From Escherichia phage p000v, in sequence record NC_055781.1: a DNA stretch of 64,000 nt, one strand, 5' to 3'. This document shows, piece by piece, positions 1-64,000 of this stretch. Positions within the stretch are counted from its first letter, which is position 1; the number at the start of each line of letters is the position of its first letter. Both the position numbers and the translations under genes were made by a program. The notes under the pieces were generated by a model. The model did no database searches. It was given only the letters and a program-made list of their open reading frames with translations, and was not told the DNA's origin.

Positions 1-1
1 T

Positions 2-412
2 AGTCTGTTAGACCGTAAATTCCAAGATACGTTAACTAACAAAGAGTTCAATGCCATCCTGGTTAAACTGGAAGAGAACTACGGTGAACGTGCTCGTAAG
101 GCGGAAGCCAACGAAGGTATTGACTGGAAAGCATTGAGTCATGCATGTCGTGGTGGACTTCAATTATTAGAAATTTACAAAACAGGCGACCTGGTTTACC
201 CACTTCAGGATGCTCCATTTATTCTCGATGTTAAGCTTGGTAAACATACGTTTAAAACTGTACAAGAATTCCTAGAAGATATCGTTGACCAAGTTGAACA
301 TGCGTCAGAACAAGCTGCCAAGAACGGTATGCAACAAAAAGTAGATATGAGTTTCTGGGATGACTTCCTTGAACAAGTCTATCTCGAAAATCATAATTCT
401 TACTATAAATAA
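2..412 (+). CDS. hypothetical protein, C-terminal part (5' end lies outside window)
   Basis: Frame 2 is open from window edge to stop at 410-412; ORF track only shows the part after an internal TTG. Confidence 0.45.
   Translation, partial: SLLDRKFQDTLTNKEFNAILVKLEENYGERARKAEANEGIDWKALSHACRGGLQLLEIYKTGDLVYPLQDAPFILDVKLGKHTFKTVQEFLEDIVDQVEHASEQAAKNGMQQKVDMSFWDDFLEQVYLENHNSYYK
404..411 (+). promoter_or_regulatory. candidate T4-type late promoter (TATAAATA)
   Basis: Exact TATAAATA about 30 nt upstream of the 444 ORF. Confidence 0.4.
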
Positions 413-443
413 GTAGATAAATAACCCTTAACTTGAGGTAAAT

Positions 444-710
444 ATGAAAAAATTAGTAATTGGTTTATTCGCAGTAATGATGACATTCTCTGTTGGTGCT
501 ACCACGGGTGCAGGAGCTGGTGGTGGCCAGTCTTCTGCGCCTTCTAACGGTTCGGTAAATGCATCACATTCTCAGGGTATTGAGAACATTAAATCAAGCT
601 ATATTAATAGCACGGCCGGACAAGCAACTGAAGCATGGTCAAAGGGTCGAGTAGTTACTCGCTCTGTATTCTGTGATATGCCTAATTATGTTGCTAAGTG
701 TGATAAGTAA
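444..710 (+). CDS. small secreted protein (N-terminal signal peptide, Gly/Ser-rich linker)
   Basis: ORF track; RBS GAGGT 7 nt upstream; hydrophobic N-terminus MKKLVIGLFAVMMTFSVGA. Confidence 0.5.
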   Translation: MKKLVIGLFAVMMTFSVGATTGAGAGGGQSSAPSNGSVNASHSQGIENIKSSYINSTAGQATEAWSKGRVVTRSVFCDMPNYVAKCDK

Positions 711-715
711 ATGTG

Positions 716-734
716 GGGACCTTCGGGTCCCTTT
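716..734 (+). terminator. hairpin GGGACC-UUCG-GGUCCC followed by short T run
   Basis: Perfect 6 bp stem with UUCG tetraloop directly after stop of 444-710 ORF. Confidence 0.5.
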
Positions 735-761
735 AGGGGGTTAAAATATTTTTAAAAAGTA

Positions 762-791
762 GTGTACATGCTTTTAGGATATGATACTATA
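762..791 (+). promoter_or_regulatory. candidate early promoter (GTGTAC -35 like, TACTAT -10) with conserved AGACCTATC downstream
   Basis: 17 nt spacer; downstream motif TATAGACCTATC recurs at several other promoters in window. Confidence 0.4.
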
Positions 792-807
792 GACCTATCG
801 AAACGAA

Positions 808-1809
808 ATGAGTAAATTGGAGAATAAAATGTTCAACGTTCAAATCAAAAAAGGTATCTATCGTAATAACGAAATCTCTGGTTCTTATGTTGCCACAAAG
901 ACCTGGTTCCCGGCAAAGCTTAATCCTGAATGTTCCCACTTAGGTGACGGTAAAATTTTCGTTATGATTGATGGTTCTGAACGTGGAGTATGGGTCTTCA
1001 AATCAGACATCGTAATGGAAGGAGTTGAGACATCACCAGTTGCAGTTGTTGAAAGCACTGAAGATATGAAAACTCGTATCAACAAACGCTTTAAAGTAAT
1101 GAACATGATGACGAATGGCATTATTGATGGCAAAATTCGTTCACTCATTATTTCAGGTGCAGCTGGTATTGGTAAGACGTATTCTCTGGATAAAGCACTT
1201 AATAATGCTAATGATAATGGTTTCATCAAATACAAAAGCATTAATGGTAAAATCTCCGGTATTGGCCTTTACGAACAACTTTGGCTCAACCGTGATGCAG
1301 ACAGCGTTCTCTTAATCGATGACGTTGACGTATTCTCAGATATGGACATCCTGAACCTTCTTAAAGCCGCATTAGATACCGGCGATAAACGCAAAGTTTG
1401 CTGGAGCACTGCATCATCTTATCTTGATGATAAGGGTATCGATAAAGAATTTGAGTTTGAAGGTACTATCGTTTTCATTACAAACGTTGATATTGATAAA
1501 GAGTTAGAACGCGGTTCGAAACTTGCTCCGCACCTTCAAGCTCTAGTATCTCGTTCAGTGTATCTCGACCTTGGAGTACACTCTAATGAAGAGATTATGG
1601 TTCGAGTTGAAGATGTAATATTATCTACTGACATGATGCAGAAACGTGGCTTGACTGATGCTGAAACGTACAAAGCATTGTCCTGGATGAAGGCTAACGT
1701 ATCTCGTCTTCGCAATGTATCATTACGTACGGCTCTTTATGTAGCAGATTTTATTTCAACTGATAAAGATGGTTGGGAAGAAATCTCGGAAGTTACTTTA
1801 CTGAAATAA
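808..1809 (+). CDS. P-loop NTPase of unknown function
   Basis: Walker A GAAGIGKT and Walker B-like LLIDDVD read in translation; 333 aa. Confidence 0.6.
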   Translation: MSKLENKMFNVQIKKGIYRNNEISGSYVATKTWFPAKLNPECSHLGDGKIFVMIDGSERGVWVFKSDIVMEGVETSPVAVVESTEDMKTRINKRFKVMNMMTNGIIDGKIRSLIISGAAGIGKTYSLDKALNNANDNGFIKYKSINGKISGIGLYEQLWLNRDADSVLLIDDVDVFSDMDILNLLKAALDTGDKRKVCWSTASSYLDDKGIDKEFEFEGTIVFITNVDIDKELERGSKLAPHLQALVSRSVYLDLGVHSNEEIMVRVEDVILSTDMMQKRGLTDAETYKALSWMKANVSRLRNVSLRTALYVADFISTDKDGWEEISEVTLLK

Positions 1810-1947
1810 GCTTATAGGAAGTTCTTAGGTAACAAAAGCCATAAAGATGAATAATCATATGGCTTACCTCAAAGAAGGACACCAGGAACCTACTGAGGGC
1901 ATAGAAATATTTAAAAATAATGATGTACAAATCAAAGAGGATATGTT

Positions 1948-2235
1948 ATGGATTTTATGCAAAAAATTAAAGCCGCAGTCGAACTCTATGCACATCGTAT
2001 GGTTAGTTCTACGATGCAATATAGCGAGGAAGTTCGCCAGGACTCTTCCTTGAAAGGAAAAACTAAAGCCTTAATTACCTTAGATCATTTGCAAAAGAAT
2101 GCCATAGAGATGCTCCAGTACGACAAGAGTGTATATAAGAAAGAACAGGAAGAGAAACTTAAATCTGAAAAATTACAAAAAATCCCGAAGTCTGTTTGGT
2201 TCAGTGGAAAAAATACCGAAAAAAGTTTCTTTTAG
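1948..2235 (+). CDS. hypothetical protein
   Basis: ORF track; RBS AGAGGA upstream; Lys/Glu-rich. Confidence 0.4.
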   Translation: MDFMQKIKAAVELYAHRMVSSTMQYSEEVRQDSSLKGKTKALITLDHLQKNAIEMLQYDKSVYKKEQEEKLKSEKLQKIPKSVWFSGKNTEKSFF

Positions 2236-2237
2236 TT

Positions 2238-2266
2238 GTTTACAAGGTCTATGGTTATGTTATTAT
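2238..2266 (+). promoter_or_regulatory. candidate early promoter GTTTAC-N17-TATTAT
   Basis: -35 GTTTAC at 2238-2243, -10 TATTAT at 2261-2266, followed by AGACCTATC. Confidence 0.45.
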
Positions 2267-2293
2267 AGACCTATCAACTACTGGAGGTAAAAC

Positions 2294-2821
2294 ATGAACG
2301 CTAAAGATATTTTCAACCTGGTAAATTATAACGACGGTAAATTTAAATCTGAAGCACAGAGCAAGTTCTTTAATGACGTTGCTTATGGTAACGAGATTAC
2401 CGTGGATGGAGGTCAGATTTTCAAATCTCGCTGGAATTGGATTGTTATCATCGATTCAGTTGGAATTGTGGAAGTCTACAAAAACACTAACAAAAAACGT
2501 ACATTATTCTGGTCTCGTGAAACTAACGAGCAGTACAAAAAGGATAAAGCATCTCGTTTATCCAAAGTAACCCAGGAAGATATCGAGTTCATTAAGAAAG
2601 ATATCGAGATGTATGAAAATTTAATCGCTGAAGACCAGGCAGTACTCGATAAGTTTGATGAAATTAAAGCTTCTCGTGAAATCCCTGACTTCATGAAAGA
2701 AACAGTAAACGAACGATACGCTCTCACTTCAGAACGTATTGCAAACTATACAAAACAGAAAGCAGAACGTATTAGTACTCTTCGGAAATTTGAAGAACGT
2801 TTAAAGACGGTTCACGCATAA
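2294..2821 (+). CDS. hypothetical protein
   Basis: ORF track 175 aa; RBS GGAGG upstream. Confidence 0.55.
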   Translation: MNAKDIFNLVNYNDGKFKSEAQSKFFNDVAYGNEITVDGGQIFKSRWNWIVIIDSVGIVEVYKNTNKKRTLFWSRETNEQYKKDKASRLSKVTQEDIEFIKKDIEMYENLIAEDQAVLDKFDEIKASREIPDFMKETVNERYALTSERIANYTKQKAERISTLRKFEERLKTVHA

Positions 2822-2883
2822 ACGCTTTACCCAAGGACGGGTTATAATGGTTTTGAGTTCCAATTCAATCTGAGGAAATAGTT

Positions 2884-3879
2884 ATGAGCATTACATCTGA
2901 TGCGGTAAAACATGAAATTAACGGTTTATGTGCTTCACAGATTAAAGTGTGGTTTAAAGACCATAACGATCGCAGAGCACTTAATTATGAGCAAATTGCT
3001 ATCCAAGTTCATCAATTACTGACTAGTAAATTTGATTTTCATATGCCGTCTGAAATCTATACTAATCTGCCGCGAGCACTTATTAAAGCGTGTAAAGGTT
3101 ATGGAAAATCAATGGCTGACGGAATCTTCAGCGCGCTGAATAAACTTAACGTTCTGTCGATGATTAACTCTAACAATATCCTGCGTAATCTAGGACGTAC
3201 TGATTTGTTCGGTCGTGAACAGTGTAAAATGCCTTTGAAATGGATTGTTGCTCATCTTAACGAGAACCAAACACGTTTTATGGCCGTAACAGCACGTTTA
3301 CAAATGGGCCTAGATCGTCAGATGAACTTTAAAACTCATCCACGTTATTCAGGTTCAACAGACTTTTATAAATGTGAGCTTCAAAAGGTTGGTGGTAAAA
3401 CTGTCTTAGTAGTTCGTGTAACGTTTGAAGGACGACGTCAAGGATATTTTGACATAATCGGCTCTGGTCTTAAACATTGTGGATTTATCGACGAAGTTGA
3501 TATCAAGCGAGACGGCATTGGATACCGTATTGGGTATGTTTGTACTCTTAAAGAAGAGATTTCAGGACCAGCTCCAGGACTAAAAGACGTTAGATATAAA
3601 GACGAGCTCGTTGAAGAAATAAAAGAAGTTGAATATGATATCAACCAAGAAGATGCTCTTAAAGACCTTATTGATGAACTGAACCAAGATGTTATTCCTG
3701 TTCAGAAATTTGAATCAAAACATGCTGAGCAAATCAAATACTTTGAAGCTTTGATTAACGAACTTAATGTAACTATTCAACAGACTGACGATGAAATCTC
3801 ACGATTAGCAGGCTTAAACGGTAAAAATAAAACAGAACGAGCTAATCTTATTCAAGTAGTAAAACTTCTTAAGGAATGA
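2884..3879 (+). CDS. hypothetical protein with C-terminal coiled-coil-like region
   Basis: ORF track 331 aa; RBS GAGGAAA. Confidence 0.55.
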   Translation: MSITSDAVKHEINGLCASQIKVWFKDHNDRRALNYEQIAIQVHQLLTSKFDFHMPSEIYTNLPRALIKACKGYGKSMADGIFSALNKLNVLSMINSNNILRNLGRTDLFGREQCKMPLKWIVAHLNENQTRFMAVTARLQMGLDRQMNFKTHPRYSGSTDFYKCELQKVGGKTVLVVRVTFEGRRQGYFDIIGSGLKHCGFIDEVDIKRDGIGYRIGYVCTLKEEISGPAPGLKDVRYKDELVEEIKEVEYDINQEDALKDLIDELNQDVIPVQKFESKHAEQIKYFEALINELNVTIQQTDDEISRLAGLNGKNKTERANLIQVVKLLKE

Positions 3880-3925
3880 TGTACAACCAAGGATGGTTGG
3901 AGTATAATGAATCTATCTTAACTAG
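3877..3925 (+). repeat. repeated early-promoter cassette (copy 1 of CAACCAAGGATGGTTGGAGTATAAT...CTATCTTAAC)
   Basis: Near-identical copy at 45146-45190 and a diverged copy at 45701-45730. Confidence 0.6.
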
Positions 3926-3936
3926 AGGAAAATATT

Positions 3937-4887
3937 ATGACACGTTCACATTACATTGAATACTTTGCCGGTCTTATCGCTAACGTTCATGCTCAGCGCG
4001 CTTCTGGTGCACTAGGATTTGATGTTCCACACCGAGATGTAGTAAGTGGTATTCTTCGCGATTTTGGTACATACACAGGCCAAGAAAATCATATCTGTAA
4101 AGATACTCAGAATGCATATTCTCATTCATTAGGGACACTGCTTCAATGGTTCAAACGTTCTCGTTTATTATCTTCTACTGTAGCTCGCGATAACATTAAA
4201 AACTTTATGAAACCGAGCTTTATTAAATCTGTGACATCTAAAACCGATTTGGTTGAATTCACTATTGTTAATGATGTTAAAAAGACTCATTTAGCTGATT
4301 GGTTATCTACCATTCCTGAAACTAAATTTGCTGATAAATTTGCTTGTGAATTCAATAACCAAGTGAATATGCTTTTTAAACATTCTCGTAAATTATTCAC
4401 AGGCGGCGATGATCGTACAAATAAAGTTCATGTTAAAGATTGGGTTACTGCAGTATTCAAACCAACAGGTAATGGTAACGCATCATTGTCAATTGATATT
4501 CAGGTTCCTTATTACTACTCACGTAATCTCGGCACCATGAAAGCCGAAGAAATTAATAAGCGCAACAAAACCATTCGTTCGCTGTCTTATAAACTTCGCA
4601 TGATGTTAAGAATCATGGACGTGGTAGAAATGTATGATGAAACCGAAGATAATGGTTCAATGTTATACAGTTCTCGCATTCAAATTAAGTTGAAGAACCC
4701 TAACGAGTATAAGCCTAAGCCTATTAAAGAGCCTAAAGCAGAAAAAGTTGATAACTTAAGAGAAGAACGCGAATATCTCAAATCTCGTCTGAAAGAAGTC
4801 GAAGCCCAGATTAAAGAACAGACTAAATCGTTAAAAGCTCTGAATGCGAAAGCGGATGGTTTACGAAATGCCATTGAGGTGTTATAA
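3937..4887 (+). CDS. hypothetical protein with C-terminal coiled-coil-like region
   Basis: ORF track 316 aa; RBS GAGGAAAA. Confidence 0.55.
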   Translation: MTRSHYIEYFAGLIANVHAQRASGALGFDVPHRDVVSGILRDFGTYTGQENHICKDTQNAYSHSLGTLLQWFKRSRLLSSTVARDNIKNFMKPSFIKSVTSKTDLVEFTIVNDVKKTHLADWLSTIPETKFADKFACEFNNQVNMLFKHSRKLFTGGDDRTNKVHVKDWVTAVFKPTGNGNASLSIDIQVPYYYSRNLGTMKAEEINKRNKTIRSLSYKLRMMLRIMDVVEMYDETEDNGSMLYSSRIQIKLKNPNEYKPKPIKEPKAEKVDNLREEREYLKSRLKEVEAQIKEQTKSLKALNAKADGLRNAIEVL

Positions 4888-5192
4888 TGAAACTACGTCT
4901 TTTAGAGGATATTGATATGAGCACTAATCATGGCTTGGTTAAGTTTATTGACGATAGTTCAAAGATTGAATTTGTTCAGCGAGATAAAATCCACGGTGAA
5001 GAAGAGTTCGTTCCTCCAGCATGGAACGAAATAATGAAAATGGTTGAACGACGTGAAAATGCCGCCAAATCGGCAGCAAAACATCCGTGTCCGGAATGTG
5101 GAACTATCCAAGTCCAACTGGTTAACTGGACCAGTGATAACTTGAAATTGAAATGCCGTAAATGCTTCCACAAATTTGAGAGAACATTATAA
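4887..5192 (+). CDS. small Cys4 zinc-ribbon protein
   Basis: CPECG ... CRKC pairs; start overlaps upstream stop (TAATG). Confidence 0.5.
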   Translation: MKLRLLEDIDMSTNHGLVKFIDDSSKIEFVQRDKIHGEEEFVPPAWNEIMKMVERRENAAKSAAKHPCPECGTIQVQLVNWTSDNLKLKCRKCFHKFERTL

Positions 5193-5605
5193 TGAGATAT
5201 AGCCTTCGTTGTTTTATCGCAGCTTTAGTTTTTGCCATTATTCCATTCATTTGGAACAGCCAGAATACTTACATGGAAACTAAAGTAATTCCTGTGGAGG
5301 TAGTGGAATTAATCTCAGGCCAATCTACAGGAAAATATTCTAAATTAGAATTTATTGCAGTCTATAAAGATGAGCAAGGACGAGTTTTTGACAGGCGTGT
5401 ATCACCTTCGTTTTATACGCTTCTGAATAAAGGTGATACGATAGCTATAGAAATTCGTGAGATGGATATCAAACAAACTACTAAAGATAACTTGATTTGG
5501 TTCTTTGGTACAGTGTTGTTGGTTTCTATCTGTATCACAGGTTTTATTACATGTATTGTATTTGGCATTGCATATTTAATCGATGAAAGGAAAAATAATG
5601 TTTAA
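5192..5605 (+). CDS. membrane protein (two predicted TM segments)
   Basis: Hydrophobic N- and C-terminal segments; ATGA-type start overlap. Confidence 0.5.
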   Translation: MRYSLRCFIAALVFAIIPFIWNSQNTYMETKVIPVEVVELISGQSTGKYSKLEFIAVYKDEQGRVFDRRVSPSFYTLLNKGDTIAIEIREMDIKQTTKDNLIWFFGTVLLVSICITGFITCIVFGIAYLIDERKNNV

Positions 5606-5861
5606 AGTGTACGGGTATGACTCTACTATTCATAAATGCATTTATTGTGATAATGCGAAACGATTGCTGACTGTTAAGAAACAGCCGTTCGAATTCATTA
5701 ATGTTATGCCAGAAAAAGGTGTTTTTGATGATGAGAAAATTGCTGAGCTTCTGGTTAAGCTTGGACGTGAATCACAAGTCGGATTGACTATGCCTCAAGT
5801 GTTTGCTCCTGACGGAAGTCACATTGGTGGATTTGACCAACTACGAGAATATTTTAAATGA
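5598..5861 (+). CDS. nrdC: glutaredoxin-like thioredoxin NrdC
   Basis: MFKVYGYDS..KCIYCDNAK..PQVFAPDGSHIGGFDQLREYFK matches recalled T4 NrdC almost residue for residue. Confidence 0.85.
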   Translation: MFKVYGYDSTIHKCIYCDNAKRLLTVKKQPFEFINVMPEKGVFDDEKIAELLVKLGRESQVGLTMPQVFAPDGSHIGGFDQLREYFK

Positions 5862-6154
5862 GTATTGATTTAACTTTCCCTGGCCCTTATGACCAGGGTG
5901 AATTAGAAGCTTTATTATATCAAGAAATGTGCTCTCGTGCCAAGAACGATATTCAGTATGCTATCGATAATCCATGGGGCGAATTTCGAGTAATGATGGG
6001 TAATCGAATCATCGGTGTCCAATGGCGATTCGTTGGCCTTGAGCCTGAGGACTATGAAGAAAACGAGCACGGTGACTGGATTCCTGTTGGTGAATATCAC
6101 TGGGAATACGGTGGTCCTGATTTTGAAGTCTCTTGTTCATGGGTAGAACAATAA
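5858..6154 (+). CDS. hypothetical protein
   Basis: ORF track 98 aa; coupled start. Confidence 0.5.
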   Translation: MSIDLTFPGPYDQGELEALLYQEMCSRAKNDIQYAIDNPWGEFRVMMGNRIIGVQWRFVGLEPEDYEENEHGDWIPVGEYHWEYGGPDFEVSCSWVEQ

Positions 6155-6172
6155 CCTGCGAGAAAATTTTAA

Positions 6173-6529
6173 ATGACATATTCATTAAATCTTAAAGATT
6201 TCCAGGATGTATACGAAGTTTGTGCCAACGAACTTGGTCCTGATGCTCCAACTATTATTGAAGTTTTAAATGTGCTCCCTTCATCATTAGCTTACGAAGC
6301 CAAATCATGGGGATGGAACGACACTGTCGTTCGTGATGACCTTTACGTCCTGATGAACGACATGATGGTTAAAAAGGCAGAACCGGTTGCACCAATGGTT
6401 ACCATTACCATTGAAGAATATAATCGCCTGCAAGCCATTGAAGAGCTTCTGTGGAACATTGAATGTGACCTGCCGTCAGGGCTAGAATCCTGGATTGATT
6501 ATGAAGAGCTCAATAAACTCCGGGGTTAA
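6173..6529 (+). CDS. hypothetical protein
   Basis: ORF track 118 aa. Confidence 0.5.
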   Translation: MTYSLNLKDFQDVYEVCANELGPDAPTIIEVLNVLPSSLAYEAKSWGWNDTVVRDDLYVLMNDMMVKKAEPVAPMVTITIEEYNRLQAIEELLWNIECDLPSGLESWIDYEELNKLRG

Positions 6530-6829
6530 ACCGTGGTATTCTGCTCGATGGGAGACTGTCGAGCCAGACGTCGAAACAGTTTACAACGACGAAGAAACGT
6601 GTTATGATGAACCTACAGTAAACGATATGATTGATTTGGAAATGGGAAGAGATTATTATGCAAGTTAAATTATTGTACCGTTTATTAAAAAGTGGCAAGC
6701 ATGATTGGTATTTGCTTATTAAAACCGATCCGAATTTTTTCTCTGGACAACCATTTACAGTTCGTCCTACTAAACGTCAGCTTCGCAAAGCTAAACGTTC
6801 TCATCGTAACTTTTATAGAGAATATTGAT

Positions 6830-7243
6830 ATGAATATTTCTGAAACTCGCGGTAAATGGTTCAAGATTGTTAAAGAAGACGAAGAACTACAAGTCAAGTT
6901 TCCTGAATTAAAGAAAGGAACAATCATCAAGGTAATTGGTACTACTACCGAAGATGGTTATGGCGACCATGGCATTATCGAAGTGATGTTGAACACAGGT
7001 GAGAAACTTTGCATCTATGACCGTGATACTTCTCTTTGGTGCTTCTGGGAATCCCATTCAATAGATGAACTCGAAGAAATTGACCAAGTAGTTTGTGATG
7101 GTGGACTTGGTGAATTCGAAGGTGAACGTATTTCTTATGCTTTAGCTAAATTAGCTGGTCAAGAAAATAATGACGGTTATGAAGGTAATCTGATGCAAGC
7201 CGCAGCGGAATACATTGAATATTTAGAAAGACGTTTAAGTTAA
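6830..7243 (+). CDS. hypothetical acidic protein
   Basis: Internal ATG at 6830 directly after upstream stop (TGATATG); 5' part of tracked ORF overlaps another ORF. Confidence 0.5.
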   Translation: MNISETRGKWFKIVKEDEELQVKFPELKKGTIIKVIGTTTEDGYGDHGIIEVMLNTGEKLCIYDRDTSLWCFWESHSIDELEEIDQVVCDGGLGEFEGERISYALAKLAGQENNDGYEGNLMQAAAEYIEYLERRLS

Positions 7244-7248
7244 TAAAT

Positions 7249-7273
7249 ACCCTTATCTATTTAAGGTAAGGGT
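7249..7273 (+). promoter_or_regulatory. hairpin ACCCTTA...TAAGGGT enclosing the Shine-Dalgarno of gene 49
   Basis: 7 bp inverted repeat; 3' arm contains AAGGG immediately 5' of ATG at 7279. Confidence 0.4.
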
Positions 7274-7278
7274 TTATT

Positions 7279-7752
7279 ATGTTATTATCTGGCAAATTAT
7301 ACAAAGAAGAAAAACAAAAATTTTATGATGCACAGAACGGTAAGTGTCCTATTTGCCACCGTGAATTAGACCCTGATGTTCAAGGTAACCATCTTGACCA
7401 CGACCACGAGTTAAACGGGCCAAAAGCCGGTAGAGTTCGTGGATTACTCTGTAATCTGTGCAACGCAGCAGAAGGCCAAATGAAGCATAAGTTCAACCGT
7501 TCTGGTCTTAAAGGTCAAAACGTTGATTACCTCGAATGGCTTGAAGCTCTTCTTGCTTATTTGAAACAAGATTATTCTGATAATAATATCCATCCTAATT
7601 TTGTTCCAGACAAAACTAAAGAGTTCTCAAGACTAGGTAAAGAGGAAATGATGGCTGAGATGCTTCAAAGAGGATTTGAATATAATGAATCTGATACTAA
7701 AACACAATTAATAGCTTCATTCAAAAAGCAGCTTAGAAAGAGTTTAAAATGA
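7279..7752 (+). CDS. 49: endonuclease VII (Holliday junction resolvase)
   Basis: 157 aa; near-identical to recalled T4 gp49 (MLL.GKLYKEEKQKFYDAQNGKC.IC..EL.PDVQ.NHLDHDHELNGPKAG). Confidence 0.9.
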   Translation: MLLSGKLYKEEKQKFYDAQNGKCPICHRELDPDVQGNHLDHDHELNGPKAGRVRGLLCNLCNAAEGQMKHKFNRSGLKGQNVDYLEWLEALLAYLKQDYSDNNIHPNFVPDKTKEFSRLGKEEMMAEMLQRGFEYNESDTKTQLIASFKKQLRKSLK

Positions 7753-9566
7753 AAATTGAAAAAGAAATTGAAGGATTAATTTATAAAACTAATAAAGATC
7801 TTTTGAACGAGAATGCTAATAAAGATTCTCGTGTTTTTCCAACTCAACGGGACCTTATGGCTGGTATTGTGTCTAAGCACATTGCCAAAAATATGGTCCC
7901 GTCTTTTATTATGAATGCGCATGAAAGTGGAATTATCCACATGCATGATATTGATTATTCTCCTGCTCTTCCGTTTACTAATTGTTGTTTAGTCGATTTA
8001 AAGGGGATGCTTGAGAACGGATTTAAATTAGGCAATGCTCAAATTGAAACGCCTAAATCGATTGGTGTTGCTACTGCAATTATGGCACAAATTACTGCAC
8101 AAGTTGCTTCACATCAGTATGGCGGAACTACATTTGCAAATGTCGATAAAGTTCTTTCTCCTTATGTTAAACGTACATACGCTAAACATGTTGAAGATGC
8201 AGAAAAATGGCAAATCGCTGATGCGTTGAATTATGCTCAATCTAAAACAGAAAAAGACGTATACGATGCATTCCAAGCTTATGAATATGAAGTAAATACT
8301 CTCTTTAGTTCAAACGGACAAACGCCTTTTGTAACAATTACATTTGGTACGGGAACCGATTGGACTGAACGAATGATTCAGAAGGCAATTCTGAAAAATC
8401 GGATTAAAGGTCTTGGTCGTGATGGGATAACTCCTATTTTTCCTAAACTTGTTATGTTTGTTGAAGAAGGTGTTAATCTTTATAAAGATGATCCAAACTA
8501 TGATATTAAACAACTTGCGTTAGAATGTGCAAGCAAAAGAATGTATCCTGACATTATTTCGGTTAAGAATAATAAAGCTATTACCGGTTCTTCAGTTCCT
8601 GTTTCTCCAATGGGTTGCCGTAGTTTCTTGAGCGTATGGAAAGATTCAACTGGAAATGAAATTCTTGACGGTCGTAATAATCTCGGTGTTGTAACACTGA
8701 ATCTTCCTCGCATCGCATTAGATTCTTATATTGGAACACAGTTCAATGAACAGAAATTTGTTGAATTATTCAATGAACGAATGGATTTATGTTTTGAAGC
8801 TTTGATGTGTAGAATTAGTTCCTTAAAAGGAGTTAAAGCGACTGTTGCTCCTATTCTTTACCAAGAAGGTGCATTCGGGGTTCGTCTTAAACCTGATGAC
8901 GATATAATTGAGTTATTTAAAAACGGTAGAAGTTCAGTGTCTTTAGGATACATCGGTATTCATGAATTGAATATTCTTGTTGGTCGTGATATTGGACAAG
9001 AAATTTTAACTAAAATGAATGCTCATCTTAAACAGTGGACTGAAAGAACTGGTTTTGCTTTTAGTTTGTATTCTACTCCTGCTGAAAACCTTTGTTATCG
9101 CTTCTGTAAACTCGATACAGAAAAATATGGAAGTGTAAAAGATGTTACCGATAAAGGCTGGTACACTAACAGTTTCCACGTTTCAGTAGAAGAAAATATT
9201 ACTCCGTTTGAAAAGATTTCTCGTGAAGCGCCATATCATTTCATTGCGACAGGTGGTCACATTTCTTATGTTGAACTTCCAGATATGAAAAACAATTTAA
9301 AGGGACTTGAGGCCGTCTGGGATTATGCTGCACAACATTTAGATTATTTTGGTGTTAATATGCCAGTGGATAAATGTTTTACATGTGGAAGTACCCATGA
9401 AATGACTCCTACTGAAAACGGATTTGTTTGTTCAGTTTGCGGAGAAACTGATCCTAAAAAGATGAACACCATAAGAAGAACATGCGGTTATTTGGGAAAT
9501 CCGAACGAACGCGGATTTAATCTCGGTAAAAATAAAGAAATCATGCATAGGGTTAAACACCAATGA
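7749..9566 (+). CDS. nrdD: anaerobic ribonucleoside-triphosphate reductase NrdD
   Basis: 605 aa; C-terminal glycyl-radical motif RRTCGYLG and Cys cluster; uninterrupted reading frame. Confidence 0.92.
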   Translation: MKIEKEIEGLIYKTNKDLLNENANKDSRVFPTQRDLMAGIVSKHIAKNMVPSFIMNAHESGIIHMHDIDYSPALPFTNCCLVDLKGMLENGFKLGNAQIETPKSIGVATAIMAQITAQVASHQYGGTTFANVDKVLSPYVKRTYAKHVEDAEKWQIADALNYAQSKTEKDVYDAFQAYEYEVNTLFSSNGQTPFVTITFGTGTDWTERMIQKAILKNRIKGLGRDGITPIFPKLVMFVEEGVNLYKDDPNYDIKQLALECASKRMYPDIISVKNNKAITGSSVPVSPMGCRSFLSVWKDSTGNEILDGRNNLGVVTLNLPRIALDSYIGTQFNEQKFVELFNERMDLCFEALMCRISSLKGVKATVAPILYQEGAFGVRLKPDDDIIELFKNGRSSVSLGYIGIHELNILVGRDIGQEILTKMNAHLKQWTERTGFAFSLYSTPAENLCYRFCKLDTEKYGSVKDVTDKGWYTNSFHVSVEENITPFEKISREAPYHFIATGGHISYVELPDMKNNLKGLEAVWDYAAQHLDYFGVNMPVDKCFTCGSTHEMTPTENGFVCSVCGETDPKKMNTIRRTCGYLGNPNERGFNLGKNKEIMHRVKHQ

Positions 9567-10033
9567 ATTATGATAGATTTTATCCTTGCGATTTTGTGAA
9601 TGGCCCGGGATGCAGGGTCGTTCTTTTCGTTACGGGTTGTTTGCATAAATGCGAAGGGTGTTATAATAAATCAACATGGAATGCTAGAAATGGTATTCCA
9701 TTCACTGGTGAAACACTAGAACAATTAATTGAATGTTTGAATAATGATTATATAGAAGGATTAACTATAACCGGAGGTGACCCTCTCTATCCTGATAACC
9801 GAGATGTTATTCATTGCATTGCTCAAACAGTAAAAAATCTTTATCCCAATAAAAGCATTTGGTTGTGGACAGGATATAAGTTTGAAGATATTAAACAACT
9901 AGAAATGCTTAAATATGTTGATGTTATTATTGATGGGAAGTATGAGAAAAATCTTCCGACTAAAAAGCTGTGGCGAGGATCAGATAATCAGCGACTTTGG
10001 TCAAATACCGATGGGGTGTGGAAACATGATTAA
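9563..10033 (+). CDS. nrdG: anaerobic RNR activating enzyme NrdG (radical SAM)
   Basis: 156 aa; CLHKCEGCYN radical-SAM-type Cys motif; coupled to nrdD (ATGA overlap). Confidence 0.9.
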   Translation: MNYDRFYPCDFVNGPGCRVVLFVTGCLHKCEGCYNKSTWNARNGIPFTGETLEQLIECLNNDYIEGLTITGGDPLYPDNRDVIHCIAQTVKNLYPNKSIWLWTGYKFEDIKQLEMLKYVDVIIDGKYEKNLPTKKLWRGSDNQRLWSNTDGVWKHD

Positions 10034-10143
10034 ATTGAATTACATTATGGATACTATAAATGATATGATTTTTCGTTTTGGTCCAGAATTTTATTCGCAA
10101 TATAGTTTAATGATTATCAATGCTTAGTTAATTAAGGGTAAAT

Positions 10144-10359
10144 ATGTACAAATTTCGTAAAGGTTTAGCTGATTTTCTTACAACTGTAACGTTCTTTTTG
10201 TTTATGGCAGTTGGAGCTATTTTTCTTATTCCTTTTACTGGTGTATTTTTCGTGATTAGTTTAATTTCTCCAGAAAAGGGTTTATCCTCCAGCGAATTCA
10301 ATGAACGTTTGGACAAAATTACTAATAAACTGAATTCTGTTCTTGATAAAAAGGCTTAA
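10144..10359 (+). CDS. small membrane protein
   Basis: ORF track; hydrophobic core. Confidence 0.45.
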   Translation: MYKFRKGLADFLTTVTFFLFMAVGAIFLIPFTGVFFVISLISPEKGLSSSEFNERLDKITNKLNSVLDKKA

Positions 10360-10361
10360 TT

Positions 10362-10679
10362 ATGATTAGTTTTGAGCGGTATGTAGTAGAGAGTTGGAAT
10401 GGTTTTGATATGTTCGGTAATGACTATTATTTCTATGAATGTAGTCTGAACCCAAGCTTCTGGGCTGGACGTGAACAAGACCTCGAAGAAATCAACGCTC
10501 GTGCCGATTTGTTAGGTGAACTGCCTACGGTTTATTTTACCTTTGATGAATCCGGCTTCGTTATCCAGGTTTATTTTCCTGAAGAAAACTCTGGTGAGGA
10601 TTCTGTTAATCCTCCTTATTGGGCTTACCAAGGAATTATTTCTCGTGGAACAAAACTCGAACTTAAAGAACAAGATTGA
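10362..10679 (+). CDS. hypothetical protein
   Basis: ORF track 105 aa. Confidence 0.5.
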   Translation: MISFERYVVESWNGFDMFGNDYYFYECSLNPSFWAGREQDLEEINARADLLGELPTVYFTFDESGFVIQVYFPEENSGEDSVNPPYWAYQGIISRGTKLELKEQD

Positions 10680-10968
10680 AATTTATGGCATCCCTGAAGA
10701 AGTTGGACGTTGTCCAGGATGTTATACTGTTACAAAACTTTTAAAGGAGCTCAATGCTCCTTATACATTTTATAAAGTCCTCACTAATAATGGTAAGATT
10801 GAATATGACCGTCCTTTAATCGTATCTCTTGCTAAACGTGCAGGATTCACTTCACTTAATATTCGTTATCCTGTCATATTTTTAAATGATAAGAAACAAA
10901 AGAATATTGCAGAGTTTAAAAAGTCCTTGATTTCATTAGGATATGACTCTGATATCATAGAAGATTGA
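10645..10968 (+). CDS. glutaredoxin/NrdH-like redoxin (CPGC motif); start uncertain, GTG at 10645 proposed
   Basis: IEIYGIPEEVGRCPGCY thioredoxin-fold motif; no in-frame ATG near the domain start; GTG preceded by AGGA. Confidence 0.5.
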   Translation: MEQNSNLKNKIEIYGIPEEVGRCPGCYTVTKLLKELNAPYTFYKVLTNNGKIEYDRPLIVSLAKRAGFTSLNIRYPVIFLNDKKQKNIAEFKKSLISLGYDSDIIED

Positions 10969-10992
10969 CCAGGTGCCGCCTGGTCTTCTTTA
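10967..10992 (+). terminator. hairpin GACCAGG-UGCCG-CCUGGUC followed by T-rich run
   Basis: 7 bp stem overlapping stop codon of redoxin gene. Confidence 0.4.
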
Positions 10993-11133
10993 TCCCATTT
11001 CCAATATAATCTATTGGAATCTTCACTTCACTATCTCCTTGTGCCCCTCTCAAACCAAAAATATTTTCATAAAACAGTTTACATCCTCAATAGTTGTGTT
11101 AAGATTAAACCATCTACTATAGAGGAAAATAAA

Positions 11134-11316
11134 ATGACAATTGAAGATAAAGAAATTAAGGTTGACCAGTACTATTCTGTCAACGGTAATGCAGTACAGA
11201 TAACCAGAGTTTCAAGCCTGGATGTTTGGTACCGTTCAATCAAATATCCAGAAATTGGTGAAATGCTTTGTGACCGTGGTATCTTCTGTTCAATTGCAAA
11301 GGAAATTAAGCCATGA
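11134..11316 (+). CDS. hypothetical small protein
   Basis: Internal ATG with RBS AGAGGAAAA; upstream part of tracked ORF lacks RBS. Confidence 0.4.
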   Translation: MTIEDKEIKVDQYYSVNGNAVQITRVSSLDVWYRSIKYPEIGEMLCDRGIFCSIAKEIKP

Positions 11317-11561
11317 TTAGTTTAGACTCAAAGAAAGTTGTTCTAACCCTTAAAGTTAATGACGAGCGACTGGTATTCATTACCATTTCCGATTTACATG
11401 TTGAAATTGCTAATGGCGTCCGTACTTATCAAGCAAATAAAACTCATTGGGATTATATCCCGATGTTGACGCTTACTCAGCGTTTAGAATCAATCGGTCT
11501 TAAAGACCTTTCAGTAAGTGAAGTGAATTTTATCAAACGTGTCGTATCAATCAACCTCTGA
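11313..11561 (+). CDS. hypothetical protein
   Basis: ORF track; coupled start. Confidence 0.45.
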   Translation: MISLDSKKVVLTLKVNDERLVFITISDLHVEIANGVRTYQANKTHWDYIPMLTLTQRLESIGLKDLSVSEVNFIKRVVSINL

Positions 11562-11568
11562 GGTACTT

Positions 11569-11862
11569 ATGGGTAAAACATATCGTCGTAAAGATTTGAA
11601 AGTTCGCGATTATGACTATTTTGGTAAGCGTAAAGCTCCTGACGGTGTTAGCCACAAGGACATGGTTGAAAACATTTTCCGCTCAGATAAATGGAAACGT
11701 ATGAAAGGAGTTGATTCTGAAGTCAAGAATGAAATGAATCGACAACTCCGCAAAGAAGTTCGTAAGTTGAAAAAAGATGTTTACAGTAAAGAAGAGTATG
11801 ATTATAATACTTCTCATACTGAAGCCAAACGTAAAGCTAACGAATGTTATCGTTACAGTTGA
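11569..11862 (+). CDS. hypothetical basic protein
   Basis: ATG with RBS GAGGT; Lys/Arg-rich. Confidence 0.5.
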   Translation: MGKTYRRKDLKVRDYDYFGKRKAPDGVSHKDMVENIFRSDKWKRMKGVDSEVKNEMNRQLRKEVRKLKKDVYSKEEYDYNTSHTEAKRKANECYRYS

Positions 11863-12000
11863 GGAAATTATGAATATCAAACGAATGCTTTTTAAGCAGG
11901 GATTATATACTTTAAATGTTAATCCAAAGGGTGATACAACTAAATGGTCTGTAAATGACTGGATTAAGTTCATCGATGAAAATGGGGCGTGGAACACAAA

Positions 12001-12201
12001 ATGAATCCTGAAAATATTGTGTCATGGCAACTTCGTGAAGAACGTGCCGAATTCTTTGCCAATATGAAACTCAACGGTGTTGAGGATGAAGACTTTTTAC
12101 GCTGGTTCTGGATTTACAAATACAAAGAATGCCAACATGCTGTGCTATTGACTTGCGCAATTATGTACGAAGGCTGGAAAGGCGCTAAAAAGTTCGGTTA
12201 A
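12001..12201 (+). CDS. hypothetical protein
   Basis: ATG at 12001 overlapping upstream stop. Confidence 0.45.
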   Translation: MNPENIVSWQLREERAEFFANMKLNGVEDEDFLRWFWIYKYKECQHAVLLTCAIMYEGWKGAKKFG

Positions 12202-12256
12202 TAGTTTATGATGGTAGGAAGAAGTGTTATCTTCCTACCAATTTGAGGAGAATATC

Positions 12257-12496
12257 ATGGAACAAGAATTAGACATTATTACATCGAAAAAACGTCTTGA
12301 AGTTGTAGTGAACGGCTCAACTATTAAGTTTGTATATGACACTTTAACTGATGCTATTACCGTTAGTTGTGGCGGAAAGGCTTTTAGTCTAGATTCTACT
12401 GAAAACAAATACCCGTTCTATAAAGGTATCTTTGATATGGGTGTTGATATCAGTGTTCGTCAAGCAAACTATTTACATTATCTTATCACGAAATAA
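12257..12496 (+). CDS. hypothetical protein
   Basis: ATG with RBS GAGGAGAA. Confidence 0.45.
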   Translation: MEQELDIITSKKRLEVVVNGSTIKFVYDTLTDAITVSCGGKAFSLDSTENKYPFYKGIFDMGVDISVRQANYLHYLITK

Positions 12497-12500
12497 CGCA

Positions 12501-12531
12501 CAAACTCTTGAGAGCAGAGTATAATGCTCTC
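12501..12531 (+). repeat. repeated early-promoter cassette CAAACTCTTGAGAGCAGAGTATAATGCTCTC (copy 1)
   Basis: Identical 31 bp at 57446-57476; -10 TATAAT flanked by inverted repeat GAGAGC/GCTCTC. Confidence 0.6.
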
Positions 12532-12562
12532 GTTGGATAATAAAATAACAGAGGAAAATAAT

Positions 12563-12895
12563 ATGTCTACTAAAATCAAAAACGTAGTGAACTCTTTCGC
12601 TTTCGATAAAGTTGTTAGTCTTCTAGAAAAAGGTGGTATTGTTACTCCTCAAGTTCTTGACGCGTGGGAATTCCGTCTTTATGAAATCATGCAAAAACAC
12701 GACCAGAAAATTGGACGTAATTCTATTCGTGAAATTCTAGTACAATATATTCTTTCTGAATTTGACGTTGCCGCATTTGGTGTTGAATCTAAAGCTTATC
12801 AGAAACATGAAATCTCTGAAAAAACTATCCGTCGTATGAAAAATCAACGTAAGAAAAAATTCGCTGACTTGAAAATTGTTAAGGCGGTAAAATGA
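12563..12895 (+). CDS. hypothetical protein
   Basis: ATG with RBS AGAGGAAAA. Confidence 0.5.
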   Translation: MSTKIKNVVNSFAFDKVVSLLEKGGIVTPQVLDAWEFRLYEIMQKHDQKIGRNSIREILVQYILSEFDVAAFGVESKAYQKHEISEKTIRRMKNQRKKKFADLKIVKAVK

Positions 12896-13119
12896 GCATA
12901 CTAACAGAAACTTTGATTAATGATCTGCGTCTAGCTGGTTACGAAGTTGGTACAAATAGTCTAGGTCTTCCTCAGATCGAAGGTCCTGGATTTATTCTAG
13001 AATACGAATTCAAACAATGGTGGTTATATGCTACGGTTGACGATGCGTTGAATATTGATTTCGTTGACCAATTTGATTCATTGGATGCTGCCTTATTTGC
13101 AGCAAAGGAACTAGAATGA
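12892..13119 (+). CDS. hypothetical protein
   Basis: ORF track; coupled start. Confidence 0.45.
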   Translation: MSILTETLINDLRLAGYEVGTNSLGLPQIEGPGFILEYEFKQWWLYATVDDALNIDFVDQFDSLDAALFAAKELE

Positions 13120-13385
13120 AATTAACTCGAATCAGTATAACTGAAGAAAAGCTGGGCGAATTTTACGTCGACAACTTTATGAAAGTTACGTATTTTCCAT
13201 TTGTTAAAGGTGTCGGTTTTTGGGAAACTCATGTATCTCAATTAAACGAAGGCGACTATAACGAAACACATGAGAACTTTTTAGATTTTCTTTATGGAGC
13301 TGGATTAACCGAGCTTTATATTGATATACATGAGTTCAAACGTTTAATGGAAAAAGTATTCCAGGCGTATTGTTTGCTCCGATAG
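13116..13385 (+). CDS. hypothetical protein
   Basis: ORF track; coupled start. Confidence 0.45.
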   Translation: MKLTRISITEEKLGEFYVDNFMKVTYFPFVKGVGFWETHVSQLNEGDYNETHENFLDFLYGAGLTELYIDIHEFKRLMEKVFQAYCLLR

Positions 13386-13457
13386 TATCTCGTGCTTTAA
13401 GATAGGTCTCTAAATATTATGATATAATAGACCTATGAATTGAGCCAAGAGGTACTT

Positions 13458-14015
13458 ATGACTGAACAAAAACCTAAAAATAACTATGTGAATAATAAAG
13501 AGCTTCTCGCCGCTATAATCGAGTGGAAAAAGGAGCTCTTAAATAATAAAGACCCAAACAAAATTATTCGTCAGAATGATACCATCGGTTTAGCAATTAT
13601 GCTTATCGCCGAAGGCCTGTCCAAACGTTTCAACTTTTCAGGATATACCCAGTCTTGGAAGCAGGAGATGATTGCAGATGGGATTGAAGCCTCTATTAAG
13701 GGACTTCATAATTTCGACGAAACTAAGTACAATAACCCACATGCATACATAACTCGAGCTTGTTTTAATGCTTTTGTCCAACGTATCAAAAAAGAACGTA
13801 AGGAAGTTGCAAAGAAATATAGTTACTTCGTTCATAATGTCTACGACAGTCATGACGATGATATGGTAGCGTTGGTAGATGAAACGTTTATTCAAGACAT
13901 CTACGATAAAATGACGCATTATGAAGAATCCGCTTATAAAGCTCCTGGGGCTGAAAAGAAGGAAGTTGTTAGCGATTCGCCTAGTTTGGATTTTTTATAT
14001 GAGGATGACAATTGA
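13458..14015 (+). CDS. 55: late-transcription sigma factor gp55
   Basis: [59 protein letters not shown] matches recalled T4 gp55; ATG 13458 with RBS GAGGT. Confidence 0.9.
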
Positions 14016-14215
14016 CATCTCTAACTACTTAGAAGAACCTTTTGACGAAGCAATCCCTTATTTGGTAAAACTGTTGGGTCGTGAATTTAAAATTAATTTT
14101 GACATCGACCCTTTGAACCCACATGACGTGTCATTTTCAATAAATGGGACTCCAGTTGAGTACGAGTTCTGTATTGAAGAGGATGGACGTTTTTATTTTA
14201 ATTTAATGAGATAAT

Positions 14216-14539
14216 ATGACTACCGAGATTATTGAAAATAAAGAAGCAGAAGATGCAGTAGCTAAAATGCTACAAGAAATCCAAAAGAAAAATGAAGCTG
14301 AAGCACGTAAAAAATCCGAAAAGATTCTTAAAAAGAATCGTTTTGAACTAAACCGTCTTTATGCACATGCTCAAGAAGCAGCAATTCAAAACAACTTCGA
14401 AGCTTACGAATATGCTATTAAGAAATCTCGGGATATTCTACGACAACCATATAATGACAAGTTAATTAAAATCCAGTGGATTACTACTCGTCAGGCTATT
14501 GAGGACATCATTAATGGCGCTAGTTCAAACAAAGTTTAA
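14216..14539 (+). CDS. hypothetical protein
   Basis: ORF track 107 aa. Confidence 0.45.
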   Translation: MTTEIIENKEAEDAVAKMLQEIQKKNEAEARKKSEKILKKNRFELNRLYAHAQEAAIQNNFEAYEYAIKKSRDILRQPYNDKLIKIQWITTRQAIEDIINGASSNKV

Positions 14540-14720
14540 ACGTCTGAAGCTGAACGCAGGGTTCTCTCTTAAATTGGGAGGTCCTCTTTGTGTTAAAATT
14601 TCTGAAAAGGAATATCACGACGGTTCTATTACAGAAATTTGTCCGCCTATTGTAAAGGCAGACCCAAAACAACTCGTATGGGTCGATTCATTTCAAGTTA
14701 AGAAATGGTGGAAACGATGA
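14514..14720 (+). CDS. hypothetical protein
   Basis: Internal ATG with GAGGA 9 nt upstream; overlaps previous ORF. Confidence 0.35.
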   Translation: MALVQTKFKRLKLNAGFSLKLGGPLCVKISEKEYHDGSITEICPPIVKADPKQLVWVDSFQVKKWWKR

Positions 14721-14933
14721 GAGAAATTGATTTAGGCATTTTCTGAGAGGTGCTTATGCATGACGAACATCCCGACTTCTGAAAATTTCGATAAAATCCG
14801 TAAAGGCAAAGCAGAAAGAATGAGACGTTTTAAAGAGTCTTATGATAAAGCTAAAGCCGAAGGAACTATTACGTACAAGCCCATTCGATTTAAAAGTTCA
14901 AATGAGCCTTTGTACGGTGTACTATGTGGATAG

Positions 14934-14957
14934 GAACTCTTCGGAGTTCCTTTTTTG
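14934..14957 (+). terminator. rho-independent terminator GGAACUC-UUCG-GAGUUCC + U6
   Basis: 7 bp stem, UUCG loop, TTTTTT tail. Confidence 0.6.
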
Positions 14958-15002
14958 CTTTATAAACGGATGATAGAATGAATTAACTAATGAGGAAATA
15001 AT

Positions 15003-16022
15003 ATGAAAATTTTGCACTTAGGCGACTTCCATATCGGAGTCAAACAAGACGACCCATGGGTCCAAGATATTCAACGTGATGGTATTCGTCAAGCAATTGA
15101 ATACTCTAAGAAACACGGGATTAAAACTTGGATTCAGTACGGTGATTGGTTTGACGTCCGTAAAGCAATAACACATCGTACAATGGAATTCAATCGTGAA
15201 ATCGTTGATATGATTTCTAAAGCAGGCATTCACGTTCATGTCACGATAGGAAACCATGACATGGCGTTTAAGAATACAATAACACCTAACACTGTTTCTG
15301 AATTGTTAACTCAATTTGAAAACTTTACTATTTACGAACATCCAACTACTGTAGATTTTGACGGATGTCTGATTGATATCGTTCCGTGGATGTGTGAAGA
15401 AAATACAGGTGAAATCTTAGAGCACATCAAGACTTCTTCTGCTGCGTATTGCGTTGGTCACTGGGAACTGAACGGCTTTTATTTCTATAAAGGAATGAAG
15501 TCTCATGGGCTTGAACCTGATTTCTTAAAGACCTATAAACAAGTCTGGTCTGGCCACTTCCACACAATCTCTGAAGCTGCTAACGTCAAATATATTGGGA
15601 CACCATGGACCCTTACTGCAGGTGACGAGAACGACCCACGTGGATTCTGGGTATTTGACACTGATGTTGAACGTATGGAATTTATTCCTAATGAAACAAC
15701 ATGGCATCGACGAATCACTTATCCATTTAAAGGCAAAATCAATTATTCTGATTATACTAATCTAGCCGTACGTGTTATAGTATCAGAAATTGATTCAGAG
15801 TTGACTAAATTTGAATCTGAACTTGAAAAAGTAGTTCACTCTCTTCGTATGGTTTCTAAAGTTGATAACAGTGTTGAATCTGATGACGACCAGGAAATCG
15901 AGATTAAATCACTTCAAGATATCATTAAAGAATATATTGACGCGATTCCAGATATCTCAGACGAAGACAGAGAAGCGCTGGTCAAATATTCCAACGAACT
16001 TTATATTGAGGCAACACAATGA
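15003..16022 (+). CDS. 47: recombination endonuclease subunit gp47 (Mre11/SbcD-like)
   Basis: 339 aa; phosphoesterase motifs LHLGDFHIG and GNHD. Confidence 0.9.
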   Translation: MKILHLGDFHIGVKQDDPWVQDIQRDGIRQAIEYSKKHGIKTWIQYGDWFDVRKAITHRTMEFNREIVDMISKAGIHVHVTIGNHDMAFKNTITPNTVSELLTQFENFTIYEHPTTVDFDGCLIDIVPWMCEENTGEILEHIKTSSAAYCVGHWELNGFYFYKGMKSHGLEPDFLKTYKQVWSGHFHTISEAANVKYIGTPWTLTAGDENDPRGFWVFDTDVERMEFIPNETTWHRRITYPFKGKINYSDYTNLAVRVIVSEIDSELTKFESELEKVVHSLRMVSKVDNSVESDDDQEIEIKSLQDIIKEYIDAIPDISDEDREALVKYSNELYIEATQ

Positions 16023-16276
16023 CTTTAGATGAATTTAACAATGCTGGGCTAGGGCTTGAAGTTGAAATAGACGTTAAAGATGATGATGGATTCGAGAACA
16101 CTATCAAGTATTGGATTGAGCCATTACGTGTTGAAGGCAATGAAGTTAAAGCAGTTCATGTCTACACCGACTGGGCTATTGAATTTAGCTTTAATATAAT
16201 GGACAACGATACTCCTGGCTCTATTCTTAAAATGGCTGAAGCATGTATCAAGGATGCGTATAATGACGAAGACTGA
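16019..16276 (+). CDS. hypothetical protein
   Basis: ORF track; coupled start. Confidence 0.45.
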   Translation: MTLDEFNNAGLGLEVEIDVKDDDGFENTIKYWIEPLRVEGNEVKAVHVYTDWAIEFSFNIMDNDTPGSILKMAEACIKDAYNDED

Positions 16277-16502
16277 CTATGAAATCCATCGTCACGAATT
16301 TAGTATTGGTGACGGTTATATTGGTATCGTTGAATGGACTGAGAATTACGAGGAATCAACTCCTCGTTTCTTTGGAACAATGTATGTTACCTGTGAGTAC
16401 GCACCAGGTGTTGTTATGTATGCAGAACTAGATGAATATTTTTCTGATAGGGATGACATGTTAAAATATGTAGAGGACTTCATTCGAAGAGAATACATAT
16501 GA
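16254..16502 (+). CDS. hypothetical protein
   Basis: ORF track. Confidence 0.45.
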   Translation: MRIMTKTDYEIHRHEFSIGDGYIGIVEWTENYEESTPRFFGTMYVTCEYAPGVVMYAELDEYFSDRDDMLKYVEDFIRREYI

Positions 16503-18187
16503 AATCATTTAAATTAAATCGTGTTCGTTATCAAAACATCATGTCGGTAGGTGGGAATCCTATTGATATCCAATTAGATAAAGTCCAAAAGACATTAATC
16601 ACTGGTAAAAATGGTGGTGGTAAATCTACGATGTTAGAAGCCATTACTTTCGGACTTTTCGGTAAACCATTTCGTGATGTTAAGAAAGGACAAATCATTA
16701 ATAGCACGAACAAGAAAGAGCTCTTAGTTGAGCTTTGGATGGAATTCGATGATAAAAAATACTTCATTAAACGTGGCCAAAAGCCCAATATTTTCGAAAT
16801 CTCCGTTGACGGTGTTCGTCTTGATGAATCTGCCAGCAGTCGTGACTTCCAAGAAGAATTTGAACGTAGCATCGGAATGTCATACGCGTCTTTTAAACAG
16901 ATCGTTGTGCTTGGGACGGCAGGGTATACCCCTTTCATGGCTCTTAGCACCCCTGCTCGTAGAAAACTTGTCGAAGACCTTTTAGAAGTCGGCACACTCG
17001 CTGAAATGGATAAAATCAATAAGTCTCAAGTTCGAGAACTTAATTCCCAGGGGCAAGTTCTCGATGCCAAGAAAGATGGTATTATCCAACAAATTAAGAT
17101 TTATAACGAGAATATCGAACGCCAAAAGAAATTATCTGGCGATAATGTAGCACGTCTACAGAATATGTATGACGACCTAGCCAAAGAAGCTCGTTCATTA
17201 AAAGCAGAAATTGAAGAAGCTAATGAGCGTCTACTTAATATCGTTCTTGACGAAGACCCTACTGAGGCATTCAACAAGATCGGACAAGAAGCATTCTTGA
17301 TTAAATCTAAAATCGACTCATATAACAAAGTTATTAAGATGTATCATGACGGTGGCACATGTCCTACTTGTGCATCACAGTTGCACCAGGGTGATCCTAT
17401 TGTCTCTAAGATTACCGATAAGCTTCATGAATGTAATCACTCATTCGAGCAACTTACCTGTCACAGAGATAATCTGAGTGTCCTAGTGGACGAATATAGA
17501 GCTAATGTTAAGACTAAACAGGACCTTGCATCTGATATTCGTACCAAGAAACAAGCAATGATTGCCACTATTGATAAAGCTAAGAAAGTTAAAGCTGCAA
17601 TAGAACAAGCCTCGGCGGAATTTATCGACCATGCCGATGAGATAGCTTTGCTTCAAAAAGAACTTGATAAAATCATTAAAACAAAATCGGATAACGTTCT
17701 TGAAAAATACCATCGTGGTATTATAACAGATATGTTAAAAGATTCTGGTATTAAAGGTGCTATCATTAAAAAATATGTGCCTCTGTTCAACAAGCAGATT
17801 AACCATTACCTTAAAATCATGGAAGCTGATTATGTGTTTTCTATTGACGAAGAATTCAATGAATCTATAAAATCACGTGGTCGTGAAGATTTTAGTTATG
17901 CTTCATTTAGTCAAGGTGAAAAGGCACGTATCGATATCGCATTGTTGTTTACATGGCGAGATATTGCTGAAAAAGTTTCTGGTGTTAAAATCAACACGTT
18001 GATTCTTGATGAGGTTTTTGACGGCGCTGTAGATTCTGAAGCTGTTAAGGCTATAGATACCATTCTTGGAAGTTTACAAAATACTAACGTGTTCATTATC
18101 TCTCATCGAGACCATGACCCTCAACGTTATGGACAACATCTTCAGATGAGTAAAGTTGGACGATTTACTGTAATGACTGTTTCATAA
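16499..18187 (+). CDS. 46: recombination endonuclease subunit gp46 (Rad50/SbcC-like ATPase)
   Basis: 562 aa; Walker A GKNGGGKST, long coiled-coil middle, D-loop LILDEVFDG. Confidence 0.9.
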   Translation: MKSFKLNRVRYQNIMSVGGNPIDIQLDKVQKTLITGKNGGGKSTMLEAITFGLFGKPFRDVKKGQIINSTNKKELLVELWMEFDDKKYFIKRGQKPNIFEISVDGVRLDESASSRDFQEEFERSIGMSYASFKQIVVLGTAGYTPFMALSTPARRKLVEDLLEVGTLAEMDKINKSQVRELNSQGQVLDAKKDGIIQQIKIYNENIERQKKLSGDNVARLQNMYDDLAKEARSLKAEIEEANERLLNIVLDEDPTEAFNKIGQEAFLIKSKIDSYNKVIKMYHDGGTCPTCASQLHQGDPIVSKITDKLHECNHSFEQLTCHRDNLSVLVDEYRANVKTKQDLASDIRTKKQAMIATIDKAKKVKAAIEQASAEFIDHADEIALLQKELDKIIKTKSDNVLEKYHRGIITDMLKDSGIKGAIIKKYVPLFNKQINHYLKIMEADYVFSIDEEFNESIKSRGREDFSYASFSQGEKARIDIALLFTWRDIAEKVSGVKINTLILDEVFDGAVDSEAVKAIDTILGSLQNTNVFIISHRDHDPQRYGQHLQMSKVGRFTVMTVS

Positions 18188-18213
18188 ACGCTTTAACACG
18201 ATGTGGTTATAAT
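18188..18213 (+). promoter_or_regulatory. candidate middle promoter (MotA box CGCTTTA, -10 TATAAT)
   Basis: GCTTTA then 11 nt then TATAAT. Confidence 0.4.
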
Positions 18214-18241
18214 GACCACATCAAATTAAATGGAGAACAAC

Positions 18242-18430
18242 ATGGAGTATTCAACCGGACAACATCTTCTTGTTGTCCCTGAAATTAAAAAATATGTTTT
18301 GACCAATACGTTTTCAGGTGAAGAACATATTGTTACTGAACAAATGCTCAAATCTGCTTTTAAAGATGAGTATAATAAAATAATGTCTAATCGCAATTCC
18401 GCATGGACAGTTACTGACTTCTACGAATAA
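18242..18430 (+). CDS. hypothetical protein
   Basis: ATG after GGAG. Confidence 0.4.
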   Translation: MEYSTGQHLLVVPEIKKYVLTNTFSGEEHIVTEQMLKSAFKDEYNKIMSNRNSAWTVTDFYE

Positions 18431-18442
18431 GAGAGAAATAAT

Positions 18443-18859
18443 ATGTTTACTACTGCTAAAGGTTTCACTGCTGCTGATCTGAAAGTTACTTCTATCCGTA
18501 CTGACGCTAACCCGCATAACCATAATCGTGTTCGTAAAGCATGGGTCCTGCATTGTGATGACGCAAGTGCTAAAAAGCTTCAATCTTTGCCACAAGAAAC
18601 TCGTTTTATGATTTATGGTTTTATTGATAACGATGTATCTGATATGTGGATTCATCTGATGCGTAAGCACTATAAAGATTCTATTGAAGCAGGTGGAAAA
18701 ATCGTTCTTGATAAAGATGGTTCTGAGCGCCTGGAAGATTTCTACTGTGTTGATGCTGACGAACAACTAATTGCAGCTGGCGAAATTGTTGCTTCTAAAA
18801 TTCCAGAATATATTGAATCACTGCCTGAAGCTATTAAAAAGCAGATGGTTGCTGCATAA
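18443..18859 (+). CDS. hypothetical protein at the position of T4 rpbA
   Basis: ORF track 138 aa; synteny only. Confidence 0.5.
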   Translation: MFTTAKGFTAADLKVTSIRTDANPHNHNRVRKAWVLHCDDASAKKLQSLPQETRFMIYGFIDNDVSDMWIHLMRKHYKDSIEAGGKIVLDKDGSERLEDFYCVDADEQLIAAGEIVASKIPEYIESLPEAIKKQMVAA

Positions 18860-18901
18860 TAAATTTGTTATAAACTTTGAATTGTCTTGAAAGGAAATAA
18901 A

Positions 18902-19588
18902 ATGAAACTGTCTAAAGATACTATCGCTATTCTGAAAAACTTTGCCTCTATTAACTCCGGTATTCTGCTGAGTCAAGGTAAATTTATTATGACCCGTGCA
19001 GTTAATGGCACCACTTATGCGGAAGCAAATATCTCTGATGAAATTGATTTTGACGTAGCACTTTATGATTTGAATAGCTTCTTAAGCATTTTGAGTCTAG
19101 TGTCTGATGATGCTGAAATTTCAATGCACACCGATGGCAATATTAAAATTGCAGATACACGTTCCACAGTTTATTGGCCTGCTGCCGACAAGAGCACCAT
19201 TGTTTTTCCTAATAAGCCAATTCAATTCCCGGTGGCTTCTGTGATTACTGAAATTAAAGCTGAAGACCTTCAACAATTGCTTCGAGTTTCACGTGGTCTT
19301 CAGATTGATACAATTGCTATTACAAATAAAGATGGTAAAATTGTTATCAACGGTTACAATAAAGTTGAAGATTCTGGCTTGACCCGTCCTAAGTATTCTT
19401 TGACTCTTACAGATTATGATGGTTCTAACAACTTTAACTTCGTAATCAATATGGCTAATATGAAAATCCAGCCAGGTAACTATAAAGTAATGTTGTGGGG
19501 AGCTGGTGATAAAGTTGCAGCCAAGTTTGAAAGCTCTCAAGTAAGTTATGTTATTGCAATGGAAGCCGATTCTACTCACGACTTCTAA
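18902..19588 (+). CDS. 45: sliding clamp gp45
   Basis: MKLSKDT.A.LKNFA.INSGI...FIMTRAVNGTTYAEANISD matches recalled T4 gp45; RBS AAAGGAAA. Confidence 0.93.
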   Translation: MKLSKDTIAILKNFASINSGILLSQGKFIMTRAVNGTTYAEANISDEIDFDVALYDLNSFLSILSLVSDDAEISMHTDGNIKIADTRSTVYWPAADKSTIVFPNKPIQFPVASVITEIKAEDLQQLLRVSRGLQIDTIAITNKDGKIVINGYNKVEDSGLTRPKYSLTLTDYDGSNNFNFVINMANMKIQPGNYKVMLWGAGDKVAAKFESSQVSYVIAMEADSTHDF

Positions 19589-19663
19589 GTCAAAGCTTTA
19601 CGTTTAATGTAGTACGATTATGGAGGAGAAATCCTCCAGTTTAATGATAATGAGGAAAATTAC

Positions 19664-20626
19664 ATGATTACTATCAATTCCAAAGAACACATTCTAGAAC
19701 AGAAATATCGTCCTTCTTCCATTGACGAATGTATTCTGCCTGCGTATGACCATGAAACATTCAAGTCTTTAGTATCTAAAGGAAAACTTCCTCATATTAT
19801 TTTGCACTCTCCTTCTCCTGGTACAGGTAAAACAACCGTAGCAAAAGCATTATGTAATGATATCAATGCCGAAATGATGTTCGTCAACGGTTCTGATTGT
19901 AAGATTGATTTTGTGCGTGGTCCGTTAACTGCATTCGCTCGTTCAGTCTCAATGGAAGGCAAGCCTAAAGTTATTGTTATTGATGAATTCGACCGTAGTG
20001 GCCTCGCCGAATCACAACGCCATCTTCGTACGTTTATGGAAGAATTCTCTAGTAACTGCTCTATTGTTATTACTGCTAACAACATCGATGGAATTATTGA
20101 ACCATTACGTAGCCGTTGTCGAGTTATCGAATTCGGTCGTCCAACCGAAGAAGATAAAATCTCGATGATGAAGAAAATGATTCATCGTATGGTTGAAATC
20201 TGTAAGAACGAAAATATCGAAATCGCTGATATGAAAGTTGTTGCAGCTCTTGTTAAAAAGAACTTCCCAGACTTTCGTCGTACAATTGGACAATTAGACC
20301 AGTACTCGTCTAAAGGTGTTCTTGATGCGGGTATTCTGTCTATCGTAACTAATGACCGTGGCACAGTCTCTGATGTTATCGAAGCAATGAAGAACAAAGA
20401 TATAAAACAGCTTCGTGCATTAGCTCCAAAATATGCTGCAGATTATTCATGGTTCATCGATAAATTAGTTTCAGAATGTTATGACCAAGTTGCACCTGGT
20501 AAAAGTATTATTTCGCTTTACGAAATTGCAGGCGAAAATAATAAGTTTCATGGATTAGCAAGTAATATTGAATTACATGTTATGTATATGCTTCTTCAAC
20601 TGACCTGCGAACTGACTTGGAAATAA
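19664..20626 (+). CDS. 44: clamp loader large subunit gp44
   Basis: 320 aa; Walker [11 protein letters not shown]; synteny. Confidence 0.92.
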
Positions 20627-20627
20627 T

Positions 20628-21191
20628 ATGAACTTATTCGATGATGACGTCCAGCTTAACGAGCACCAAATTGCATGGAAGTCTAATGACGCTGATGCGA
20701 TTCAAAAATGTGCTGATATGTTTAAAGAAAAACCTGAGAATGAATTCTTTAAAATCATTAATGCTATTAATGAAAAGAAATCTATGTCAATTGCTCAGGT
20801 CGACTACTCAAAATTTATGGTTGAGAACTCATTATCCCAGTTTCCAGAATGTATGCCAGCCGTTTACATGATGAACTTAGTCGGTTCTGAATTAAGTGAT
20901 GAAGCGCACTTCAACTATATGATGGCGGCAATTCCACGTGGTCGTCGATTCTCTAAATGGGCTAAACTAGTCGAAGACACTTCAGAGTTACTAGTTATCA
21001 AACTGTTGATGAAACATTACACAATCAACATGAATGATGCCACCGAGTATAAACGGCTCCTTGAAAAAAATAACAAGCTGCCAATAGTCCTTAAAGAACT
21101 GAAGGCCATGGTCACTGATGAATTTCTCAAAGAAGTTACTAAAAACGTAAAAGAACAAAAACAATTTAAAAAATTAGCATTGGAATGGTAA
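20628..21191 (+). CDS. 62: clamp loader small subunit gp62
   Basis: 187 aa; synteny between 44 and regA. Confidence 0.85.
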
Positions 21192-21193
21192 AA

Positions 21194-21562
21194 ATGATTG
21201 AAATTAAATTGAAGAACCCTGAAGATTTTCTGAAAGTCAAAGAGACTCTGACCCGTATGGGCATCGCTAATAACAAGGATAAAGTTCTTTATCAGTCCTG
21301 TCATATCCTCCAAAAGCAAGGTAAATACTACATCGTCCACTTTAAAGAAATGCTGCGTATGGACGGACGTCAGGTTGATATTGATGGTGAAGACTATCAG
21401 CGACGTGATTCGATTGCTCAGTTGCTTGAAGACTGGGGATTAATTGTTATTGAAGACTCTGCTCGTGAAGATCTATTTAGCCTGACTAATAACTTCCGAG
21501 TTATCTCTTTTAAACAGAAAGATGACTGGACTTTGAAAGCAAAATATACAATTGGTAATTAA
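21194..21562 (+). CDS. regA: translational repressor RegA
   Basis: MIEI.LK.PEDFLKVKETLTRMGIANNKDKVLYQSCHILQK matches recalled T4 RegA; 122 aa. Confidence 0.9.
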   Translation: MIEIKLKNPEDFLKVKETLTRMGIANNKDKVLYQSCHILQKQGKYYIVHFKEMLRMDGRQVDIDGEDYQRRDSIAQLLEDWGLIVIEDSAREDLFSLTNNFRVISFKQKDDWTLKAKYTIGN

Positions 21563-21567
21563 AGCAA

Positions 21568-21586
21568 TGGGACTTCGGTCCCATTT
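21568..21586 (+). promoter_or_regulatory. hairpin UGGGAC-UUCG-GUCCCA (terminator or RNA stability element)
   Basis: 6 bp stem with UUCG loop, only 3 T after. Confidence 0.4.
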
Positions 21587-21615
21587 GGAGTATAATAAGT
21601 TCATCAACAAACAAA

Positions 21616-21631
21616 AGACAATAACTCGTCT
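21616..21631 (+). promoter_or_regulatory. candidate gp43 translational operator hairpin (AGAC-AAUAACUC-GUCU)
   Basis: Short stem with 8-nt loop AAUAACUC 12 nt upstream of gene 43 ATG. Confidence 0.5.
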
Positions 21632-21643
21632 AAAGGAAATTAA

Positions 21644-24355
21644 ATGAAAGAATTTTACTTAACGGTTGAACAGATTGGTGATTCAATTTTTGAACGTTAC
21701 ATCGATTCTAATGGCCGTGAACGTACTCGTGAAGTAGAATATAAACCATCACTGTTTGCTCATTGTCCGGAAAGTCAGGCTACGAAATATTTTGATATCT
21801 ACGGTAAGCCGTGTACTCGTAAACTATTCGCTAACATGCGTGATGCGTCTCAATGGATTAAACGCATGGAAGATATCGGACTTGAAGCACTTGGCATGGA
21901 CGATTTCAAATTAGCGTATTTGTCTGACACTTATAACTATGAAATCAAATACGACCATACAAAAATTCGTGTGGCTAACTTCGACATCGAAGTAACATCT
22001 CCGGATGGGTTCCCTGAGCCGTCACAAGCAAAACATCCTATTGATGCTATCACCCATTATGACTCAATTGACGACAGGTTCTACGTATTTGATCTATTGA
22101 ATTCTCCATATGGTAATGTAGAAGAATGGTCTATTGAAATCGCTGCTAAGCTTCAAGAACAAGGTGGTGATGAAGTTCCATCTGAAATTATCGATAAAAT
22201 CATTTATATGCCGTTCGATAACGAAAAAGAATTGTTGATGGAATATCTCAACTTCTGGCAACAGAAAACTCCTGTCATTTTGACTGGATGGAACGTTGAG
22301 TCATTTGATATTCCATATGTGTATAACAGAATCAAGAATATTTTTGGCGAATCTACTGCGAAACGTTTATCACCACATCGTAAAACTCGTGTTAAAGTTA
22401 TCGAAAACATGTATGGTTCTCGTGAAATCATTACATTGTTCGGTATCTCTGTTCTTGATTACATTGACCTTTACAAAAAATTCTCTTTTACCAATCAACC
22501 GTCGTATTCTCTGGATTACATTTCAGAATTTGAATTGAACGTTGGTAAACTGAAATATGACGGCCCTATTTCTAAGCTTCGTGAAAGCAATCACCAACGA
22601 TATATTTCTTATAACATCATCGACGTGTATCGTGTATTGCAAATTGATGCTAAGCGCCAGTTCATCAACTTGAGTTTGGACATGGGTTATTATGCTAAGA
22701 TACAGATTCAATCTGTGTTCAGCCCAATTAAAACATGGGATGCTATTATTTTTAATAGCCTTAAAGAGCAGAACAAGGTGATTCCACAAGGTCGTTCTCA
22801 CCCGGTTCAACCTTATCCTGGCGCTTTTGTTAAGGAACCTATTCCAAATCGATACAAATATGTAATGAGTTTCGACCTTACATCTCTGTATCCAAGTATT
22901 ATTCGCCAAGTGAATATTAGCCCAGAAACAATAGCAGGAACGTTTAAAGTAGCTCCATTGCATGATTATATTAACGCAATCGCTGAACGTCCTTCAGATG
23001 TGTACAGCTGCTCTCCTAATGGCATGATGTATTATAAAGACCGTGATGGTGTAGTTCCAACTGAAATCACTAAGGTCTTTAATCAACGTAAAGAACATAA
23101 AGGTTACATGCTTGCAGCTCAACGTAATGGTGAAATAATTAAAGAGGCATTGCATAATCCTAATCTTTCTGTTGACGAACCATTAGATGTTGATTATCGT
23201 TTCGACTTCACTGATGAGATTAAAGAAAAGATTAAAAAGTTGTCTGCTAAATCTCTTAATGAAATGTTGTTCAGAGCTCAACGTACTGAAGTTGCAGGTA
23301 TGACTGCACAAATTAACCGTAAATTGCTTATCAACTCACTTTATGGTGCACTTGGAAACGTTTGGTTCCGTTATTACGATTTGCGTAATGCAACTGCAAT
23401 CACAACATTTGGTCAAATGGCTTTACAGTGGATTGAACGTAAAGTTAATGAATATCTGAATGAAGTTTGTGGTACAGAAGGTGAAGCTTTCGTTCTTTAT
23501 GGTGATACAGACTCTATTTACGTATCTGCAGATAAAATTATTGATAAGGTTGGTGAATCTAAATTCCGTGATACCAACCATTGGGTGGACTTTTTAGATA
23601 AGTTTGCACGTGAACGTATGGAACCGGCTATTGATAGAGGTTTCCGTGAAATGTGTGAATACATGAACAATAAACAACACTTAATGTTCATGGACCGAGA
23701 AGCTATCGCTGGTCCTCCGCTCGGTTCTAAAGGTATTGGTGGATTCTGGACTGGTAAGAAACGTTATGCATTAAACGTGTGGGATATGGAAGGTACTCGT
23801 TACGCTGAGCCTAAACTCAAAATCATGGGTCTAGAGACTCAGAAATCTTCGACCCCTAAAGCAGTACAGAAAGCTCTTAAAGAATGTATTCGTCGTATGC
23901 TTCAAGAAGGTGAAGAATCATTACAAGAATATTTTAAAGAGTTTGAAAAAGAATTCCGTCAATTGAATTATATTAGCATCGCGTCGGTATCTTCTGCGAA
24001 TAACATTGCTAAATATGACGTTGGTGGATTCCCTGGTCCTAAATGCCCGTTCCATATTCGTGGAATTCTGACATATAACAGAGCTATCAAAGGTAATATT
24101 GATGCTCCACAAGTTGTAGAAGGCGAAAAGGTATACGTTCTGCCTTTACGTGATGGAAACCCGTTCGGTGATAAATGTATCGCATGGCCTTCTGGTACTG
24201 AAATCACAGATTTAATTAAAGACGACGTACTTCATTGGATGGACTACACTGTTCTCCTTGAGAAGACATTTATTAAACCACTTGAAGGATTCACATCAGC
24301 AGCGAAACTCGATTACGAGAAGAAAGCATCTCTGTTCGATATGTTCGATTTTTGA
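21644..24355 (+). CDS. 43: DNA polymerase gp43 (family B)
   Basis: 903 aa; exo motifs FDIE, polymerase motifs DLTSLYPSII and YGDTDS; N-terminus MKEFYLTVEQIGDSIFERYIDSNGRERTRE matches my recollection of RB69 gp43. Confidence 0.97.
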   Translation: MKEFYLTVEQIGDSIFERYIDSNGRERTREVEYKPSLFAHCPESQATKYFDIYGKPCTRKLFANMRDASQWIKRMEDIGLEALGMDDFKLAYLSDTYNYEIKYDHTKIRVANFDIEVTSPDGFPEPSQAKHPIDAITHYDSIDDRFYVFDLLNSPYGNVEEWSIEIAAKLQEQGGDEVPSEIIDKIIYMPFDNEKELLMEYLNFWQQKTPVILTGWNVESFDIPYVYNRIKNIFGESTAKRLSPHRKTRVKVIENMYGSREIITLFGISVLDYIDLYKKFSFTNQPSYSLDYISEFELNVGKLKYDGPISKLRESNHQRYISYNIIDVYRVLQIDAKRQFINLSLDMGYYAKIQIQSVFSPIKTWDAIIFNSLKEQNKVIPQGRSHPVQPYPGAFVKEPIPNRYKYVMSFDLTSLYPSIIRQVNISPETIAGTFKVAPLHDYINAIAERPSDVYSCSPNGMMYYKDRDGVVPTEITKVFNQRKEHKGYMLAAQRNGEIIKEALHNPNLSVDEPLDVDYRFDFTDEIKEKIKKLSAKSLNEMLFRAQRTEVAGMTAQINRKLLINSLYGALGNVWFRYYDLRNATAITTFGQMALQWIERKVNEYLNEVCGTEGEAFVLYGDTDSIYVSADKIIDKVGESKFRDTNHWVDFLDKFARERMEPAIDRGFREMCEYMNNKQHLMFMDREAIAGPPLGSKGIGGFWTGKKRYALNVWDMEGTRYAEPKLKIMGLETQKSSTPKAVQKALKECIRRMLQEGEESLQEYFKEFEKEFRQLNYISIASVSSANNIAKYDVGGFPGPKCPFHIRGILTYNRAIKGNIDAPQVVEGEKVYVLPLRDGNPFGDKCIAWPSGTEITDLIKDDVLHWMDYTVLLEKTFIKPLEGFTSAAKLDYEKKASLFDMFDF

Positions 24356-24395
24356 TATAATGCCATGGACGGTAAACTAATTAAATGAGAGAAAT

Positions 24396-25031
24396 ATGAA
24401 AACTACACCAATCACTATCGCTATTGACGCAATCGTAAAACAAGCTTCATCTCTTGCCACTATGGCTAAAGTAATTAGTCAAAACTCTGCCCGATATAAT
24501 GCTATTCTTGAAACTCTTCGTCGCCCTGGACTGAGTAATTATGAAAGCCGAGTAATTATTACAGGTGTTGGTAAGAACGCTAATATCGCAACTAAAGCTT
24601 CCGAGACTTTTGCTTCACTAGGTATTCCTAGCATGTATTTGAACACCGGGCATTATTCTCATGGCGACGCAGGATTTATTGCACCTAATGATGTATTAGT
24701 TCACATCAGTCGTTCTGGTAAGACTGAAGAAATGATAGGTGTTGCTAAACATCTTCGTATGATTCGTCCTCAGGTTAAACAGATTCTGTTACATTGTAAC
24801 CCTGACATTCCGCAAGAATACGAAGCTCTTTTTGATTATACGTTCTGTACAGGCATCGCGGTAGAGGTTGATGAGAATTCTCTGGCTCCGACCATGTCCA
24901 CTACATTGTTGTTAGCGCTTATCGATACGTTTGCTATCAACCTTTCGTCTGAACGTGGATTTACCTCTAATGACTTCCTTAAGTTCCACCCTGGTGGTGC
25001 ACTAGGTGCCATGTTACGAGGCGAACAATGA
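24396..25031 (+). CDS. SIS-domain sugar-phosphate isomerase, KdsD/KpsF-like arabinose-5-phosphate isomerase without CBS domains
   Basis: ITGVGKNANIATKASETFASLGIPS, SHGDAGFIAPNDVLVHISRSGKTEE and HPGGALG resemble the API SIS domain. Confidence 0.8.
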   Translation: MKTTPITIAIDAIVKQASSLATMAKVISQNSARYNAILETLRRPGLSNYESRVIITGVGKNANIATKASETFASLGIPSMYLNTGHYSHGDAGFIAPNDVLVHISRSGKTEEMIGVAKHLRMIRPQVKQILLHCNPDIPQEYEALFDYTFCTGIAVEVDENSLAPTMSTTLLLALIDTFAINLSSERGFTSNDFLKFHPGGALGAMLRGEQ

Positions 25032-25171
25032 AAGCAATAACAATAGGACTTTTACTATTGATGCTTGTCATGACTATCTACTGGAGCTTAACGGCTCCAG
25101 TAATGATTCCGACTCTTATAATCGGATGGATTATGATTGGACTACAAGCAAAGTATGAATGCTTTAACTAG
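25028..25171 (+). CDS. small hydrophobic peptide (47 aa, two predicted TM helices)
   Basis: ATGA overlap with upstream stop; below ORF-track size cutoff. Confidence 0.35.
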   Translation: MKAITIGLLLLMLVMTIYWSLTAPVMIPTLIIGWIMIGLQAKYECFN

Positions 25172-25184
25172 AATAGTGTACAAT
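25158..25184 (+). promoter_or_regulatory. candidate middle promoter (MotA box TGCTTTA, -10 TACAAT)
   Basis: TGCTTTA at 25160-25166, 12 nt spacer, TACAAT at 25179-25184. Confidence 0.4.
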
Positions 25185-25212
25185 ACACCTACTTACCAAT
25201 GAGGACTTCAAC

Positions 25213-26898
25213 ATGAAAAAAGCTGTTATTCTTGGTGCTGGACTGGCAACTCGTTTGTATCCAATAACGCACCATATTCCTAAGGTGCTTGTTAACTATA
25301 AACAAGACACTATTCTGAGCAATTTGTATACAATTTATTCTGACCTTGGCGCAGATGAAATTATTGTAGTAGTTCATTCAAAATTTGCTGAAACTGTTCG
25401 AGCTTATTGCGAGCAAGAAGGGTTCAATGTGACTATTCGTACAGTTGATGAAGCGTATGGTTCTGCTTATGCTCTTGCTAAATTATACAAAGATTTAGAT
25501 GGCCATAACGTAATTGTTAACTGGTGTGATATTATTCCTGACTTTGGTTCATGGTCTTGGAATGTTAACGCAATCTATGTTAAGGGTGATGAATGTCGAT
25601 ATAATTTCGATGGTGAAAATATCACTAACGTAGGTTCAACAGGTGGTAATGTTGTAGGAATTTATCAGTTCAAAGACTGGGAATTCTACATGGGTTCTAC
25701 TGATGAGGAAATTCACGAATACTGCAAAGGTCGTGATTTCGTAGAATTCCTTTACGGCAGTGCATTCAATAAATCAGAGCTTATGAATCTAATTGATTTA
25801 GGTGATATGCCTAAACTTGAAAAGGCTCATGAAGTTCGTGAACTGAATCGTAGTTTTAATGCAGTTGAAATTGGCGAAGAAACTGTAACTAAATTCGCGT
25901 TAACCGAACAAGGTCGAGCTCTTCAAAAAGATGAGATTTCATGGTATTTGAAAGTGAAATCAGATTCAGTTCCTCAGTTAGTTTCGGTAAATGAAAATAA
26001 TTTTGAAATGGAACGTATTAAAGGTAAGCCGGCATTTGAATATATTAAATCCAAATCAAGTCTTGCTCGTCCACAAATTGTTGATGCAATTTTAGATGCA
26101 CTGAAATTCAGCACGGACACTTATTTTGTAAGTCCTGAAACTGTTCGCCGTGATTTCACTAAAGAGTTCTATACGAAAGTTATTGATCGTTGTGAAAGCA
26201 TTCAGCCATTGATTGATTCATTTGGTAAAATCACACGTGTGAACTACACTAAGATTGGACGTCTGAAGCCAATGTTGAAACAAGCTTTAGAACATCTTAT
26301 TCGTTATCATAACCGTTCTCAGGGACAGTACTCTGTTATTCATGGTGACCCGAACTTCAGTAATACTATGATTACCGATAACGGCGAAGTCAAGTTTATC
26401 GACCCTCGTGGATATTTTGGTGAAACCAAGATTTACGGGCCAAAATTGTATGATGAAGCTAAAGTGCTTTATGCTGTTTCAGGTTATGATGAATTCAATG
26501 CTAATCCGACCTGGGGTCAGTTTACTATTGATGAAACAACTTGTAATGTGACTATTAACATCAATCCATTAGTTTACAAATATGGAAAGATGAGTTCGTT
26601 TAACGAGTATCATCATTTGGCAGTAGCAATTATCTGGATTGCATTAGGTGGTTATTTCAAGAATAATCCACTTAAAGCGGTTGCCGCATATTATAAAGGT
26701 ATGGAACTTCTGACTAAGCAATTACGTAACATGGGCCGTGTACTTCAAGACGGCTCTATTAGTTATGACGTAGCAGAACCTGTAACGGCTACTCTGATTA
26801 CAAAAAATCCTGGTAAATGGGTACTAACTGATAAAGAAACTGGTGTTTCCTATCGTCCAATCGGCGGCGATATCACTCATCAATGGGAACGAATCTAA
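25213..26898 (+). CDS. bifunctional sugar-1-phosphate nucleotidyltransferase / APH-like sugar kinase
   Basis: N-terminus ILGAGLATRLYPITHHIPKVLV is an NTP-transferase signature; C-terminal HGDPNFSNTMITDNGEVKFIDPRGYFG is an APH/choline-kinase catalytic motif. Confidence 0.8.
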   Translation: MKKAVILGAGLATRLYPITHHIPKVLVNYKQDTILSNLYTIYSDLGADEIIVVVHSKFAETVRAYCEQEGFNVTIRTVDEAYGSAYALAKLYKDLDGHNVIVNWCDIIPDFGSWSWNVNAIYVKGDECRYNFDGENITNVGSTGGNVVGIYQFKDWEFYMGSTDEEIHEYCKGRDFVEFLYGSAFNKSELMNLIDLGDMPKLEKAHEVRELNRSFNAVEIGEETVTKFALTEQGRALQKDEISWYLKVKSDSVPQLVSVNENNFEMERIKGKPAFEYIKSKSSLARPQIVDAILDALKFSTDTYFVSPETVRRDFTKEFYTKVIDRCESIQPLIDSFGKITRVNYTKIGRLKPMLKQALEHLIRYHNRSQGQYSVIHGDPNFSNTMITDNGEVKFIDPRGYFGETKIYGPKLYDEAKVLYAVSGYDEFNANPTWGQFTIDETTCNVTININPLVYKYGKMSSFNEYHHLAVAIIWIALGGYFKNNPLKAVAAYYKGMELLTKQLRNMGRVLQDGSISYDVAEPVTATLITKNPGKWVLTDKETGVSYRPIGGDITHQWERI

Positions 26899-27284
26899 TG
26901 CACCGTGTAGAAAACATGCTTAATCTTTGTTTTGATGTCGATGATTGTATAACAGAGTGGAATAACAATCGTGATTACGTGAACTTCAAACCAGACGTCG
27001 AAATGGTGTCTGCCATTAATGCCCTGTATGATGCAGGGCATACCATAACGCTTTACACTGCCCGTGGTATGAAGTCGGTAGGTCCTGGTCGTATAGCAAT
27101 TGACATTCTCCCAAGTCTGATTCAGAACTTGGAAAACATTGGTTTGAAGTACCATAATTTGCTAACACATAAACCAGTATATGATTGGATTATCGACGAC
27201 AAAGCTATGCGTCCTGACGAATTCAAAGCTCTTATGAATAAAGGCGAATTCGAAACATTTAAATCATATAAACCAAATCTATAA
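26883..27284 (+). CDS. HAD-superfamily phosphatase (small, capless)
   Basis: Motif I FDVDDCIT, motif II TLYTAR, motif III/IV K..(n)..IIDDKA; alternative ATG at 26898. Confidence 0.7.
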   Translation: MGTNLMHRVENMLNLCFDVDDCITEWNNNRDYVNFKPDVEMVSAINALYDAGHTITLYTARGMKSVGPGRIAIDILPSLIQNLENIGLKYHNLLTHKPVYDWIIDDKAMRPDEFKALMNKGEFETFKSYKPNL

Positions 27285-27341
27285 TAATTTAAGTAAGACC
27301 TGCAAAAACCATCGCATCAATTAACGCGAGATGCAAAAAAA

Positions 27342-28502
27342 ATGAATACTTTTAAAATCGGAACGAATTTTGATTTAGCTCTTCTTGATAAAATCGTAGA
27401 GCTCAATAAAACCTATCCTAATAGCTTGATAAACGAAGTATATGGCTCTACAAGAGAAATGGCTTTTGTAGCAGCCAGACCTGATTTTAGGCTTCCTGAC
27501 GTTGACAAAAAGATGTTAGAAGACTACGTTAAACGTTGTAACGAATTAGGTATTTGCTTTAACTATACACTCAACACGATAAATCCTGGTTCAAAAAGAG
27601 AACTAGTTGAGTGGAAGAAGAAAGCTATTCAGGATTATGTTCAGTATCTTTGGTCAATAGGCGTATGGCGTATTACTATCGCTAACCCTGTTGTTATGGA
27701 AATTGTTCGTGAAGTCAATAAAGATATTGAGATTGAAGTTTCAACAATTCTACATGTCGATGCGGTAACTCAAATCAAATACTTACATGACCAATATAAC
27801 ATCAAAAAGGTCTGTTGCGGAATTCATAAGAACCGTTCAGTTTCTTTCCTGAAGCGTGCAGCAGAGTTTTGCAATAAGAACAATATAATATTTGAAGTTC
27901 TTGTAAATGAGTTCTGTTCTAATGCTGGTAAAGGGTATACAACACATTGTAGTTATCGTGACTCTTGCTATATTTTCCATAGTACTGATGTTACCGCTGA
28001 TGATGCTAAATCCTTAAATGGATATCCTATGCAGCACTGTATTAAAGCTCGTGATACAGACCCATTTAACTGGTTGAGAACTCGTTTTGTTCGTCCTCAA
28101 GATTTGAAACTTTATAATGATATTGGTATCACTCAATTCAAAGTTTCAGGACGTACAGGTAGCACAGACTACATTTTGAAAGTTCTTGAAGCATACGCTT
28201 CTGAAAAGTTTGAAGGTAATTTGTTAGAACTGTGGAAGCCTTTAGAGACTATTTTCACTCTTGAAAATGAGACTGAGTTTTCACATACAGTAAATATTGA
28301 AACCTCTTTGTTAGATGGCTTTTTAGAAAAAAGGTGGTTCAGACATCCAGATTTTGATTGTGCTAATGAAATCTGTGGGTCAACGTGTACATATTGTGAA
28401 AGGTATTATAAACGTCAATTATCTAAAAACGGGTTAGCAGAAAACTCCATATCTATTATTGATATAACTAACTCTGATGACGCTTTGAGGTACCCGGAAT
28501 GA
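27342..28502 (+). CDS. Cys-rich protein of unknown function (possible metal or Fe-S enzyme)
   Basis: 386 aa; Cys clusters CC, C-x10-C-x6-C and C-x4-C-x3-C-x2-C; no recognisable family by eye. Confidence 0.6.
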   Translation: MNTFKIGTNFDLALLDKIVELNKTYPNSLINEVYGSTREMAFVAARPDFRLPDVDKKMLEDYVKRCNELGICFNYTLNTINPGSKRELVEWKKKAIQDYVQYLWSIGVWRITIANPVVMEIVREVNKDIEIEVSTILHVDAVTQIKYLHDQYNIKKVCCGIHKNRSVSFLKRAAEFCNKNNIIFEVLVNEFCSNAGKGYTTHCSYRDSCYIFHSTDVTADDAKSLNGYPMQHCIKARDTDPFNWLRTRFVRPQDLKLYNDIGITQFKVSGRTGSTDYILKVLEAYASEKFEGNLLELWKPLETIFTLENETEFSHTVNIETSLLDGFLEKRWFRHPDFDCANEICGSTCTYCERYYKRQLSKNGLAENSISIIDITNSDDALRYPE

Positions 28503-28738
28503 TTTCTAGAAAAAGTTTTAATTATAAACTTAACGAAGAGATTTTGACTATGAAACTGAACACTAACGAACAAATTCTTAAAAAGGCCCTTATGGGCCTG
28601 TTTGAAACCAAAGCGGCTAAAGTGATTAAAGAACCTGTTCAATTGGAATACTACGCTGATGCATTTCTTCATAGTGTTCTTGGAAGTATCGATGCTGAAG
28701 CTTTACGTTATATCAACATTGTCAAGAAATTCAAATAA
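28499..28738 (+). CDS. hypothetical protein
   Basis: ATGA overlap with upstream stop. Confidence 0.4.
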   Translation: MISRKSFNYKLNEEILTMKLNTNEQILKKALMGLFETKAAKVIKEPVQLEYYADAFLHSVLGSIDAEALRYINIVKKFK

Positions 28739-28761
28739 GCTTTACGAATTGAGTATATAAT
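28738..28761 (+). promoter_or_regulatory. candidate middle promoter (MotA box AGCTTTAC, -10 TATAAT)
   Basis: GCTTTA, 10 nt spacer, TATAAT upstream of gene 42. Confidence 0.4.
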
Positions 28762-28780
28762 AAATTGTATTGAGGTAAAC

Positions 28781-29497
28781 ATGGGAAAACATAACACAAT
28801 GAAATATATCAAAGCCGCAGATTTTCAAACCGCATTTAAAGCAGTCAATCGTGAAATTTTAGAAAACCCGGAATTCGTAACTGATTCTCGTATTGGACGT
28901 TGTAATGAAATTGGGTCTATGACAGTAGTTGTTGACACTCCATCATCATTCAAAATGACCGACCCACGTATTAACCGCATCTCTTATGAATATGCCGAAG
29001 ACTTCTGGAAGTTTATGATTTCTGGTGGTACCAACGCAGAAGAAGCGTTTAAGGCATATCCTAATGTCGCTAAATTTATTTCTAAACCAAAATCAGATGT
29101 TTTGCCGGCGAACTTCAACACTTTCTATGGTCCTCGCATTGCGGCCCAATTACCAACTCTTCTAAAAGAACTTAAAGAGAAGCCTAACTCCCGAAGAGTT
29201 GTGTTCCAAATTCTAGAAAGTTCTGATCAGGCTTTGCTTGATTCGGACGAAACACTTGAATATCCATGTACTGACTCAGTAACTTATTATATTCGTGATG
29301 GTAAGCTTTATACCCACTGTCATATGCGTTCTCAGAACTGTGCTGTTGTTATGCAGTTGGATTTTTATCTCCAAGGAAAATTACTTCATTATATCGCTAA
29401 CGAATGCGGTGTAGAAGTTGGTGATTATACTCATACCATGGTAAGTGCCCATGTGTTTGAACGTGATTTTGATTATGTTAAAGGATTCCTTGACTAA
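28781..29497 (+). CDS. 42: thymidylate-synthase-fold pyrimidine hydroxymethylase (dCMP hydroxymethylase gp42)
   Basis: TS-like motifs NSRRVV, catalytic Cys in EYPCTDS, HMRSQN; synteny with T4 gene 42. Confidence 0.75.
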   Translation: MGKHNTMKYIKAADFQTAFKAVNREILENPEFVTDSRIGRCNEIGSMTVVVDTPSSFKMTDPRINRISYEYAEDFWKFMISGGTNAEEAFKAYPNVAKFISKPKSDVLPANFNTFYGPRIAAQLPTLLKELKEKPNSRRVVFQILESSDQALLDSDETLEYPCTDSVTYYIRDGKLYTHCHMRSQNCAVVMQLDFYLQGKLLHYIANECGVEVGDYTHTMVSAHVFERDFDYVKGFLD

Positions 29498-30396
29498 TGG
29501 CTATTTTCCGCGTACCAATCTTGAGTATGCGGTCTTATGAAACTGGACAGTATGCTATCCTTAAGGATGGCAACTTCCAACTTCATTTGCACCGTGCTAA
29601 TCCGGGTGATGTGATTACATATCCACGTAATGCATCTGATATTAAAGAATGCGAACGTCTTTTCCCAGAATTTAAGTTTGTTCCATTATGGTATAAAGAT
29701 AACGCGTATAACACTCGTAAATATTTCTGGACTGAAAATGAATTTGTGGTTGATTCATTAATTGATTATTATGATTGTGATTTTCTAATCACAGATATCA
29801 CTGGTTATGGTGGCGCTTTTGATGTGGAATTCAATTTCAATATCACTGCAGACCCTAATAAACCACGTTTTTATATTGATGAATTCTTAAAAACCGACAT
29901 GTTGTCTGTTAATCGTTCACTTCAAACTACTGTGTTGAATGAACGTCAAAAAGAAGTGCTGGTTAACGCAGGTGCAGATGGTAATAAGATTATCGTAACG
30001 CAGAAAGTTATACGTCCTTCCATCATGCAGCGTCTTGTAGGTGATTTGGCTCCTATTCATCTAGATGGTATTTTTCATCCATTTCGAATTAGTGACCCAT
30101 GTTATCGTTTTGAACAAGTGGTTGAATGTGCAATTCAATTAGGTCAACCGCTTTATATAACCGATCCAAATAATAGCTTCGACAGAAATAAGTATCCTGA
30201 AGAAGCGCTGATTCGAATTTTTAAACCAACTAAAACTGAGTACTATCAAATTCTTAAAGGACGTCCGAAAATTCAATATTTCGAAAATCCTGAAGAAGTA
30301 TTCCATCCAGGTCTTGGTGAGTTCATCTACTTTAATGCTTTAATTTCTTCGCCGTATAATATACCTAAATACGAAGATGTCGTAATCGAGGAATAA
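29497..30396 (+). CDS. hypothetical protein occupying the T4 b-gt position
   Basis: 299 aa; coupled start TAATG; no recognisable motif. Confidence 0.55.
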   Translation: MAIFRVPILSMRSYETGQYAILKDGNFQLHLHRANPGDVITYPRNASDIKECERLFPEFKFVPLWYKDNAYNTRKYFWTENEFVVDSLIDYYDCDFLITDITGYGGAFDVEFNFNITADPNKPRFYIDEFLKTDMLSVNRSLQTTVLNERQKEVLVNAGADGNKIIVTQKVIRPSIMQRLVGDLAPIHLDGIFHPFRISDPCYRFEQVVECAIQLGQPLYITDPNNSFDRNKYPEEALIRIFKPTKTEYYQILKGRPKIQYFENPEEVFHPGLGEFIYFNALISSPYNIPKYEDVVIEE

Positions 30397-30397
30397 A

Positions 30398-30946
30398 ATG
30401 GCTAAAATTATTTTAGTAGATGGCCCGGATAATGCCGGTAAAACAACTTTCATTAATGACATAATGGAAATTAGTGAAAGATATGTAAAGATTGATTTCC
30501 CTAAACGAACAGTTGATGGACGTTTCGATGTTAAGTCTCGAAATGAAGTTGGCTGTTTCGAAACGATGTTGAATTATTTAGACCCTACTAAGATTTATCT
30601 GTTAGACCGTGGATATATTAGTAACTGGGTTTATGGACGTATTCGACAAGATGCGGACTCGATTCTTGACGTTTATGAACAGGACTATGTTCGTCTTTGC
30701 CAAAACCATGATGTGTTCACAATTATTTTAACACGTAACGAAATGACTGAAAGTTTTGAAGACGACCTTATTACTTTGTCTTCATTCGGTTTTAATACAG
30801 TCATTTCACATTTTGAAGAGTTTGCAATTCATAACAAAATCCAAACATATCAATTACTTAATCATGATGGTGCTAACAAAGTTATAGGATTTAATGCAAG
30901 CGAACGTAATGGTTTGATTACAGAAATCATCAAATGGGCTCGTTAA
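30398..30946 (+). CDS. P-loop kinase-like protein
   Basis: Walker A GPDNAGKTT and LLDRGY motif reminiscent of nucleoside/nucleotide kinases. Confidence 0.55.
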   Translation: MAKIILVDGPDNAGKTTFINDIMEISERYVKIDFPKRTVDGRFDVKSRNEVGCFETMLNYLDPTKIYLLDRGYISNWVYGRIRQDADSILDVYEQDYVRLCQNHDVFTIILTRNEMTESFEDDLITLSSFGFNTVISHFEEFAIHNKIQTYQLLNHDGANKVIGFNASERNGLITEIIKWAR

Positions 30947-31045
30947 GAGCCTGTTTAAAGTTTTAAATGCTGTATAACCCTTAGTATATAATCGTTTTAT
31001 CTTTTAAACATGAGTAAAATATAATGATGCCTATGGAAAAATACA

Positions 31046-32218
31046 ATGTCTGATTTAAAATCTCGTCTGATTAAAGCTTCTACTTCTAAAATGACTGCAG
31101 ACTTGACTAAGTCTAAGCTGTTTAATAATCGTGATGAAGTCCCTACTCGTATTCCGATGTTGAATATTGCACTAGGTGGTGCTCTGAATGCAGGATTGCA
31201 ATCAGGCTTGACTATTTTTGCTGCACCTTCTAAACACTTTAAAACGCTGTTTGGACTAACTATGGTTGCAGCGTATATGAAGAAATATAAAGATGCAATC
31301 TGTTTGTTCTATGACTCAGAATTTGGTGCTTCAGAATCTTATTTTCGTTCAATGGGTGTTGATTTAGACCGTGTAGTTCATACACCAATTCAGTCCGTCG
31401 AACAACTTAAAGTTGATATGACTAATCAGCTTGACGCGATTGAACGCGGTGATAAAGTTATTATCTTTATCGATTCAATCGGTAATACTGCATCTAAGAA
31501 AGAAACCGAAGATGCATTGAATGAGAAAGTCGTAGGTGATATGTCTCGTGCTAAGGCACTTAAATCTCTGTTCCGTATTGTGACCCCGTATCTGACTATT
31601 AAAGATATTCCGTGTGTTGCAATCAACCATACAGCAATGGAAATCGGCGGACTATATCCTAAAGAGATTATGGGTGGTGGTACAGGTATTCTTTATTCTG
31701 CCAACACGGTATTTTTTATCTCTAAACGTCAGGTTAAAGAAGGTACAGAATTGACCGGTTATGACTTCACGTTGAAAGCAGAAAAATCTCGTACAGTTAA
31801 AGAGAAATCTACTTTCCCGATCACGGTTAATTTCGATGGTGGTATCGACCCATTCAGTGGCTTGCTAGAAATGGCAACTGAAATCGGTTTTGTGGTTAAG
31901 CCTAAAGCTGGTTGGTATGCTCGTGAATTCCTTGACGAAGAAACAGGTGAAATGATTCGTGAAGAAAAATCATGGCGTGCTAAAGCTACTGATTGTGTAG
32001 AATTCTGGGGACCTTTGTTTAAACACAAACCTTTCCGTGATGCGATTGAAATGAAATATAAGCTAGGCGCTATCTCGTCTATTAAAGAAGTTGATGACGC
32101 TGTTAACGACCTTATTAATTGCAAAGCAACAACTAAAGTTCCGGTTAAAGCTTCTGATGCTCCGTCTGCAGCAGATATAGAAAACGACCTTGACGAAATG
32201 GAAGATTTCGATGAATAA
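31046..32218 (+). CDS. uvsX: RecA-like recombinase UvsX
   Basis: MSDLKSRLIKASTSK...GPSKHFKT...KSWRAKATDCVEFWGPLFKH matches recalled T4 UvsX. Confidence 0.95.
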   Translation: MSDLKSRLIKASTSKMTADLTKSKLFNNRDEVPTRIPMLNIALGGALNAGLQSGLTIFAAPSKHFKTLFGLTMVAAYMKKYKDAICLFYDSEFGASESYFRSMGVDLDRVVHTPIQSVEQLKVDMTNQLDAIERGDKVIIFIDSIGNTASKKETEDALNEKVVGDMSRAKALKSLFRIVTPYLTIKDIPCVAINHTAMEIGGLYPKEIMGGGTGILYSANTVFFISKRQVKEGTELTGYDFTLKAEKSRTVKEKSTFPITVNFDGGIDPFSGLLEMATEIGFVVKPKAGWYAREFLDEETGEMIREEKSWRAKATDCVEFWGPLFKHKPFRDAIEMKYKLGAISSIKEVDDAVNDLINCKATTKVPVKASDAPSAADIENDLDEMEDFDE

Positions 32219-32552
32219 TCTCGATGATTTAAATCTAGAAATCGTTGATGAATCCCCTTCTTCGGAAGGGGAAGACATTCGCAAAGAACGAGTGTTTAAT
32301 GAATCTCTTAAAATTATCCGTTCAGCAATGGAAAATGTCATTCAAGAGATTCTGATTACACTTGAAGATGGTTCTCATCATATAGTCTATATTACAAAAC
32401 TAGACTGGGTTGATGGTAAAATCGTAATGGACTTTGCAGTTCTTGACCAGGACAGAAAAGCAGAACTTGCACCACATGTTGAAAAATGTGTTACAATGCA
32501 AGTACAACAAGCTTTTAATGAACGAACCAAGAAAAAATTTAAATTCTTTTAA
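32211..32552 (+). CDS. 40: gp40-like protein (position of T4 gene 40)
   Basis: Synteny between uvsX and 41; ATG overlaps uvsX 3' end. Confidence 0.6.
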   Translation: MNNLDDLNLEIVDESPSSEGEDIRKERVFNESLKIIRSAMENVIQEILITLEDGSHHIVYITKLDWVDGKIVMDFAVLDQDRKAELAPHVEKCVTMQVQQAFNERTKKKFKFF

Positions 32553-32561
32553 GGAGTTATC

Positions 32562-34004
32562 GTGGTAGAAATTATTTTGTCTCATCTAGTATACGACCAG
32601 GCTTATTTTTCTAAGGTCTGGCCTTATATGGATTCTGATTACTTTGAGCGTGGACCGGCAAAAAACGTCTTTAAAATTATAAAGAGCCACGTTAACGAAT
32701 ATAATGCAATGCCATCTATCAATGCATTAAAGGTGGCTTTAGATAACAGTTCTTTAACTGAAGCTGAATATAAAGGAACTTCAGACCTAATTGAAAAATT
32801 GGCTGATACTCCTGAAGACCATGAATGGCTGGTTAAAGAAACTGAGAAATATGTCCAGCAAAAAGCGATGTATAATGCTACATCCAAAATCATTGAGATT
32901 CAGTCTAATGCTGAACTACCTCCAGAACAACGTAACAAGAAAATGCCTGACGTAGGAGCTATTCCTGATATTATGCGTCAAGCGCTTTCAATTTCGTTCG
33001 ATAGTTATGTTGGACATGACTGGATGGAAGACTACGAAGCACGCTGGCTTTCTTATCTAAATAAAGCACGTAAGGTCCCGTTCAAATTAAACATTTTGAA
33101 TAAAATCACCAAAGGTGGTGCCGAAACCGGTACACTAAACGTTTTAATGGCGGGTGTTAACGTTGGTAAATCTTTAGGCCTTTGTTCACTTGCTGCAGAT
33201 TATCTTCAAACAGGTCATAATGTTCTTTATATTTCCATGGAAATGGCTGAAGAAGTTTGTGCTAAGCGTATAGATGCAAACATGCTTGACGTATCACTTG
33301 ATGATATCGATGATGGTAACGTATCTTATGCTGAATATAAAGCCAAGATGGAAAAATGGCGTTCAAAAACAACATTAGGACGTTTAGTAGTTAAACAGTA
33401 TCCTACCGGTGGAGCTAATGCTAATACATTCCGTGCATTGCTTAATGAGTTAAAACTCAAGAAGAACTTTGTGCCGTCTGTAATCATGGTTGATTACTTA
33501 GGTATTTGTGGGTCTTGTCGTATCAGAGTTTACACTGAAAATAGCTACACATTAGTTAAAGCTATCGCAGAAGAACTTCGTGCATTAGCAGTAGAATCTG
33601 AAACAGTTCTATGGACTGCTGCTCAGGTAGGACGTGCAGCATGGGATGCTTCAGACATGAACATGAGTGATATCGCAGAATCAGCAGGTTTACCAGCAAC
33701 GGCAGATTTCATGTTGGCTGTAATTGAAACCGAAGAACTTGCACAAGCTGAACAACAACTTATCAAACAAATCAAATCACGATATGGTGATAAGAATAAG
33801 TGGAATAAATTCCTGATGGGTGTACGTAAAGGCAATCAGAAATGGGTTGAGATTGAGCAAGAAGGCATGAACACACCTAACACAGTAAATGAAAACGCAG
33901 GTGCTCAGATGCGTCAAGCAGAGGTGAATCGTACGGAACGCGTAGGTAAAGCCAAAGCAACACGTGCTGACCTAGATAGCTTAGCCAACGAGTTAAAATT
34001 TTAA
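32562..34004 (+). CDS. 41: replicative helicase gp41 (DnaB family), GTG start
   Basis: MVEIILSHL...Walker A GVNVGKS; matches recalled T4 gp41; RBS AAGGAG 5 nt upstream of GTG. Confidence 0.93.
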   Translation: MVEIILSHLVYDQAYFSKVWPYMDSDYFERGPAKNVFKIIKSHVNEYNAMPSINALKVALDNSSLTEAEYKGTSDLIEKLADTPEDHEWLVKETEKYVQQKAMYNATSKIIEIQSNAELPPEQRNKKMPDVGAIPDIMRQALSISFDSYVGHDWMEDYEARWLSYLNKARKVPFKLNILNKITKGGAETGTLNVLMAGVNVGKSLGLCSLAADYLQTGHNVLYISMEMAEEVCAKRIDANMLDVSLDDIDDGNVSYAEYKAKMEKWRSKTTLGRLVVKQYPTGGANANTFRALLNELKLKKNFVPSVIMVDYLGICGSCRIRVYTENSYTLVKAIAEELRALAVESETVLWTAAQVGRAAWDASDMNMSDIAESAGLPATADFMLAVIETEELAQAEQQLIKQIKSRYGDKNKWNKFLMGVRKGNQKWVEIEQEGMNTPNTVNENAGAQMRQAEVNRTERVGKAKATRADLDSLANELKF

Positions 34005-34010
34005 TAAAAA

Positions 34011-34029
34011 GGAGACTTCGGTCTCCTTT
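34011..34029 (+). terminator. hairpin GGAGAC-UUCG-GUCUCC + UUU
   Basis: 6 bp stem with UUCG loop right after gene 41. Confidence 0.55.
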
Positions 34030-34033
34030 CGGG

Positions 34034-34063
34034 GTTTACATCTTCCTCTAGGCATGATATGAT
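34034..34063 (+). promoter_or_regulatory. candidate early promoter GTTTAC ... TATGAT
   Basis: GTTTAC at 34034-34039, -10-like TATGAT 18 nt downstream. Confidence 0.4.
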
Positions 34064-34092
34064 GTACTTACACTAACCAAGAGGAAAACATT

Positions 34093-34467
34093 ATGAATAT
34101 GTCTCAAGCAATTTTTACTGCAATCACCGAAAACACAACTGTTGAAGTAGTTTCTCCGCTGGCAACCTACGTTATTCTTGCTCCTAAATCTATTGTATCT
34201 CGTATGGAAAACATGGGCAAACGTATCGTACAAATCGTTGGAGCCGGAAATCAAAAACTTGATTATCTGCGAACCATCAAAGCTTATGAACATTTCCAAC
34301 TCGAAAAAGGTTCTCCCATCCAGGTAGAACTCGTAAATGGTGATATCGTTCGAGCAATGTTCCATCATTTCTATGCATTGAATGACCCATCTAAAGCGGT
34401 TCGTTTAATTGCATACGACGCAAACCAAAACGAAATCAACGCAGATATATCTAAATTACGTTTTTAA
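34093..34467 (+). CDS. hypothetical protein
   Basis: ORF track 124 aa; RBS GAGGAAAA. Confidence 0.5.
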   Translation: MNMSQAIFTAITENTTVEVVSPLATYVILAPKSIVSRMENMGKRIVQIVGAGNQKLDYLRTIKAYEHFQLEKGSPIQVELVNGDIVRAMFHHFYALNDPSKAVRLIAYDANQNEINADISKLRF

Positions 34468-34515
34468 GTTTACTTCTCCAGTAGTTATGTTATTATAGAT
34501 CTATCAACTACTGGA
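34456..34515 (+). promoter_or_regulatory. early promoter embedded in palindrome (TCTCCAGTAGTT ... AACTACTGGAGA)
   Basis: GTTTAC then ATGTTATTATAGATCTATC flanked by a 12 bp inverted repeat; related copy at 2255-2287. Confidence 0.45.
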
Positions 34516-34522
34516 GAACAAA

Positions 34523-34840
34523 ATGAAAACCATCGATTGTAAAGCAGAATTTAAGATTTTTTATCACGGTTCAAGTAGTTCAGCTAACATCGAAAACATG
34601 CTTTGTCCTCCTGAAGAAACAGGAGTTCTGTCTGAAACCGGACGTAAGAAAAACTTGAATCGTGTATTCTTTACTGAAGATATCGGTTTAGCAAAGATTT
34701 ACGCAGGACGAGCAGCACGCTCTTATGGAGGTGAACCACGTCTCTATCGAGTAATTTCTCCGGTAGATGTAGTTCAAATGAATGATACTAAAGGTGCTAC
34801 AGTTTATCATGCTGAATGGGCATTTTGCGAGGAAATATGA
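34523..34840 (+). CDS. hypothetical protein
   Basis: ORF track 105 aa. Confidence 0.5.
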   Translation: MKTIDCKAEFKIFYHGSSSSANIENMLCPPEETGVLSETGRKKNLNRVFFTEDIGLAKIYAGRAARSYGGEPRLYRVISPVDVVQMNDTKGATVYHAEWAFCEEI

Positions 34841-35025
34841 GCAAATTAACTAAAATTACTTTTATTGGCTGGTTTAAAAGCGGTGAGATGTTCACTAAAG
34901 ATATCATGTTATCAGGTGATCGTGAAGAAATCGAGTGGGTTGCGGTGCAACTCGCCGAAGTGAACAATGCATTAGTTAAAGCATTTATTAATGACGAGAA
35001 AGTTTTTGAAGCTGATTTTCGATAA
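34837..35025 (+). CDS. hypothetical protein
   Basis: ATGA overlap with upstream stop. Confidence 0.4.
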   Translation: MSKLTKITFIGWFKSGEMFTKDIMLSGDREEIEWVAVQLAEVNNALVKAFINDEKVFEADFR

Positions 35026-35096
35026 TTTTAAAATAACTGTTTACAAGCACCACATACTGTGTTACTATCTTTTTATCAACTACAGAGGAAATTGAA

Positions 35097-35465
35097 ATGA
35101 AAAAATTAATCGCTTTAGCAATGGTATTTGGATTAACAGGATGTGGTGCTCATGGCTTTATCCCTAATAACGTTGGCCAATTGATTTATAACCCGAATGT
35201 TAAACAGTACAACCAACCTAAAGTTGAAGTGGAAGACCCGGTTACTGTAGGTAATCGAATGATTCAAGCTGATGCCCATGCTCAACGTTATCGTGATTCT
35301 GATACTGTAGCATTGTCAAAAGAACAACGCGTTAAAGAACATTGCTTACAGGCTACTGAAATCGCATTCATTCGCTATGTTGAAACAACTGGCAAAGAGC
35401 CTTCCCAGAAACAAATCGCGAATAACTACGTCCAGTGTATTGAACGTTTAAACAAATTTAATTAA
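35097..35465 (+). CDS. putative lipoprotein
   Basis: Signal peptide with lipobox LTGC. Confidence 0.55.
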   Translation: MKKLIALAMVFGLTGCGAHGFIPNNVGQLIYNPNVKQYNQPKVEVEDPVTVGNRMIQADAHAQRYRDSDTVALSKEQRVKEHCLQATEIAFIRYVETTGKEPSQKQIANNYVQCIERLNKFN

Positions 35466-35526
35466 TTGGTTTACACCAAAGTTAAACCAAGATACTATAA
35501 ACATAACAAATCAAGAGGAAATTAAC

Positions 35527-35775
35527 ATGGAATTATTCGTGGCTAGTTCAGTAGCAGTTTTAATCGCAGGTATTGGTTCAATCATCATTTACATGTTGCC
35601 TTGGGTAATCGCACTTATTCGTGGCACAAAAAGCACAACAGCAATCTTCTTTGTATCTTTACTCTTTAACTGGACGATGATTGGTTGGATTGGAACTTTA
35701 ATTTGGTCTATCGTTGCCGAAAAGAAATCTGCTCAGCAGACTCAACAAGTAATTATTATTCGCGAAAAAGAATAA
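35527..35775 (+). CDS. membrane protein (two TM segments)
   Basis: Hydrophobic throughout. Confidence 0.5.
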   Translation: MELFVASSVAVLIAGIGSIIIYMLPWVIALIRGTKSTTAIFFVSLLFNWTMIGWIGTLIWSIVAEKKSAQQTQQVIIIREKE

Positions 35776-35838
35776 ACTTGTTTACATTATAGATGGACTA
35801 TAGTATAGTAGTCCTATCAAATCAACTAAGGAGTTAAA

Positions 35839-36132
35839 ATGAAAAAGTTATCATTGGCAGCAATCCTACTTGCAGTATCATGTGCACCGGCTCCAGTTAC
35901 GGCAGGTTATGATAAAGACCTCTGTGAGTGGTCAATGACTGCAAATCAAGAAGATGTTGAACAACAAATCTTCTCTGATATCATGAACATCACTAAACGA
36001 GACCGTCCTAATATGGTTAATAAAGTTGTTGAACAACTTAAGTCTGGCGGTATCATGCAGTACAACTATGTTTTGTATTGTGACCCTAATTTCGATAACA
36101 AAGATATCGTAACCGAAATCACAGGTGAATAA
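35839..36132 (+). CDS. secreted/periplasmic small protein
   Basis: Signal peptide MKKLSLAAILLAVSCAPAPVTAG. Confidence 0.5.
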   Translation: MKKLSLAAILLAVSCAPAPVTAGYDKDLCEWSMTANQEDVEQQIFSDIMNITKRDRPNMVNKVVEQLKSGGIMQYNYVLYCDPNFDNKDIVTEITGE

Positions 36133-36133
36133 T

Positions 36134-36784
36134 ATGATTTATTATATGCACAAAAACGCGCCATTTAAATATGGTAAATTTCCTAATGCACAATGTTATA
36201 ATATAACGCCGAATGAAAATAATAACGGATACCATATTGGTGTAATTTTTGTAATTGTTAAAGATAACGAAATCGTTGCCTGGGCAGATTTTAAAGGTAC
36301 AACATATGATGTTAATCCTGTGCCTTTCACATATTACAATATAATGGATTTGGCATATGATTATAATTGGTTTACTCATGACACGTTGGCTCATATTGAA
36401 GGTGTAGGATTTGACATCTCTTATTCTAGCTATTCGTTACGTCCTATGAGCCGAGCTCACGGTAAAGATGTATCATATCTTTCAATTCGGAAACGTGTAA
36501 ACTTCAAACGTAGTACAGAGTATGTTGGTGGACTCTTTGTTAAAGATAATAAAATAACCCGTATTAGTTATCCTTTAAGTGTAGATCAAAAAGATGTTGA
36601 TGTTGATTTAGTCTTAACTGAAAGTAACATTAATCGTATTGCTTCTGTATATTTTGATATCAATGAAAAAATTGTAGTGTGTGGATACGAATTACCACTT
36701 GAAGAAAAGGCTGAAGCAATTGAAGTCGAATTAGAAATTTCTGTTGATGACCAAATATTTAATGCATTTATGAATCGAGGTTAA
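36134..36784 (+). CDS. hypothetical protein
   Basis: ATG at 36134 just after upstream stop. Confidence 0.5.
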   Translation: MIYYMHKNAPFKYGKFPNAQCYNITPNENNNGYHIGVIFVIVKDNEIVAWADFKGTTYDVNPVPFTYYNIMDLAYDYNWFTHDTLAHIEGVGFDISYSSYSLRPMSRAHGKDVSYLSIRKRVNFKRSTEYVGGLFVKDNKITRISYPLSVDQKDVDVDLVLTESNINRIASVYFDINEKIVVCGYELPLEEKAEAIEVELEISVDDQIFNAFMNRG

Positions 36785-36785
36785 A

Positions 36786-36983
36786 ATGACTACTGCAATT
36801 TGCACTGGTTCTAAAATTAGTGTTTTTACAAGTTTTGAAGATTATGAAGTTGTTTCAAAACACCAATACAATATTAACGTAAAAGCTAATGATGGTGTAA
36901 TTTGGAATATTCCACACTATGAAGACACTACATATGAAGTCACAGATGCGAACGGTGATAAAGCGATCTTTGTGATTGATTAA
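36786..36983 (+). CDS. hypothetical protein
   Basis: ORF track. Confidence 0.4.
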   Translation: MTTAICTGSKISVFTSFEDYEVVSKHQYNINVKANDGVIWNIPHYEDTTYEVTDANGDKAIFVID

Positions 36984-37002
36984 ATATACTCAGGAGGTAC
37001 CT

Positions 37003-37470
37003 ATGGGTATTATTAACACTGCAATAGATTCTGTTTACGCATATAAGTTTATTCGACTAATGCAAAAACCTTTTACCGAATGGAAAGCGTACGAAGCCAA
37101 AATAATCGACGAACGTGGAAGTGTTCTTAAACGTCCTTCTACTCCCGAAGAGAAAGCGGCTTATACACCTTTTCATGCTTCAGTTCGTTCAATGAAGCGA
37201 ATGATGAGTACTGTTCCAGGTCTTAATGGAATGGCCTCAATGATGTCTGCCTGGAGTGCTGTAGCTTCACGCTATAACATTACTGAAGAACAACAGAAAG
37301 AAATATTTAAAGAACTCCCTTTATTTGAGGATATGGTTGCTGGTGATTCAGGTGGCAGTCCTCAAGCTATTGCATCAGGAACAACTACAGGTGCAGTCGT
37401 AAATAAAGGTCCAGAACAAATTCCTTCCAAGAAAAGAAAGCGAATTAAAGTAAATATTAATAAGTTGTGA
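37003..37470 (+). CDS. hypothetical protein
   Basis: ATG with RBS AGGAGG. Confidence 0.5.
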   Translation: MGIINTAIDSVYAYKFIRLMQKPFTEWKAYEAKIIDERGSVLKRPSTPEEKAAYTPFHASVRSMKRMMSTVPGLNGMASMMSAWSAVASRYNITEEQQKEIFKELPLFEDMVAGDSGGSPQAIASGTTTGAVVNKGPEQIPSKKRKRIKVNINKL

Positions 37471-37509
37471 TAAGATGGCCTTATTAATTTAAGGCCTCTG
37501 GAGAATACT

Positions 37510-38532
37510 ATGGCTGAATGGATAGATAATGAATTTGCTTATCGTGCGTTTTCTCACCTACCTCGTTTTAGACAAATCAATAATTCAAGCACATTTAAAT
37601 TAACATTTCGATGCCCAGTTTGTGGCGACTCTCAGACAGATGCAATGAAAGCCCGCGGATGGTATTATGGCGGTACTCCAGGTAATGTGCATTGCTATAA
37701 CTGCCAATATCATAATACAATTTCTGGATACTTAAAAGAGTACGATGAAGAGCTTTATCGCGAGTATCTAATGGAAGTTCGTAAAGAAAAAGCTAGAATG
37801 GAACCAAAGATTGAAAAGGTTCCTGAACATAAACCGGAACCGGAGAAAAAGACTATAAATTCTTTGCCGTCTTGTTCTCGTCTGGACAAGTTGCCTGAAG
37901 AGCATCCTATTGTGAAATATGTTAAGTCTCGGTGTATTCCTAAAGAATCATGGAACAGATTATGGTTCACATTAGAATGGCCCAAATTGGTCAACAAGAT
38001 TCAACCTGGTACGTATAAGAAAGAGATTCCCGAGCCACGTTTAGTGATTCCTATTTTTAATAAAGACGGGAAGGCCGAGTCATTCCAAGGACGTGCACTT
38101 CGTAAAGATGCTCCTCAAAAATATATCACTATTAAAGCTTTTGAATCCGCAACAAAAATTTATGGTGTTGAACGTGTTAAGGAAGGGGACGTCTGGGTAA
38201 TGGAAGGCCCTATTGATAGTTTATTCATACCCAATGCAATAGCTATTACAGGCGGCTCAATAGATTTAGATGTGGTGCCATTTAAAGAACGTCGGGTATG
38301 GGTAATGGATAATGAACCTAGGCATCCGGATACTATAGCTCGTATGAAGCGATTAGTTGATGCAGGCGAACGTGTCATGTTCTGGGACCGAGCTCCATGG
38401 AGATCAAAGGATGTGAATGATATGGTAATGAAAGAAAATGCAACACCACAAGAAATTTTAGAATATATGAAACAGAATATTTCAAGTGGGTTGCATGCTA
38501 AAATGAGATTATCTCGTTATTCGAAGATTTAA
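37510..38532 (+). CDS. 61: DNA primase gp61
   Basis: Zinc ribbon CPVCGDS..CYNC, TOPRIM-like MEGPIDSLF and VMDNE; 340 aa. Confidence 0.9.
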   Translation: MAEWIDNEFAYRAFSHLPRFRQINNSSTFKLTFRCPVCGDSQTDAMKARGWYYGGTPGNVHCYNCQYHNTISGYLKEYDEELYREYLMEVRKEKARMEPKIEKVPEHKPEPEKKTINSLPSCSRLDKLPEEHPIVKYVKSRCIPKESWNRLWFTLEWPKLVNKIQPGTYKKEIPEPRLVIPIFNKDGKAESFQGRALRKDAPQKYITIKAFESATKIYGVERVKEGDVWVMEGPIDSLFIPNAIAITGGSIDLDVVPFKERRVWVMDNEPRHPDTIARMKRLVDAGERVMFWDRAPWRSKDVNDMVMKENATPQEILEYMKQNISSGLHAKMRLSRYSKI

Positions 38533-38726
38533 ACAAGCCCTATAATAGCAAAGGCCAAATCAACTACAGTATCCAATGGAACAGAAGGAACTATAATACC
38601 ATGGGCAACTAACAATGGTGCAATCCCGAAGTTCCATGAAATAATGCCACCTACAACTATTGCAGCGATAGCAGTTTTCTTTTTATTGCCTTTAATAGCG
38701 TTGATTAACGATGGAAGTTTAAACAT
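38529..38726 (-). CDS. small membrane protein encoded on the opposite strand
   Basis: Strong RBS AAGGAG on minus strand 5 nt before ATG; hydrophobic 65 aa. Confidence 0.5.
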   Translation of the reverse strand: MFKLPSLINAIKGNKKKTAIAAIVVGGIISWNFGIAPLLVAHGIIVPSVPLDTVVDLAFAIIGLV

Positions 38727-38814
38727 AATATCTCCTTAGTTACCTATTATTTATTACGCTTTATAAAATTAATGTTAGAATTAACTCTCTTATACTGAAT
38801 TGAAAGGAAAAATA

Positions 38815-39336
38815 ATGGCACACTTTAACGAATGTTCACAACTTATTTCTGGTGTTGATAAAGCAGAAGAAGCTTATTTTAATGCTCTGATTCACGAAGA
38901 TAAAGACCCACTGCAGGTAATGCTTGATATGCAGAAATCTTTACAGGTTCGTCTGGCAAATGACAAGCCTGAACATAACAAACATCCTGATGAATTGGCC
39001 ACTGCTGGTGATGTTGTTGATTGGCTGCGTAATCAGAAAGATTATATTGATGATGAATTTCGTGAACTGCTGACTTCACTTGGTGGTATGAGCAACGGTG
39101 AAAAAGCCGCCAGCAGTGTATGGAAGCCGTGGAAGGCACAACACGCTGAATATCGAAATCGTCGTATCGATGAACTGTCTCCTGAAGACCAGCTCGAAAT
39201 TAAATTCGAAATGATTGATATTCTGCACTTCGTTCTGAACATGTTCCAAGGTCTGGGTCTTTCCGCTGAAGAAATCTTTAAACTTTACTACTTGAAAAAC
39301 CAACACAACTTTGAACGTCAGGATAATGGTTACTGA
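38815..39336 (+). CDS. 56: dCTPase/dUTPase gp56 (MazG-like)
   Basis: MAHFNEC...DPLQVMLDMQ...ETAGDVV.W...EDQLEIKFE..D..HFVLNMF matches recalled T4 gp56. Confidence 0.9.
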   Translation: MAHFNECSQLISGVDKAEEAYFNALIHEDKDPLQVMLDMQKSLQVRLANDKPEHNKHPDELATAGDVVDWLRNQKDYIDDEFRELLTSLGGMSNGEKAASSVWKPWKAQHAEYRNRRIDELSPEDQLEIKFEMIDILHFVLNMFQGLGLSAEEIFKLYYLKNQHNFERQDNGY

Positions 39337-39342
39337 TTAAGT

Positions 39343-39350
39343 TATAAATA
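39343..39350 (+). promoter_or_regulatory. late promoter TATAAATA upstream of soc
   Basis: Exact TATAAATA about 30 nt before soc ATG. Confidence 0.5.
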
Positions 39351-39381
39351 CACCTGTAATTAAACAACAAAGGAGTTAATT

Positions 39382-39618
39382 ATGGGTGGTTACGTTAATA
39401 TCAAAACCTTTACTCATCCAGCGGGTGAAGGCAAAGAAGTTAAAGGTATGGAAGTTTCTGTTCCGTTTGAAATCTATTCTAACGAGCATCGTATTGCAGA
39501 TTCTCATTACCAAATCTTTCCATCAGAAAAGGCAGCTTATTCTACTGTAGTTTCTGATGCAGCTGACTGGAAAACTAAGAACGCTGCAATGTTTACCCCT
39601 ACACCAGTAAGTGGTTAA
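39382..39618 (+). CDS. soc: small outer capsid protein Soc
   Basis: GYVNIKTF ... AHYQ.FPSEKAAYSTV matches recalled T4 Soc. Confidence 0.85.
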   Translation: MGGYVNIKTFTHPAGEGKEVKGMEVSVPFEIYSNEHRIADSHYQIFPSEKAAYSTVVSDAADWKTKNAAMFTPTPVSG

Positions 39619-39627
39619 ATAATTTAA

Positions 39628-39651
39628 GGAATCCTTCGGGATTCCTTTTTT
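39628..39651 (+). terminator. rho-independent terminator GGAAUCC-UUCG-GGAUUCC + U6
   Basis: 7 bp stem, UUCG loop, TTTTTT. Confidence 0.65.
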
Positions 39652-39719
39652 CGTTTCTAGAGTTTACATCTACTAAAAACTGTGTTAAGATATTCTTACT
39701 TACTCAAGAGGAGAACAAT

Positions 39720-39947
39720 ATGTTAAATCGTTGGATTAAACCTAATAACACATTAGGTGCTTTGATTGCTCAAGAAGTTTCGTTGAAATACGGTCTTGGA
39801 TATTACGATGATGTAGTCGTACACTCATTCATGATGGATGGTGAAGACGTCAAATTTAATGCCGAAATCCGTTGGGATGATGGTGGTGTTCGTTTTGTTC
39901 GAGGAACAATTAATGCTTACGATACTGAAGAAGTTATTTGCTGTTAA
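39720..39947 (+). CDS. hypothetical protein
   Basis: ORF track; RBS GAGGAGAA. Confidence 0.45.
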   Translation: MLNRWIKPNNTLGALIAQEVSLKYGLGYYDDVVVHSFMMDGEDVKFNAEIRWDDGGVRFVRGTINAYDTEEVICC

Positions 39948-39960
39948 ACCAGGCGAAGGT

Positions 39961-40149
39961 ATGATGCCTATTCCTGATACACACGAAAAAAGTTGGGAAT
40001 ACATTGGTGACGGCATGATGGAAGAAGTTATTCGTCCTAAGTCTGCTTCAAACTCTTCAAGTTATAATCATTCATACGTATCGTCTTGGCCTGGTGATTC
40101 CGGGTCAAGTTATTCTGATTGTGGTTCAAGCTCAGGGAGCTGCGAATGA
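39961..40149 (+). CDS. hypothetical Ser-rich small protein
   Basis: Internal ATG after upstream stop. Confidence 0.4.
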   Translation: MMPIPDTHEKSWEYIGDGMMEEVIRPKSASNSSSYNHSYVSSWPGDSGSSYSDCGSSSGSCE

Positions 40150-40325
40150 ACAAGATAGTTAAATGGTTTAAAAGCTGGGACGATGGTGTCGGTCCAGAAG
40201 ATTGGCTGGATGTTCTTGAAGAGAATATGGCTAAAGAATTCCAGAAACATGAAGAAAAGCTCGTCGAAGATGAAGGCGAACGTATTGTAAAACTTTATAT
40301 GGGTGAACCATCGAGGAAATTATAA
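40146..40325 (+). CDS. hypothetical protein
   Basis: ATGA overlap. Confidence 0.4.
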   Translation: MNKIVKWFKSWDDGVGPEDWLDVLEENMAKEFQKHEEKLVEDEGERIVKLYMGEPSRKL

Positions 40326-40789
40326 TGGATGCTATGTTATTTAAAATGTACTTGCTTGAAGCCAAGTCGTTTAAACATATACCAGTAGAAGATAAGACTC
40401 CACTAGAAATAGCTATTCTCATTAACAAAAGTCTAAATAATCCGCAATATATCGTAGAAGAATTCTGCAAATTGCAGATTCCTAAAGGTTACAAAATTCG
40501 TGTAGAGCGAGTTGGAGCTATTACTCGTTCTAAAAATTCTCCGTTTAGTCTTGAAGAAGGCATAAAGGACTTAGGTTATGAATCTACGGAAAATGCCGTT
40601 TATGTGAATCCTGAAAAGCGTTTAGACTTGTTTGAAAAGCGAGACCATAAGTATTTTGCCAAAAAATACTTTATTACATCATTAGCAGATTTAATCCATT
40701 TGCAACGAGCTATTTGGAAATTTTTTAAGACAAAAGGTGTAGCGCTAGAAACATTCTCCGAGCAGCCTAGTTTTTATTTAGGTGAATAA
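40325..40789 (+). CDS. hypothetical protein
   Basis: ORF track 154 aa. Confidence 0.5.
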   Translation: MDAMLFKMYLLEAKSFKHIPVEDKTPLEIAILINKSLNNPQYIVEEFCKLQIPKGYKIRVERVGAITRSKNSPFSLEEGIKDLGYESTENAVYVNPEKRLDLFEKRDHKYFAKKYFITSLADLIHLQRAIWKFFKTKGVALETFSEQPSFYLGE

Positions 40790-40790
40790 T

Positions 40791-40970
40791 ATGGACCTTA
40801 TGAGTATGTTTGACGAGCCTGAAGTTGAGGCTCCTAAAGTGCATCGTAGTGAACTTGTTGATGAACTAGATAGTATTATACAACGACACGGCTTTAGTTT
40901 ACCTGTTGAAGCCCTGAAAGACCTTGCCTCTTATTATGACGACCCTCCACCATGGAGTCCTTGGAAATGA
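40791..40970 (+). CDS. hypothetical acidic protein
   Basis: ATG right after upstream stop. Confidence 0.4.
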   Translation: MDLMSMFDEPEVEAPKVHRSELVDELDSIIQRHGFSLPVEALKDLASYYDDPPPWSPWK

Positions 40971-41317
40971 AAGAGAAATTTAAAGAGAAATTCTTACTAG
41001 AAATCAAGGAAAAAGACTTTGAGACATGGTATCGAATGGTGAAAGGGTTGACATTGCTTTTTAAAGCATCCTTATTCATGTTAGAACAACCTGGTCCTGA
41101 TGGACCTTTAGTAGGAAAGCTTAAAAAGTAGTTTACATTCCCTCCTCTCGTGTTATGATAGGCTTATCTTTAAATGGAGGTCTATCATGACATGTCAATC
41201 TGAACTTCAAGAACGCGAATACCTAACAAAATCATTCATTTGAAAATGTTGAATTTTTAGTGTACAAACTCTACTGACGATGATACTATACTTTTATCAA
41301 CCACAGGAGAAACCTAA

Positions 41318-41926
41318 ATGTTTATGCCGTATAATGAATGTGAAATTGAAGAAATGGTTCGTCGTGCTCAAAACCCCGAATATCAAGATGTATTGCAGTA
41401 CGAAATTGATAGTCAATTCAGCGACATTGAACAAAGTGTACTGTGGCAGTGTATGGAAAACAAGCCTGATAGCATCCAACAGGAGTTAAGTTCAATCGTT
41501 CGTAGAAATTGGACGTCTTCTGTTCCTGAGACAATGTATCGTGGAATCTCTAAGAAAACTATGGCCACACTCGATGATAAAGGCGTTGGTAGTATTATTA
41601 AATTTGACAGAGTAATGAGCTTTAGCCCGGTGTTTGGTGTAGCACGTAACTTTGCTTCGTATAATTTTTACGGAACATTTAATATGTTCTGCATCAAAGA
41701 TGCACCATTTGCTTTCAACTTCCGTGAACATATGCTTAACATGATTCTGGCTGCGCCATCTTGTGAGTTCAATGGAGCTTTCCCTGAAGCGACAAGACGG
41801 TCTAATGCTAGACTTATATCTGACGAATGTGAATTTATGCTCCCTATAGGGACTACACTGCGTGTAGATTCTATTATTCAAGATGGAAGTTATACAATCT
41901 GGAATCTGTCTATTGTCGGTTACTGA
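41318..41926 (+). CDS. ADP-ribosyltransferase (ModA/ModB family)
   Basis: ART triad-like elements: R in MYRG, SFSPV, DECEF; 202 aa; synteny near srd/dda. Confidence 0.75.
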   Translation: MFMPYNECEIEEMVRRAQNPEYQDVLQYEIDSQFSDIEQSVLWQCMENKPDSIQQELSSIVRRNWTSSVPETMYRGISKKTMATLDDKGVGSIIKFDRVMSFSPVFGVARNFASYNFYGTFNMFCIKDAPFAFNFREHMLNMILAAPSCEFNGAFPEATRRSNARLISDECEFMLPIGTTLRVDSIIQDGSYTIWNLSIVGY

Positions 41927-42079
41927 CTGGATTGGAATAACCGGATGGAACTCAGAACCATTATAACACATAAAAAATTAAAGCATTTTATGAAAAAAGA
42001 GTGTACACTACCTGAGGGCATGATATTATAGACCTATCAGCTAAATGACCTTAACGTCCGTAAGACAGAGGAAAATATT

Positions 42080-42826
42080 ATGTTATCAAATAATAAAATT
42101 AACAAAATCAATCGTCGTCTTGACCACACCAGAGCTTCTGCGAAGAGACGCTCTAAGGATTTTAACTTAGACTTTAATTACCTTAAAAACATTCTTGATC
42201 AAAAGGTCTGCGCTTACTCAGGTGAATCTTTCAATAACGCTGTTGAAGGTGAGAAATTATCCTTAGAACGTTTTAATAACGATATCGGCTACATTAAAGG
42301 TAATGTTATCCCAGTTAAGAAAAAATATAACACGGCTCGTTCTGATTTAACATTAGAAGAACTTATTGAGAAACGTGATGCCATTGCAAGACGTATCGCT
42401 AATCCTTCTGTCCGTAAAGTAGAGAAACTTAATCTCGACGAGAAGAAATGGGCCCAAATCAAAAAGGTTTATGATACCATTTTAAAAATCCGAGCAAAAC
42501 GTGAAAATCGTGTTAAGCATATGGCGAACATGATGAAAAATCAACCTTTATCTAACGAATCTAAACTTAGAATTGTTGCTTTGAAAGCACGCATTAACGG
42601 CTCACATCAAGCGGAAGGACATGAACTTACTAAACTCAACGTTCTTCTTAAAGGCTCTGACTGGAAAACTAAAACTAAATTAACTGACGCTGAATCGCTT
42701 TTCGATACATATGATAAAGTTATCCAAGGTCTGCAACGTTTTGAAAAGATTGGTTTCATTGGTAAATTAAAATTGAAACGTGGCCTACCACTTAGCGCAT
42801 CATTATTCCAACTGATTAAAGGTTAA
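42080..42826 (+). CDS. hypothetical basic protein at the position of T4 srd
   Basis: Synteny and size only. Confidence 0.5.
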   Translation: MLSNNKINKINRRLDHTRASAKRRSKDFNLDFNYLKNILDQKVCAYSGESFNNAVEGEKLSLERFNNDIGYIKGNVIPVKKKYNTARSDLTLEELIEKRDAIARRIANPSVRKVEKLNLDEKKWAQIKKVYDTILKIRAKRENRVKHMANMMKNQPLSNESKLRIVALKARINGSHQAEGHELTKLNVLLKGSDWKTKTKLTDAESLFDTYDKVIQGLQRFEKIGFIGKLKLKRGLPLSASLFQLIKG

Positions 42827-42828
42827 TT

Positions 42829-43140
42829 ATGGTTTATGTATATGCAATAGTTTATCGAGATATGGAAGGATTTACTGTCCCGGTTCCACTTGATGAGCAT
42901 CGTCCTGCAGTATTTTTTAGAAAGGATATTGCAGATAAAGTTTTCGATACTTTGAAAACACAGTATAAAACAGATTTAAAAATGGGAGTTCTAAGAATGG
43001 TCGAAACTCCGCGTAAGTTCTGGTTTAATAAGCTTGAAATGAAACACATTAAACTAGATGCGGAGACGCAAAGATTGTATCAACGAATTCTAGATACTGG
43101 CCGTATTGTTAGTATTCCAATTGCAGGGACTTTACGATGA
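42829..43140 (+). CDS. hypothetical protein
   Basis: ORF track 103 aa. Confidence 0.45.
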   Translation: MVYVYAIVYRDMEGFTVPVPLDEHRPAVFFRKDIADKVFDTLKTQYKTDLKMGVLRMVETPRKFWFNKLEMKHIKLDAETQRLYQRILDTGRIVSIPIAGTLR

Positions 43141-44450
43141 CATTTGATGATTTGACTGAAGGCCAGAAAAACGCCTTCAACGTTGTTATGAAAGCTATTA
43201 AAGAAAAGAAACATCACGTAACTATTAATGGGCCTGCTGGTACAGGTAAAACAACCCTTACTAGATTCATCGTTGAAGCCCTTATTTCTTCTGGAGAATC
43301 AGGTATTATTTTAGCAGCCCCTACACATGCTGCTAAAAAGGTTCTAAGCAAACTTGCAGGTCAAGAAGCATCGACTATTCATAGCATTCTTAAAATCAAC
43401 CCAACTACATACGAAGAAAACGTATTGTTTGAACAGAAAAAGGTTCCCGACTTAGCCTTGTGTCGTGTACTGTTATTTGATGAAGCATCAATGTGCGACC
43501 GTTCTCTGTTTAAAATAATGTTAGCTAGTATCCCTAAATGGTGTACAGTAATTGGAATCGGCGACAGATGCCAGATTCGTCCAGTGGACCCCGGCGAATC
43601 AACTGCGTATCTAAGTCCTTTCTTCACTCACAAAGACTTCGTGCAATGCAACCTTACAGAAGTTAAACGTAGCAATGCACCAATTATTGATGTTGCGACT
43701 GATATTCGTAATGGCAAATGGATTTACGATAAAGTAGTTGATGGACACGGTGTTCATGGATATACAGACCTTAAATCGTATATGATGAACTATTTTAATG
43801 TCGTTAAAACTCCTGAAGACCTTTTCGAAAATCGAATGATGGCATTCACAAATAAGTCGGTTGACAAGTTGAATTCAATTATTCGCCGAAAACTTCTTGA
43901 AACAGAAAAGCCATTTATTAAAGACGAAGTCATTGTTCTACAAGAGCCGTTTACCAAGACGTATAAGCTAGATGGCAAAAATATGACTGAAATGCTTTTC
44001 AATAACGGGCAATTCGTTCGTATTCGAGATGCCGTAGAAACGTCTACATTCGTTAAAGCACGCGGTGTTTCAGGCGAATATATGATACGATACTGGAATC
44101 TTACAGTAGAAACATATGGGGATGATGAAGAATACGTCCGCGAGGATATAAAGGTTATTTCTTCCGAAGAAGAGCTTTATAAATTCAATTTGTTTTTGGC
44201 TAAGACCGCAGAAACATACAAATTCTGGAATAAAGGTGGTAAAGCTCCATGGAGTGAATTCTGGGATGCTAAACGTATGTTCACTAAGGTGAAGGCACTA
44301 CCAGTATCAACCTTCCATAAGGCCCAGGGTATGTCTGTTGACACGGCCTTTGTTTATACACCGTGTATCCATTATGCTGATTCAGAATTAGCTAAACAGT
44401 TATTGTATGTCGGCACAACTCGTGGTCGTTTTGACGTCCATTTTATTTGA
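43137..44450 (+). CDS. dda: DNA helicase Dda (SF1B)
   Basis: MTFDDLTEGQKNAFN.VMKAIKEKKHHVTINGPAGTGKTT matches recalled T4 Dda. Confidence 0.95.
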   Translation: MTFDDLTEGQKNAFNVVMKAIKEKKHHVTINGPAGTGKTTLTRFIVEALISSGESGIILAAPTHAAKKVLSKLAGQEASTIHSILKINPTTYEENVLFEQKKVPDLALCRVLLFDEASMCDRSLFKIMLASIPKWCTVIGIGDRCQIRPVDPGESTAYLSPFFTHKDFVQCNLTEVKRSNAPIIDVATDIRNGKWIYDKVVDGHGVHGYTDLKSYMMNYFNVVKTPEDLFENRMMAFTNKSVDKLNSIIRRKLLETEKPFIKDEVIVLQEPFTKTYKLDGKNMTEMLFNNGQFVRIRDAVETSTFVKARGVSGEYMIRYWNLTVETYGDDEEYVREDIKVISSEEELYKFNLFLAKTAETYKFWNKGGKAPWSEFWDAKRMFTKVKALPVSTFHKAQGMSVDTAFVYTPCIHYADSELAKQLLYVGTTRGRFDVHFI

Positions 44451-44459
44451 GAGAAAATT

Positions 44460-45137
44460 ATGAGCACTGATGTTATTATAGATTTTGAAACATTCGGCAA
44501 TACGTCAAAAGCTGCTGTTATTGACCTTGCGGTTATTGCATATAATTCAGACCCTGAAGTTGTTGAAACATTTGAAGAACTTGTTCAACGAGGTAAGCGA
44601 ATTAAATTTAATTTAGCTTCTCAAAAAGGGAAGCGAGTTTTCGCTAAATCCACTATGAAATGGTGGAAAGAACAATCGGCTGAAGCACGTAAAAACCTGG
44701 CTCCGTCTGAAGACGATGTCACTACGCTTGAAGGCATTAAAATCTTTTTAGATTATTGTCGAGCTAATAAAGTTGACCAATGGAAATCACAGATGTGGTG
44801 CCGTGGTATGAGCTTTGACTTCCCGATCTTGGTCGATTTGATTCGTGACCTCTATCGTGATGAAGGTGTTCTTGAACCAGATATTGATACCGATAAATTA
44901 GAACCTGTTAAATTCTGGGCTCAACGCGATATTCGTACGGCAATCGAAGCTTACTCGTTGACACGAGGATTAAGTATGTGTCCATTACCGATGGGTACGC
45001 TAAAAGGATTCGTTGCCCATGATAGTATTCATGATTGTGCTAAAGATATTTTGATGTTAAAATATGCTCAGCGTTATGCGCTTGGCCTTGAAGATGTCCC
45101 TGAGAATCCTGACCCGTTAAGTGTAAAACAGCGATAA
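44460..45137 (+). CDS. dexA: exonuclease A (DexA)
   Basis: 225 aa; synteny downstream of dda. Confidence 0.8.
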   Translation: MSTDVIIDFETFGNTSKAAVIDLAVIAYNSDPEVVETFEELVQRGKRIKFNLASQKGKRVFAKSTMKWWKEQSAEARKNLAPSEDDVTTLEGIKIFLDYCRANKVDQWKSQMWCRGMSFDFPILVDLIRDLYRDEGVLEPDIDTDKLEPVKFWAQRDIRTAIEAYSLTRGLSMCPLPMGTLKGFVAHDSIHDCAKDILMLKYAQRYALGLEDVPENPDPLSVKQR

Positions 45138-45145
45138 AACCAGTT

Positions 45146-45190
45146 TACAACCAAGGATGGTTGGAGTATAATCTTTCTATCTTAACCAAA
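45146..45190 (+). repeat. repeated early-promoter cassette (copy 2 of the 3877-3925 element)
   Basis: TACAACCAAGGATGGTTGGAGTATAAT...CTATCTTAACC shared with 3877-3925. Confidence 0.6.
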
Positions 45191-45203
45191 CAGGAAAAAC
45201 ATT

Positions 45204-45698
45204 ATGAATATCAATACTATGGCTACTTACATCCTGAAAGACGAAAAACAAATCAACTGGTACGGTGCTTCAGTGCGAGCTTATGAAAAGTTTTGTGAAA
45301 TTTTAGGTGCCACTCAAGGTAATAGTTTCACTATTGTTAACTTCATCAAACAAGTTGAAGGCCCTTGGTTATTCTTAGAAATTAAAAATTCATATGGTAC
45401 AATTTCTACTACCGCCCTTCCAAGCACCGACTTTGAACTGTTGATTGAAGAAGCACCTGTTAAAGATGGTCTCCACTTTGATATGGATATCGCTTGTATG
45501 TACGGTACTCTGATTAAGCCTATTGAGCCTACTGATTTGTTGTGTAAATATGTTTCAATTCGACGCCCATTCGTTGGTCCAGTAAATGGATGGGTAACTG
45601 ACCAATGGATTGAAGACGGTGTTGAACTTCTGAACGTTGTTCATGCAGGTGATTTTAGTGTAGTTCCACGTAGTGCTGTGGTTAATATCCTTAATTAA
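45204..45698 (+). CDS. hypothetical protein, paralog family member 1
   Basis: C-terminal motif GWVTDQWIEDGVELLNVVHAGDFSVVP shared with next two genes. Confidence 0.55.
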   Translation: MNINTMATYILKDEKQINWYGASVRAYEKFCEILGATQGNSFTIVNFIKQVEGPWLFLEIKNSYGTISTTALPSTDFELLIEEAPVKDGLHFDMDIACMYGTLIKPIEPTDLLCKYVSIRRPFVGPVNGWVTDQWIEDGVELLNVVHAGDFSVVPRSAVVNILN

Positions 45699-45760
45699 TG
45701 TTGTACATCCAAGGATGGATGGAGTATAGCGAATTCAATTTAAACAAAGAGAGAGAAATT

Positions 45761-46216
45761 ATGATTACTATTGGTGAAATTAAGCGTGTATCGTCTGCAT
45801 CTCGTTCTAAAGCTGCAGGTCGTCTAGTTGAAGTTGTCGGACTTCGTACTAATGGTACTGGTCGTGTTAAAGAAGTTAAAGTTCGAATCATTCCTAGTTC
45901 TGGAAAAAGTGAAACTCAGTACGCTTACGTAAGTCCTAAATTCTTGGAAACTCATGTGAGCGCTCATTTTGCTTCTACTGAACCTAATGTACAGTTCAAA
46001 TGGGCCCTTTGCAAAGGCGTTGAATTCCAGACTGATAAAGAATTTGATTTCATCGACGAATATGGTTATCCAAGCAAAACTGATATCATGTGTGGCTTCA
46101 TTAGTGACCAATGGGTTGAAGATGGTGAAAAGTTATACAATATCGTATTCTTAGGTGACTTCCGAGTTGTTAAAGAATCTGAAATCACTCGCTATGTATC
46201 TCCTCGTAAAGCTTAA
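45761..46216 (+). CDS. hypothetical protein, paralog family member 2
   Basis: GFISDQWVEDGEKLYNIVFLGDFRVV; RBS AGAGAGAGA. Confidence 0.55.
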   Translation: MITIGEIKRVSSASRSKAAGRLVEVVGLRTNGTGRVKEVKVRIIPSSGKSETQYAYVSPKFLETHVSAHFASTEPNVQFKWALCKGVEFQTDKEFDFIDEYGYPSKTDIMCGFISDQWVEDGEKLYNIVFLGDFRVVKESEITRYVSPRKA

Positions 46217-46225
46217 GGAATTATT

Positions 46226-46645
46226 ATGAATATTGCAAATCTCTCTATTGGTGATTATGTACACGTATCAGATGCTTCTCGCTCTAAAGTTGCTGGGAAG
46301 TTGGTTGAAGTTCTTTATGTAAGTGATCCGGTTTTTGGACGTAACGAAGTTAAAGTTCGTGACGCCGATGGCAACATTGGTTACGTTAAAAGCCAATTCA
46401 TTGAACCAGAAGAAAAAGCGTTCAAATGGGGACTATGCAGATCAGTTTCTGTTGAAAAAGACCATGAATTCACTATTGCTGCGGCAACTGATGGGACACC
46501 GTGGAAAACTAAGCAAATCGCTGGATTTATTAGCGACCGTTGGGTAGAAGATGGTGTTAAGCTTTATAACATCGTTTTCGCTGGACAGTTCATGGTAGTT
46601 CCTGAATTCCAAATTAAAAAATATAGCCCAGCTGCTTTCGCATAA
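46226..46645 (+). CDS. hypothetical protein, paralog family member 3
   Basis: GFISDRWVEDGVKLYNIVFAGQFMVVP. Confidence 0.55.
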   Translation: MNIANLSIGDYVHVSDASRSKVAGKLVEVLYVSDPVFGRNEVKVRDADGNIGYVKSQFIEPEEKAFKWGLCRSVSVEKDHEFTIAAATDGTPWKTKQIAGFISDRWVEDGVKLYNIVFAGQFMVVPEFQIKKYSPAAFA

Positions 46646-46704
46646 AGTTGTTTACTTCTCCTCTGGTTTTGATATTATAACCATATCAACCAGAGGAGAA
46701 TAAT

Positions 46705-47229
46705 ATGTTAGTTTACCGCGTAGAACGTAGTTTTTGTACTCAACGTGAATCATTACCAGGAGTTGCTATCGAAGACGGTAAAGCCGTCAGAATTTGGGAA
46801 ACCTCCTGGAATAAAGAACCTCGTTCGCCATACGGTTGGTCGGGCACCGACAACTCTGAAGAAACATGGGAGTTCCTTGATAAGCATGGAATACTCTCAG
46901 GTAACTTCTACCATCACGGCGACAACTATAATGTACCTAATCGTCCTACAGTAAATGAAGACAAACTCCTTGAACAAAATATCTTAAGATACTATAGAAT
47001 TGAGCACACATTTGAATTGAACGAAGATTGGGCTCAAGGGTTCTATTTTGGATTTGAAAGCGTTGACGCGGTTTATGCATGGTTTGATGACCAGGTGGAT
47101 GTTGAACTCTTGAAAGCTAAAGGATACTACATCGCGGTCTATGAAGCACCTGATTTCATCCTCGGAAGTTGTCAATTAATGTTTAGACGTTCATTGGCAG
47201 AACAAGTTGATTTTATTTTGCTAAAATGA
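46705..47229 (+). CDS. hypothetical protein
   Basis: ORF track 174 aa; RBS GAGGAGAA. Confidence 0.5.
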   Translation: MLVYRVERSFCTQRESLPGVAIEDGKAVRIWETSWNKEPRSPYGWSGTDNSEETWEFLDKHGILSGNFYHHGDNYNVPNRPTVNEDKLLEQNILRYYRIEHTFELNEDWAQGFYFGFESVDAVYAWFDDQVDVELLKAKGYYIAVYEAPDFILGSCQLMFRRSLAEQVDFILLK

Positions 47230-47286
47230 TGTACAACAACTATGGTCTATGATACTATAGACCTATCAAAACAAGAGGAGAATATT

Positions 47287-47514
47287 ATGAAACGACAAAT
47301 CATTAAAAACGTAACTACTGATTCAAACATCGATGAGTTTGAAGATGTTCTGTTTAATCCTGATTTAGTTGTTGTACAGAAAAACTGGACCGGATTTTTA
47401 TGCTACACCGAAGTGGTTTACGTTTACGAAAAACTCGGTGATGAAATGCCTATCTACGGTATCTTCCGTGAAATCACTGAAAACGGTACAACTTATTGGA
47501 AGGAAACTTACTAA
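47287..47514 (+). CDS. hypothetical protein
   Basis: ATG with RBS AAGAGGAG. Confidence 0.45.
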
Positions 47515-47924
47515 TGGCTAATAAATTCCGCGTTAACTCATGGTACCAATTTAAAGATAAACGTGCCCAAGAAGAGTTTATTAAAGACCATACTGATAAC
47601 GGGATTTATGCACGACGTCTTGGCATGGAACCATTTAAAGTATTAGATGTTGACCATCTTGGTCGTCCTACTAAAATTGTGACATCTACTGGCATGGTTG
47701 GATACGCGACAGGTGGTGATATCCTTGATGAAAACTTTATCTGGCTCTCCACGAATGAAGCAGAGTTCTTTGACGAAGTTGGAAATCCATATCAAGCGTC
47801 TGAAGAGCAAGACTCTGGAGAACTTGATGAATTGTCTGAATTTCCGGTGATGACGATTACTATCAAAAATAACGACCAGGCATGGTCTTTGTATCAAATG
47901 TTGAAAGCACATTTTAAGGAATAA
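47514..47924 (+). CDS. hypothetical protein
   Basis: TAATG overlap. Confidence 0.5.
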
Positions 47925-47926
47925 TA

Positions 47927-48106
47927 ATGCCGTTATACGACTATAAATGCCAATCTGAAGATTGTGGTCATGAATATGAAAAAATTAAAAGGATTTCTGA
48001 ACGAGAAAACGATGTTTGCCCTGAATGTCATCGTCTGTCTACTCGTCGGGTTTCTGCTCCTAAACATGTGAACGGTGGTTTTTACGACTTACTTAAAAAG
48101 GGTTAA
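47927..48106 (+). CDS. small zinc-ribbon protein (CxxC...CPxC)
   Basis: MPLYDYKCQSEDCGHEY...CPECHR; 59 aa, below ORF-track cutoff. Confidence 0.45.
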   Translation: MPLYDYKCQSEDCGHEYEKIKRISERENDVCPECHRLSTRRVSAPKHVNGGFYDLLKKG

Positions 48107-48108
48107 TT

Positions 48109-48531
48109 ATGGCTTTTAAAGGTTTTGAAGTTGGTAAGAAATATCGTATTATCAAAGGTCAAGAAGATAATTTCTTGAGAATTCTTAATACGACTGGTAA
48201 ACGTCTTAACACTACTCTGCATACAGTTTTATTATCAAGAGATTTTATTGTAGAAGAGATGATTGGCTACGGTGTTTCAATGATTGCCGCTGAAACCGAT
48301 GGACCTGGACGTACAATCATTAGTATGCAAGGTGATATTCTAATTTACGGTGCAGAATTTAAATTCTTTGAAGAAGTTCAGGAACCAGATACAGCTGTCG
48401 ATTTCAAAAAAGGCTCTATAGAATTTGTTGATGGTTCGGTGATCGTATCAGGCGATGTGGTCATTACAGTTAAAAGTGAACAAGGGCGTTTGGCTGCAAT
48501 TGATGCACTTCAGAAAATTAAATTTAAATAA
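48109..48531 (+). CDS. hypothetical protein
   Basis: ORF track 140 aa. Confidence 0.5.
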   Translation: MAFKGFEVGKKYRIIKGQEDNFLRILNTTGKRLNTTLHTVLLSRDFIVEEMIGYGVSMIAAETDGPGRTIISMQGDILIYGAEFKFFEEVQEPDTAVDFKKGSIEFVDGSVIVSGDVVITVKSEQGRLAAIDALQKIKFK

Positions 48532-48548
48532 GGGCTTCGGCCCTTTTT
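48531..48548 (+). terminator. hairpin AGGGC-UUCG-GCCCU + U5
   Basis: 5 bp stem, UUCG loop, TTTTT. Confidence 0.55.
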
Positions 48549-48594
48549 GCTTTAGATTTCGGATGATAGAATACCTTCATAACGAGGAGACAAC

Positions 48595-50415
48595 ATGATT
48601 AAAAATGAAATTAAGGTATTGTCGGATGTAGAACATATTAAGAAACGTAGTGGCATGTATATTGGTTCTTCTGCTAAAGAAGCCCACGAGCGTTTTTTGT
48701 TTGGTAAATATCAACAAGTTGAATATGTTCCTGGTCTGGTTAAATTAATCGATGAGATTATTGACAACTCGGTTGATGAAGCTATTCGTACATCATTTAA
48801 GTTTGCAAATAAAATTGATGTGCAAATTAAAAATAATCAAGTTTCGGTGGAAGATAACGGACGTGGTATTCCTCAAGGTTTAGTTACCGACCAAACAGGT
48901 GAACAAATTCCTGGGCCTGTAGCAGCCTGGACTATTCCAAAGGCCGGTGGTAACTTTGGTGATGACTCTGAACGTAAGACTGGTGGTATGAACGGCGTCG
49001 GGAGTAGTTTAACTAATATCTTCTCTACGTTGTTTACAGGCATCACGTCAGATGGCGAAAATGAAATCACTGTTAACTGTTCAAACGGAATGGAAAACAA
49101 ATCATGGTCTTCTAAGAAATCTAAAGGTAAAGGCACTAAAGTAATCTTCACTCCTGATTTCACTTCATTTGAAGAGCATAATTTATCTCAAATTTATTTA
49201 GATATTACTTTAGACCGACTTCAAACATTGGCAGTCGTTTATCCTGATATCAAGTTCACATTTAATGGTAAAAAGGTCGATGGTAATTTTAAACGATTTG
49301 CTAAACAATTTGGTGAAGATAACATCATTCAAGAAAATGATAAAGTCTCTATAGCATTCACAACATCACCAGATGGCTTCCGTCATTTAACTTATGTGAA
49401 TAACATCCATACTAAAAATGGTGGACATCATGTTGAATGTGTAATGGACGATATCTGCGAACATCTTTTGCCGGGTATTAAAAAGAAATATAAGGGTATT
49501 GAAGTCACTAAAGCTCGTGTTAAAGAATGTCTCACAATGTTGATGTTTATTAGAGACATGAGCAACATGCGTTTTGATTCTCAGACTAAAGAACGTTTAA
49601 CGTCAACGTACGGTGATATTCGTAATCATATCCAATTAGATGCTAAGAAAATTGCTCAGGCACTTCTTAAAAATGAAGCCTTGATTATGCCTATTGTTGA
49701 AGCAGCATTAGCTCGTAAATTGGCGGCAGAAAAGGCTGCAGAAACTAAAGCAGCTAAAAAGGCAACTAAAGCTAAGGTTCATAAGCATATTAAAGCTAAC
49801 CAATGTGGTAAAGATGCAGATACGACATTGTTTTTAACAGAAGGTGATTCGGCAATTGGATATCTCATTGATGTTCGTGACCGTGAACTACATGGTGGAT
49901 TCCCATTACGTGGTAAGGTGATGAATAGCTGGGGTATGTCATATGCTGATATGATGAAGAACAAAGAGCTCTTTGATATCTGTGCTATCACGGGTCTTAT
50001 TCTTGGTGAAAAAGCAGAGAATACGAACTATCGTAATATTGCAATTATGACCGATGCCGATCATGACGGCCTTGGAAGTATTTATCCTGCTTTGCTTGCT
50101 TTCTTTAGTAATTGGCCTGAATTGTTTGAACAAGGACGTATTCGCTTTGTTAAAACACCTGTAATTATTGCACAAATTGGCAAAACTCAAAAATGGTTTT
50201 ATACTGTAGCTGAGTATGAAGAAGTTAAAGATACACTGCCTAAGCATAGTATTCGATACATCAAGGGATTGGGCTCACTTCAGCGGGATGAATATAAAGA
50301 AATGATTCAAAACCCTGTGTACGACGTAGTTAAACTTCCTGAAAATTGGAAAGAACTATTTGAAATGCTCATGGGTAACGACCCTGAACTCCGTAAAGAT
50401 TGGATGCTAGGATAA
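48595..50415 (+). CDS. 39: topoisomerase II large subunit (GyrB-like ATPase plus TOPRIM), single uninterrupted ORF
   Basis: GHKL motifs IDEIIDNSVDEA and DNGRGIP; TOPRIM LFLTEGDSA and DADHDG; 606 aa. Confidence 0.92.
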   Translation: MIKNEIKVLSDVEHIKKRSGMYIGSSAKEAHERFLFGKYQQVEYVPGLVKLIDEIIDNSVDEAIRTSFKFANKIDVQIKNNQVSVEDNGRGIPQGLVTDQTGEQIPGPVAAWTIPKAGGNFGDDSERKTGGMNGVGSSLTNIFSTLFTGITSDGENEITVNCSNGMENKSWSSKKSKGKGTKVIFTPDFTSFEEHNLSQIYLDITLDRLQTLAVVYPDIKFTFNGKKVDGNFKRFAKQFGEDNIIQENDKVSIAFTTSPDGFRHLTYVNNIHTKNGGHHVECVMDDICEHLLPGIKKKYKGIEVTKARVKECLTMLMFIRDMSNMRFDSQTKERLTSTYGDIRNHIQLDAKKIAQALLKNEALIMPIVEAALARKLAAEKAAETKAAKKATKAKVHKHIKANQCGKDADTTLFLTEGDSAIGYLIDVRDRELHGGFPLRGKVMNSWGMSYADMMKNKELFDICAITGLILGEKAENTNYRNIAIMTDADHDGLGSIYPALLAFFSNWPELFEQGRIRFVKTPVIIAQIGKTQKWFYTVAEYEEVKDTLPKHSIRYIKGLGSLQRDEYKEMIQNPVYDVVKLPENWKELFEMLMGNDPELRKDWMLG

Positions 50416-51212
50416 TGAATTATCGTAAAATTTATGATAAACTTATCGCTGCGGCTAAAAACCGCAGCACTATTCCTAATTATACTGAAACTCACCATAT
50501 TTTGCCTAAATCTATGGGTGGGAGTAATGCTAAATCAAATCTAGTTAAAATGACCCCTAGAGAGCATTTTATCGCCCATTTATTGCTTTATAAAATTCAT
50601 AAGAACCGTTCTATGCTTATGGCTATTAGAGCTTTTTACATGGGAGCTAGAAATTCTAGAGATTATGATTGGCTTAAACAAGAATTCTCTAAAGAGCACT
50701 CTAGATTTATGAAAGAATGGATTGCTAAAAATGGCAACCCATTTAAAGGTAAAAAACATACTAAAGCAACAAGAGAATTAATGTCACATATTGCTTCACA
50801 ACGTATAGGCGAATTAAATCCGTTTTATGGTAAAACTCATACGCAAGAAGCAATAGATAAAATAATACAGGCCAACAAGTTATCTTGGGAGAATGGGCGA
50901 AAAGCACCTGTAAAAACAAAAGAACACCAGGATAAAATAACTAAATCAAGAATGGAAACATTTAAAACAAAAGGATTTAAACCATACACTCCTAGGTCGG
51001 AAGAAACTAAAGCTAAGACTAGAGAGTTGTATAAATCTAAATATGAAAGAAGGCCTATAAGAATCACAAGTGTAAAAACAGGTGAAACTATTGATTTTAA
51101 CTATCTTTATGAATTAAGGGAGTATTTAGGTATAGGGTCTTCTAATATATTGAAAGCATTAAATAATCCTAACAGAACCTGCAAAGGTTATAAAATGTGT
51201 TGGATGTCCTAA
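50415..51212 (+). CDS. HNH homing endonuclease with NUMOD3-like repeats
   Basis: ETHHILPKSMGG...N...REH HNH motif; repeated NPF(K/Y)GK.HT motifs; start overlaps gene 39 stop (TAATG). Confidence 0.8.
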   Translation: MNYRKIYDKLIAAAKNRSTIPNYTETHHILPKSMGGSNAKSNLVKMTPREHFIAHLLLYKIHKNRSMLMAIRAFYMGARNSRDYDWLKQEFSKEHSRFMKEWIAKNGNPFKGKKHTKATRELMSHIASQRIGELNPFYGKTHTQEAIDKIIQANKLSWENGRKAPVKTKEHQDKITKSRMETFKTKGFKPYTPRSEETKAKTRELYKSKYERRPIRITSVKTGETIDFNYLYELREYLGIGSSNILKALNNPNRTCKGYKMCWMS

Positions 51213-51235
51213 GCTCCTTCGGGAGCTTCATTTTA
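51211..51235 (+). terminator. hairpin AAGCUCC-UUCG-GGAGCUU followed by T-rich run
   Basis: 7 bp stem with UUCG loop. Confidence 0.5.
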
Positions 51236-51254
51236 ATTTTAATAAGGCTTAATT

Positions 51255-52355
51255 ATGAAAGTTATGTTTATCCCATCTCGCGCAGTCCCATTTAACCCAG
51301 AACGTGTACAAGGTGGTCTTGAAGCAGTACATTTAAATGTATTGAAATATCTTGTGTCCATCGGTGCTGATATTGATTATATCGGCTTTGATAATGACAC
51401 GTTTGGTGACTGGAAGGTTAATCATCATCCTGTTGGTCATCTGACTAAATTCAGTCTAGGTATGAGTTATACTATGGCTCGTAAGATTGTTGAACTAGCC
51501 GGCATCCATGAATACGATTTTGTTGTTACTATGGAACCGACTAAACTAACCGTTCAGGCAATTAAAGACGCAGGTCTCTCTAAAGTTCATAAGAATTTTA
51601 TGGCAACACCATTTGAACCGGTATCTCGTGGCATTGTTCAAATTTGGGACCAGACTATTCAAATTCATAAGAATGGTGGTAAGAGTTATGCTCCTACTAA
51701 AGCCTTCCGTGAATTTGAACGCAAATATTGTTATATGACTTCAGGTCTGACTGACAAAATTGATTATGATTATTGGCGAGCAAATCCGTTGTTTGAAGCC
51801 GAAGATTATCCGGTTATTTGTTTGACTGAAAAGCCAGAAGTTCTTCCGGCGACGGATCTGATTATTAGTGCACAACGTTATGACACTAAAATGCGTCGTA
51901 CTGATGTTGCTCTTGAAGCGATTAAAGCACTAGGCGAAAATGGTGCAGGATACTGTCCTAGTAAATGGGCACCACCAGCTAAATATCCTGTTATTATTGA
52001 TGCTCCACACAGCGAAATCATGGAACGTCTTAAAACAGCTAAAGCACTTATCAATACGTGTCCTGACACGGGTACGGTAGAGAATAGTTCTATTGAAGCC
52101 ATCTCTAAAGGTGTCCCTGTGATTCAGTTAGTTTTTAAGGATTATCCGCACGCGACATTCGAATATGACCCAGATACTGTGCGTGTAGAAATTGATTCCT
52201 CTACTCCTAAGAAAGAAGTAGTTGCGCTTTACACAAAAGCTGTATTAGAATTCACTGACACATACGAAGCTCGAGTTAAACGTGCTGAAGCAGTATGGAA
52301 GAAGTATAACCGAGATGCAGTTGTTGCGATGTGGGATAAAATCTTCACAGCGTAA
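51255..52355 (+). CDS. GT-B fold glycosyltransferase (candidate DNA hmC pentosyl/arabinosyl transferase)
   Basis: N-terminus MKVMFIPSRAV...GGLE and C-terminal ...GTVENSSIEAISKGVPVIQ resemble GT4-type GT-B motifs; 366 aa; lies between gene 39 and rIIA. Confidence 0.75.
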   Translation: MKVMFIPSRAVPFNPERVQGGLEAVHLNVLKYLVSIGADIDYIGFDNDTFGDWKVNHHPVGHLTKFSLGMSYTMARKIVELAGIHEYDFVVTMEPTKLTVQAIKDAGLSKVHKNFMATPFEPVSRGIVQIWDQTIQIHKNGGKSYAPTKAFREFERKYCYMTSGLTDKIDYDYWRANPLFEAEDYPVICLTEKPEVLPATDLIISAQRYDTKMRRTDVALEAIKALGENGAGYCPSKWAPPAKYPVIIDAPHSEIMERLKTAKALINTCPDTGTVENSSIEAISKGVPVIQLVFKDYPHATFEYDPDTVRVEIDSSTPKKEVVALYTKAVLEFTDTYEARVKRAEAVWKKYNRDAVVAMWDKIFTA

Positions 52356-52447
52356 ATCCTGAATCGCCTGAGGCACTATTACACATAAGATGATAGATTA
52401 TATGGTCTTTAGTAATAGTGCCCTAGGAATCTACTGAAGAGAATATT

Positions 52448-52648
52448 ATGAGAACATATAACGTGGACTTGGAACTTTTTGATAAAGCAGTGCTCCGGGA
52501 ATTCCGGCTTATCCAAAGATTTTTTGATATCGAATCAGCAGAGTCCTTTAAAGAACGCTTTAAAGAAATTCGATATAAAATACAAACCGATACAGCTACT
52601 AAAGAAGAACTTCTTGAAGTAGCAGAAATTTTTAAACGTAACTTGTGA
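52448..52648 (+). CDS. small protein upstream of rIIA (rIIA.1 position)
   Basis: Synteny. Confidence 0.5.
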   Translation: MRTYNVDLELFDKAVLREFRLIQRFFDIESAESFKERFKEIRYKIQTDTATKEELLEVAEIFKRNL

Positions 52649-52660
52649 TGAGAGAAAAAT

Positions 52661-54874
52661 ATGATTATTGAAACGGCTAAAGAAACGATTATTGGTTCAG
52701 GCGGTAAGAGCACAGCATTCACTATTCAAGGCAATAGCAAAGTTTATAAGATTTTGTCTAATGACCTTTATACAAACAAAGAATTGGCTTGTGTACGTGA
52801 ATTAATTACAAACTGTATCGATGGACAAATTCTTAACGGTTGCACTGATAAGTTTATTGTTCAGGCTCCAGGTCGTTTAGACCCACGCTTTGTAGTTCGA
52901 GACTTTGGTCCTGGTATGAGCGATTTCACCATTAGAGGTAATGACGAAGAGCCAGGAATCTATAACTCATATTTTGCTTCAACTAAAACATCGAGTAACG
53001 ATTTCATCGGTGGATTCGGACTCGGTTCTAAAGCTCCGCTAGCATATACCGATACGTTTAACCTTACGTCTTATCACAACGGTGAAGTTCGTGGTTACGT
53101 AATCTACCAAGATGACACAGGTCCACAAATTAAGCCGACCTTCGTAGATAAGATGGGTCCTGATGACCGTACGGGTGTAGAAGTAGTTGTACCGGTTAAC
53201 CCGGAAGATTTTGAAAAGTTCGCATCCGAAATTGCATATGTTATGCGTCCTCTAGGTGATATTGCAGAAGTTCGTGGTGTTAAAGATATTAAATACTTCC
53301 CGGAATTTGACGATGTATATTTGGCCAAGGAAGCTCCATGGGGTGAACGTGGTAATATCATGGCTGTTTATGGCGGTATTGTATATCCAATCGGAAGCGT
53401 TATTAAAGAACAAACATGGATGATGACACGATGCACTACAGCTTATATTAAATTCCCTATGGGTGAACTAGATGTAGCTCCGTCTCGTGAAGCATTGTCA
53501 TTTGATAAACGTACGGTAGCAAATATCCATAAACGCGTTGCAGAAATCGATGCTAAATTGTTCGCTGAAGATTCTAAGAAATGGATTGATTGTAAATACC
53601 CACGTCATGTGTTCCGTGAAATTGATTCTCTTGGCTATACCGCTCGTAAATACATGGAAAAGGCTGGGTCTAATATTGAATCACTGAAATACTCTAAAGA
53701 ACAACTAACTTATTCTGAGTTGTACAAACGTTTTAAAATGGGGCCTGAGTGGTGTAATCTTGGTGTCGTATACGATATCGTTGAATCCCCTCGTCTTCGT
53801 CGTATTCGTGAAAGTGGTAGCTCAACGGCAACCATTTCAATTAACAGTCTGATTGGCATTAACATTAAAAACGTTGAAATTGTTATTGACGACGTTAAGG
53901 GACGCGTTCCATTAATGCGAGCTCTTAATTCAATTGAAATGTCTAAAGACGAGGTTAAATTAACTGGTAAAGTTCCACGCGGTTTTGGTAAAAGCGTACT
54001 ATTCGTTGACCCTACAGACGAAGATGCAATGAAACTTCTGGAACGCCTTAAAGTTATCTTTGATGGCGACAACATTAACATGTACAAGACTTCAGAGCTT
54101 TTACAAATCGTTAAGCCATGGATTGAAGTCAGGAAACGGACTAATGAGCCTCGTCCTAAATCGCCAAGTGCTCATCGATTCTTTAAGAATGAAAACGATG
54201 TTTGGGTATCAGAAGACCTCTTTATTCCGGCAAGTGAAGCAGATGAAATCCAAGGTTATGCTATAGTTCGTAATCGTTCTAATGCTGAATGTCTTGACGC
54301 AGATAAAGGTTGGTTGAACTATGACTCCAATTTCTTGACCCGTATTGCTGATTTGTCAGGTATTAAAGAGTTCACTGTAGTTCGTCCACAGATTGCTAAG
54401 AAAGTTCGTAAACTTGGTGAAGTAGAATGTTTGTTCGAAAAATCAATTAATGACTATATTACGCTAATCGATAAAGTGGATTATGATGAGTATGTATCAC
54501 CAAGTCGTAGAGCACAGCCTTATTTGAATCATATTACTCGTAATGAAGAGCTTAACTTCCTTAGTAAGTATTTTAGCTCTAAGAACAAAGAAATCAGTAA
54601 AGACTTTGCAAAACTCTCAACAGTAAATAATCGTTGGGGATGGAATCGATTCGCAGGTGCTACTAATACAGACATGAATAAGAAGTTAGAACTGTGTGCT
54701 AAAATTTTCGATAAGCTTAAAGATAATGCTTACGATAATGATGATAAAATGGTTATTGAATTCGAAACCAATTATCATATTGTGTCAGAATACATGGGAC
54801 GACGTGGTACTCTTTCCAAAGAACAGGTCGCTCAAATCGTTAAATTCATGAAGGCCGTGGAAGCGGCCAAATAA
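52661..54874 (+). CDS. rIIA: rIIA protein
   Basis: 737 aa; N-terminal GHKL-like motif RELITNCIDG; synteny with rIIB. Confidence 0.85.
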   Translation: MIIETAKETIIGSGGKSTAFTIQGNSKVYKILSNDLYTNKELACVRELITNCIDGQILNGCTDKFIVQAPGRLDPRFVVRDFGPGMSDFTIRGNDEEPGIYNSYFASTKTSSNDFIGGFGLGSKAPLAYTDTFNLTSYHNGEVRGYVIYQDDTGPQIKPTFVDKMGPDDRTGVEVVVPVNPEDFEKFASEIAYVMRPLGDIAEVRGVKDIKYFPEFDDVYLAKEAPWGERGNIMAVYGGIVYPIGSVIKEQTWMMTRCTTAYIKFPMGELDVAPSREALSFDKRTVANIHKRVAEIDAKLFAEDSKKWIDCKYPRHVFREIDSLGYTARKYMEKAGSNIESLKYSKEQLTYSELYKRFKMGPEWCNLGVVYDIVESPRLRRIRESGSSTATISINSLIGINIKNVEIVIDDVKGRVPLMRALNSIEMSKDEVKLTGKVPRGFGKSVLFVDPTDEDAMKLLERLKVIFDGDNINMYKTSELLQIVKPWIEVRKRTNEPRPKSPSAHRFFKNENDVWVSEDLFIPASEADEIQGYAIVRNRSNAECLDADKGWLNYDSNFLTRIADLSGIKEFTVVRPQIAKKVRKLGEVECLFEKSINDYITLIDKVDYDEYVSPSRRAQPYLNHITRNEELNFLSKYFSSKNKEISKDFAKLSTVNNRWGWNRFAGATNTDMNKKLELCAKIFDKLKDNAYDNDDKMVIEFETNYHIVSEYMGRRGTLSKEQVAQIVKFMKAVEAAK

Positions 54875-54883
54875 GGAAACATT

Positions 54884-55831
54884 ATGTACAATATCAAATG
54901 CTTGTCCCAAGAAGAACAGTTAGAAGCTTACGGCCTGGTTGAATCAGGCAAATGGACTCGTAAAGAAATTGCCGATTACTTCGACATTTCAACAGATACT
55001 CTTCGTAAGATTGTTAAGAATTTTAAAGCAGAAGGCGTTGTCCCTGAAGCAAACGATGCCTCTTATGTAATCGAAGAAGTTCCAGAAAATGATGAACCTA
55101 TTATCGGCGGACATCGTCCTGAAATCGTATGGAACGCGTCATCTAAATTTATTTCAATTATTGAAGGACGCGTAGCATACAATGCGACCCCATCAAGTCA
55201 TGCAAATTTTGAAGAAATTAAAGCTAATCTGGTCGCAGGAAACCTTAGTAAAGCTGTCGAACTTATTAACATCAAGAAAGCTATTAGTAAGTTTGTTGAC
55301 GGTAATGTTGTTATTGAAGGTGGTAGTTTATTTTATCAAGGTATAGAGATTCGTTCTGGCCTGGTTAATCGTATTATTGATTCCATGGAAAAAGGCGAAG
55401 ACTTTAAATTCTATCTGCCGTTCCTTGAAAACCTGTTAGAAAACCCAAGCGAAAAAGCTGTACAACGTTTATTCGACTTCTTGGTTGCAAACGATATTGA
55501 AATCACTGAAGATGGGTATTTCTATGCGTGGAAAGTAGTTCGTAAGGACTATTTAGACTGCTATAGTGGTACATTTGATAACTCCCCAGGTAAAGTTGTT
55601 TCAATGCCTCGTACTCGAGTTAACGACGATGATACTCAAACCTGTTCTCGCGGTCTCCACGTTTGTGCTAAATCTTATATTCGCCACTTTGGTTCAAGCT
55701 CAGATAAAGTTGTGAAAGTTAAAGTTCATCCACGTGATGTTGTATCCATCCCGGTTGACTACGGTGATGCTAAGATGCGTACTTGTCGTTATGAAGTAAT
55801 TTCAGACGTTACTGAATTATTTGCAGAATAA
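54884..55831 (+). CDS. rIIB: rIIB protein
   Basis: MYNIKCL ... IEGGSLFYQ.IE.RSGLV.RI.DSMEKGE.F.FY.PFLENLLENPS.KAV.RLFDFLVANDIEITEDGYFYAWKVV matches recalled T4 rIIB. Confidence 0.9.
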   Translation: MYNIKCLSQEEQLEAYGLVESGKWTRKEIADYFDISTDTLRKIVKNFKAEGVVPEANDASYVIEEVPENDEPIIGGHRPEIVWNASSKFISIIEGRVAYNATPSSHANFEEIKANLVAGNLSKAVELINIKKAISKFVDGNVVIEGGSLFYQGIEIRSGLVNRIIDSMEKGEDFKFYLPFLENLLENPSEKAVQRLFDFLVANDIEITEDGYFYAWKVVRKDYLDCYSGTFDNSPGKVVSMPRTRVNDDDTQTCSRGLHVCAKSYIRHFGSSSDKVVKVKVHPRDVVSIPVDYGDAKMRTCRYEVISDVTELFAE

Positions 55832-55836
55832 TAATT

Positions 55837-55859
55837 GGGGACTTCGGTCCCCTTTTTTT
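55837..55859 (+). terminator. rho-independent terminator GGGGAC-UUCG-GUCCCC + U7
   Basis: 6 bp GC-rich stem, UUCG loop, TTTTTTT. Confidence 0.65.
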
Positions 55860-55873
55860 CTTTAGGGGTAATT

Positions 55874-56161
55874 ATGATTCATCCATTTGACGTATCAGAA
55901 TCCAAAATTGCTAATCTTCGTGGTCATCATAAGTGTAAATCAGTTTATTGTGCTAAATTGGTAAAACATCCTGGTGATGCACACTACGGCTGGTTAGAAT
56001 GCGACGAAGTTGTTATTGAAATCCCGCCTGTAGATGCAGAATATCTTGAAGAAGGAGACCGCATTTATTTTGGCGAACTACACATCAGAGGTATCTATGG
56101 TAAAGACGAACTTGGGACTGTTGAGGCTGAAGAATCTTCCGACATTTATCCTGTCGAATGA
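55874..56161 (+). CDS. hypothetical protein
   Basis: Internal ATG downstream of terminator hairpin. Confidence 0.45.
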   Translation: MIHPFDVSESKIANLRGHHKCKSVYCAKLVKHPGDAHYGWLECDEVVIEIPPVDAEYLEEGDRIYFGELHIRGIYGKDELGTVEAEESSDIYPVE

Positions 56162-56177
56162 GTTTTTGACTAGCGAA

Positions 56178-56654
56178 ATGAAGGTTAAGATCGCTGATAC
56201 TGCTCGGTACTCGTTGAAACAAGATCCAGGTCAAATAAAAGAAGACGTTGTTCGACGTTGTAAGGTTGCAGTCTTTGCAGAGTATGTAGTAGCAAATTGG
56301 CTAGACGGATATGTTAATAAAGGTAATGAAGACGTAGAAGACCCGTACACGTATGCATGGGACGTTTTAGCTCATCCTAAGTACTGTGGTCTACGCATAG
56401 AAGTAAAGACCCATCAGATGGATTCGAAATGGATTTCGGTTACCACAGGATACAGTGGTGATTATCCGGGTGGTAACGGAATCAACATAGGGCCCTTCTT
56501 GAACCATCGAGTCGCTGACTGTATTATTATATTGAATGTCAAAGAAACCTCACCTGACGTCTTCTCTTATTCTATAAAGTTCGTGGGAGACCATGAAGAC
56601 CTAAAGAAAATCGTCCGCAAGAGCAACTACAACGGATGGTATCTTCATCTTTAA
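56178..56654 (+). CDS. hypothetical protein
   Basis: First ATG after upstream stop; tracked ORF extends 5' into previous gene. Confidence 0.45.
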   Translation: MKVKIADTARYSLKQDPGQIKEDVVRRCKVAVFAEYVVANWLDGYVNKGNEDVEDPYTYAWDVLAHPKYCGLRIEVKTHQMDSKWISVTTGYSGDYPGGNGINIGPFLNHRVADCIIILNVKETSPDVFSYSIKFVGDHEDLKKIVRKSNYNGWYLHL

Positions 56655-56722
56655 TTTCATAAAAGTGTTTACAACTAAGTAGGACTATGATATAGTAGTC
56701 CTATCTAAAAGAGGATAACATC

Positions 56723-56986
56723 ATGAAATTTAAATTTTTCTACGCAAAACATAAAGTAACAGGCGAATTTGTTTCAATGTACAACACTGCAGATGACGAA
56801 GGGATGATTTATACCCATTTGGGTCTATCTCATTGGGACTCGGACGTGCCTTATATGTCATCTGAAGCCGAAATAACTCGTTTAGTTAACGGACATATGA
56901 ACGACCATTTTGGTGTTATTCTTTCTAAAGACCTTAAAGAGGTTATCAACAAAGGATATATGGAACTCGCGGAAGTTGAGATATGA
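56723..56986 (+). CDS. hypothetical protein
   Basis: ORF track; RBS AGAGGATAA. Confidence 0.45.
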   Translation: MKFKFFYAKHKVTGEFVSMYNTADDEGMIYTHLGLSHWDSDVPYMSSEAEITRLVNGHMNDHFGVILSKDLKEVINKGYMELAEVEI

Positions 56987-57237
56987 GCTCTAAAATGTGG
57001 ATCGGAATATGGTTGCTTAGTATCCCAATGATTTGTATAATATTTTCAATTGTGTTGAGGTACTTATGAAAAATGCACTTCTTATTGTACTAAGAACAAT
57101 TTGTGATACGGGTTTTTACATTGCATGTTCGTTCACTGGAACATGGTTGGCTTTAACATATTTTAATGTAATTTAATTGTTTACAACACAGTAGGATTAT
57201 GGTATAGTAGTCCTACTGAAACATGAGGAATACAAAA

Positions 57238-57438
57238 ATGGCTAAGCTTTTTAAAGATGTTGAAATTGGTGAAAAATTCGTCCTGAATAATGGACAGCAG
57301 CTTATTCGTGTAGCTTCTATAGCCGGACAAACTCATAACTGTATCGCCCCAACGTGTTGGACTCGATTCTTTATTGAAGATGACACTGAATGTTTAACTG
57401 TTGAAGAGCTTTTTGAACGTTCTGATATAGCCGAATAA
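57238..57438 (+). CDS. hypothetical protein
   Basis: ATG with RBS GAGGAA. Confidence 0.45.
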   Translation: MAKLFKDVEIGEKFVLNNGQQLIRVASIAGQTHNCIAPTCWTRFFIEDDTECLTVEELFERSDIAE

Positions 57439-57445
57439 AATTGTA

Positions 57446-57476
57446 CAAACTCTTGAGAGCAGAGTATAATGCTCTC
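57446..57476 (+). repeat. repeated early-promoter cassette (copy 2 of the 12501-12531 element)
   Basis: 31 bp identical to 12501-12531. Confidence 0.6.
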
Positions 57477-57514
57477 ATGGATTACAAAAACATTAATCAA
57501 TTGAGGAAATTAGC

Positions 57515-57961
57515 ATGTCCAAATATTTAACTCGTAAAGACCTTCTGGCAGTTGGTGGTGAAGTTGTTGCAGTAGTTCGTAATGGCGAATACGGTTCTGA
57601 AGTTTCTAAAGAGTTTCGTTCTCGTGAAGGTTTTTACTTCTTCGTTAAAGGTTCATCTGACTGGCGACAAGTAGCAGCACGATTCTTTGTAGGACGTCAA
57701 CGTTCTAAACAAGGGTTAGATGCAATTCTTTCTCACATTCGTCAAGGCCGTTCACAACTCGCCCGTACTATGGGCACTAACAATATTGAATATGATGTAA
57801 TCTTTGTTTCAGCTAAGAACATGAAACCTCTGACTACTGGTTACGGTAAAGGACAATTGGCTCTAGCGTTCACTCGCAACCATACATCAGAATATCAAAC
57901 ACTCACTGAAATGAACCGTCTTCTGGCCGATAATTTCAAATTCATTCTGCAGAGTTACTAA
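57515..57961 (+). CDS. hypothetical protein (approximate position and size of T4 ndd; unverified)
   Basis: ORF track 148 aa; RBS GAGGAAA. Confidence 0.5.
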
Positions 57962-58013
57962 TTTATACAGGCCTATTAAGTTAGGCCTTTAATTTATTTT
58001 TGAGGTAATTAAA

Positions 58014-58160
58014 ATGGTAGCATGGATTATTGCATTGCTGTGTTGGTCGTTTTTATTCGTTAACACTTTAGTTACAGGCGAAACAACAGTACTTCAACAG
58101 GCCGTATCACAAGGTACCTTAGCGGTCTTAGCTCTTCTTAACGTATTAAAAGGCGAGTAA
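58014..58160 (+). CDS. small membrane peptide
   Basis: 48 aa hydrophobic; RBS GAGGT; below ORF-track cutoff. Confidence 0.4.
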   Translation: MVAWIIALLCWSFLFVNTLVTGETTVLQQAVSQGTLAVLALLNVLKGE

Positions 58161-58300
58161 TGATTAAGAAAATCTTAGCAGGAGCCTTAGGGCTCTTGTT
58201 GTTGCTTACGGTTCTGTACTACGGTGTGATGTTTGGACTAATCCAAGTAGTGCTTTTCATTTCAGATGTTATAATGGATATTCGTTCATTAATATGGTGA
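58160..58300 (+). CDS. small membrane peptide
   Basis: 46 aa hydrophobic; TAATG overlap. Confidence 0.4.
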   Translation: MIKKILAGALGLLLLLTVLYYGVMFGLIQVVLFISDVIMDIRSLIW

Positions 58301-58304
58301 AAAT

Positions 58305-59630
58305 ATGCAATTGAATTCTCGTAATCTAAAAAGTATTATTGATAACGAAGCCTTAGCATATGCGATGTACACCGTTGAAAACCGTGCAATCCCAAACATG
58401 ATTGATGGATTTAAGCCGGTTCAACGTTTTGTGGTTCATCGTGCATTAGATTTGGCTCGTGGTAATAAAGAAAAATTTCATAAACTTGCGTCAATTGCAG
58501 GCGGTGTCGCAGATTTAGGTTATCACCATGGTGAATCTTCTGCACAAGATGCAGGTGCATTAATGGCTAACACATGGAACAACAACTATCCACTGTTAGA
58601 TGGTCAAGGCAACTTTGGTTCTCGAACAGTCCAAAAAGCTGCAGCATCTCGTTATATTTTTGCTCGTGTAAGTAAAAATTTCTATAACGTATATAAAGAT
58701 ACTGAATATGCTCCAGCTCATGAAGATAAAGAACACGTTCCACCAAAATTCTATCTTCCTATTATTCCGACAGTTCTTTTGAATGGCGTCTCTGGTATTG
58801 CAACCGGTTACGCAACAAATATTCTGCCTCATAGTTTTAAATCGGTAAAAAAGGCTGTATTACAAGCTCTTCAAGGTAAAAATGTCACTAAGCCAAAAGT
58901 TGAATTCCCGGAATTCCGTGGTGAAGTGCATGAAGTTGATGGGCGTTATGAGATTCACGGAACATATAAGTTCACATCTCGTACTCAAATGCAGATAACT
59001 GAAATCCCATATAAATTCGACCGTGAAACGTATGTGAGTAAGGTTCTCGACCCGTTGGAAGACAAAGGTCTAATCTCATGGGAAGATGATTGTGGTGAAC
59101 ACGGCTTTGGGTTTAAGGTGAAGTTCCGTAAAGAGTACTCGCTTCCTGATGATGAAGAGCTACGTCATGAAAAAATCATGAAAGATTTTAGTCTCATCGA
59201 ACGTCGTTCACAAAACATCACAGTGATTAATGAAAAGGGTAAATTAGCTGTCTATGATAACGTAGTGGACTTAATCAAAGATTTTGTTGAAGTCCGTAAG
59301 ACTTACGTTCAGAAACGTATTGACAACAAAATCCTTGAATCTGAAAAAGCATTTAAACTGGCTTTTGCTAAGGCACACTTCATCAAAAAAGTTATCAACG
59401 GTGAAATTGTGATTCAGGGCAAGACTCGTAAAGCTTTGACTGAAGAGCTAGCACAAATCGAAATGTATAAAGAACATGTCGATAAACTGGTAGGTCTTAA
59501 CATCTTCCATATCACTTCCGATGAAGCACGTAAACTAGCAGAAGAAGCTAAAGCTAAGAAAGAAGAAAATGAGTATTGGAAGTCTACTGATGTTGTGACA
59601 GAGTACACTAAAGACTTGGAGGCACTTTGA
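58305..59630 (+). CDS. 52: topoisomerase II medium subunit gp52 (GyrA-like)
   Basis: 441 aa; winged-helix active-site region AASRYIFARV with catalytic Tyr. Confidence 0.92.
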   Translation: MQLNSRNLKSIIDNEALAYAMYTVENRAIPNMIDGFKPVQRFVVHRALDLARGNKEKFHKLASIAGGVADLGYHHGESSAQDAGALMANTWNNNYPLLDGQGNFGSRTVQKAAASRYIFARVSKNFYNVYKDTEYAPAHEDKEHVPPKFYLPIIPTVLLNGVSGIATGYATNILPHSFKSVKKAVLQALQGKNVTKPKVEFPEFRGEVHEVDGRYEIHGTYKFTSRTQMQITEIPYKFDRETYVSKVLDPLEDKGLISWEDDCGEHGFGFKVKFRKEYSLPDDEELRHEKIMKDFSLIERRSQNITVINEKGKLAVYDNVVDLIKDFVEVRKTYVQKRIDNKILESEKAFKLAFAKAHFIKKVINGEIVIQGKTRKALTEELAQIEMYKEHVDKLVGLNIFHITSDEARKLAEEAKAKKEENEYWKSTDVVTEYTKDLEAL

Positions 59631-59707
59631 GTGCCCTAGCCTTAGGATTTCTCGGTGCAATAGCTGCACTAGTGATTTGGCTGTATTGGTTGGACAAACA
59701 TGATTAG

Positions 59708-59726
59708 GGAGCTTCGGCTCCTTTTT
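59708..59726 (+). terminator. hairpin GGAGC-UUCG-GCUCC + U5
   Basis: 5 bp stem, UUCG loop, TTTTT. Confidence 0.55.
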
Positions 59727-59741
59727 GTGCATTTTTCTCAC

Positions 59742-59775
59742 AAAACAGTTTACACGTGCTTCAAACATGATATTA
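59742..59775 (+). promoter_or_regulatory. candidate early promoter GTTTAC-N17-TATTAT
   Basis: AGTTTACA ... GATATTATAAACCTATC upstream of motA. Confidence 0.45.
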
Positions 59776-59820
59776 TAAACCTATCAAAACAAAACAAAAC
59801 AACCGAATTGGAGAAATAAA

Positions 59821-60453
59821 ATGTCTAAAGTTACTTACATCATCAAAGCTTCTGAAAACGCTCTGAATGAAAAAACTGCTGCAATAATGGTTTATATCAT
59901 TAAGAACAACTTCACCACTGCTGCCAATGTCCGTGAAGCTCTGGAAGCAGAATACAATGCATCAGTTGTTAACTCTAACATCGGTGTATTGATTAAGAAA
60001 GGTTTAGTCGAAAAATCAGGTGATGGACTTGTAGCAACAGGCGAAGCAATGGATATTATCCAAAAAGCCGCAGATCTATTTGCTCAAGAAAATGCTCCAG
60101 AACTTCTTCAGAAACGTAACACTAGAAAAGCACGTGGAGTTACTCCTGAAATGCATGAATTAGCAAACTTTGTTTTTGAAAATATTAAAGATAAAGTTGA
60201 AGTTAAAGAAATTGGTGAAAACCGTAGTAACTTAGAAGTTCGATTTGCAAAACGAGTTCTAGGTATTCGTCAGATCGAAATTCGTCGAGATGGCGCTCTT
60301 AGAATCTTTGCATACAACATGTCAGAAACTGAATCAAAGCTGTTTACTTCTCTTGAAAATGATGTTAAGATTAAGATCGGTGGTAAATATACTTACATTG
60401 ACTTCCCTAATGTGTCCAAAGAAATCATTACCCTTGTAACTAACGTACTGTGA
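59821..60453 (+). CDS. motA: middle-transcription activator MotA
   Basis: MSKVTYIIKAS...VVNSNIGVLIKKGLVEKSGDGL..TGEA.DII..AA.L.AQENAPELL.KR.TRKAR matches recalled T4 MotA. Confidence 0.9.
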   Translation: MSKVTYIIKASENALNEKTAAIMVYIIKNNFTTAANVREALEAEYNASVVNSNIGVLIKKGLVEKSGDGLVATGEAMDIIQKAADLFAQENAPELLQKRNTRKARGVTPEMHELANFVFENIKDKVEVKEIGENRSNLEVRFAKRVLGIRQIEIRRDGALRIFAYNMSETESKLFTSLENDVKIKIGGKYTYIDFPNVSKEIITLVTNVL

Positions 60454-60463
60454 GGAATACATA

Positions 60464-60793
60464 ATGAATAAGCTGAATATTATTAACGAACTTCGTAAAT
60501 GTGCAGAACCTACTCAGGAAGGATGGGATATTTGGTACCACGGGGCTTATTTAGGGACAATTGTAAAGATTAAAGCAGGTCAATATACGGTTATTCGTGA
60601 AAATAATGACGCGCCATTTGGCCTTCGTAAAAACTACATGGCAGCGATCAGTTCATTTGTTGATGCAGCTTACGAAATCTATAAAGAAGATTATAAAGAA
60701 TATCAGCAGTCACAACCGGTTATTCGTTCGATTGGTGTAAATAAACAATCACAAAAATCTATTTGGCAACGTATTAAAGGATGGTTTAAATGA
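60464..60793 (+). CDS. hypothetical protein
   Basis: ORF track 109 aa. Confidence 0.5.
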
Positions 60794-61251
60794 AAACTTT
60801 TAAAGAACGTTTAGCTCTGTTAGATAAAGCTTTGTCGCGTGAGACTCCGGAAAGTCTGGCTGCTAAATTAGCTTCTTACGGTGGTGAATATACAGAACAA
60901 AATGTTTTAGACGAAGTTCCTGAAATCTGTTGGCAGACTCTGTATTGGGATGAAAACCAAAAGTATCAACGACGAATTGTCTGCGCAGCCAACCGTTTTA
61001 AATTAAAAGATGGACGAACTCTTATTATTCCAGGTGCTCGTCATTATTCTAAAGATATGGCAGAAGTTTTAGATGTAGTTAAACCTCAATTAGTTACTCA
61101 ACAAGTTTGTGATGATGACCAAGGGTTTATTGACCAATATAGTAATTATTGGACACGTGAAGAAGCAATGATTATTGCAACTTACGCTGGACAAGTACGT
61201 ATTGAACGTGGTGGTAATGAAAAAGAACTTTACTCTGAGGACCTTTACTAA
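60790..61251 (+). CDS. hypothetical protein
   Basis: ORF track 153 aa; coupled start. Confidence 0.5.
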
Positions 61252-61532
61252 TGAATCTTAAACAACTCCAGATTGATGCTATTGAAGCCCACATTAATCA
61301 TATCAAACGCCTGAATGCTATGATGGAAGAAAATTATGGTATGTATGCTAATCAGCCTGGTTGGGATGCTTTAGATCATCCTTATTTGGTTAATTTATGT
61401 AAAGGTGATACGTTAGCAATTATTCGTGATGGGTTAAAACCTTTCTTGCGCGACATGTATATTAAAATGAACGAAGAAATTATTAGCTCGTTGCAATATC
61501 AATTAAGGAAATTAGATGATGAGAATAATTGA
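61251..61532 (+). CDS. hypothetical protein
   Basis: ORF track 93 aa. Confidence 0.45.
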   Translation: MNLKQLQIDAIEAHINHIKRLNAMMEENYGMYANQPGWDALDHPYLVNLCKGDTLAIIRDGLKPFLRDMYIKMNEEIISSLQYQLRKLDDENN

Positions 61533-61743
61533 TTCTAAAGCAGATTATTTTAATTCTGTTAATGATAAGAATAAAGCTTTAATTCGCCACTTTATTACTG
61601 AGATGGGTTATACTGACTCTAAAGATTTGAAAGAGCACATTATCGAATGTTCTGTGGCTAAAAAGTTTTCTTTCACAGACAAATGTTTAAATGAGGTTAT
61701 AAATCATTATGAACAATCTTGTAGCAAAACACGATTTCAATAA
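61516..61743 (+). CDS. hypothetical protein
   Basis: ORF track 75 aa. Confidence 0.4.
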   Translation: MMRIIDSKADYFNSVNDKNKALIRHFITEMGYTDSKDLKEHIIECSVAKKFSFTDKCLNEVINHYEQSCSKTRFQ

Positions 61744-61817
61744 GGCTTCCGTCCATAAGGACAAGAAGAAATCAGAACTTCAATCTAAACGCAAACAAAA
61801 ACATAAGGGTAAAGACT

Positions 61818-62105
61818 ATGCTTACTAAAATCAAAGAAAATCCTGCCACTGAACTTGTTATTCGTTGTGAAGAACTTGCAGAGCTTTATCAGGTTAACCG
61901 AGAAGTGTGTCGTAGTGTTATCGTAGATATGGCAGACGAAGTATGTTCTCGTATTCCTTTTAGTGTCGATTTCAACCATATGAAGCCTGGTGAAATCACT
62001 ATCGTCTTTGGTTCTGACTATACTGAAGAACGGGCTCTTAATGTCCTAGAATATGAAATGTCATTCTTTGACATACAGGATTACATTGATAGTTATAAGG
62101 AATGA
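61818..62105 (+). CDS. hypothetical protein
   Basis: ORF track 95 aa. Confidence 0.45.
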   Translation: MLTKIKENPATELVIRCEELAELYQVNREVCRSVIVDMADEVCSRIPFSVDFNHMKPGEITIVFGSDYTEERALNVLEYEMSFFDIQDYIDSYKE

Positions 62106-62106
62106 T

Positions 62107-62268
62107 ATGAGTCATAATCTTCAGAACGTAGTAGAGGCCGAACGTGAGCGTGAGGCTTTAATCTATAATGAACTATTAGTTCCATTCTTGGCCTTACACT
62201 CGTATGAACAGGAAGACTACATTGATTACGTTAAAAGCGTAGAAAAAGCCGTTTACAATCAACACTGA
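62107..62268 (+). CDS. hypothetical small protein
   Basis: ATG right after upstream stop. Confidence 0.35.
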   Translation: MSHNLQNVVEAEREREALIYNELLVPFLALHSYEQEDYIDYVKSVEKAVYNQH

Positions 62269-62314
62269 TAATGGTACTATATCCATATCAACTAAGTGGA
62301 ATGAATAAAACGTT

Positions 62315-62587
62315 ATGAATAAAGACATTGAAATCGTACGCGAAATTATTACTATTGCTTCTATTTTGATTAAATTCTCTAGGGAAGATATTGTTGAAGA
62401 CCGAGCAAGTTTCATCGGATTCTTGAATGAGATTGGAATTAAAAAAGATGGTCGGCAGCTAAATCAGAATTCGTTCAGAAAACTAATTACAAATTTAACT
62501 GCCGAAGAAAAGAAAACACTGATTAGTGAATTCAATGAAGGTTTTGAAAATATTTATCGTCATTTAGCGATGTATTCTAACAACTAA
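62315..62587 (+). CDS. asiA: anti-sigma-70 factor AsiA
   Basis: MNK.I..VREIIT.ASILIKFSREDIVE.RA.FI.FLNEIG....GR.LNQNSFRK matches recalled T4 AsiA; 90 aa. Confidence 0.9.
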   Translation: MNKDIEIVREIITIASILIKFSREDIVEDRASFIGFLNEIGIKKDGRQLNQNSFRKLITNLTAEEKKTLISEFNEGFENIYRHLAMYSNN

Positions 62588-63247
62588 TTATTTAGCCCTT
62601 CCTAGTATTCGGACCGCTTGGTTGCATATAGCTGCTAAGCGATCTTCCTCAAGTATATTACTCCCCTTATACCAATACATCGTCACAGTTCCAGCGTAGA
62701 TGTTATCCAAATTAAAGTATGGACAACTATACATATAAGAAAGTTCGGCAGTCTTAGATTTTGTAGGCAAAAATGCAAATTCTGATTTAGACGAGAAATG
62801 ACGGCCACTTAAATGAATTATATATTCATTGGCCGTTTTATCCACCGGGAATCCCCCAAGGGACTTTTCAGAAATTGTGCTAGGTAGTTTGCCTTCATAA
62901 GCTATAAGGTCGACGAAATAATTTAAGTTTTTAGGTCTGAAAGAATACACAGCACTAAAATCTGCACCAGATGAGATATGAACTATTTGCAGTTGTTCTA
63001 GAGCCGCAGATTCAAAACGTAAAGCTCGTTCTTTTTGGATTATTTCAGTATAAGTATCATACTTAGATCTTACATAATAATCCAGCAAAATACTTCCTTT
63101 GTACCATATTAGTGCCATTAGGAACAAAAGAATAATTACCGCTACTCGGGACATTAAAACCTTTCCAGTAGCGTTATCTTTGAAAATACGATCTAGCAAC
63201 CCAAATAGAATATCACTAGGCGAAAATGACACTTTTGGTGTTGCCAT
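62588..63247 (-). CDS. t: holin T
   Basis: Minus strand; MA.P..SFSPSDILFG.LDR.FKDNATGKVL.SRVAV.ILLF ... matches recalled T4 holin t; 219 aa. Confidence 0.9.
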   Translation of the reverse strand: MATPKVSFSPSDILFGLLDRIFKDNATGKVLMSRVAVIILLFLMALIWYKGSILLDYYVRSKYDTYTEIIQKERALRFESAALEQLQIVHISSGADFSAVYSFRPKNLNYFVDLIAYEGKLPSTISEKSLGGFPVDKTANEYIIHLSGRHFSSKSEFAFLPTKSKTAELSYMYSCPYFNLDNIYAGTVTMYWYKGSNILEEDRLAAICNQAVRILGRAK

Positions 63248-63256
63248 AATACCTCC

Positions 63257-63808
63257 TTACTTAAAGATATTTATAATCGCTTTGATAATAGATTTGTTTT
63301 CAAGGTCAGGGAATTTAGGGAATTCGCCGCCAAGATGTTCATGTTTTTCTAAAAGGGCAAAGAATTTTTTGAGCTCTTTAAATTTTCGTTTTTCTTCTCT
63401 ATTAGCAACCTCTGCGTCAATAAGAGAACTTAAAACACTGAATAATTTATAGAGTTCATGAATTTTCTTATCACGTTGAACTACACGTTTATATGCTTCA
63501 TCTTCCTTCCACCCGTCGTCGGTCCAAAGGTCAAATTCACCAGGTTCTTCTGTAGTAACATTTTGAAGAGCACCTGGAGTGTCAATAACAATTTTTTGCT
63601 TATCATATGTCCATACTGTTTTTCCTCGATGGTCTTCAACATATACCCATTCTTGCTCGCGTTCGTCAAATATAACAGCATAGCCTTCTTTAGGGTCTAA
63701 AGGTTTTTTTGGTGTCGAATGAGCCGGAAATCCTACGCCTTTTAATGGTTTATAATTTTCTTCTTTGTAAAATTCTTTAGTGTCAAAATAATAGTGATAG
63801 AGTTTCAT
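63257..63808 (-). CDS. 38: long tail fiber assembly/adhesin protein gp38
   Basis: Minus strand; MK.YHYYFDTKEFYKEENYKP.KG.G.PAHST.KKPL.PKEGYAV.FDER matches recalled T4 gp38; 183 aa. Confidence 0.85.
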   Translation of the reverse strand: MKLYHYYFDTKEFYKEENYKPLKGVGFPAHSTPKKPLDPKEGYAVIFDEREQEWVYVEDHRGKTVWTYDKQKIVIDTPGALQNVTTEEPGEFDLWTDDGWKEDEAYKRVVQRDKKIHELYKLFSVLSSLIDAEVANREEKRKFKELKKFFALLEKHEHLGGEFPKFPDLENKSIIKAIINIFK

Positions 63809-63839
63809 ATTATAAAAAGGGACCGAAGTCCCTTCTCCT
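63809..63839 (-). promoter_or_regulatory. split ribosome-binding site of gene 38: GGAG, hairpin GGGAC-UUCG-GUCCC, then AUG
   Basis: On minus strand GGAG lies about 25 nt 5' of ATG; the intervening 14 nt form a perfect tetraloop hairpin. Confidence 0.5.
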
Positions 63840-64000
63840 TATGCTAAACGAACGATATAGTTAAAAGCAACGTTTTTAACTGTGTTTTCTGTATTTCCTG
63901 TGGCATTTACAGTTATTGTATGTCCATGGGAACCAATTGCAACAGTATGAGAATGAGCACCAATACCTACCGAATGGGTATGAGCACCAATACCCACAGT
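63840..64000 (-). CDS. 37: long tail fiber distal subunit gp37, C-terminal end (5' part outside window)
   Basis: Minus-strand translation ...[49 protein letters not shown] with His-x-His repeats typical of T4 gp37 C-terminus. Confidence 0.8.

What the first reader, a model, noticed from the sequence alone, without database searches (positions are those of the whole stretch)
24396..28502. Four-gene sugar-nucleotide biosynthesis island between DNA polymerase gene 43 and hydroxymethylase gene 42
In T4 the 43-42 interval holds only the small imm genes. Here it is 4.1 kb and encodes a SIS-domain arabinose-5-phosphate-isomerase-like protein, a nucleotidyltransferase fused to an APH-like kinase, a HAD phosphatase and a Cys-rich protein, all co-oriented and translationally coupled, with their own MotA-type promoter. 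Read as a pathway: ribulose-5-P -> arabinose-5-P (SIS) -> arabinose (HAD) -> arabinose-1-P (kinase) -> NDP-arabinose (nucleotidyltransferase), i.e. a phage-encoded donor supply for DNA glycosylation. The island sits next to the hmC-producing enzyme gene, and both canonical glucosyltransferase genes are missing from their T4 positions. From memory, arabinosyl-hmC has been reported for RB69-type phages with only a candidate transferase named; I know of no characterised biosynthetic route, but cannot verify that here.
Basis: partly seen in the sequence, partly recalled or inferred. Interest (0 to 1): 0.92.

Follow-up and report, generated by a model that had tools for sequence, protein, structure and literature searches.

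The report
Known phage DNA-arabinosylation gene island
This is the gene cluster RB69-type phages use to make the activated arabinose that decorates their modified cytosines; the pathway was published between 2018 and 2026, but one very conserved gene in it (a U32 iron-sulfur protein) has no published role in the papers I could read and looks like an oxygen-independent cytosine hydroxylase.

Summary
The island is real, but it is not new. The window comes from an RB69-like Mosigvirus. Between DNA polymerase gene 43 and the ThyA-family gene lie six co-oriented ORFs, not four: a SIS arabinose-5-P isomerase, a 47-aa membrane ORF, a 561-aa nucleotidyltransferase/kinase fusion, a HAD phosphatase, a 386-aa peptidase-U32-family Cys-rich protein and a 79-aa ORF. 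The arabinose-donor role was proposed in 2018. It was characterised biochemically in phage HY126 (AfhE/AfhF) and mapped onto RB69 gp51–55 in 2026. The modified base is 5-hydroxycytosine, not hmC; the neighbouring "gene 42" is an O2/flavin-dependent 5-hydroxy-dCMP synthase. The kinase acts before the phosphatase (Ara-5-P → Ara-1,5-P2 → Ara-1-P → UDP-Araf). The Cys-rich protein is probably not a sugar-pathway enzyme. The U32 protein is where something may still be new. It is the most conserved protein of the cluster. In other phage genera a chorismate mutase gene is adjacent to or near it, overlapping it where directly adjacent. In distant phages lacking any nearby ThyA homolog it sits with kinase, glycosyltransferase and arabinose genes. 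Among E. coli paralogs it matches RlhA, the rRNA 5-hydroxycytidine synthase, best. I infer a prephenate-dependent, O2-independent route to 5-hydroxycytosine; this is untested.

The parts
21644..24355 (+). Gene 43 DNA polymerase (left boundary, context)
   Evidence: 903-aa ORF; annotated DNA polymerase in matching phage records.
24356..24361 (+). TATAAT hexamer directly after the polymerase stop codon; possible -10 element; no MotA box upstream
   Evidence: Sequence read; pattern search found no GCTTNA-N10-13-TANNNT site here.
24396..25031 (+). SIS-domain arabinose-5-phosphate isomerase (RB69 gp55 equivalent): Ru5P <-> Ara5P; single SIS domain, no CBS pair
   Evidence: Pfam SIS 9.6e-10; NCBIfam KpsF/GutQ 8.5e-32, KdsD 3.4e-30, matching only profile positions ~2-153/268; motifs GVGK57 and SRSGKT105; role proposed in PMC13326640.
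25028..25171 (+). 47-aa hydrophobic (about two TM segments) ORF, ATGA-coupled to the SIS gene (RB69 ORF054 position); function unknown
   Evidence: Homologs follow the SIS gene in most SIS-carrying T4-like loci (absent in 92A1 and phiP4-3) and occur in no locus lacking SIS. Annotated 'transmembrane segment(s)' in LC53. Not an Imm-family protein.
25161..25184 (+). MotA-box/-10-like middle-promoter candidate (GCTTTA-N12-TACAAT) upstream of the 561-aa gene
   Evidence: pattern enriched in the window: 45 vs 13.6 expected.
25213..26898 (+). Bifunctional enzyme (RB69 ORF53_52 / HY126 AfhE equivalent): C-terminal APH/ePK-like kinase (Ara5P -> Ara-1,5-P2) and N-terminal sugar-1-P nucleotidyltransferase (Ara-1-P + UTP -> UDP-Araf)
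   Evidence: Pfam NTP_transferase 1.3e-9 at residues 3-99; weak kinase hits at 354-409. NCBIfam sugar-1-P nucleotidylyltransferases 1e-13. PDB 1jyk 2.3e-5. Motifs H377GDxxxxN384 and D397. Activities as relayed in PMC13326640. Single 561-aa ORF, as re-sequenced by Thomas 2018.
26883..27284 (+). HAD-superfamily phosphatase (RB69 gp51 / HY126 AfhF equivalent): Ara-1,5-P2 -> Ara-1-P; overlaps the previous gene by 16 nt
   Evidence: PDB 9iqw 4.1e-87 and 1xpj 1.5e-10; NCBIfam TIGR01689 1.9e-13; motifs D18xD20, T59, K89, DD105-106; activity as relayed.
27258..27285 (+). Sigma-70-like promoter candidate (TTTAAA-16-TATAAT) in the end of the HAD gene/57-nt gap before the U32 gene, followed by a small stem-loop (27312-27329)
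   Evidence: Consensus match only; function not shown.
27342..28502 (+). Peptidase-U32-family, Cys-rich protein (RB69 gp50 equivalent). Inferred: Fe-S, prephenate-dependent, O2-independent C5-hydroxylase of a cytosine nucleotide (or DNA cytosine)
28499..28738 (+). 79-aa ORF, ATGA-coupled to U32 (RB69 ORF049 position); small helical protein of unknown function; not a chorismate mutase
   Evidence: No Pfam/NCBIfam hit. hhalign vs phage CMs probability 0.5%. Homologs lie between U32 and CM in Yersinia TG1 and Serratia 92A1. AF2 pLDDT 72, no fold match.
28739..28761 (+). MotA-box/-10-like middle promoter candidate (GCTTTA-N11-TATAAT) upstream of the ThyA homolog
28781..29497 (+). ThyA-family 5-hydroxy-dCMP synthase (RB69 gp48 equivalent), O2/flavin-dependent; not a hydroxymethylase (right boundary, functionally linked)
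   Evidence: PDB 9iqc/9ir2 2.9e-160; signature C146, L143E, N177D, D169N; 25% identical to T4 gp42; activity and 18O2 labelling in PMC13326640.
29497..30396 (+). 299-aa putative DNA arabinosyltransferase 1 (RB69 gp46:47 equivalent), in the T4 beta-gt slot
   Evidence: no similarity to T4 beta-gt; GT-B-like by structure according to PMC13326640 Table 1; homologs next to U32 in distant phages.
30398..30946 (+). 182-aa thymidylate-kinase-like P-loop nucleotide kinase (RB69 gp45 equivalent)
   Evidence: GPDNAGKTT P-loop; PMC13326640 Table 1; a kinase (c5, Pfam Thymidylate_kin 3.8e-6) occupies the corresponding position in distant loci (not detectably homologous by phmmer).

Best explanation
The island is the sugar-donor module of the 5-arabinosyl-hydroxy-cytosine DNA hypermodification system of RB69-like (Mosigvirus) phages. 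The SIS protein diverts ribulose-5-P to D-arabinose-5-P. The C-terminal kinase domain of the 561-aa protein phosphorylates C1 to give arabinofuranose-1,5-bisphosphate. The HAD phosphatase removes the 5-phosphate. The N-terminal nucleotidyltransferase domain condenses Araf-1-P with UTP to UDP-Araf. The downstream 299-aa glycosyltransferase, and a second one elsewhere in the genome, then transfer arabinose onto 5-hydroxycytosine in DNA. That base enters DNA as 5-hydroxy-dCTP, made from dCMP by the adjacent ThyA-family flavin/O2 hydroxylase plus kinases. Shown experimentally in near-identical proteins of other phages (by others): the hydroxylase, kinase/pyrophosphorylase and phosphatase activities, and arabinosyl-5hoC in Mosigvirus DNA. 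Inferred here: that this window's proteins do the same (family, motif and near-identity evidence), and the isomerase step. The fifth enzyme-sized gene, the U32 protein, is most likely not part of sugar synthesis. My best inference is that it is a prephenate-dependent Fe-S hydroxylase providing an O2-independent route to 5-hydroxycytosine (see the novel case).
For: Identity of the locus: 99.6% DNA identity to Mosigvirus phages and conservation in ~150 genomes. Gene-for-gene correspondence with the RB69 gp45-55 cluster described in PMC13326640. Family assignments: SIS/KpsF-GutQ; NTP_transferase plus kinase motifs HGDxxxxN/D397; HAD with DxD and near-identity to PDB 9iqw; ThyA homolog near-identical to PDB 9iqc with the D169N signature. 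Published biochemistry, second-hand via Lee et al.: AfhE is an Ara5P kinase plus UDP-Ara pyrophosphorylase and AfhF is an Mg-dependent phosphatase. Arabinose directly on C5-O of cytosine in RB69 and in Mosigvirus NP. The same SIS + bifunctional + HAD + GT set recurs in unrelated viral contigs, as expected of a functional pathway module.
Against: No experiment was done on this exact phage. The isomerase step and UDP as the carrier in RB69-type phages are computational in the paper I could read. That paper's Table 1 still lists the older order, in which the HAD enzyme acts on Ara5P. The primary biochemical paper (He et al. 2026) and Mahler et al. 2025 are not in the held library, so their data reach me only through Lee et al. 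Dhakavirus, Klebsiella-type and some Proteus phages lack the SIS gene, so the isomerase is dispensable, presumably because host KdsD/GutQ supply Ara5P.
Confidence: 0.9

Rival explanations
1. One reading: Ara5P is first dephosphorylated by the HAD enzyme to free arabinose, which the kinase then phosphorylates at C1 before nucleotidyl transfer.
For: Chemically possible. The same order is still written in Table 1 of PMC13326640 ('dephosphorylates Araf5p to Ara', 'phosphorylates Ara to Araf1p').
Against: The text of the same paper, citing in vitro work on HY126 AfhE/AfhF, gives Ara5P -> Ara-1,5-P2 -> Ara-1-P. The 5-phosphate locks the furanose form needed for Araf. The HAD protein resembles bisphosphate phosphatases of the heptose pathway.
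Confidence: 0.06
2. The island makes a Kdo-, heptose- or capsule-type sugar for the host envelope and has nothing to do with DNA.
For: Database labels in phage records: 'phosphoheptose isomerase', 'capsule biosynthesis protein', 'GlmU'. The best NCBIfam hits are to KdsD/KpsF and a capsule phosphatase.
Against: All hits are far below the equivalog cut-offs. The genes always sit with the 5hodCMP synthase, a DNA glycosyltransferase and a nucleotide kinase. Mosigvirus DNA carries arabinose on cytosine.
Confidence: 0.02
3. The U32 protein belongs to the sugar branch, as a 'sugar or heterocycle reductase' (Lee et al.'s label) or another sugar-tailoring enzyme.
For: Labelled so in Table 1 of PMC13326640. 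In nine distant viral loci it lies beside SIS + bifunctional + HAD genes.
Against: Acinetobacter DLP3-type and Dhakavirus phages have the arabinose genes without U32, and arabinosyl-5hoC is reported for DLP3 and for two BASEL phages I take from memory to be Dhakaviruses. Several distant loci have U32 with kinase + GT + dCTPase-like + polymerase genes but no SIS or bifunctional gene. No characterised U32 protein acts on a sugar. Chorismate mutase or DAHP synthase adjacency fits a prephenate-using hydroxylase.
Confidence: 0.12
4. The U32 protein (with CM in other genera) is an auxiliary metabolic gene acting on host targets, such as anaerobic ubiquinone synthesis or rRNA/tRNA hydroxylation, and not on phage DNA precursors.
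For: All characterised U32 proteins act on host quinone or RNA. hhalign's best match is RlhA, an rRNA enzyme.
Against: It is consistently embedded in DNA-modification or deoxynucleotide gene clusters across unrelated phages: dCMP deaminase, Tmk-like kinase, NT5C, dNK, GT, polymerase. E. coli already has RlhA, TrhP and UbiU/V. The phage protein lacks RlhA's long C-terminal extension.
Confidence: 0.1
5. The U32 protein is what its database name says: a collagenase-like peptidase.
For: Annotations 'peptidase' or 'collagenase-like protease' in many records.
Against: The name is historical. The characterised members are needed for prephenate-dependent hydroxylations and bind or depend on Fe-S clusters. 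Ten invariant cysteines and the genomic contexts do not suggest proteolysis.
Confidence: 0.02

Closest known systems
RB69 gp45-gp55 cluster / phage HY126 Afh system (5-arabinosyl-hydroxy-cytosine biosynthesis; Thomas 2018, Mahler 2025, He 2026, Lee 2026)
   Same: Same genes in the same order. The HAD and ThyA-homolog proteins are near-identical to solved structures 9iqw and 9iqc. The 561-aa fusion equals the corrected RB69 ORF53_52. Same proposed chemistry.
   Different: Nothing essential. This window is not RB69 itself: its best matches are FP43/PECP20, and the 561-aa and 299-aa genes are intact rather than split by the RB69 sequencing errors. The U32 gene (gp50), the 47-aa ORF (ORF054) and the 79-aa ORF (ORF049) have no assigned role in the papers I could read.
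T4 hmC glucosylation system (gp42 dCMP hydroxymethylase, alpha-gt and beta-gt, host UDP-glucose)
   Same: Same logic and same chromosomal neighbourhood: 43 ... ThyA-family enzyme, glycosyltransferase, uvsX. A modified dCMP is made before replication and sugar is added to DNA afterwards.
   Different: The base is 5-hydroxy-C, not 5-hydroxymethyl-C. The ThyA homolog has D169N, uses flavin/O2 and is only 25% identical. The donor is phage-made UDP-arabinose rather than host UDP-glucose. The GT is unrelated in sequence to beta-gt. T4 has imm.1 and imm in the interval.
ADP-heptose pathway of Gram-negative bacteria, GmhA (SIS isomerase) - HldE (bifunctional kinase/nucleotidyltransferase) - GmhB (HAD phosphatase); from established knowledge (Kneidinger et al. 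2002), not tested here
   Same: Same four-step logic: isomerase, anomeric kinase giving a bisphosphate, HAD phosphatase removing the distal phosphate, then nucleotidyl transfer, with the kinase and nucleotidyltransferase fused. Lee et al. report a Foldseek match of the HAD protein to the heptose-1,7-bisphosphate 7-phosphatase. Several phage records even label these genes 'phosphoheptose isomerase'.
   Different: Pentose rather than heptose, and UDP rather than ADP/GDP. The kinase domain is APH/protein-kinase-like (HGDxxxxN), not ribokinase-like. The domain order is nucleotidyltransferase then kinase. It works like this pathway but is not a member of it.
Prephenate-dependent U32 Fe-S hydroxylation factors: RlhA (ho5C2501 of 23S rRNA), TrhP (ho5U34 of tRNA), UbiU/UbiV (anaerobic ubiquinone)
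   Same: U32 Pfam domain above threshold; U32 TIM-barrel fold; conserved Cys at the UbiU/RlhA/TrhP positions. Best profile match is RlhA, which hydroxylates C5 of cytidine. A prephenate-making enzyme is encoded next door in many phages. It is paired with an O2-dependent enzyme for the same product, as with TrhP/TrhO and UbiUV/UbiIHF.
   Different: Only ~18-19% identical to the E. coli proteins. Cys spacing is altered (C192-x10-C203-x5-C209-x23-C233 instead of the compact motif). There is an extra invariant C-terminal CX4CX3CX2C cluster. The presumed substrate is a deoxynucleotide or DNA rather than RNA or quinone. No biochemical data exist.

Membership tests
KpsF/GutQ/KdsD arabinose-5-phosphate isomerases | SIS domain with the phosphosugar-binding motifs | tested here: met
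   Pfam SIS 38.8 bits (cut-off 25); NCBIfam kpsF 8.5e-32 and KdsD 3.4e-30; GVGK57 and SRSGKT105.
KpsF/GutQ/KdsD arabinose-5-phosphate isomerases | C-terminal tandem CBS domains (full-length KdsD/GutQ architecture) | tested here: not met
   Protein is 211 aa. It matches only positions ~2-153 of the 268-position kpsF profile and scores far below the equivalog cut-offs (110.8 vs 203.7; 105 vs 505). It is a SIS-only relative, not an equivalog.
KpsF/GutQ/KdsD arabinose-5-phosphate isomerases | Ru5P <-> Ara5P isomerase activity | not testable with these tools
   Only proposed computationally in PMC13326640.
AfhE-type bifunctional Ara5P 1-kinase / UDP-arabinose pyrophosphorylase | N-terminal sugar-1-phosphate nucleotidyltransferase domain | tested here: met
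   Pfam NTP_transferase 38.4 bits (cut-off 21.2) at residues 3-99; PDB 1jyk 2.3e-5; G-x-G-x-x-R...PK motif at the N-terminus.
AfhE-type bifunctional Ara5P 1-kinase / UDP-arabinose pyrophosphorylase | C-terminal APH/protein-kinase-like domain with catalytic loop and Mg-binding Asp | tested here: met
   H377GDPNFSN384 and IDPRG (D397). The Pfam kinase families hit only below threshold (Fructosamin_kin 3.8e-3, EcKL 7e-3). Structural matches 3ham/6hwl are reported for the RB69 protein.
AfhE-type bifunctional Ara5P 1-kinase / UDP-arabinose pyrophosphorylase | Both enzymatic activities | not testable with these tools
   Reported for HY126 AfhE, known to me only through PMC13326640; primary paper not held.
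AfhF-type HAD phosphatase | HAD catalytic motifs and close homology to the solved HY126-type protein | tested here: met
   PDB 9iqw 4.1e-87 over residues 5-133; 1xpj 1.5e-10. D18xD20, T59, K89, DD105-106. NCBIfam TIGR01689 1.9e-13, below cut-off. No Pfam hit.
ThyA-family 5-hydroxy-dCMP synthase (neighbouring gene 28781-29497) | Catalytic Cys146 plus N177D, L143E and the diagnostic D169N (E. coli ThyA numbering) | tested here: met
   Alignment; signature defined in PMC13326640; near-identity to PDB 9iqc, 2.9e-160.
   D169N and E58F in the window's protein, whereas T4 gp42 keeps D and E; 25% identity. It is homologous, but not a hydroxymethylase according to the experiments.
Peptidase U32 family (prephenate-dependent Fe-S hydroxylation factors) | U32 domain by sequence profile | tested here: met
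   Pfam PF01136 42.2 bits vs cut-off 22.4, residues 94-286; all 120 listed homologs but three carry PF01136.
Peptidase U32 family (prephenate-dependent Fe-S hydroxylation factors) | U32 TIM-barrel fold | tested here: met
Peptidase U32 family (prephenate-dependent Fe-S hydroxylation factors) | Four conserved Cys that ligate the [4Fe-4S] cluster | tested here: inconclusive
   C209 is invariant in all 12 aligned sequences and C203 aligns with the UbiU/RlhA/TrhP Cys. The other two canonical positions are not aligned. C192 and C233 are invariant in the phage clade and could substitute.
Peptidase U32 family (prephenate-dependent Fe-S hydroxylation factors) | Dependence on prephenate and O2-independent hydroxylase activity | not testable with these tools
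   Indirect only: chorismate mutase or DAHP synthase genes adjacent in T4-like and unrelated phages. This window's phage itself has no CM.
AroQ chorismate mutase (considered for the 79-aa ORF 28499-28738) | CM_2 profile match and the catalytic Arg/Arg/Lys/Glu/Gln set | tested here: not met
   No Pfam/NCBIfam hit at E<=10 or E<=1. hhalign vs six phage CMs gives probability 0.5%. Only two Arg residues in the protein.
Imm superinfection-immunity protein (considered for the 47-aa ORF) | Imm_superinfect (PF14373) profile match | tested here: not met
   No hit, while T4, IME08 and 92A1 Imm score 7e-16 to 9e-18. Only a weak shared GW motif by BLASTP.

The most novel reading that the evidence does not exclude
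The 386-aa U32 protein inside the island (27342-28502) is a prephenate-dependent, oxygen-independent C5-hydroxylase that makes 5-hydroxy-(d)cytosine. It would give these gut-dwelling phages an anaerobic alternative to their O2-requiring ThyA-type 5hodCMP synthase, as TrhP backs up TrhO and UbiU/V back up UbiI/H/F in E. coli. In many unrelated, often jumbo, phages a relative of this protein is clustered with chorismate mutase or DAHP synthase, a Tmk-like kinase, a glycosyltransferase and often the UDP-arabinose genes, with no ThyA homolog nearby. There it would be the sole hydroxylase of a ThyA-independent glycosyl-hydroxypyrimidine DNA modification pathway. This would be the first DNA-precursor substrate for the U32 family. 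Caveat: He et al. 2026 and Mahler et al. 2025 could not be read, so part of this may already be in print.
Probability: 0.4. Interest if true: 0.78.

Novelty: already known. Interest (0 to 1): 0.42.

Why it matters
The arabinose-donor pathway explains how a whole group of therapeutic-candidate coliphages hides its DNA from restriction enzymes and CRISPR nucleases, but that has been published. What may still matter is the U32 gene. The only demonstrated route to 5-hydroxycytosine in these phages consumes molecular oxygen, yet their hosts live largely without it in the gut. An O2-independent, prephenate-driven hydroxylase would resolve that paradox. It would extend the recently recognised 'organic oxygen donor' chemistry from RNA and quinones to DNA precursors. 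It would also explain why phages carry chorismate mutase or DAHP synthase genes, and it would predict a family of ThyA-independent DNA hypermodification clusters in uncultivated phages. It is testable with existing tools: anaerobic infection, deletion mutants, and LC-MS of nucleosides.

Tried and rejected
(1) The 79-aa ORF as a diverged chorismate mutase: rejected. It has no Pfam/NCBIfam hit, hhalign probability is 0.5%, and it coexists with a true CM in TG1 and 92A1.
(2) The 47-aa ORF as a remnant of T4 Imm: rejected, despite a weak GW-motif similarity.
(3) A chorismate mutase elsewhere in the window: the weak HMM hit at 42080-42826 has no Pfam support, and tblastn found no Mosigvirus CM.
(4) A MotA-type promoter upstream of the first island gene: not found.
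(5) A structure for the 79-aa ORF: low confidence (pLDDT 72) and no fold match.
(6) AFDB fold search for the U32 model: the library was unavailable. No solved RlhA/TrhP/UbiU/UbiV structure turned up in the PDB searches.
(7) Reading He et al. 2026 (Nat Chem Biol) and Mahler et al. 2025 (Cell Host Microbe): not held.
(8) A simple host-aerobiosis rule for U32 presence is only partly upheld. Acinetobacter and Rhizobium/Agrobacterium phages lack it, but so do the E. coli Dhakaviruses, and these groups amount to only a few independent lineages.
(9) tRNA scan of the region: none found.

Full report
WHAT IS THERE. The window is from a T4-like phage of the RB69 group (Mosigvirus). The stretch 24300-28800 is 99.6% identical to Escherichia phages FP43 and PECP20 and >=95% identical in about 150 phage genomes. 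Downstream of the 903-aa DNA polymerase (21644-24355) I find six co-oriented ORFs before the ThyA-family gene at 28781-29497:
- 24396-25031, 211 aa
- 25028-25171, 47 aa
- 25213-26898, 561 aa
- 26883-27284, 133 aa
- 27342-28502, 386 aa
- 28499-28738, 79 aa

After the ThyA-family gene come a 299-aa ORF (29497-30396), a 182-aa P-loop protein (30398-30946) and then the ORFs in the uvsX, gene 40 and gene 41 positions (named by T4 synteny, not annotated here). Base composition does not single out the island.

CHECK OF THE OBSERVATION.
- SIS: Pfam 9.6e-10; NCBIfam KpsF/GutQ 8.5e-32.
- Nucleotidyltransferase fused to a kinase: NTP_transferase 1.3e-9 at the N-terminus, and the catalytic-loop motif H377GDxxxxN384 plus D397 in the C-terminal half.
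- HAD phosphatase: no Pfam hit, but TIGR01689 1.9e-13, D18xD20, and 4e-87 to PDB 9iqw.
- The 'Cys-rich protein' is a peptidase-U32-family protein (42.2 bits against a cut-off of 22.4).

'Translationally coupled' holds for three gene pairs only, with gaps of 41 and 57 nt between them. The MotA-type promoter candidates lie before the 561-aa gene (25161), the ThyA homolog (28739) and the kinase (30337), not before the first gene.

IT IS ALREADY DESCRIBED.
- Thomas et al. 2018 (PMC6024577) nominated RB69 ORF055c and the re-sequenced 561-residue ORF53_52c as UDP-arabinose synthesis candidates.
- Lee et al. 2026 (PMC13326640) showed that RB69 DNA carries mono- and di-arabinosylated 5-hydroxycytosine with an ether link to C5. 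They showed that the ThyA homolog gp48 makes 5-hydroxy-dCMP using O2 (18O2 labelling, bound flavin). They assigned gp55, gp52:53 and gp51 to Ru5P -> Ara5P -> Ara-1,5-P2 -> Ara-1-P -> UDP-Araf, citing in vitro work on HY126 AfhE/AfhF by He et al. 2026.
- A second group found the same modification in Mosigvirus NP and states that the earlier 'arabinosyl-hmC' assignment was erroneous.
- The PDB copy contains near-identical structures of the ThyA homolog (9iqc/9ir2/9iqu, 2.9e-160) and the HAD protein (9iqw, 4.1e-87).
- The window's ThyA homolog carries the published signature (C146, L143E, N177D, D169N; T4 gp42 keeps D169) and is 25% identical to T4 gp42.

The base, the order of the kinase and phosphatase steps, and the claim of novelty are not.

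HOW THE KNOWN PART WORKS. The logic is that of the bacterial ADP-heptose pathway, which I cite from established knowledge and did not test here. A SIS isomerase is followed by an anomeric kinase that makes a sugar bisphosphate. A HAD phosphatase then removes the distal phosphate, and a nucleotidyltransferase fused to the kinase completes the pathway. The domain families of the kinase differ, however. The module is flexible. The SIS gene is missing from Dhakavirus, Klebsiella-type phages, Proteus phage PM2 (though not phiP4-3) and Thanatos, and the 47-aa ORF is missing wherever SIS is; most SIS-carrying loci have it. The bifunctional, HAD, ThyA-homolog, GT and kinase genes are always present.

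THE UNEXPLAINED GENE. Lee et al. list the U32 protein (gp50) only as 'sugar or heterocycle reductase' and never discuss it. The Durham and Thanatos papers do not assign it either. Full-text searches found no paper linking U32 or chorismate mutase to phage DNA hydroxylation. [quoted passage not shown]

My evidence on this gene is as follows.

(ii) Cysteines. Ten Cys are invariant in 50 homologs: C158, C177, C192, C203, C209, C233 and a C-terminal CX4CX3CX2C cluster. C209 is invariant in the alignment with E. coli UbiU, UbiV, RlhA and TrhP, and C203 aligns with the UbiU/RlhA/TrhP Cys.

(iii) Closest E. coli paralog. The phage family profile matches RlhA, the 5-hydroxycytidine-2501 synthase, best (E 3e-5 over 203 columns including the Cys motif). 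TrhP gives 2.7e-3 and UbiU 1.3e-2.

(iv) Conservation. It is the most conserved protein of the cluster across genera at 79-89% identity. The polymerase C-terminus is 64-83%, the ThyA homolog 71-82% and the bifunctional enzyme 42-72%.

(v) Chorismate mutase linkage in T4-like phages. In every non-Mosigvirus T4-like genus examined but one, a bona fide AroQ chorismate mutase lies directly after U32 (overlapping its end) or one or two small ORFs downstream. Pfam CM_2 scores 8e-8 to 3e-12, above threshold, and the catalytic R, R, K, E, S, Q positions are conserved. tblastn finds this CM in 51 phage records, every one under or beside the ThyA-homolog and/or U32 annotations. In Shewanella phage Thanatos-2 the cluster is rearranged, yet U32 and CM moved together as an overlapping pair.

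(vi) Relatives outside the T4-like phages. Relatives 44-58% identical are abundant in metagenomes (263 hits). They lie in deoxynucleotide or replication neighbourhoods of large phage-like contigs:
- dCMP deaminase overlapping U32, with Tmk, UDG and PolIII-alpha (L008).
- NT5C, dNK and nucleoside deoxyribosyltransferase (L009).
- dCTPase-like, Tmk-like kinase, GT, U32 and PolIII-alpha in that order (L031, L035, L042, L053).
- GT, SIS, bifunctional, HAD and U32 with a DAHP-synthase/chorismate-mutase fusion or a stand-alone CM (L011, L037-L041, L043-L052).

(vii) Absence of ThyA in those relatives. A six-frame scan with E. coli ThyA, T4 gp42, the window's homolog and their HMM finds a ThyA-family gene in every T4-like locus. 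It finds none (E<=1) in the 31 distant U32 loci. In those clusters U32 occupies the slot that the ThyA-type hydroxylase holds in T4-like phages.

INTERPRETATION OF THE U32 GENE. Published work shows three things. RlhA-dependent ho5C and TrhP-dependent ho5U formation need prephenate and Fe-S clusters. Prephenate is the oxygen donor for UbiU/V. E. coli pairs each O2-dependent hydroxylase with a U32-based O2-independent one (PMC5727448, PMC6599085, PMC10990095). The ThyA-type 5hodCMP synthase needs O2. I therefore infer that the phage U32 protein is an O2-independent, prephenate-dependent C5 hydroxylase for the same product. It would be a backup in T4-like phages of facultative anaerobes and the sole hydroxylase in the distant phages.

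Points against, or left open:
- Nothing has been shown biochemically.
- The window's own phage has no CM and would have to use host prephenate.
- Dhakavirus coliphages lack U32.
- U32 is absent from Acinetobacter and Rhizobium phages (57 and 20 records with the ThyA homolog, none listed with U32). This fits an aerobic-host pattern but amounts to only a few independent lineages.
- Only +-10 kb of each distant contig was scanned for ThyA.
- The substrate could be DNA rather than dCMP.
- Two key papers could not be read.

I put the hypothesis at about 0.4.

OTHER SMALL ORFS. The 79-aa ORF coupled to U32 belongs to its own small family with the motif YYxDAFxHS. It is not a CM. It lies between U32 and CM where both exist. 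It is less conserved than U32 and truncated in some Mosigviruses. It models as three helices with no informative match. The 47-aa ORF is a small membrane protein that accompanies SIS in most SIS-carrying loci and is never found without it. It is not Imm.

VERDICT. Novelty of the finding as stated: already known. What remains of interest is the U32 gene, for which comparative genomics now gives a specific, testable and, as far as the accessible literature shows, unpublished mechanism.

Noticed in passing
window 25028-25171: A conserved 47-aa, about two-TM ORF is ATGA-coupled to the SIS isomerase gene. Across 20+ T4-like loci it occurs only where SIS is present (two SIS-carrying loci, 92A1 and phiP4-3, lack it). 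It is not an Imm-family protein. It is unclear why a cytosolic sugar-phosphate isomerase would travel with a tiny membrane protein.
   Followed up: partly
window 28499-28738; L004:5001-5246; L005:5019-5243: The 79-aa ORF coupled to U32 defines a small family (motif YYxDAFxHS) with no database or fold match. In Yersinia TG1 and Serratia 92A1 it sits between U32 and the chorismate mutase. Among Mosigviruses it is more variable than U32 (87-97% vs 99-100%) and is truncated or frameshifted in some.
   Followed up: partly
L039:8411-9433, L041:7302-8357, L050:11079-12197, L011:9145-9891, L029:9384-10130: Uncultivated, often jumbo-sized phage contigs encode class-I-beta DAHP synthase beside the U32 gene, with or without a C-terminal chorismate mutase domain. 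These are phage-borne shikimate-pathway entry and prephenate-forming enzymes.
   Followed up: partly
L009:8001-15428 (ENA scaffold, 86 kb): A bacterial-looking contig (Glu-Cys ligase, MarR, dockerin-bearing GH43) has a U32 relative in a cluster with NT5C deoxynucleotidase, a PnuC-like transporter, deoxynucleoside kinase, a radical-SAM/SPASM protein, a second faint U32 protein and a nucleoside 2-deoxyribosyltransferase-like gene. This may be a cellular or prophage deoxynucleoside-modification or salvage cluster.
   Followed up: no
L008:7447-9086 (JGI contig, 466 kb): In a 466-kb contig a dCMP deaminase gene overlaps the start of the U32 gene by 4 nt, next to thymidylate kinase, UDG and PolIII-alpha. 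This suggests that a U-based (5-hydroxy-dUMP?) variant may exist.
   Followed up: no
L001:4352-4990; L007:6196-6879: Homing-endonuclease genes are inserted inside the modification cluster: between HAD and U32 in Serratia phage LC53, and between U32 and CM in Proteus phage PM2. This shows that these junctions tolerate insertion.
   Followed up: no
L006:1574-7391 (Shewanella phage Thanatos-2): The cluster order is rearranged (bifunctional, 196-aa HAD-like, ThyA homolog, GT, kinase, then U32+CM). There is no SIS gene, and the HAD-like protein is 196 aa rather than ~130 aa.
   Followed up: partly
window, whole 64 kb: The MotA-box/-10-like pattern GCTTNA-N10-13-TANNNT occurs 45 times against 13.6 expected from shuffles, mostly just upstream of + strand genes. 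This is consistent with a dense set of T4-type middle promoters.
   Followed up: no
window 27285-27341: The only sizeable intergenic gap inside the island (57 nt, before U32) holds a small inverted repeat (27312-27329). The U32 start codon has no obvious Shine-Dalgarno sequence but is preceded by an A-run. This may be a separate regulatory point for U32 expression.
   Followed up: no
L003:4545-8004 (Escherichia phage IME08, Dhakavirus): Dhakavirus keeps a true imm gene after gene 43, has an unassigned 166-aa ORF where SIS would be, places the Tmk-like kinase before the ThyA homolog, and lacks U32, CM, the 47-aa ORF and the 79-aa ORF.
   Followed up: partly

Follow-up and report, generated by a model that had tools for sequence, protein, structure and literature searches.

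The DNA of phage RB69 carries arabinosylated 5-hydroxycytosine (PMC13326640), and arabinosyl-5-hydroxycytosine DNA has also been reported for NicPhage and other phages (PMC13326640, PMC13390438). The RB69 gene ORF055c was first tied to arabinose by Thomas et al. (PMC6024577), and Lee et al. propose that its product, gp55, makes arabinose-5-phosphate from ribulose-5-phosphate (PMC13326640). For the biochemistry from arabinose-5-phosphate onward (AfhE and AfhF of HY126), Lee et al. cite He et al., and the roles of the bifunctional enzyme and of the HAD phosphatase are summarized in the same article (PMC13326640). Bacterial D-arabinose-5-phosphate isomerases (APIs) with one SIS domain and no CBS domains include c3406 of E. 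coli CFT073 (PDB 5uqi, 198 aa, with arabinose-5-phosphate bound), the API of B. fragilis (3etn, 220 aa), and Listeria lmof2365_0531 (3fxa, 201 aa). The proteins of the T4 gene 42.1 family have 46 to 49 aa and a conserved core, and their gene is found downstream of gene 43 and overlaps the gene before it by 4 nt (ATGA). In T4-like phages, imm is upstream of 42.1, and gene 42 follows within 7 to 10 nt. The MotA consensus is (a/t)(a/t)(a/t)TGCTTtA, located 12 ± 1 bp upstream of a -10 element TAtaaT (PMC2988021).

The DNA analyzed here, referred to as the window, is a stretch of 64,000 nucleotides of an RB69-like T-even phage of the genus Mosigvirus (Escherichia phage p000v; NC_055781.1). The isomerase locus is flanked by an RB69-type gene 43 DNA polymerase and is matched at ≥90% identity by 153 phage records, mostly Mosigvirus, many of which already carry the annotation "arabinose 5-phosphate isomerase." NicPhage is 96% identical to the window at this locus. 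Neither a sigma-70 nor a MotA-type promoter was found just upstream of the isomerase gene (24320–24395), which is probably transcribed by read-through from gene 43. The features of the locus are the following:

24396–25031, plus strand: isomerase gene, ATG start, 211 aa (Pfam SIS, NCBIfam, PHROG and RB69 gp55 matches)
25018–25031, plus strand: coupling junction, composed of GAGG (25018–25021), a 6-nt spacer and ATGA (25028–25031) (sequence reading)
25028–25171, plus strand: gene 42.1-family ORF (RB69 ORF054c), ATG start, 47 aa (PHROG 3610, tblastn)
25160–25184, plus strand: predicted MotA/AsiA middle promoter of the next gene (pattern match, enrichment, conservation)
25213–26898, plus strand: bifunctional sugar-1-phosphate nucleotidyltransferase (N-terminal)/kinase (C-terminal), 561 aa (Pfam, NCBIfam)
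26883–27284, plus strand: HAD-type phosphatase (NCBIfam TIGR01689, RB69 synteny)

The start of the HAD phosphatase as annotated in relatives corresponds to position 26898.

Sequence comparison and structure modeling identify the 211-aa protein as a KdsD/KpsF-type SIS isomerase with predicted API activity, in agreement with the first-pass annotation of this DNA. RB69 gp55 (ORF055c, NP_861745) and HY126 XAN60481 are likewise 211 aa long and 96 to 97% identical to it. It shares 203 of 211 residues (96%) with gp55, and the two proteins do not differ in substance beyond these eight substitutions. The isomerase matched the Pfam SIS model (9.6e-10, above the Pfam cut-off) and PHROG 5670, "arabinose 5-phosphate isomerase" (2e-116). 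The top three NCBIfam models were KpsF/GutQ (8.5e-32), KdsD (3.4e-30), and GutQ (2.5e-22), and the fourth-best match had a value of 9e-07. These matches are confined to the SIS half of each model (e.g., 47–202 of 328), and because the isomerase spans only this half, its scores do not reach the curated cut-offs (in the case of the KpsF/GutQ subfamily, 110.8 bits with a cut-off of 203.7). BLASTP against E. coli placed the protein on the API side, with 6e-33 for KdsD (35% identity over the SIS domain) and 6e-24 for GutQ, as opposed to 3.2 for GmhA. In a single-sequence PDB search, 3etn, 5uqi, 2xhz, and 3fxa were the sole matches, and the same entries led a profile search (1e-48 to 1e-28), followed by the next family, phosphohexuloisomerase, at 3e-10. 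The best nine Foldseek matches of the AlphaFold2 model (pLDDT 96.4) were chains of these four structures, with a TM-score to 2xhz of 0.90 (normalised to target length). The active site of KdsD, which we take to consist of K59, H88, E111, E152, and H193 (after the mutagenesis and structural studies on which PDB 2xhz is based), aligns with K60, H89, E112, E157, and H198 of the isomerase, and these five residues are invariant in alignments of 9 and 40 sequences.

The SIS fold is common to API, GmhA, phosphohexuloisomerase, GlmS, and RpiR/MurR, and the latter four families (phosphohexuloisomerase as 1jeo and 1vim) appear lower in the Foldseek list, with E values of ~1e-7 to 1e-6. That the protein is an SIS isomerase acting on another substrate, such as GmhA, 6-phospho-3-hexuloisomerase or GlmS, or a non-catalytic, RpiR/MurR-like sensor of sugar phosphates is nonetheless hardly credible. 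A GmhA or GlmS model was not among the NCBIfam matches at 0.01, and the GmhA structures ranked only 41st and 42nd in the Foldseek list (TM-score 0.55), while in the profile search the lead of the API structures amounted to ~20 to 40 orders of magnitude. The isomerase has no DNA-binding domain, and the five KdsD catalytic positions are retained in all 40 homologs. Other SIS specificities were thus rejected on the NCBIfam, BLASTP, PDB profile, and Foldseek results.

The C-terminus of the isomerase is located 8 residues past the HPGGALG motif, whereas KdsD and GutQ run on for ~120 aa (CBS) in the alignment, and the profiles of both are matched only up to position 195–202. The protein does stop, as previously noted, where the CBS domains would start. 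Tandem CBS domains are a criterion for KdsD/GutQ equivalogs but not for API activity; without them, the isomerase is therefore no KdsD/GutQ equivalog and groups with the CBS-less class. The E. coli enzymes KdsD and GutQ share with it the predicted reaction and 35% identity over the SIS domain, but differ in the C-terminal CBS pair and in their pathway context. The idea of a "minimal phage version" did not hold, as APIs with a single SIS domain and without CBS domains are already known from bacteria as a class (3etn, 5uqi, 3fxa). Like the isomerase, these enzymes have ~200 to 220 aa, end soon after HPGGxLG, and possess the catalytic Lys, His, and Glu positions; they are also its best sequence and fold matches (1.8e-48 and 2.8e-45; TM-scores of 0.8 to 0.9). 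However, identity is only ~30 to 40%, and the product is used differently, namely for Kdo or capsule in bacteria and, as predicted, for a nucleotide-sugar for DNA modification in the phage. Among the nearest non-phage cluster representatives, 6 of 10 have at most 250 aa (longest of these, 243), and most of these six stop just past the HPGGxLG motif; the nearest metagenomic representatives possess a C-terminal tail of the same kind as the isomerase. We thus rejected a phage-specific truncation of a KdsD-type gene, because neither the closest relatives from bacteria and metagenomes nor the best solved structures have CBS domains. The phage enzyme is a member of the bacterial CBS-less API class, from which it probably descended. 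The phage isomerases form a clade apart that, at E ≤ 1e-30, comprises no more than 14 cluster representatives. Bacterial genomes were scanned twice: the isomerase sequence by itself gave no match, and an alignment detected two phage-like contigs that are binned as bacteria, along with two 321-aa genes of the ordinary KdsD type.

In RB69 and HY126, the isomerase gene occupies the same place right after gene 43 and is followed by the same genes as in the window. The synteny of this module extends gene for gene to RB69 (gp55 through gp45), mobillu, and HY126. Domain matches between gene 43 and uvsX point to a kinase/nucleotidyltransferase, a HAD phosphatase, a ThyA-like 5-hydroxy-dCMP synthase, and a glycosyltransferase. 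The 561-aa bifunctional enzyme, with a match to Pfam NTP_transferase (1.3e-09), weak kinase-family matches and NCBIfam matches, is orthologous to RB69 gp52:53, and its analog in HY126 is AfhE. The HAD phosphatase matches the NCBIfam model TIGR01689, capsule biosynthesis phosphatase (1.9e-13), and is orthologous to RB69 gp51, with AfhF as its analog. In the predicted pathway, the isomerase would interconvert D-arabinose-5-phosphate and D-ribulose-5-phosphate, the latter supplied by the pentose-phosphate pathway of the host, and this reaction would be the first step toward UDP-arabinofuranose. The bifunctional kinase/uridylyltransferase and the HAD phosphatase would then convert arabinose-5-phosphate via arabinose-1,5-bisphosphate and arabinose-1-phosphate into UDP-arabinofuranose, from which phage glycosyltransferases would attach arabinose to the 5-hydroxycytosine of the phage DNA. 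Arabinosylated DNA would be protected from host nucleases. This context, the supply of UDP-arabinofuranose for arabinosyl-5-hydroxycytosine DNA (PMC6024577, PMC13326640), had been missed by the first-pass annotation, as had the membership of the small ORF in the gene 42.1 family and its independence from the sugar pathway.

KdsD and KpsF, as well as the API of B. fragilis, work in the synthesis of Kdo or capsule, 3etn, the solved structure nearest to the isomerase, has "involved in capsule formation" in its title, and the adjacent HAD gene matches a capsule phosphatase model. The isomerase could accordingly be an auxiliary metabolic gene that provides arabinose-5-phosphate for host Kdo, lipopolysaccharide or capsule instead of DNA modification. 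We consider this very improbable, given that the isomerase gene is the first of a conserved module that also codes for a 5-hydroxy-dCMP synthase, a kinase/uridylyltransferase, a phosphatase, and DNA arabinosyltransferases, that neither a Kdo-8-phosphate synthase nor a CMP-Kdo synthetase is annotated in this module, and that phages of the genus do have arabinosyl-5-hydroxycytosine DNA (PMC13326640, PMC13390438). The complementation of a kdsD gutQ double mutant has been described as an assay (PMC11301363).

Arabinose modification of DNA is thus the preferred role of the module, and the isomerase is an optional, accessory part of it, since the same module is used by related phages that lack the isomerase. 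The bifunctional enzyme is found in 367 phage records as compared to 274 for the isomerase, and the loci of VR5 and kv_tblp2 contain the module but no isomerase gene. E. coli already makes arabinose-5-phosphate by means of KdsD and GutQ, so that a phage copy might not be required. We infer that the isomerase is a booster of the module that acts on flux, a reading that is our own.

The isomerase stop codon TGA (25029–25031) overlaps the ATG (25028–25030) of the 47-aa ORF as ATGA, just as initially described, and GAGG precedes this start by 6 nt. The 47-aa product is hydrophobic (GRAVY 1.37), with hydrophobic stretches at residues ~3–21 and 25–41 that are parted by T-A-P..I-P-T. The two hydrophobic segments of the proposed two-helix peptide were thus recovered, but AlphaFold2 predicted one long helix and no hairpin. 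The ORF matched PHROG 3610 over its full length (4.5e-27, positions 1–47 of 47), and tblastn revealed matches in 763 phage records, annotated as gp42.1 in VR7 and RB51. Identity was 57 to 59% to VR7 gp42.1 and to the T2 match, where no feature is annotated, and 60% in a partial match (residues 18–47) to the ORF annotated as 42.1 in RB51. T4 has an intact copy of 42.1, which is not annotated in RefSeq. PF26865 is precomputed for close homologs of the ORF, and a search of the local Pfam copy, which has no PF26865 model, gave no match. A literature search for the function of gp42.1 found nothing.

The 42.1 frame is intact in all 12 loci read (eleven phages and the window), which represent at least 8 genera, and each has kept a start codon preceded by a purine run resembling an SD sequence, with ATGA as the overlap with an upstream gene that is either the isomerase or imm. 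Non-synonymous differences amount to 0.17 to 0.44 per site, as compared to 0.55 to 0.98 for synonymous differences (saturated), and the motif P-x-M-I-P-T-(L/I)-I..W...Q-x-K-(Y/F)-x-C-(F/I)-N is conserved through differing codons. These sequence data identify the 47-aa ORF as a member of the T4 gene 42.1 family, a T-even backbone gene under purifying selection, and the view that it is a real, conserved gene was borne out. The protein would be a small hydrophobic membrane protein, translated by coupling to whichever gene is located upstream. The window differs from T4 in that the isomerase is upstream of 42.1, imm is located elsewhere, and 42.1 is followed by a promoter-containing spacer of 41 nt.

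Several observations could suggest that the ORF is no gene and that the stretch is a conserved regulatory or intercistronic DNA or RNA element, such as a promoter or a ribosome-loading region: T4 RefSeq lacks an annotation here, the RB69 record names the stretch "T4 42-imm intercistronic region," a promoter element is present at the 3' end, and the local Pfam gave no match. Such an element is most unlikely in view of the conservation of frame, start, SD-like run, and ATGA across the twelve loci, of the saturation of synonymous but not of non-synonymous sites, and of a protein motif that is kept with differing codons and has its own PHROG and PF26865. Two other candidates were rejected. The 42.1 gene is not part of the arabinose module, as it adjoins imm in the module-less phages T4, RB51, VR7, and P896, and is missing from the module of Acinetobacter phage DLP1 and from L015. 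Neither is it a truncated Imm, since the window contains a separate imm at 35527–35775, ~10 kb from the isomerase/42.1 junction, and the sole tblastn match of an Imm query inside 42.1 was a chance-level one of 10 residues (E 9.1).

A MotA-box promoter had been proposed for the next gene, and the consensus elements of such a middle promoter, TGCTTTA (25160–25166; extended reading gaaTGCTTTA from 25157), a 12-nt spacer and TACAAT (25179–25184) are indeed present. Patterns of this type occur 14 times in the window, with 1.74 expected by chance. The location of the promoter inside the small ORF proved right for the MotA box, which corresponds to the last three codons of 42.1 (C45-F46-N47), but not for the -10 hexamer, which is in the intergenic spacer. 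The box, the spacer length, and TACAAT are kept in TG1, PEi20, and X20 (four genera). The predicted site fits the MotA/AsiA middle promoters of T4 in box, 12-bp spacing, and -10 element; unlike these, its box doubles as the Cys-Phe-Asn codons of 42.1. A MotA/AsiA-type middle promoter would thus start the transcription of the bifunctional enzyme gene.

Taken together, homology, fold, catalytic residues, synteny, purifying selection, and promoter conservation argue for a locus composed of a CBS-less API that enters the UDP-arabinofuranose route, the backbone gene 42.1, and a MotA middle promoter, and we assign a probability of roughly 85% to this explanation.

How the junction arose can be addressed only tentatively, and the following scenario as a whole is rather doubtful. 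The small 42.1 protein may be autonomous and reside in the inner membrane, with an expression that relies on ribosomes arriving from the preceding gene. In Mosigvirus, Tegunavirus, Kanagawavirus, and Winklervirus, the isomerase may have entered the genome by replacing imm precisely at the ATGA, with imm moving elsewhere. Simultaneously, a single synonymous Cys change (TGT to TGC) in the conserved C-terminal E-C-F-N may have made the MotA box, which may have given the arabinose-activation genes a new middle promoter.

The isomerase and the arabinose pathway have already been published (2018 to 2026), and the isomerase finding therefore does not represent a new system. Our additions are modest: the membership of the isomerase in the CBS-less API class, its optional status in the module, and the recognition of the small ORF as the widely conserved, largely unannotated gene 42.1, whose C-terminal coding part doubles as a conserved promoter. 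Gene 42.1 is present in hundreds of T-even phages but absent from the T4 reference annotation, and if it had a defined role, such as in superinfection exclusion or membrane-linked DNA modification, this would be new biology. For the phage, the isomerase would be the entry to a pathway that uses the host pentose-phosphate pool (ribulose-5-phosphate) to coat DNA with arabinose. This modification alters the sensitivity to restriction and to further systems of defence against phages, and it is therefore relevant to phage therapy strains of the genus.

By every computational test available, the 211-aa protein is predicted to be an arabinose-5-phosphate isomerase (API) of the KdsD/KpsF type, as the first-pass annotation had proposed from its motifs. 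All of the elements noted earlier were confirmed at their positions, and the features discussed are the following.

24396-25031, + strand: isomerase, ORF of 211 aa
25028-25171, + strand: small ORF (gene 42.1), 47 aa
35097-35465, + strand: imm.1-like lipoprotein gene, with an early-type promoter of its own
35527-35775, + strand: imm (Pfam Imm_superinfect, 1.4e-15), with an early-type promoter of its own

The isomerase contains one Pfam SIS (sugar isomerase) domain, and its best NCBIfam models, namely, KpsF/GutQ (8.5e-32), KdsD (3.4e-30), and GutQ (2.5e-22), aligned over the SIS half only; no GmhA or GlmS model was among the NCBIfam matches. PHROG 5670, 'arabinose 5-phosphate isomerase', matched with 2e-116. 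The BLASTP comparison suggested earlier for separating API from phosphoheptose isomerase pointed to API, with 35% identity to E. coli KdsD (6e-33), a match to GutQ (6e-24), and none to GmhA (E 3.2). A single-sequence search of solved structures returned four API structures only, and a 40-sequence profile retrieved 5uqi (1.8e-48), 3etn (2.8e-45), 2xhz (2.7e-39), and 3fxa (2.1e-28), followed by phosphohexuloisomerase as the next family (3e-10). The top nine Foldseek matches of the AlphaFold2 model (pLDDT 96.4, pTM 0.91) were chains of the same four entries, including 'c3406 in complex with A5P', whereas GmhA ranked 41st. Residues K60, H89, E112, E157, and H198, invariant in both isomerase alignments, align to K59, H88, E111, E152, and H193, which we take to be the KdsD active-site set. 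API profiles and structures ranked first in all searches; the outcome that would have refuted the earlier proposal, with GmhA, GlmS, or some other SIS family as the best match, was therefore not obtained.

The isomerase ends 8 residues past HPGGALG, where KdsD and GutQ run on for ~120 aa of CBS domains, so that the alignment confirms the absence of the CBS pair. However, its earlier interpretation as a minimal phage version did not hold, because the CBS-less form is not phage specific. The three best solved relatives are also single-SIS proteins, of 198 to 220 aa, and the Bacteroides fragilis API was the positive control in the complementation of an E. coli kdsD gutQ double mutant (PMC11301363). 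When 1.84 billion cluster representatives were searched exhaustively, the phage-type clade proved small (14 representatives at E <= 1e-30). Among the 10 closest representatives outside it, 6 were at most 250 aa long, as were 33 of the following 136, and many of these stop 8 to 20 residues past HPGGxLG, like the phage protein. The phage gene was therefore most likely derived from a bacterial API that already lacked CBS domains.

The 1-kb stretch around the isomerase and the small ORF matched 153 phage records at >=90% identity, four of them at >=99%. Most belong to Mosigvirus, the RB69-like T-even phages that infect E. coli and Shigella, and the ORF is labeled 'arabinose 5-phosphate isomerase' in many of the records. 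Directly 5' lies the RB69-type gene 43 DNA polymerase (21644-24355, 903 aa). The gene order in the window is, gene for gene, that of phages mobillu, HY126, and RB69: 45, 44, 62, regA, 43, isomerase, small ORF, 'GlmU-like' bifunctional protein, HAD phosphatase, U32-like, ThyA-like, glycosyltransferase, kinase, and uvsX. The module also includes a 79-aa ORF (28499-28738, + strand), an ortholog of RB69p049 that overlaps the stop of the U32-like gene by 4 nt and had no match in a Pfam search.

This arabinosyl-5-hydroxycytosine context had been missed by the first-pass annotation. Arabinose on RB69 DNA was found by Thomas et al., who named ORF055c, the RB69 isomerase gene, and ORF53_52c as candidates for UDP-arabinose synthesis (PMC6024577). 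Lee et al. showed the modified base to be mono- or di-arabinosylated 5-hydroxycytosine and proposed that gp55 diverts ribulose-5-phosphate to arabinofuranose-5-phosphate; in their summary of He et al. 2026, two enzymes were shown in HY126, where AfhF, analogous to gp51, is a Mg-dependent phosphatase that takes off the 5-phosphate (PMC13326640). The isomerase shares 96% identity with RB69 gp55 and 97% with its ortholog in HY126, and NicPhage, a Mosigvirus with 96% identity over this locus, has the same DNA modification (PMC13390438). In the accessible literature, no assay of the phage enzyme's own activity was found, and its pathway step is predicted from homology. The central points on the isomerase and its context are already annotated or published; the few new details are its optional status, the under-annotation of gene 42.1, the replacement of imm by the isomerase exactly at the 42.1 junction, and the MotA box formed by conserved codons.

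The isomerase is optional in the arabinose module. Homologs of the bifunctional enzyme were present in 367 phage records versus 274 for the isomerase, with Klebsiella phages accounting for 25 of the former and at most 3 of the latter. The module loci of Dhakavirus VR5 and Klebsiella phage kv_tblp2 carry the bifunctional enzyme, HAD phosphatase, kinase, ThyA-like gene, and glycosyltransferase, and no SIS gene was found at either locus. Such loci fit a booster role rather than a strictly required step, in which the isomerase would increase the arabinose-5-phosphate supply beyond that of host KdsD and GutQ; the VR5 and kv_tblp2 lineages presumably rely on host API or use another sugar. Two entries of a species-representative collection filed as bacterial genomes or MAGs resemble T4-type phage DNA: CAVJPU010000002.1 (167 kb), with an isomerase 61% identical to that of the window, and JBHIVS010000185.1 (5.2 kb), with the bifunctional enzyme gene directly 3' of the isomerase gene.

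The small ORF, whose identity had also gone unrecognized, is gene 42.1, a real protein-coding backbone gene of Tevenvirinae. It matched PHROG 3610 over its full length (4.5e-27), its family is in precomputed Pfam (PF26865), and tblastn retrieved 763 phage records, far above the number for the isomerase, including T2, RB5, RB51, and VR7, the last two labeled gp42.1. T4 carries an intact 49-aa copy (NC_000866.4, 3728-3877, minus strand) unannotated in RefSeq, VR5 a likewise intact and unannotated copy (3790-3930), and RB69p054 (7324-7434), noted as 'similar to T4 42-imm intercistronic region', is annotated only from the internal Met12 (36 instead of 47 aa). Across genera, synonymous differences were saturated (0.55 to 0.98 per site) versus 0.17 to 0.44 for nonsynonymous ones, with ratios, where computable, of 0.08 to 0.54, and the core P-x-M-I-P-T-(L/I)-I..W...Q-x-K-(Y/F)-x-C-(F/I)-N was conserved. 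A role as an arabinose-pathway component was rejected, as the bifunctional gene follows the isomerase gene without an intervening small ORF in the module of an Acinetobacter phage and in a metagenomic relative. The predicted two-helix form is plausible but unproven: hydropathy gives two hydrophobic stretches with a Pro-rich turn between them, whereas AlphaFold2, with a shallow alignment, gives one continuous helix (pLDDT 86, pTM 0.42). We found no literature on the function of 42.1.

Gene 42.1 is translationally coupled to whichever gene precedes it. The ATGA overlap noted earlier is present at 25028-25031, with GAGG 6 nt upstream, and recurred in all 12 loci read (eleven phages and the window). 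In T4, RB51, VR7, P896, and VR5, 42.1 is preceded by imm, whereas in Mosigvirus (window, mobillu, HY126, and RB69), TG1, PEi20, X20, and PM2 it is preceded by the isomerase. In the window, imm.1 and imm lie ~10 kb downstream of 42.1, preceded by early-type promoters (GTTTAC...TA..AT). In this lineage, imm and 42.1 have therefore become separated, and the isomerase occupies the place of imm.

The pattern TGCTT(T/C)A-N11-13-TANNNT was located at 25160-25184 and fits the published MotA consensus, (a/t)(a/t)(a/t)TGCTTtA at 12 +/- 1 bp from TAtaaT (PMC2988021). The promoter had been placed inside the small ORF; this applies to the MotA box, which forms codons Cys45-Phe46-Asn47, but not to the -10 element TACAAT (25179-25184), which is in the 41-nt spacer ahead of the bifunctional gene (ATG 25213, SD GAGGA 25201-25205). 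Box, 12-nt spacer, and TACAAT are kept in Mosigvirus, Tegunavirus TG1, Kanagawavirus PEi20, and Winklervirus X20 despite the saturated synonymous divergence of 42.1. In the imm-linked phages T4, RB51, VR7, and P896, the C terminus is nearly the same (E-C-F-N or E-C-I-N), but the Cys codon is TGT, the box position reads TGTTTCA, TGTTTTA, or TGTATCA instead of TGCTTTA, no -10 element was found after 42.1, and the next gene begins 7 to 10 nt past its stop. PM2 also has TGT, and hence no MotA box, and TATAAT 5 nt past the stop. Conservation of the box in arabinose phages and its absence from imm-linked phages suggest that in the former the end of 42.1 doubles as a predicted middle-promoter element for the bifunctional gene. 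No comparable promoter was found upstream of the isomerase gene, which is probably cotranscribed with gene 43. In the window, the pattern of MotA box plus -10 element occurred at 14 sites, among them 7661, 14956, 17649, 30336, 40044, and 48548, versus 1.74 expected from shuffles. This approximately eightfold enrichment makes it clear that promoters of this class are used by the phage, and the 14 sites provide a ready list of its candidate middle promoters.

Follow-up and report, generated by a model that had tools for sequence, protein, structure and literature searches.

A nucleotidyltransferase–kinase fusion in an RB69-like phage and its probable place in UDP-D-arabinofuranose synthesis

Introduction

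Which substrate, and which steps of which pathway, would be served by a phage polypeptide that joins a nucleotidyltransferase-like domain to a kinase-like one? The question is raised by a single gene in the window, by which we mean the whole stretch of 64,000 nucleotides of Escherichia phage p000v (NC_055781.1) that was analysed. The window is DNA of an RB69-like T-even phage (Mosigvirus). An earlier note, made from the sequence alone, had proposed that the product of this gene activates free pentose.

25213..26898, + strand: bifunctional fusion gene, 561 aa, ATG start (open reading frame listing); ortholog of RB69 ORF53_52c (gp52:53) and counterpart of HY126 AfhE
25201..25205, + strand: ribosome-binding site GAGGA, 7 nt 5' of the fusion-gene ATG (direct sequence reading)

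Neither the fusion gene nor the pathway is new to the literature: recognition of the gene dates from 2018, the RB69 pathway has been modelled, and the assay of a homolog was reported in 2026. In the RB69 record the gene is split by a one-base gap that is a sequencing error; the region was re-sequenced, a single 561-residue ORF53_52c was defined and expressed, and together with the SIS protein ORF055c it was proposed to act in UDP-arabinose synthesis (Thomas et al. 2018, PMC6024577). RB69 DNA contains mono- and poly-arabinosylated 5-hydroxycytosine and not arabinosyl-hmC; together, RB69 gp55, gp52:53 and gp51 are able to turn ribulose-5-P into NDP-arabinofuranose, and gp52:53 is described as an N-terminal NDP-sugar pyrophosphorylase domain followed by a C-terminal kinase domain (Lee et al., NAR 2026, PMC13326640).

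As the work of He et al. (Nat Chem Biol 2026) is summarised in PMC13326640, HY126 AfhE combines two functions in one enzyme and is called "analogous" to RB69 gp52:53. Its two activities are given there as that of a D-arabinose-5-phosphate kinase producing arabinose-1,5-bisphosphate and that of a UDP-D-arabinose pyrophosphorylase, while AfhF, analogous to gp51, is given as a HAD phosphatase that depends on Mg and produces arabinose-1-P. A further homolog, with 54% identity to the fusion of the window, is TH1_060 of Shewanella phage Thanatos, a protein that the phage needs in order to propagate; with xylose-1-P as the substrate, formation of an NDP-xylose by TH1_060 was not reported for any of the NTPs (PMC12838424).

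Results

Identity with the RB69 gene

The 4.6-kb region around the fusion gene has 99.7% identity to Escherichia phage FP43, and some 150 further records match it at 95% or more. Residues 1-218 of the product are 100% identical to RB69 ORF053c and residues 219-561 are 99.4% identical to RB69 ORF052c. At the DNA level the gene is 97.5% identical to that of RB69, with one single-base gap corresponding to the known frameshift. The protein matches phrog_4098 over its full length (aa 1-561 to profile positions 1-559 of 559, E = 6e-294), and its ortholog in phage Bas46 is annotated as a "putative enzyme involved in UDP-arabinose biosynthesis". The strand opposite to 25213..26898 contains stop codons throughout. 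A promoter and terminator scan of positions 24300-31100 gave fewer promoter-like sites than were found in shuffles, and nothing usable.

Domain architecture and catalytic residues

Residue conservation was assessed in a family alignment of 43 sequences (alignment A1, down to 29% identity), which was also the input to an AlphaFold2 model of the 561-aa fusion (mean pLDDT 93.9, pTM 0.91). Three parts of the chain may be distinguished.

25213..25827, + strand: N-terminal sugar-1-phosphate nucleotidyltransferase domain, aa 1-205 (G-x-G-x-x-R...PK loop, invariant Asp residues, fold)
25840..26733, + strand: C-terminal choline-kinase/APH-fold (eukaryotic-like) kinase domain, aa 210-507 (key residues, predicted fold)
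26734..26895, + strand: C-terminal 54-aa tail, aa 508-561 (alignment and model)

The N-terminal domain carries the motif GAGLATRL at aa 8 and the PK pair at aa 23-24, and the residues G10, R14 and K24 of this loop, as well as D106, D195 and D198, are invariant in all 43 sequences. Pfam NTP_transferase (PF00483) is matched on aa 3-99 with 38.4 bits against a gathering threshold of 21.2; NCBIfam gives, for the N-terminus only, partial matches to sugar-1-P nucleotidyltransferases that remain far under the equivalog cut-offs. In the predicted model the domain has the RmlA-like alpha/beta fold with the conserved acidic residues that bind metal and phosphate, and its structural matches are LicC, RmlA, MurU and HddC. 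PDB sequence searches, run with the single sequence and with the family profile, found no solved structure for the family: the N-terminal domain alone was matched, apart from RIO2 at E = 0.08 for the kinase. The best match of the profile was HddC, a heptose-1-P guanylyltransferase (E = 1.3e-13). The earlier note had assigned 250 aa to a nucleotidyltransferase domain with this signature; the motif is present, but the domain is shorter, about 205 aa.

For the C-terminal domain the Pfam kinase thresholds were not reached (APH scored 14.2 bits where 23.2 are required, and every other kinase family likewise fell short), and the sub-threshold matches to Fructosamin_kin, EcKL, RIO1, APH and ABC1 fall near aa 350-405. 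The predicted model has a bilobal kinase fold with the HxDxxxxN loop, the DFG-like Asp, the beta3 Lys and the alphaC Glu, and is matched structurally by choline kinase, APH, glucosamine kinase and maltokinase. K227 is placed on the strand 224-229, E241 on the helix 232-247, and D397 within the IDPRG motif (aa 396-400). The catalytic loop, H377-G-D379-x4-N384, reads HGDPNFSN (aa 377-384); both C-terminal motifs named in the earlier note are present. K227, E241, G378, D379, N384 and D397 are invariant in 43 of 43 sequences, and H377 is kept in 42.

Residue invariance of this kind across the 43-sequence alignment is far beyond chance, and judged from the sequences the two-domain fusion is confirmed. 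As the catalytic residues are intact in the transferase and in the kinase, both domains look catalytically competent. The claim that a nucleotidyltransferase is fused here to an APH-fold kinase is thus borne out, and the structure prediction and structural comparison that had been suggested as a check returned RmlA-like matches for the N-terminal part and APH/choline-kinase-like matches for the C-terminal one. The sugar and nucleotide specificity of the fusion is not readable from the predicted model. The invariant basic residues R213, R326, R399, K417 and K488 of the kinase domain are putative 5-phosphate-binding residues and should be taken as candidates only.

The C-terminal tail is modelled with pLDDT values of 82-91 and contains short strands. 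It is shared by the 24 sequences of alignment A1 that are closest to the fusion (at least 37% identity, mostly from T4-like phages), while the remaining 19, which are more distant, lack it wholly or almost wholly.

Neighbouring genes in the window

The genes around the fusion are the following.

24396..25031, + strand: SIS-domain arabinose-5-phosphate isomerase (KdsD/GutQ-like, RB69 gp55), 211 aa (Pfam SIS 9.6e-10; NCBIfam KpsF/GutQ 8.5e-32, KdsD 3.4e-30)
26883..27284, + strand: HAD-family phosphatase (RB69 gp51, counterpart of AfhF), 133 aa (TIGR01689, EcbF-BcbF capsule biosynthesis phosphatase, 1.9e-13)
27342..28502, + strand: U32 "peptidase"-family protein (RB69 gp50) (Pfam Peptidase_U32 7.3e-11; weak UbiU match)
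28781..29497, + strand: thymidylate-synthase (ThyA) homolog, RB69 gp48 (Pfam Thymidylat_synt 1.9e-15; RB69 synteny)
29497..30396, + strand: 299-aa protein (RB69 gp46:47), putative first DNA arabinosyltransferase using UDP-arabinose (RB69 synteny; PMC13326640)

The upstream isomerase is devoid of CBS domains. The phosphatase gene, whose product bears the motifs FDVDDCIT, TARG and IIDDK, shares 16 nt with the 3' end of the fusion gene. The U32-family protein is 89% identical in Klebsiella phage Marfa; its RB69 counterpart gp50 is tabulated as a "sugar or heterocycle reductase", and for RB69 gp48 the reported activity is that of a flavin-dependent 5-hydroxy-dCMP synthase, which makes the acceptor base (PMC13326640). 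The 299-aa glycosyltransferase candidate gave no match in the Pfam search and is 46-69% identical in Marfa, JS10 and AM101. A dTMP-kinase-like protein also lies downstream in the module. In the window the fusion is linked to the HAD phosphatase, the arabinose-5-P isomerase, the ThyA homolog and the putative DNA glycosyltransferase, in the same gene order as in RB69.

Neighbourhood in distant phages and multi-domain chains

Much of this arrangement recurs around distant homologs. Acinetobacter phage AM101, whose fusion is 57% identical, has the isomerase, the fusion, the HAD phosphatase, the ThyA homolog and the glycosyltransferase. In Klebsiella phage Marfa and Dhakavirus JS10 (fusion 42-44% identical) the HAD phosphatase, the ThyA homolog and the glycosyltransferase are kept, and no phage isomerase was found within 7 kb of the fusion; the retention of the phosphatase in these two phages without a nearby isomerase fits an entry into the pathway from the arabinose-5-P of the host. 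A 350-kb jumbo-phage contig (fusion 35% identical) combines SIS, GT2, fusion, HAD and ThyA-homolog genes, and in cyanophage S-SRM01 the SIS, fusion and phosphatase genes are consecutive. Proteins of about 900 aa carry the HAD, SIS, nucleotidyltransferase and kinase domains in one chain; the putatively viral contig JACCDH010973257.1 belongs with these four-domain proteins.

Spread of the fusion

By tblastn the protein was detected in 375 phage records, 362 of which contain the full-length fusion. When 1.84 billion cluster representatives (50% identity) were searched exhaustively with a profile, 569 proteins were returned at E <= 1e-30; of the best 150 of these 569, nearly all align to the two domains in a single stretch, and N-terminal HAD and/or SIS extensions occur in about 25. 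Stand-alone relatives of the kinase only occur in phrog_21938 and in Enterococcus phage TJE4. These data provide evidence, at the level of sequence comparison, for a wide distribution and an old origin of the two-domain architecture. The earlier note had called such a fusion in a phage unusual, a judgement that does not agree with this distribution or with the description of the RB69 protein in 2018 (PMC6024577).

Vibrio phage D482 encodes a shorter homolog of 435 aa in an unrelated neighbourhood with NAMPT and radical-SAM genes, where BLAST detects no SIS or HAD gene.

Discussion

The proposed pathway

We consider it very probable that the fusion is a bifunctional enzyme of a phage UDP-D-arabinofuranose pathway that serves the arabinosylation of 5-hydroxycytosine in DNA. 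The folds, the catalytic residues, the near-identity with RB69, the neighbourhood and the domain fusions come from the present analysis, and the substrates, the order of the steps and the use of UTP are taken from the literature on the homologs AfhE and AfhF as it is summarised in PMC13326640. In the proposed scheme the upstream KdsD-like isomerase, or the KdsD/GutQ of the host, would convert ribulose-5-P to D-arabinose-5-P. The C-terminal APH/choline-kinase-fold domain would then use ATP to phosphorylate the anomeric C1-OH, producing arabinofuranose-1,5-bisphosphate, from which the downstream HAD phosphatase would remove the 5-phosphate to leave arabinofuranose-1-P. The N-terminal nucleotidyltransferase domain would join the latter with UTP to form UDP-arabinofuranose and PPi, and the sugar would finally be moved onto DNA 5-hydroxycytosine by the neighbouring glycosyltransferase(s). 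A 5-phosphosugar at the start would lock the furanose ring, which would explain the detour through a kinase and a phosphatase as opposed to a free-sugar kinase or a mutase.

With respect to the earlier note, the role in NDP-pentose synthesis, with arabinose as the pentose, is in accord with the gene context and with the RB69 literature and the summarised AfhE work. The nucleotide, which the note had held to be unreadable from the sequence, is reported to be UDP for the homolog AfhE in the account of PMC13326640.

Alternatives to the proposed order of steps

The substrate suggested in the earlier note was a free pentose. Under such a salvage scheme C1 of free D- or L-arabinose would be phosphorylated, as it is by AmgK, NahK or the arabinokinase/fucokinase-pyrophosphorylase fusions, and the product would pass straight to the fused nucleotidyltransferase. 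We regard this as improbable. An isomerase and a phosphatase are both superfluous if a free sugar is the starting point, which makes free-pentose salvage unlikely for a gene that has the isomerase upstream and the conserved HAD phosphatase downstream. If these enzymes were included in the order isomerase, phosphatase, kinase, the route would free a sugar equilibrating mainly to the pyranose, whereas the reported product is a furanose. Moreover, E. coli catabolises L-arabinose and not D-arabinose, and would not offer a pool of free D-arabinose. The chains that combine HAD, SIS, nucleotidyltransferase and kinase domains are compatible with both the free-sugar and the bisphosphate orders and therefore do not discriminate between them. 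The published account itself is not uniform on this point: in Table 1 of PMC13326640 the entry for the C-terminal domain is "phosphorylates Ara to Araf1p" and the one for gp51 is "dephosphorylates Araf5p to Ara"; these two entries amount to the free-sugar route, and the text of the same paper describes the bisphosphate route. The text, which cites the AfhE/AfhF experiments, gives the sequence Ara5P, Ara-1,5-P2, Ara-1-P, with D-arabinose-5-P as the substrate reported for AfhE.

It is very unlikely, in our opinion, that the two last reactions before transfer are exchanged, so that the nucleotidyltransferase acts on arabinose-1,5-bisphosphate to make UDP-arabinose-5-P and the HAD phosphatase comes last. 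Such an order would make the steps of the fused domains consecutive and channelling possible; a fusion of consecutive steps is the commoner logic, and the model packs the two domains together confidently (pTM 0.91). On the other hand, the heptose pathway, the closest logical analogue, dephosphorylates ahead of nucleotidyl transfer, since GmhB acts before the HldE adenylyltransferase or HddC. AfhF, too, is reported, in the summary of PMC13326640, to dephosphorylate Ara-1,5-P2 to Ara-1-P before activation. With the bisphosphate route preferred, the domains would catalyse non-consecutive steps with a separate phosphatase between them, and the direct channelling from kinase to nucleotidyltransferase predicted in the earlier note is unlikely for this reason.

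A LicA/LicC-like fusion activating a non-sugar alcohol, for instance a choline kinase with a CTP:phosphocholine cytidylyltransferase making CDP-choline or a related head group, was rejected on gene context and is hardly credible: the gene lies within a module of an arabinose-5-P isomerase, a 5-hydroxy-dCMP synthase and DNA glycosyltransferases, the family profile finds its best PDB match (1.3e-13) in the sugar-phosphate enzyme HddC, and RB69 DNA bears arabinose and not choline (PMC13326640, PMC6024577).

Possible extensions and significance

If the fusion belongs to the UDP-D-arabinofuranose pathway, as we prefer, it would supply the activated sugar for arabinosylated 5-hydroxycytosine. Arabinosyl hypermodification protects RB69-like phages against restriction enzymes and alters their sensitivity to other defence systems. 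The existence of the HAD-SIS-nucleotidyltransferase-kinase chains of about 900 aa suggests, more tentatively, that the fusion, the HAD phosphatase and the isomerase may form one assembly passing arabinose-1,5-bisphosphate and arabinose-1-P between the active sites. The same module may also supply NDP-D-arabinofuranose for glycans, not for DNA, in giant-virus-like contigs and in a cyanophage glycosyltransferase island. We rate this reading as a doubtful possibility; if true, the use for glycans would extend the pathway well past DNA hypermodification.

What is added here to the published work is modest: an independent confirmation of both folds, the wide and apparently old distribution of the two-domain architecture, the parallel with the HldE/GmhB heptose pathway, and the finding that single-chain versions with four domains occur outside bacteriophages.

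Comparison with known systems

RB69 ORF53_52c is essentially the same protein, also of 561 aa and with few amino-acid differences, and it is encoded at the same site, between the DNA polymerase and ThyA-homolog genes, with the same neighbours. HY126 AfhE has the same architecture, a nucleotidyltransferase at the N-terminus and a kinase at the C-terminus, and the same partners (AfhF and an arabinose-5-P isomerase), according to the description given in PMC13326640.

Among single-chain enzymes that join a sugar-1-kinase to an NDP-sugar pyrophosphorylase, no relationship of the phage fusion to FKP or AFKP80 was detected in any of the searches of this analysis. Bacteroides FKP and Leishmania AFKP80 (arabino/fucokinase-pyrophosphorylase), the latter with NDP-D-arabinose as its product, have a GHMP-fold kinase, use GTP and activate free pyranose sugars in a salvage route.

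The nearest pairs at the level of fold are AmgK-MurU and LicA-LicC, in which a kinase of APH/choline-kinase fold works with a minimal RmlA-like nucleotidyltransferase, as in the phage fusion; MurU, LicC and LicA rank at the top of the structural matches of its model, together with others. AmgK is an anomeric MurNAc/GlcNAc kinase and MurU a MurNAc-1-P uridylyltransferase, while LicA is a choline kinase and LicC a phosphocholine cytidylyltransferase. The comparison with kinase and nucleotidyltransferase gene pairs drawn in the earlier note is, for the AmgK/MurU type, a fair one in this respect. These pairs, however, are separate genes that act on unphosphorylated substrates in consecutive steps and without a phosphatase, whereas for the homolog of the phage fusion a 5-phosphosugar substrate and an intervening HAD phosphatase are reported in the summarised AfhE/AfhF work.

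In its logic the module is closest to bacterial heptose activation. The heptose pathway proceeds through GmhA (a SIS isomerase), the anomeric kinase of HldE or HddA, which produces a bisphosphate, the HAD phosphatase GmhB, and the nucleotidyltransferase HldE-C or HddC, and HldE unites the kinase and the nucleotidyltransferase although their steps are not consecutive. The four-step logic of the ADP- and GDP-heptose pathways (isomerase, kinase, phosphatase, nucleotidyltransferase) is identical to that of the phage arabinose module. The sugar is a heptose in the former and a pentofuranose in the latter, and the enzymes differ in fold: the kinase of HldE is ribokinase-like and that of HddA belongs to the GHMP type, while the phage kinase is of APH/choline-kinase fold; for the transferase domain the contrast is between the cytidylyltransferase fold of HldE and the RmlA-like fold of the phage protein. 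The phage fusion thus lacks the pairing of a ribokinase-fold kinase with a cytidylyltransferase-fold transferase that defines HldE, a bifunctional heptose-7-P kinase and heptose-1-P adenylyltransferase. Since its kinase is APH/choline-kinase-like and of neither the ribokinase nor the GHMP type, we regard the fusion as an analogue of HldE rather than as its homologue or a member of its family, and HldE likewise fuses two non-consecutive steps, as is proposed here for the phage enzyme.

Results and Discussion

In several relatives of the p000v fusion protein, the nucleotidyltransferase and APH-like kinase domains are joined to further activities. A HAD, a SIS, a nucleotidyltransferase and an APH-like kinase domain are combined in one chain of ~900 aa in the homologs P0087, P0088, P0089, P0093, P0095, P0106 and P0091, the last of which originates from a Ceratiomyxa fruticulosa transcriptome. 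From its domain content, such a chain is predicted to provide the complete route from ribulose-5-P to NDP-arabinose within one polypeptide. An example is encoded at:

L002 8001-10781 (contig JACCDH010973257.1 of GCA_013558355.1): HAD-SIS-nucleotidyltransferase-kinase chain, P0087

The neighbours of this gene are MutS-HNH, the RNA polymerase subunit Rpb2, RNA_pol_N and an autophagy-related gene, and because of them the contig looks like that of a giant virus (Nucleocytoviricota). Additional domain arrangements occur in P0109 and P0112 (786-788 aa) and in P0118 (892 aa); in one, the nucleotidyltransferase and kinase are followed by a C-terminal cupin resembling mannose-6-P isomerase, and in another they are joined to HAD and nucleoside 2-deoxyribosyltransferase-like domains in the order HAD, deoxyribosyltransferase, nucleotidyltransferase, kinase.

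Alongside the fusion, Klebsiella phage Marfa and Escherichia phage JS10 both retain a HAD phosphatase, a ThyA homolog and a glycosyltransferase, with no phage SIS isomerase found within 7 kb of the fusion in either genome, so that their arabinose-5-P is presumably drawn from the host enzymes KdsD/GutQ. The cyanophage version comprises:

L007 6411-8823 (Synechococcus phage S-SRM01): SIS isomerase, fusion (508 aa) and HAD "3' phosphatase"

These three genes are embedded in an extensive island whose other genes encode glycosyltransferases and nucleotide-sugar epimerases, and no ThyA homolog was found near the fusion at this locus; the recipient of the NDP-arabinose made by the S-SRM01 module may be a glycan and not DNA.

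The order of the steps in the published pathway is given inconsistently. Table 1 of Lee et al. (PMC13326640) ascribes the dephosphorylation of Araf5P to Ara to RB69 gp51 and the phosphorylation of Ara to Araf1P to the C-terminal domain of gp52:53, whereas the text of the same paper proceeds from Ara5P through Ara-1,5-P2 to Ara-1-P; the literature is therefore self-contradictory on this point.

Two further ORFs of the window lie among the pathway genes:

25028-25171: 47-codon ORF between the isomerase and fusion genes
27342-28502: U32 'peptidase'-family protein within the arabinosylation module

The ATG of the small ORF shares bases with the isomerase stop codon, and its product is a strongly hydrophobic peptide, MKAITIGLLLLMLVMTIYWSLTAPVMIPTLIIGWIMIGLQAKYECFN. 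In relatives the ORF is annotated as 'hypothetical', and the RB69 counterpart carries the remark 'similar to T4 42-imm intercistronic region'.

The RB69 counterpart of the U32 protein is listed in the literature table only as 'sugar or heterocycle reductase' (PMC13326640). The Marfa counterpart is 89% identical to the window protein, which gives a weak match to UbiU (E 8.9e-4). UbiU, RlhA and TrhP, all oxygen-independent hydroxylases, belong to the U32 family, and the window protein could be an alternative cytosine C5 hydroxylase, possibly an anaerobic one, rather than a protease.
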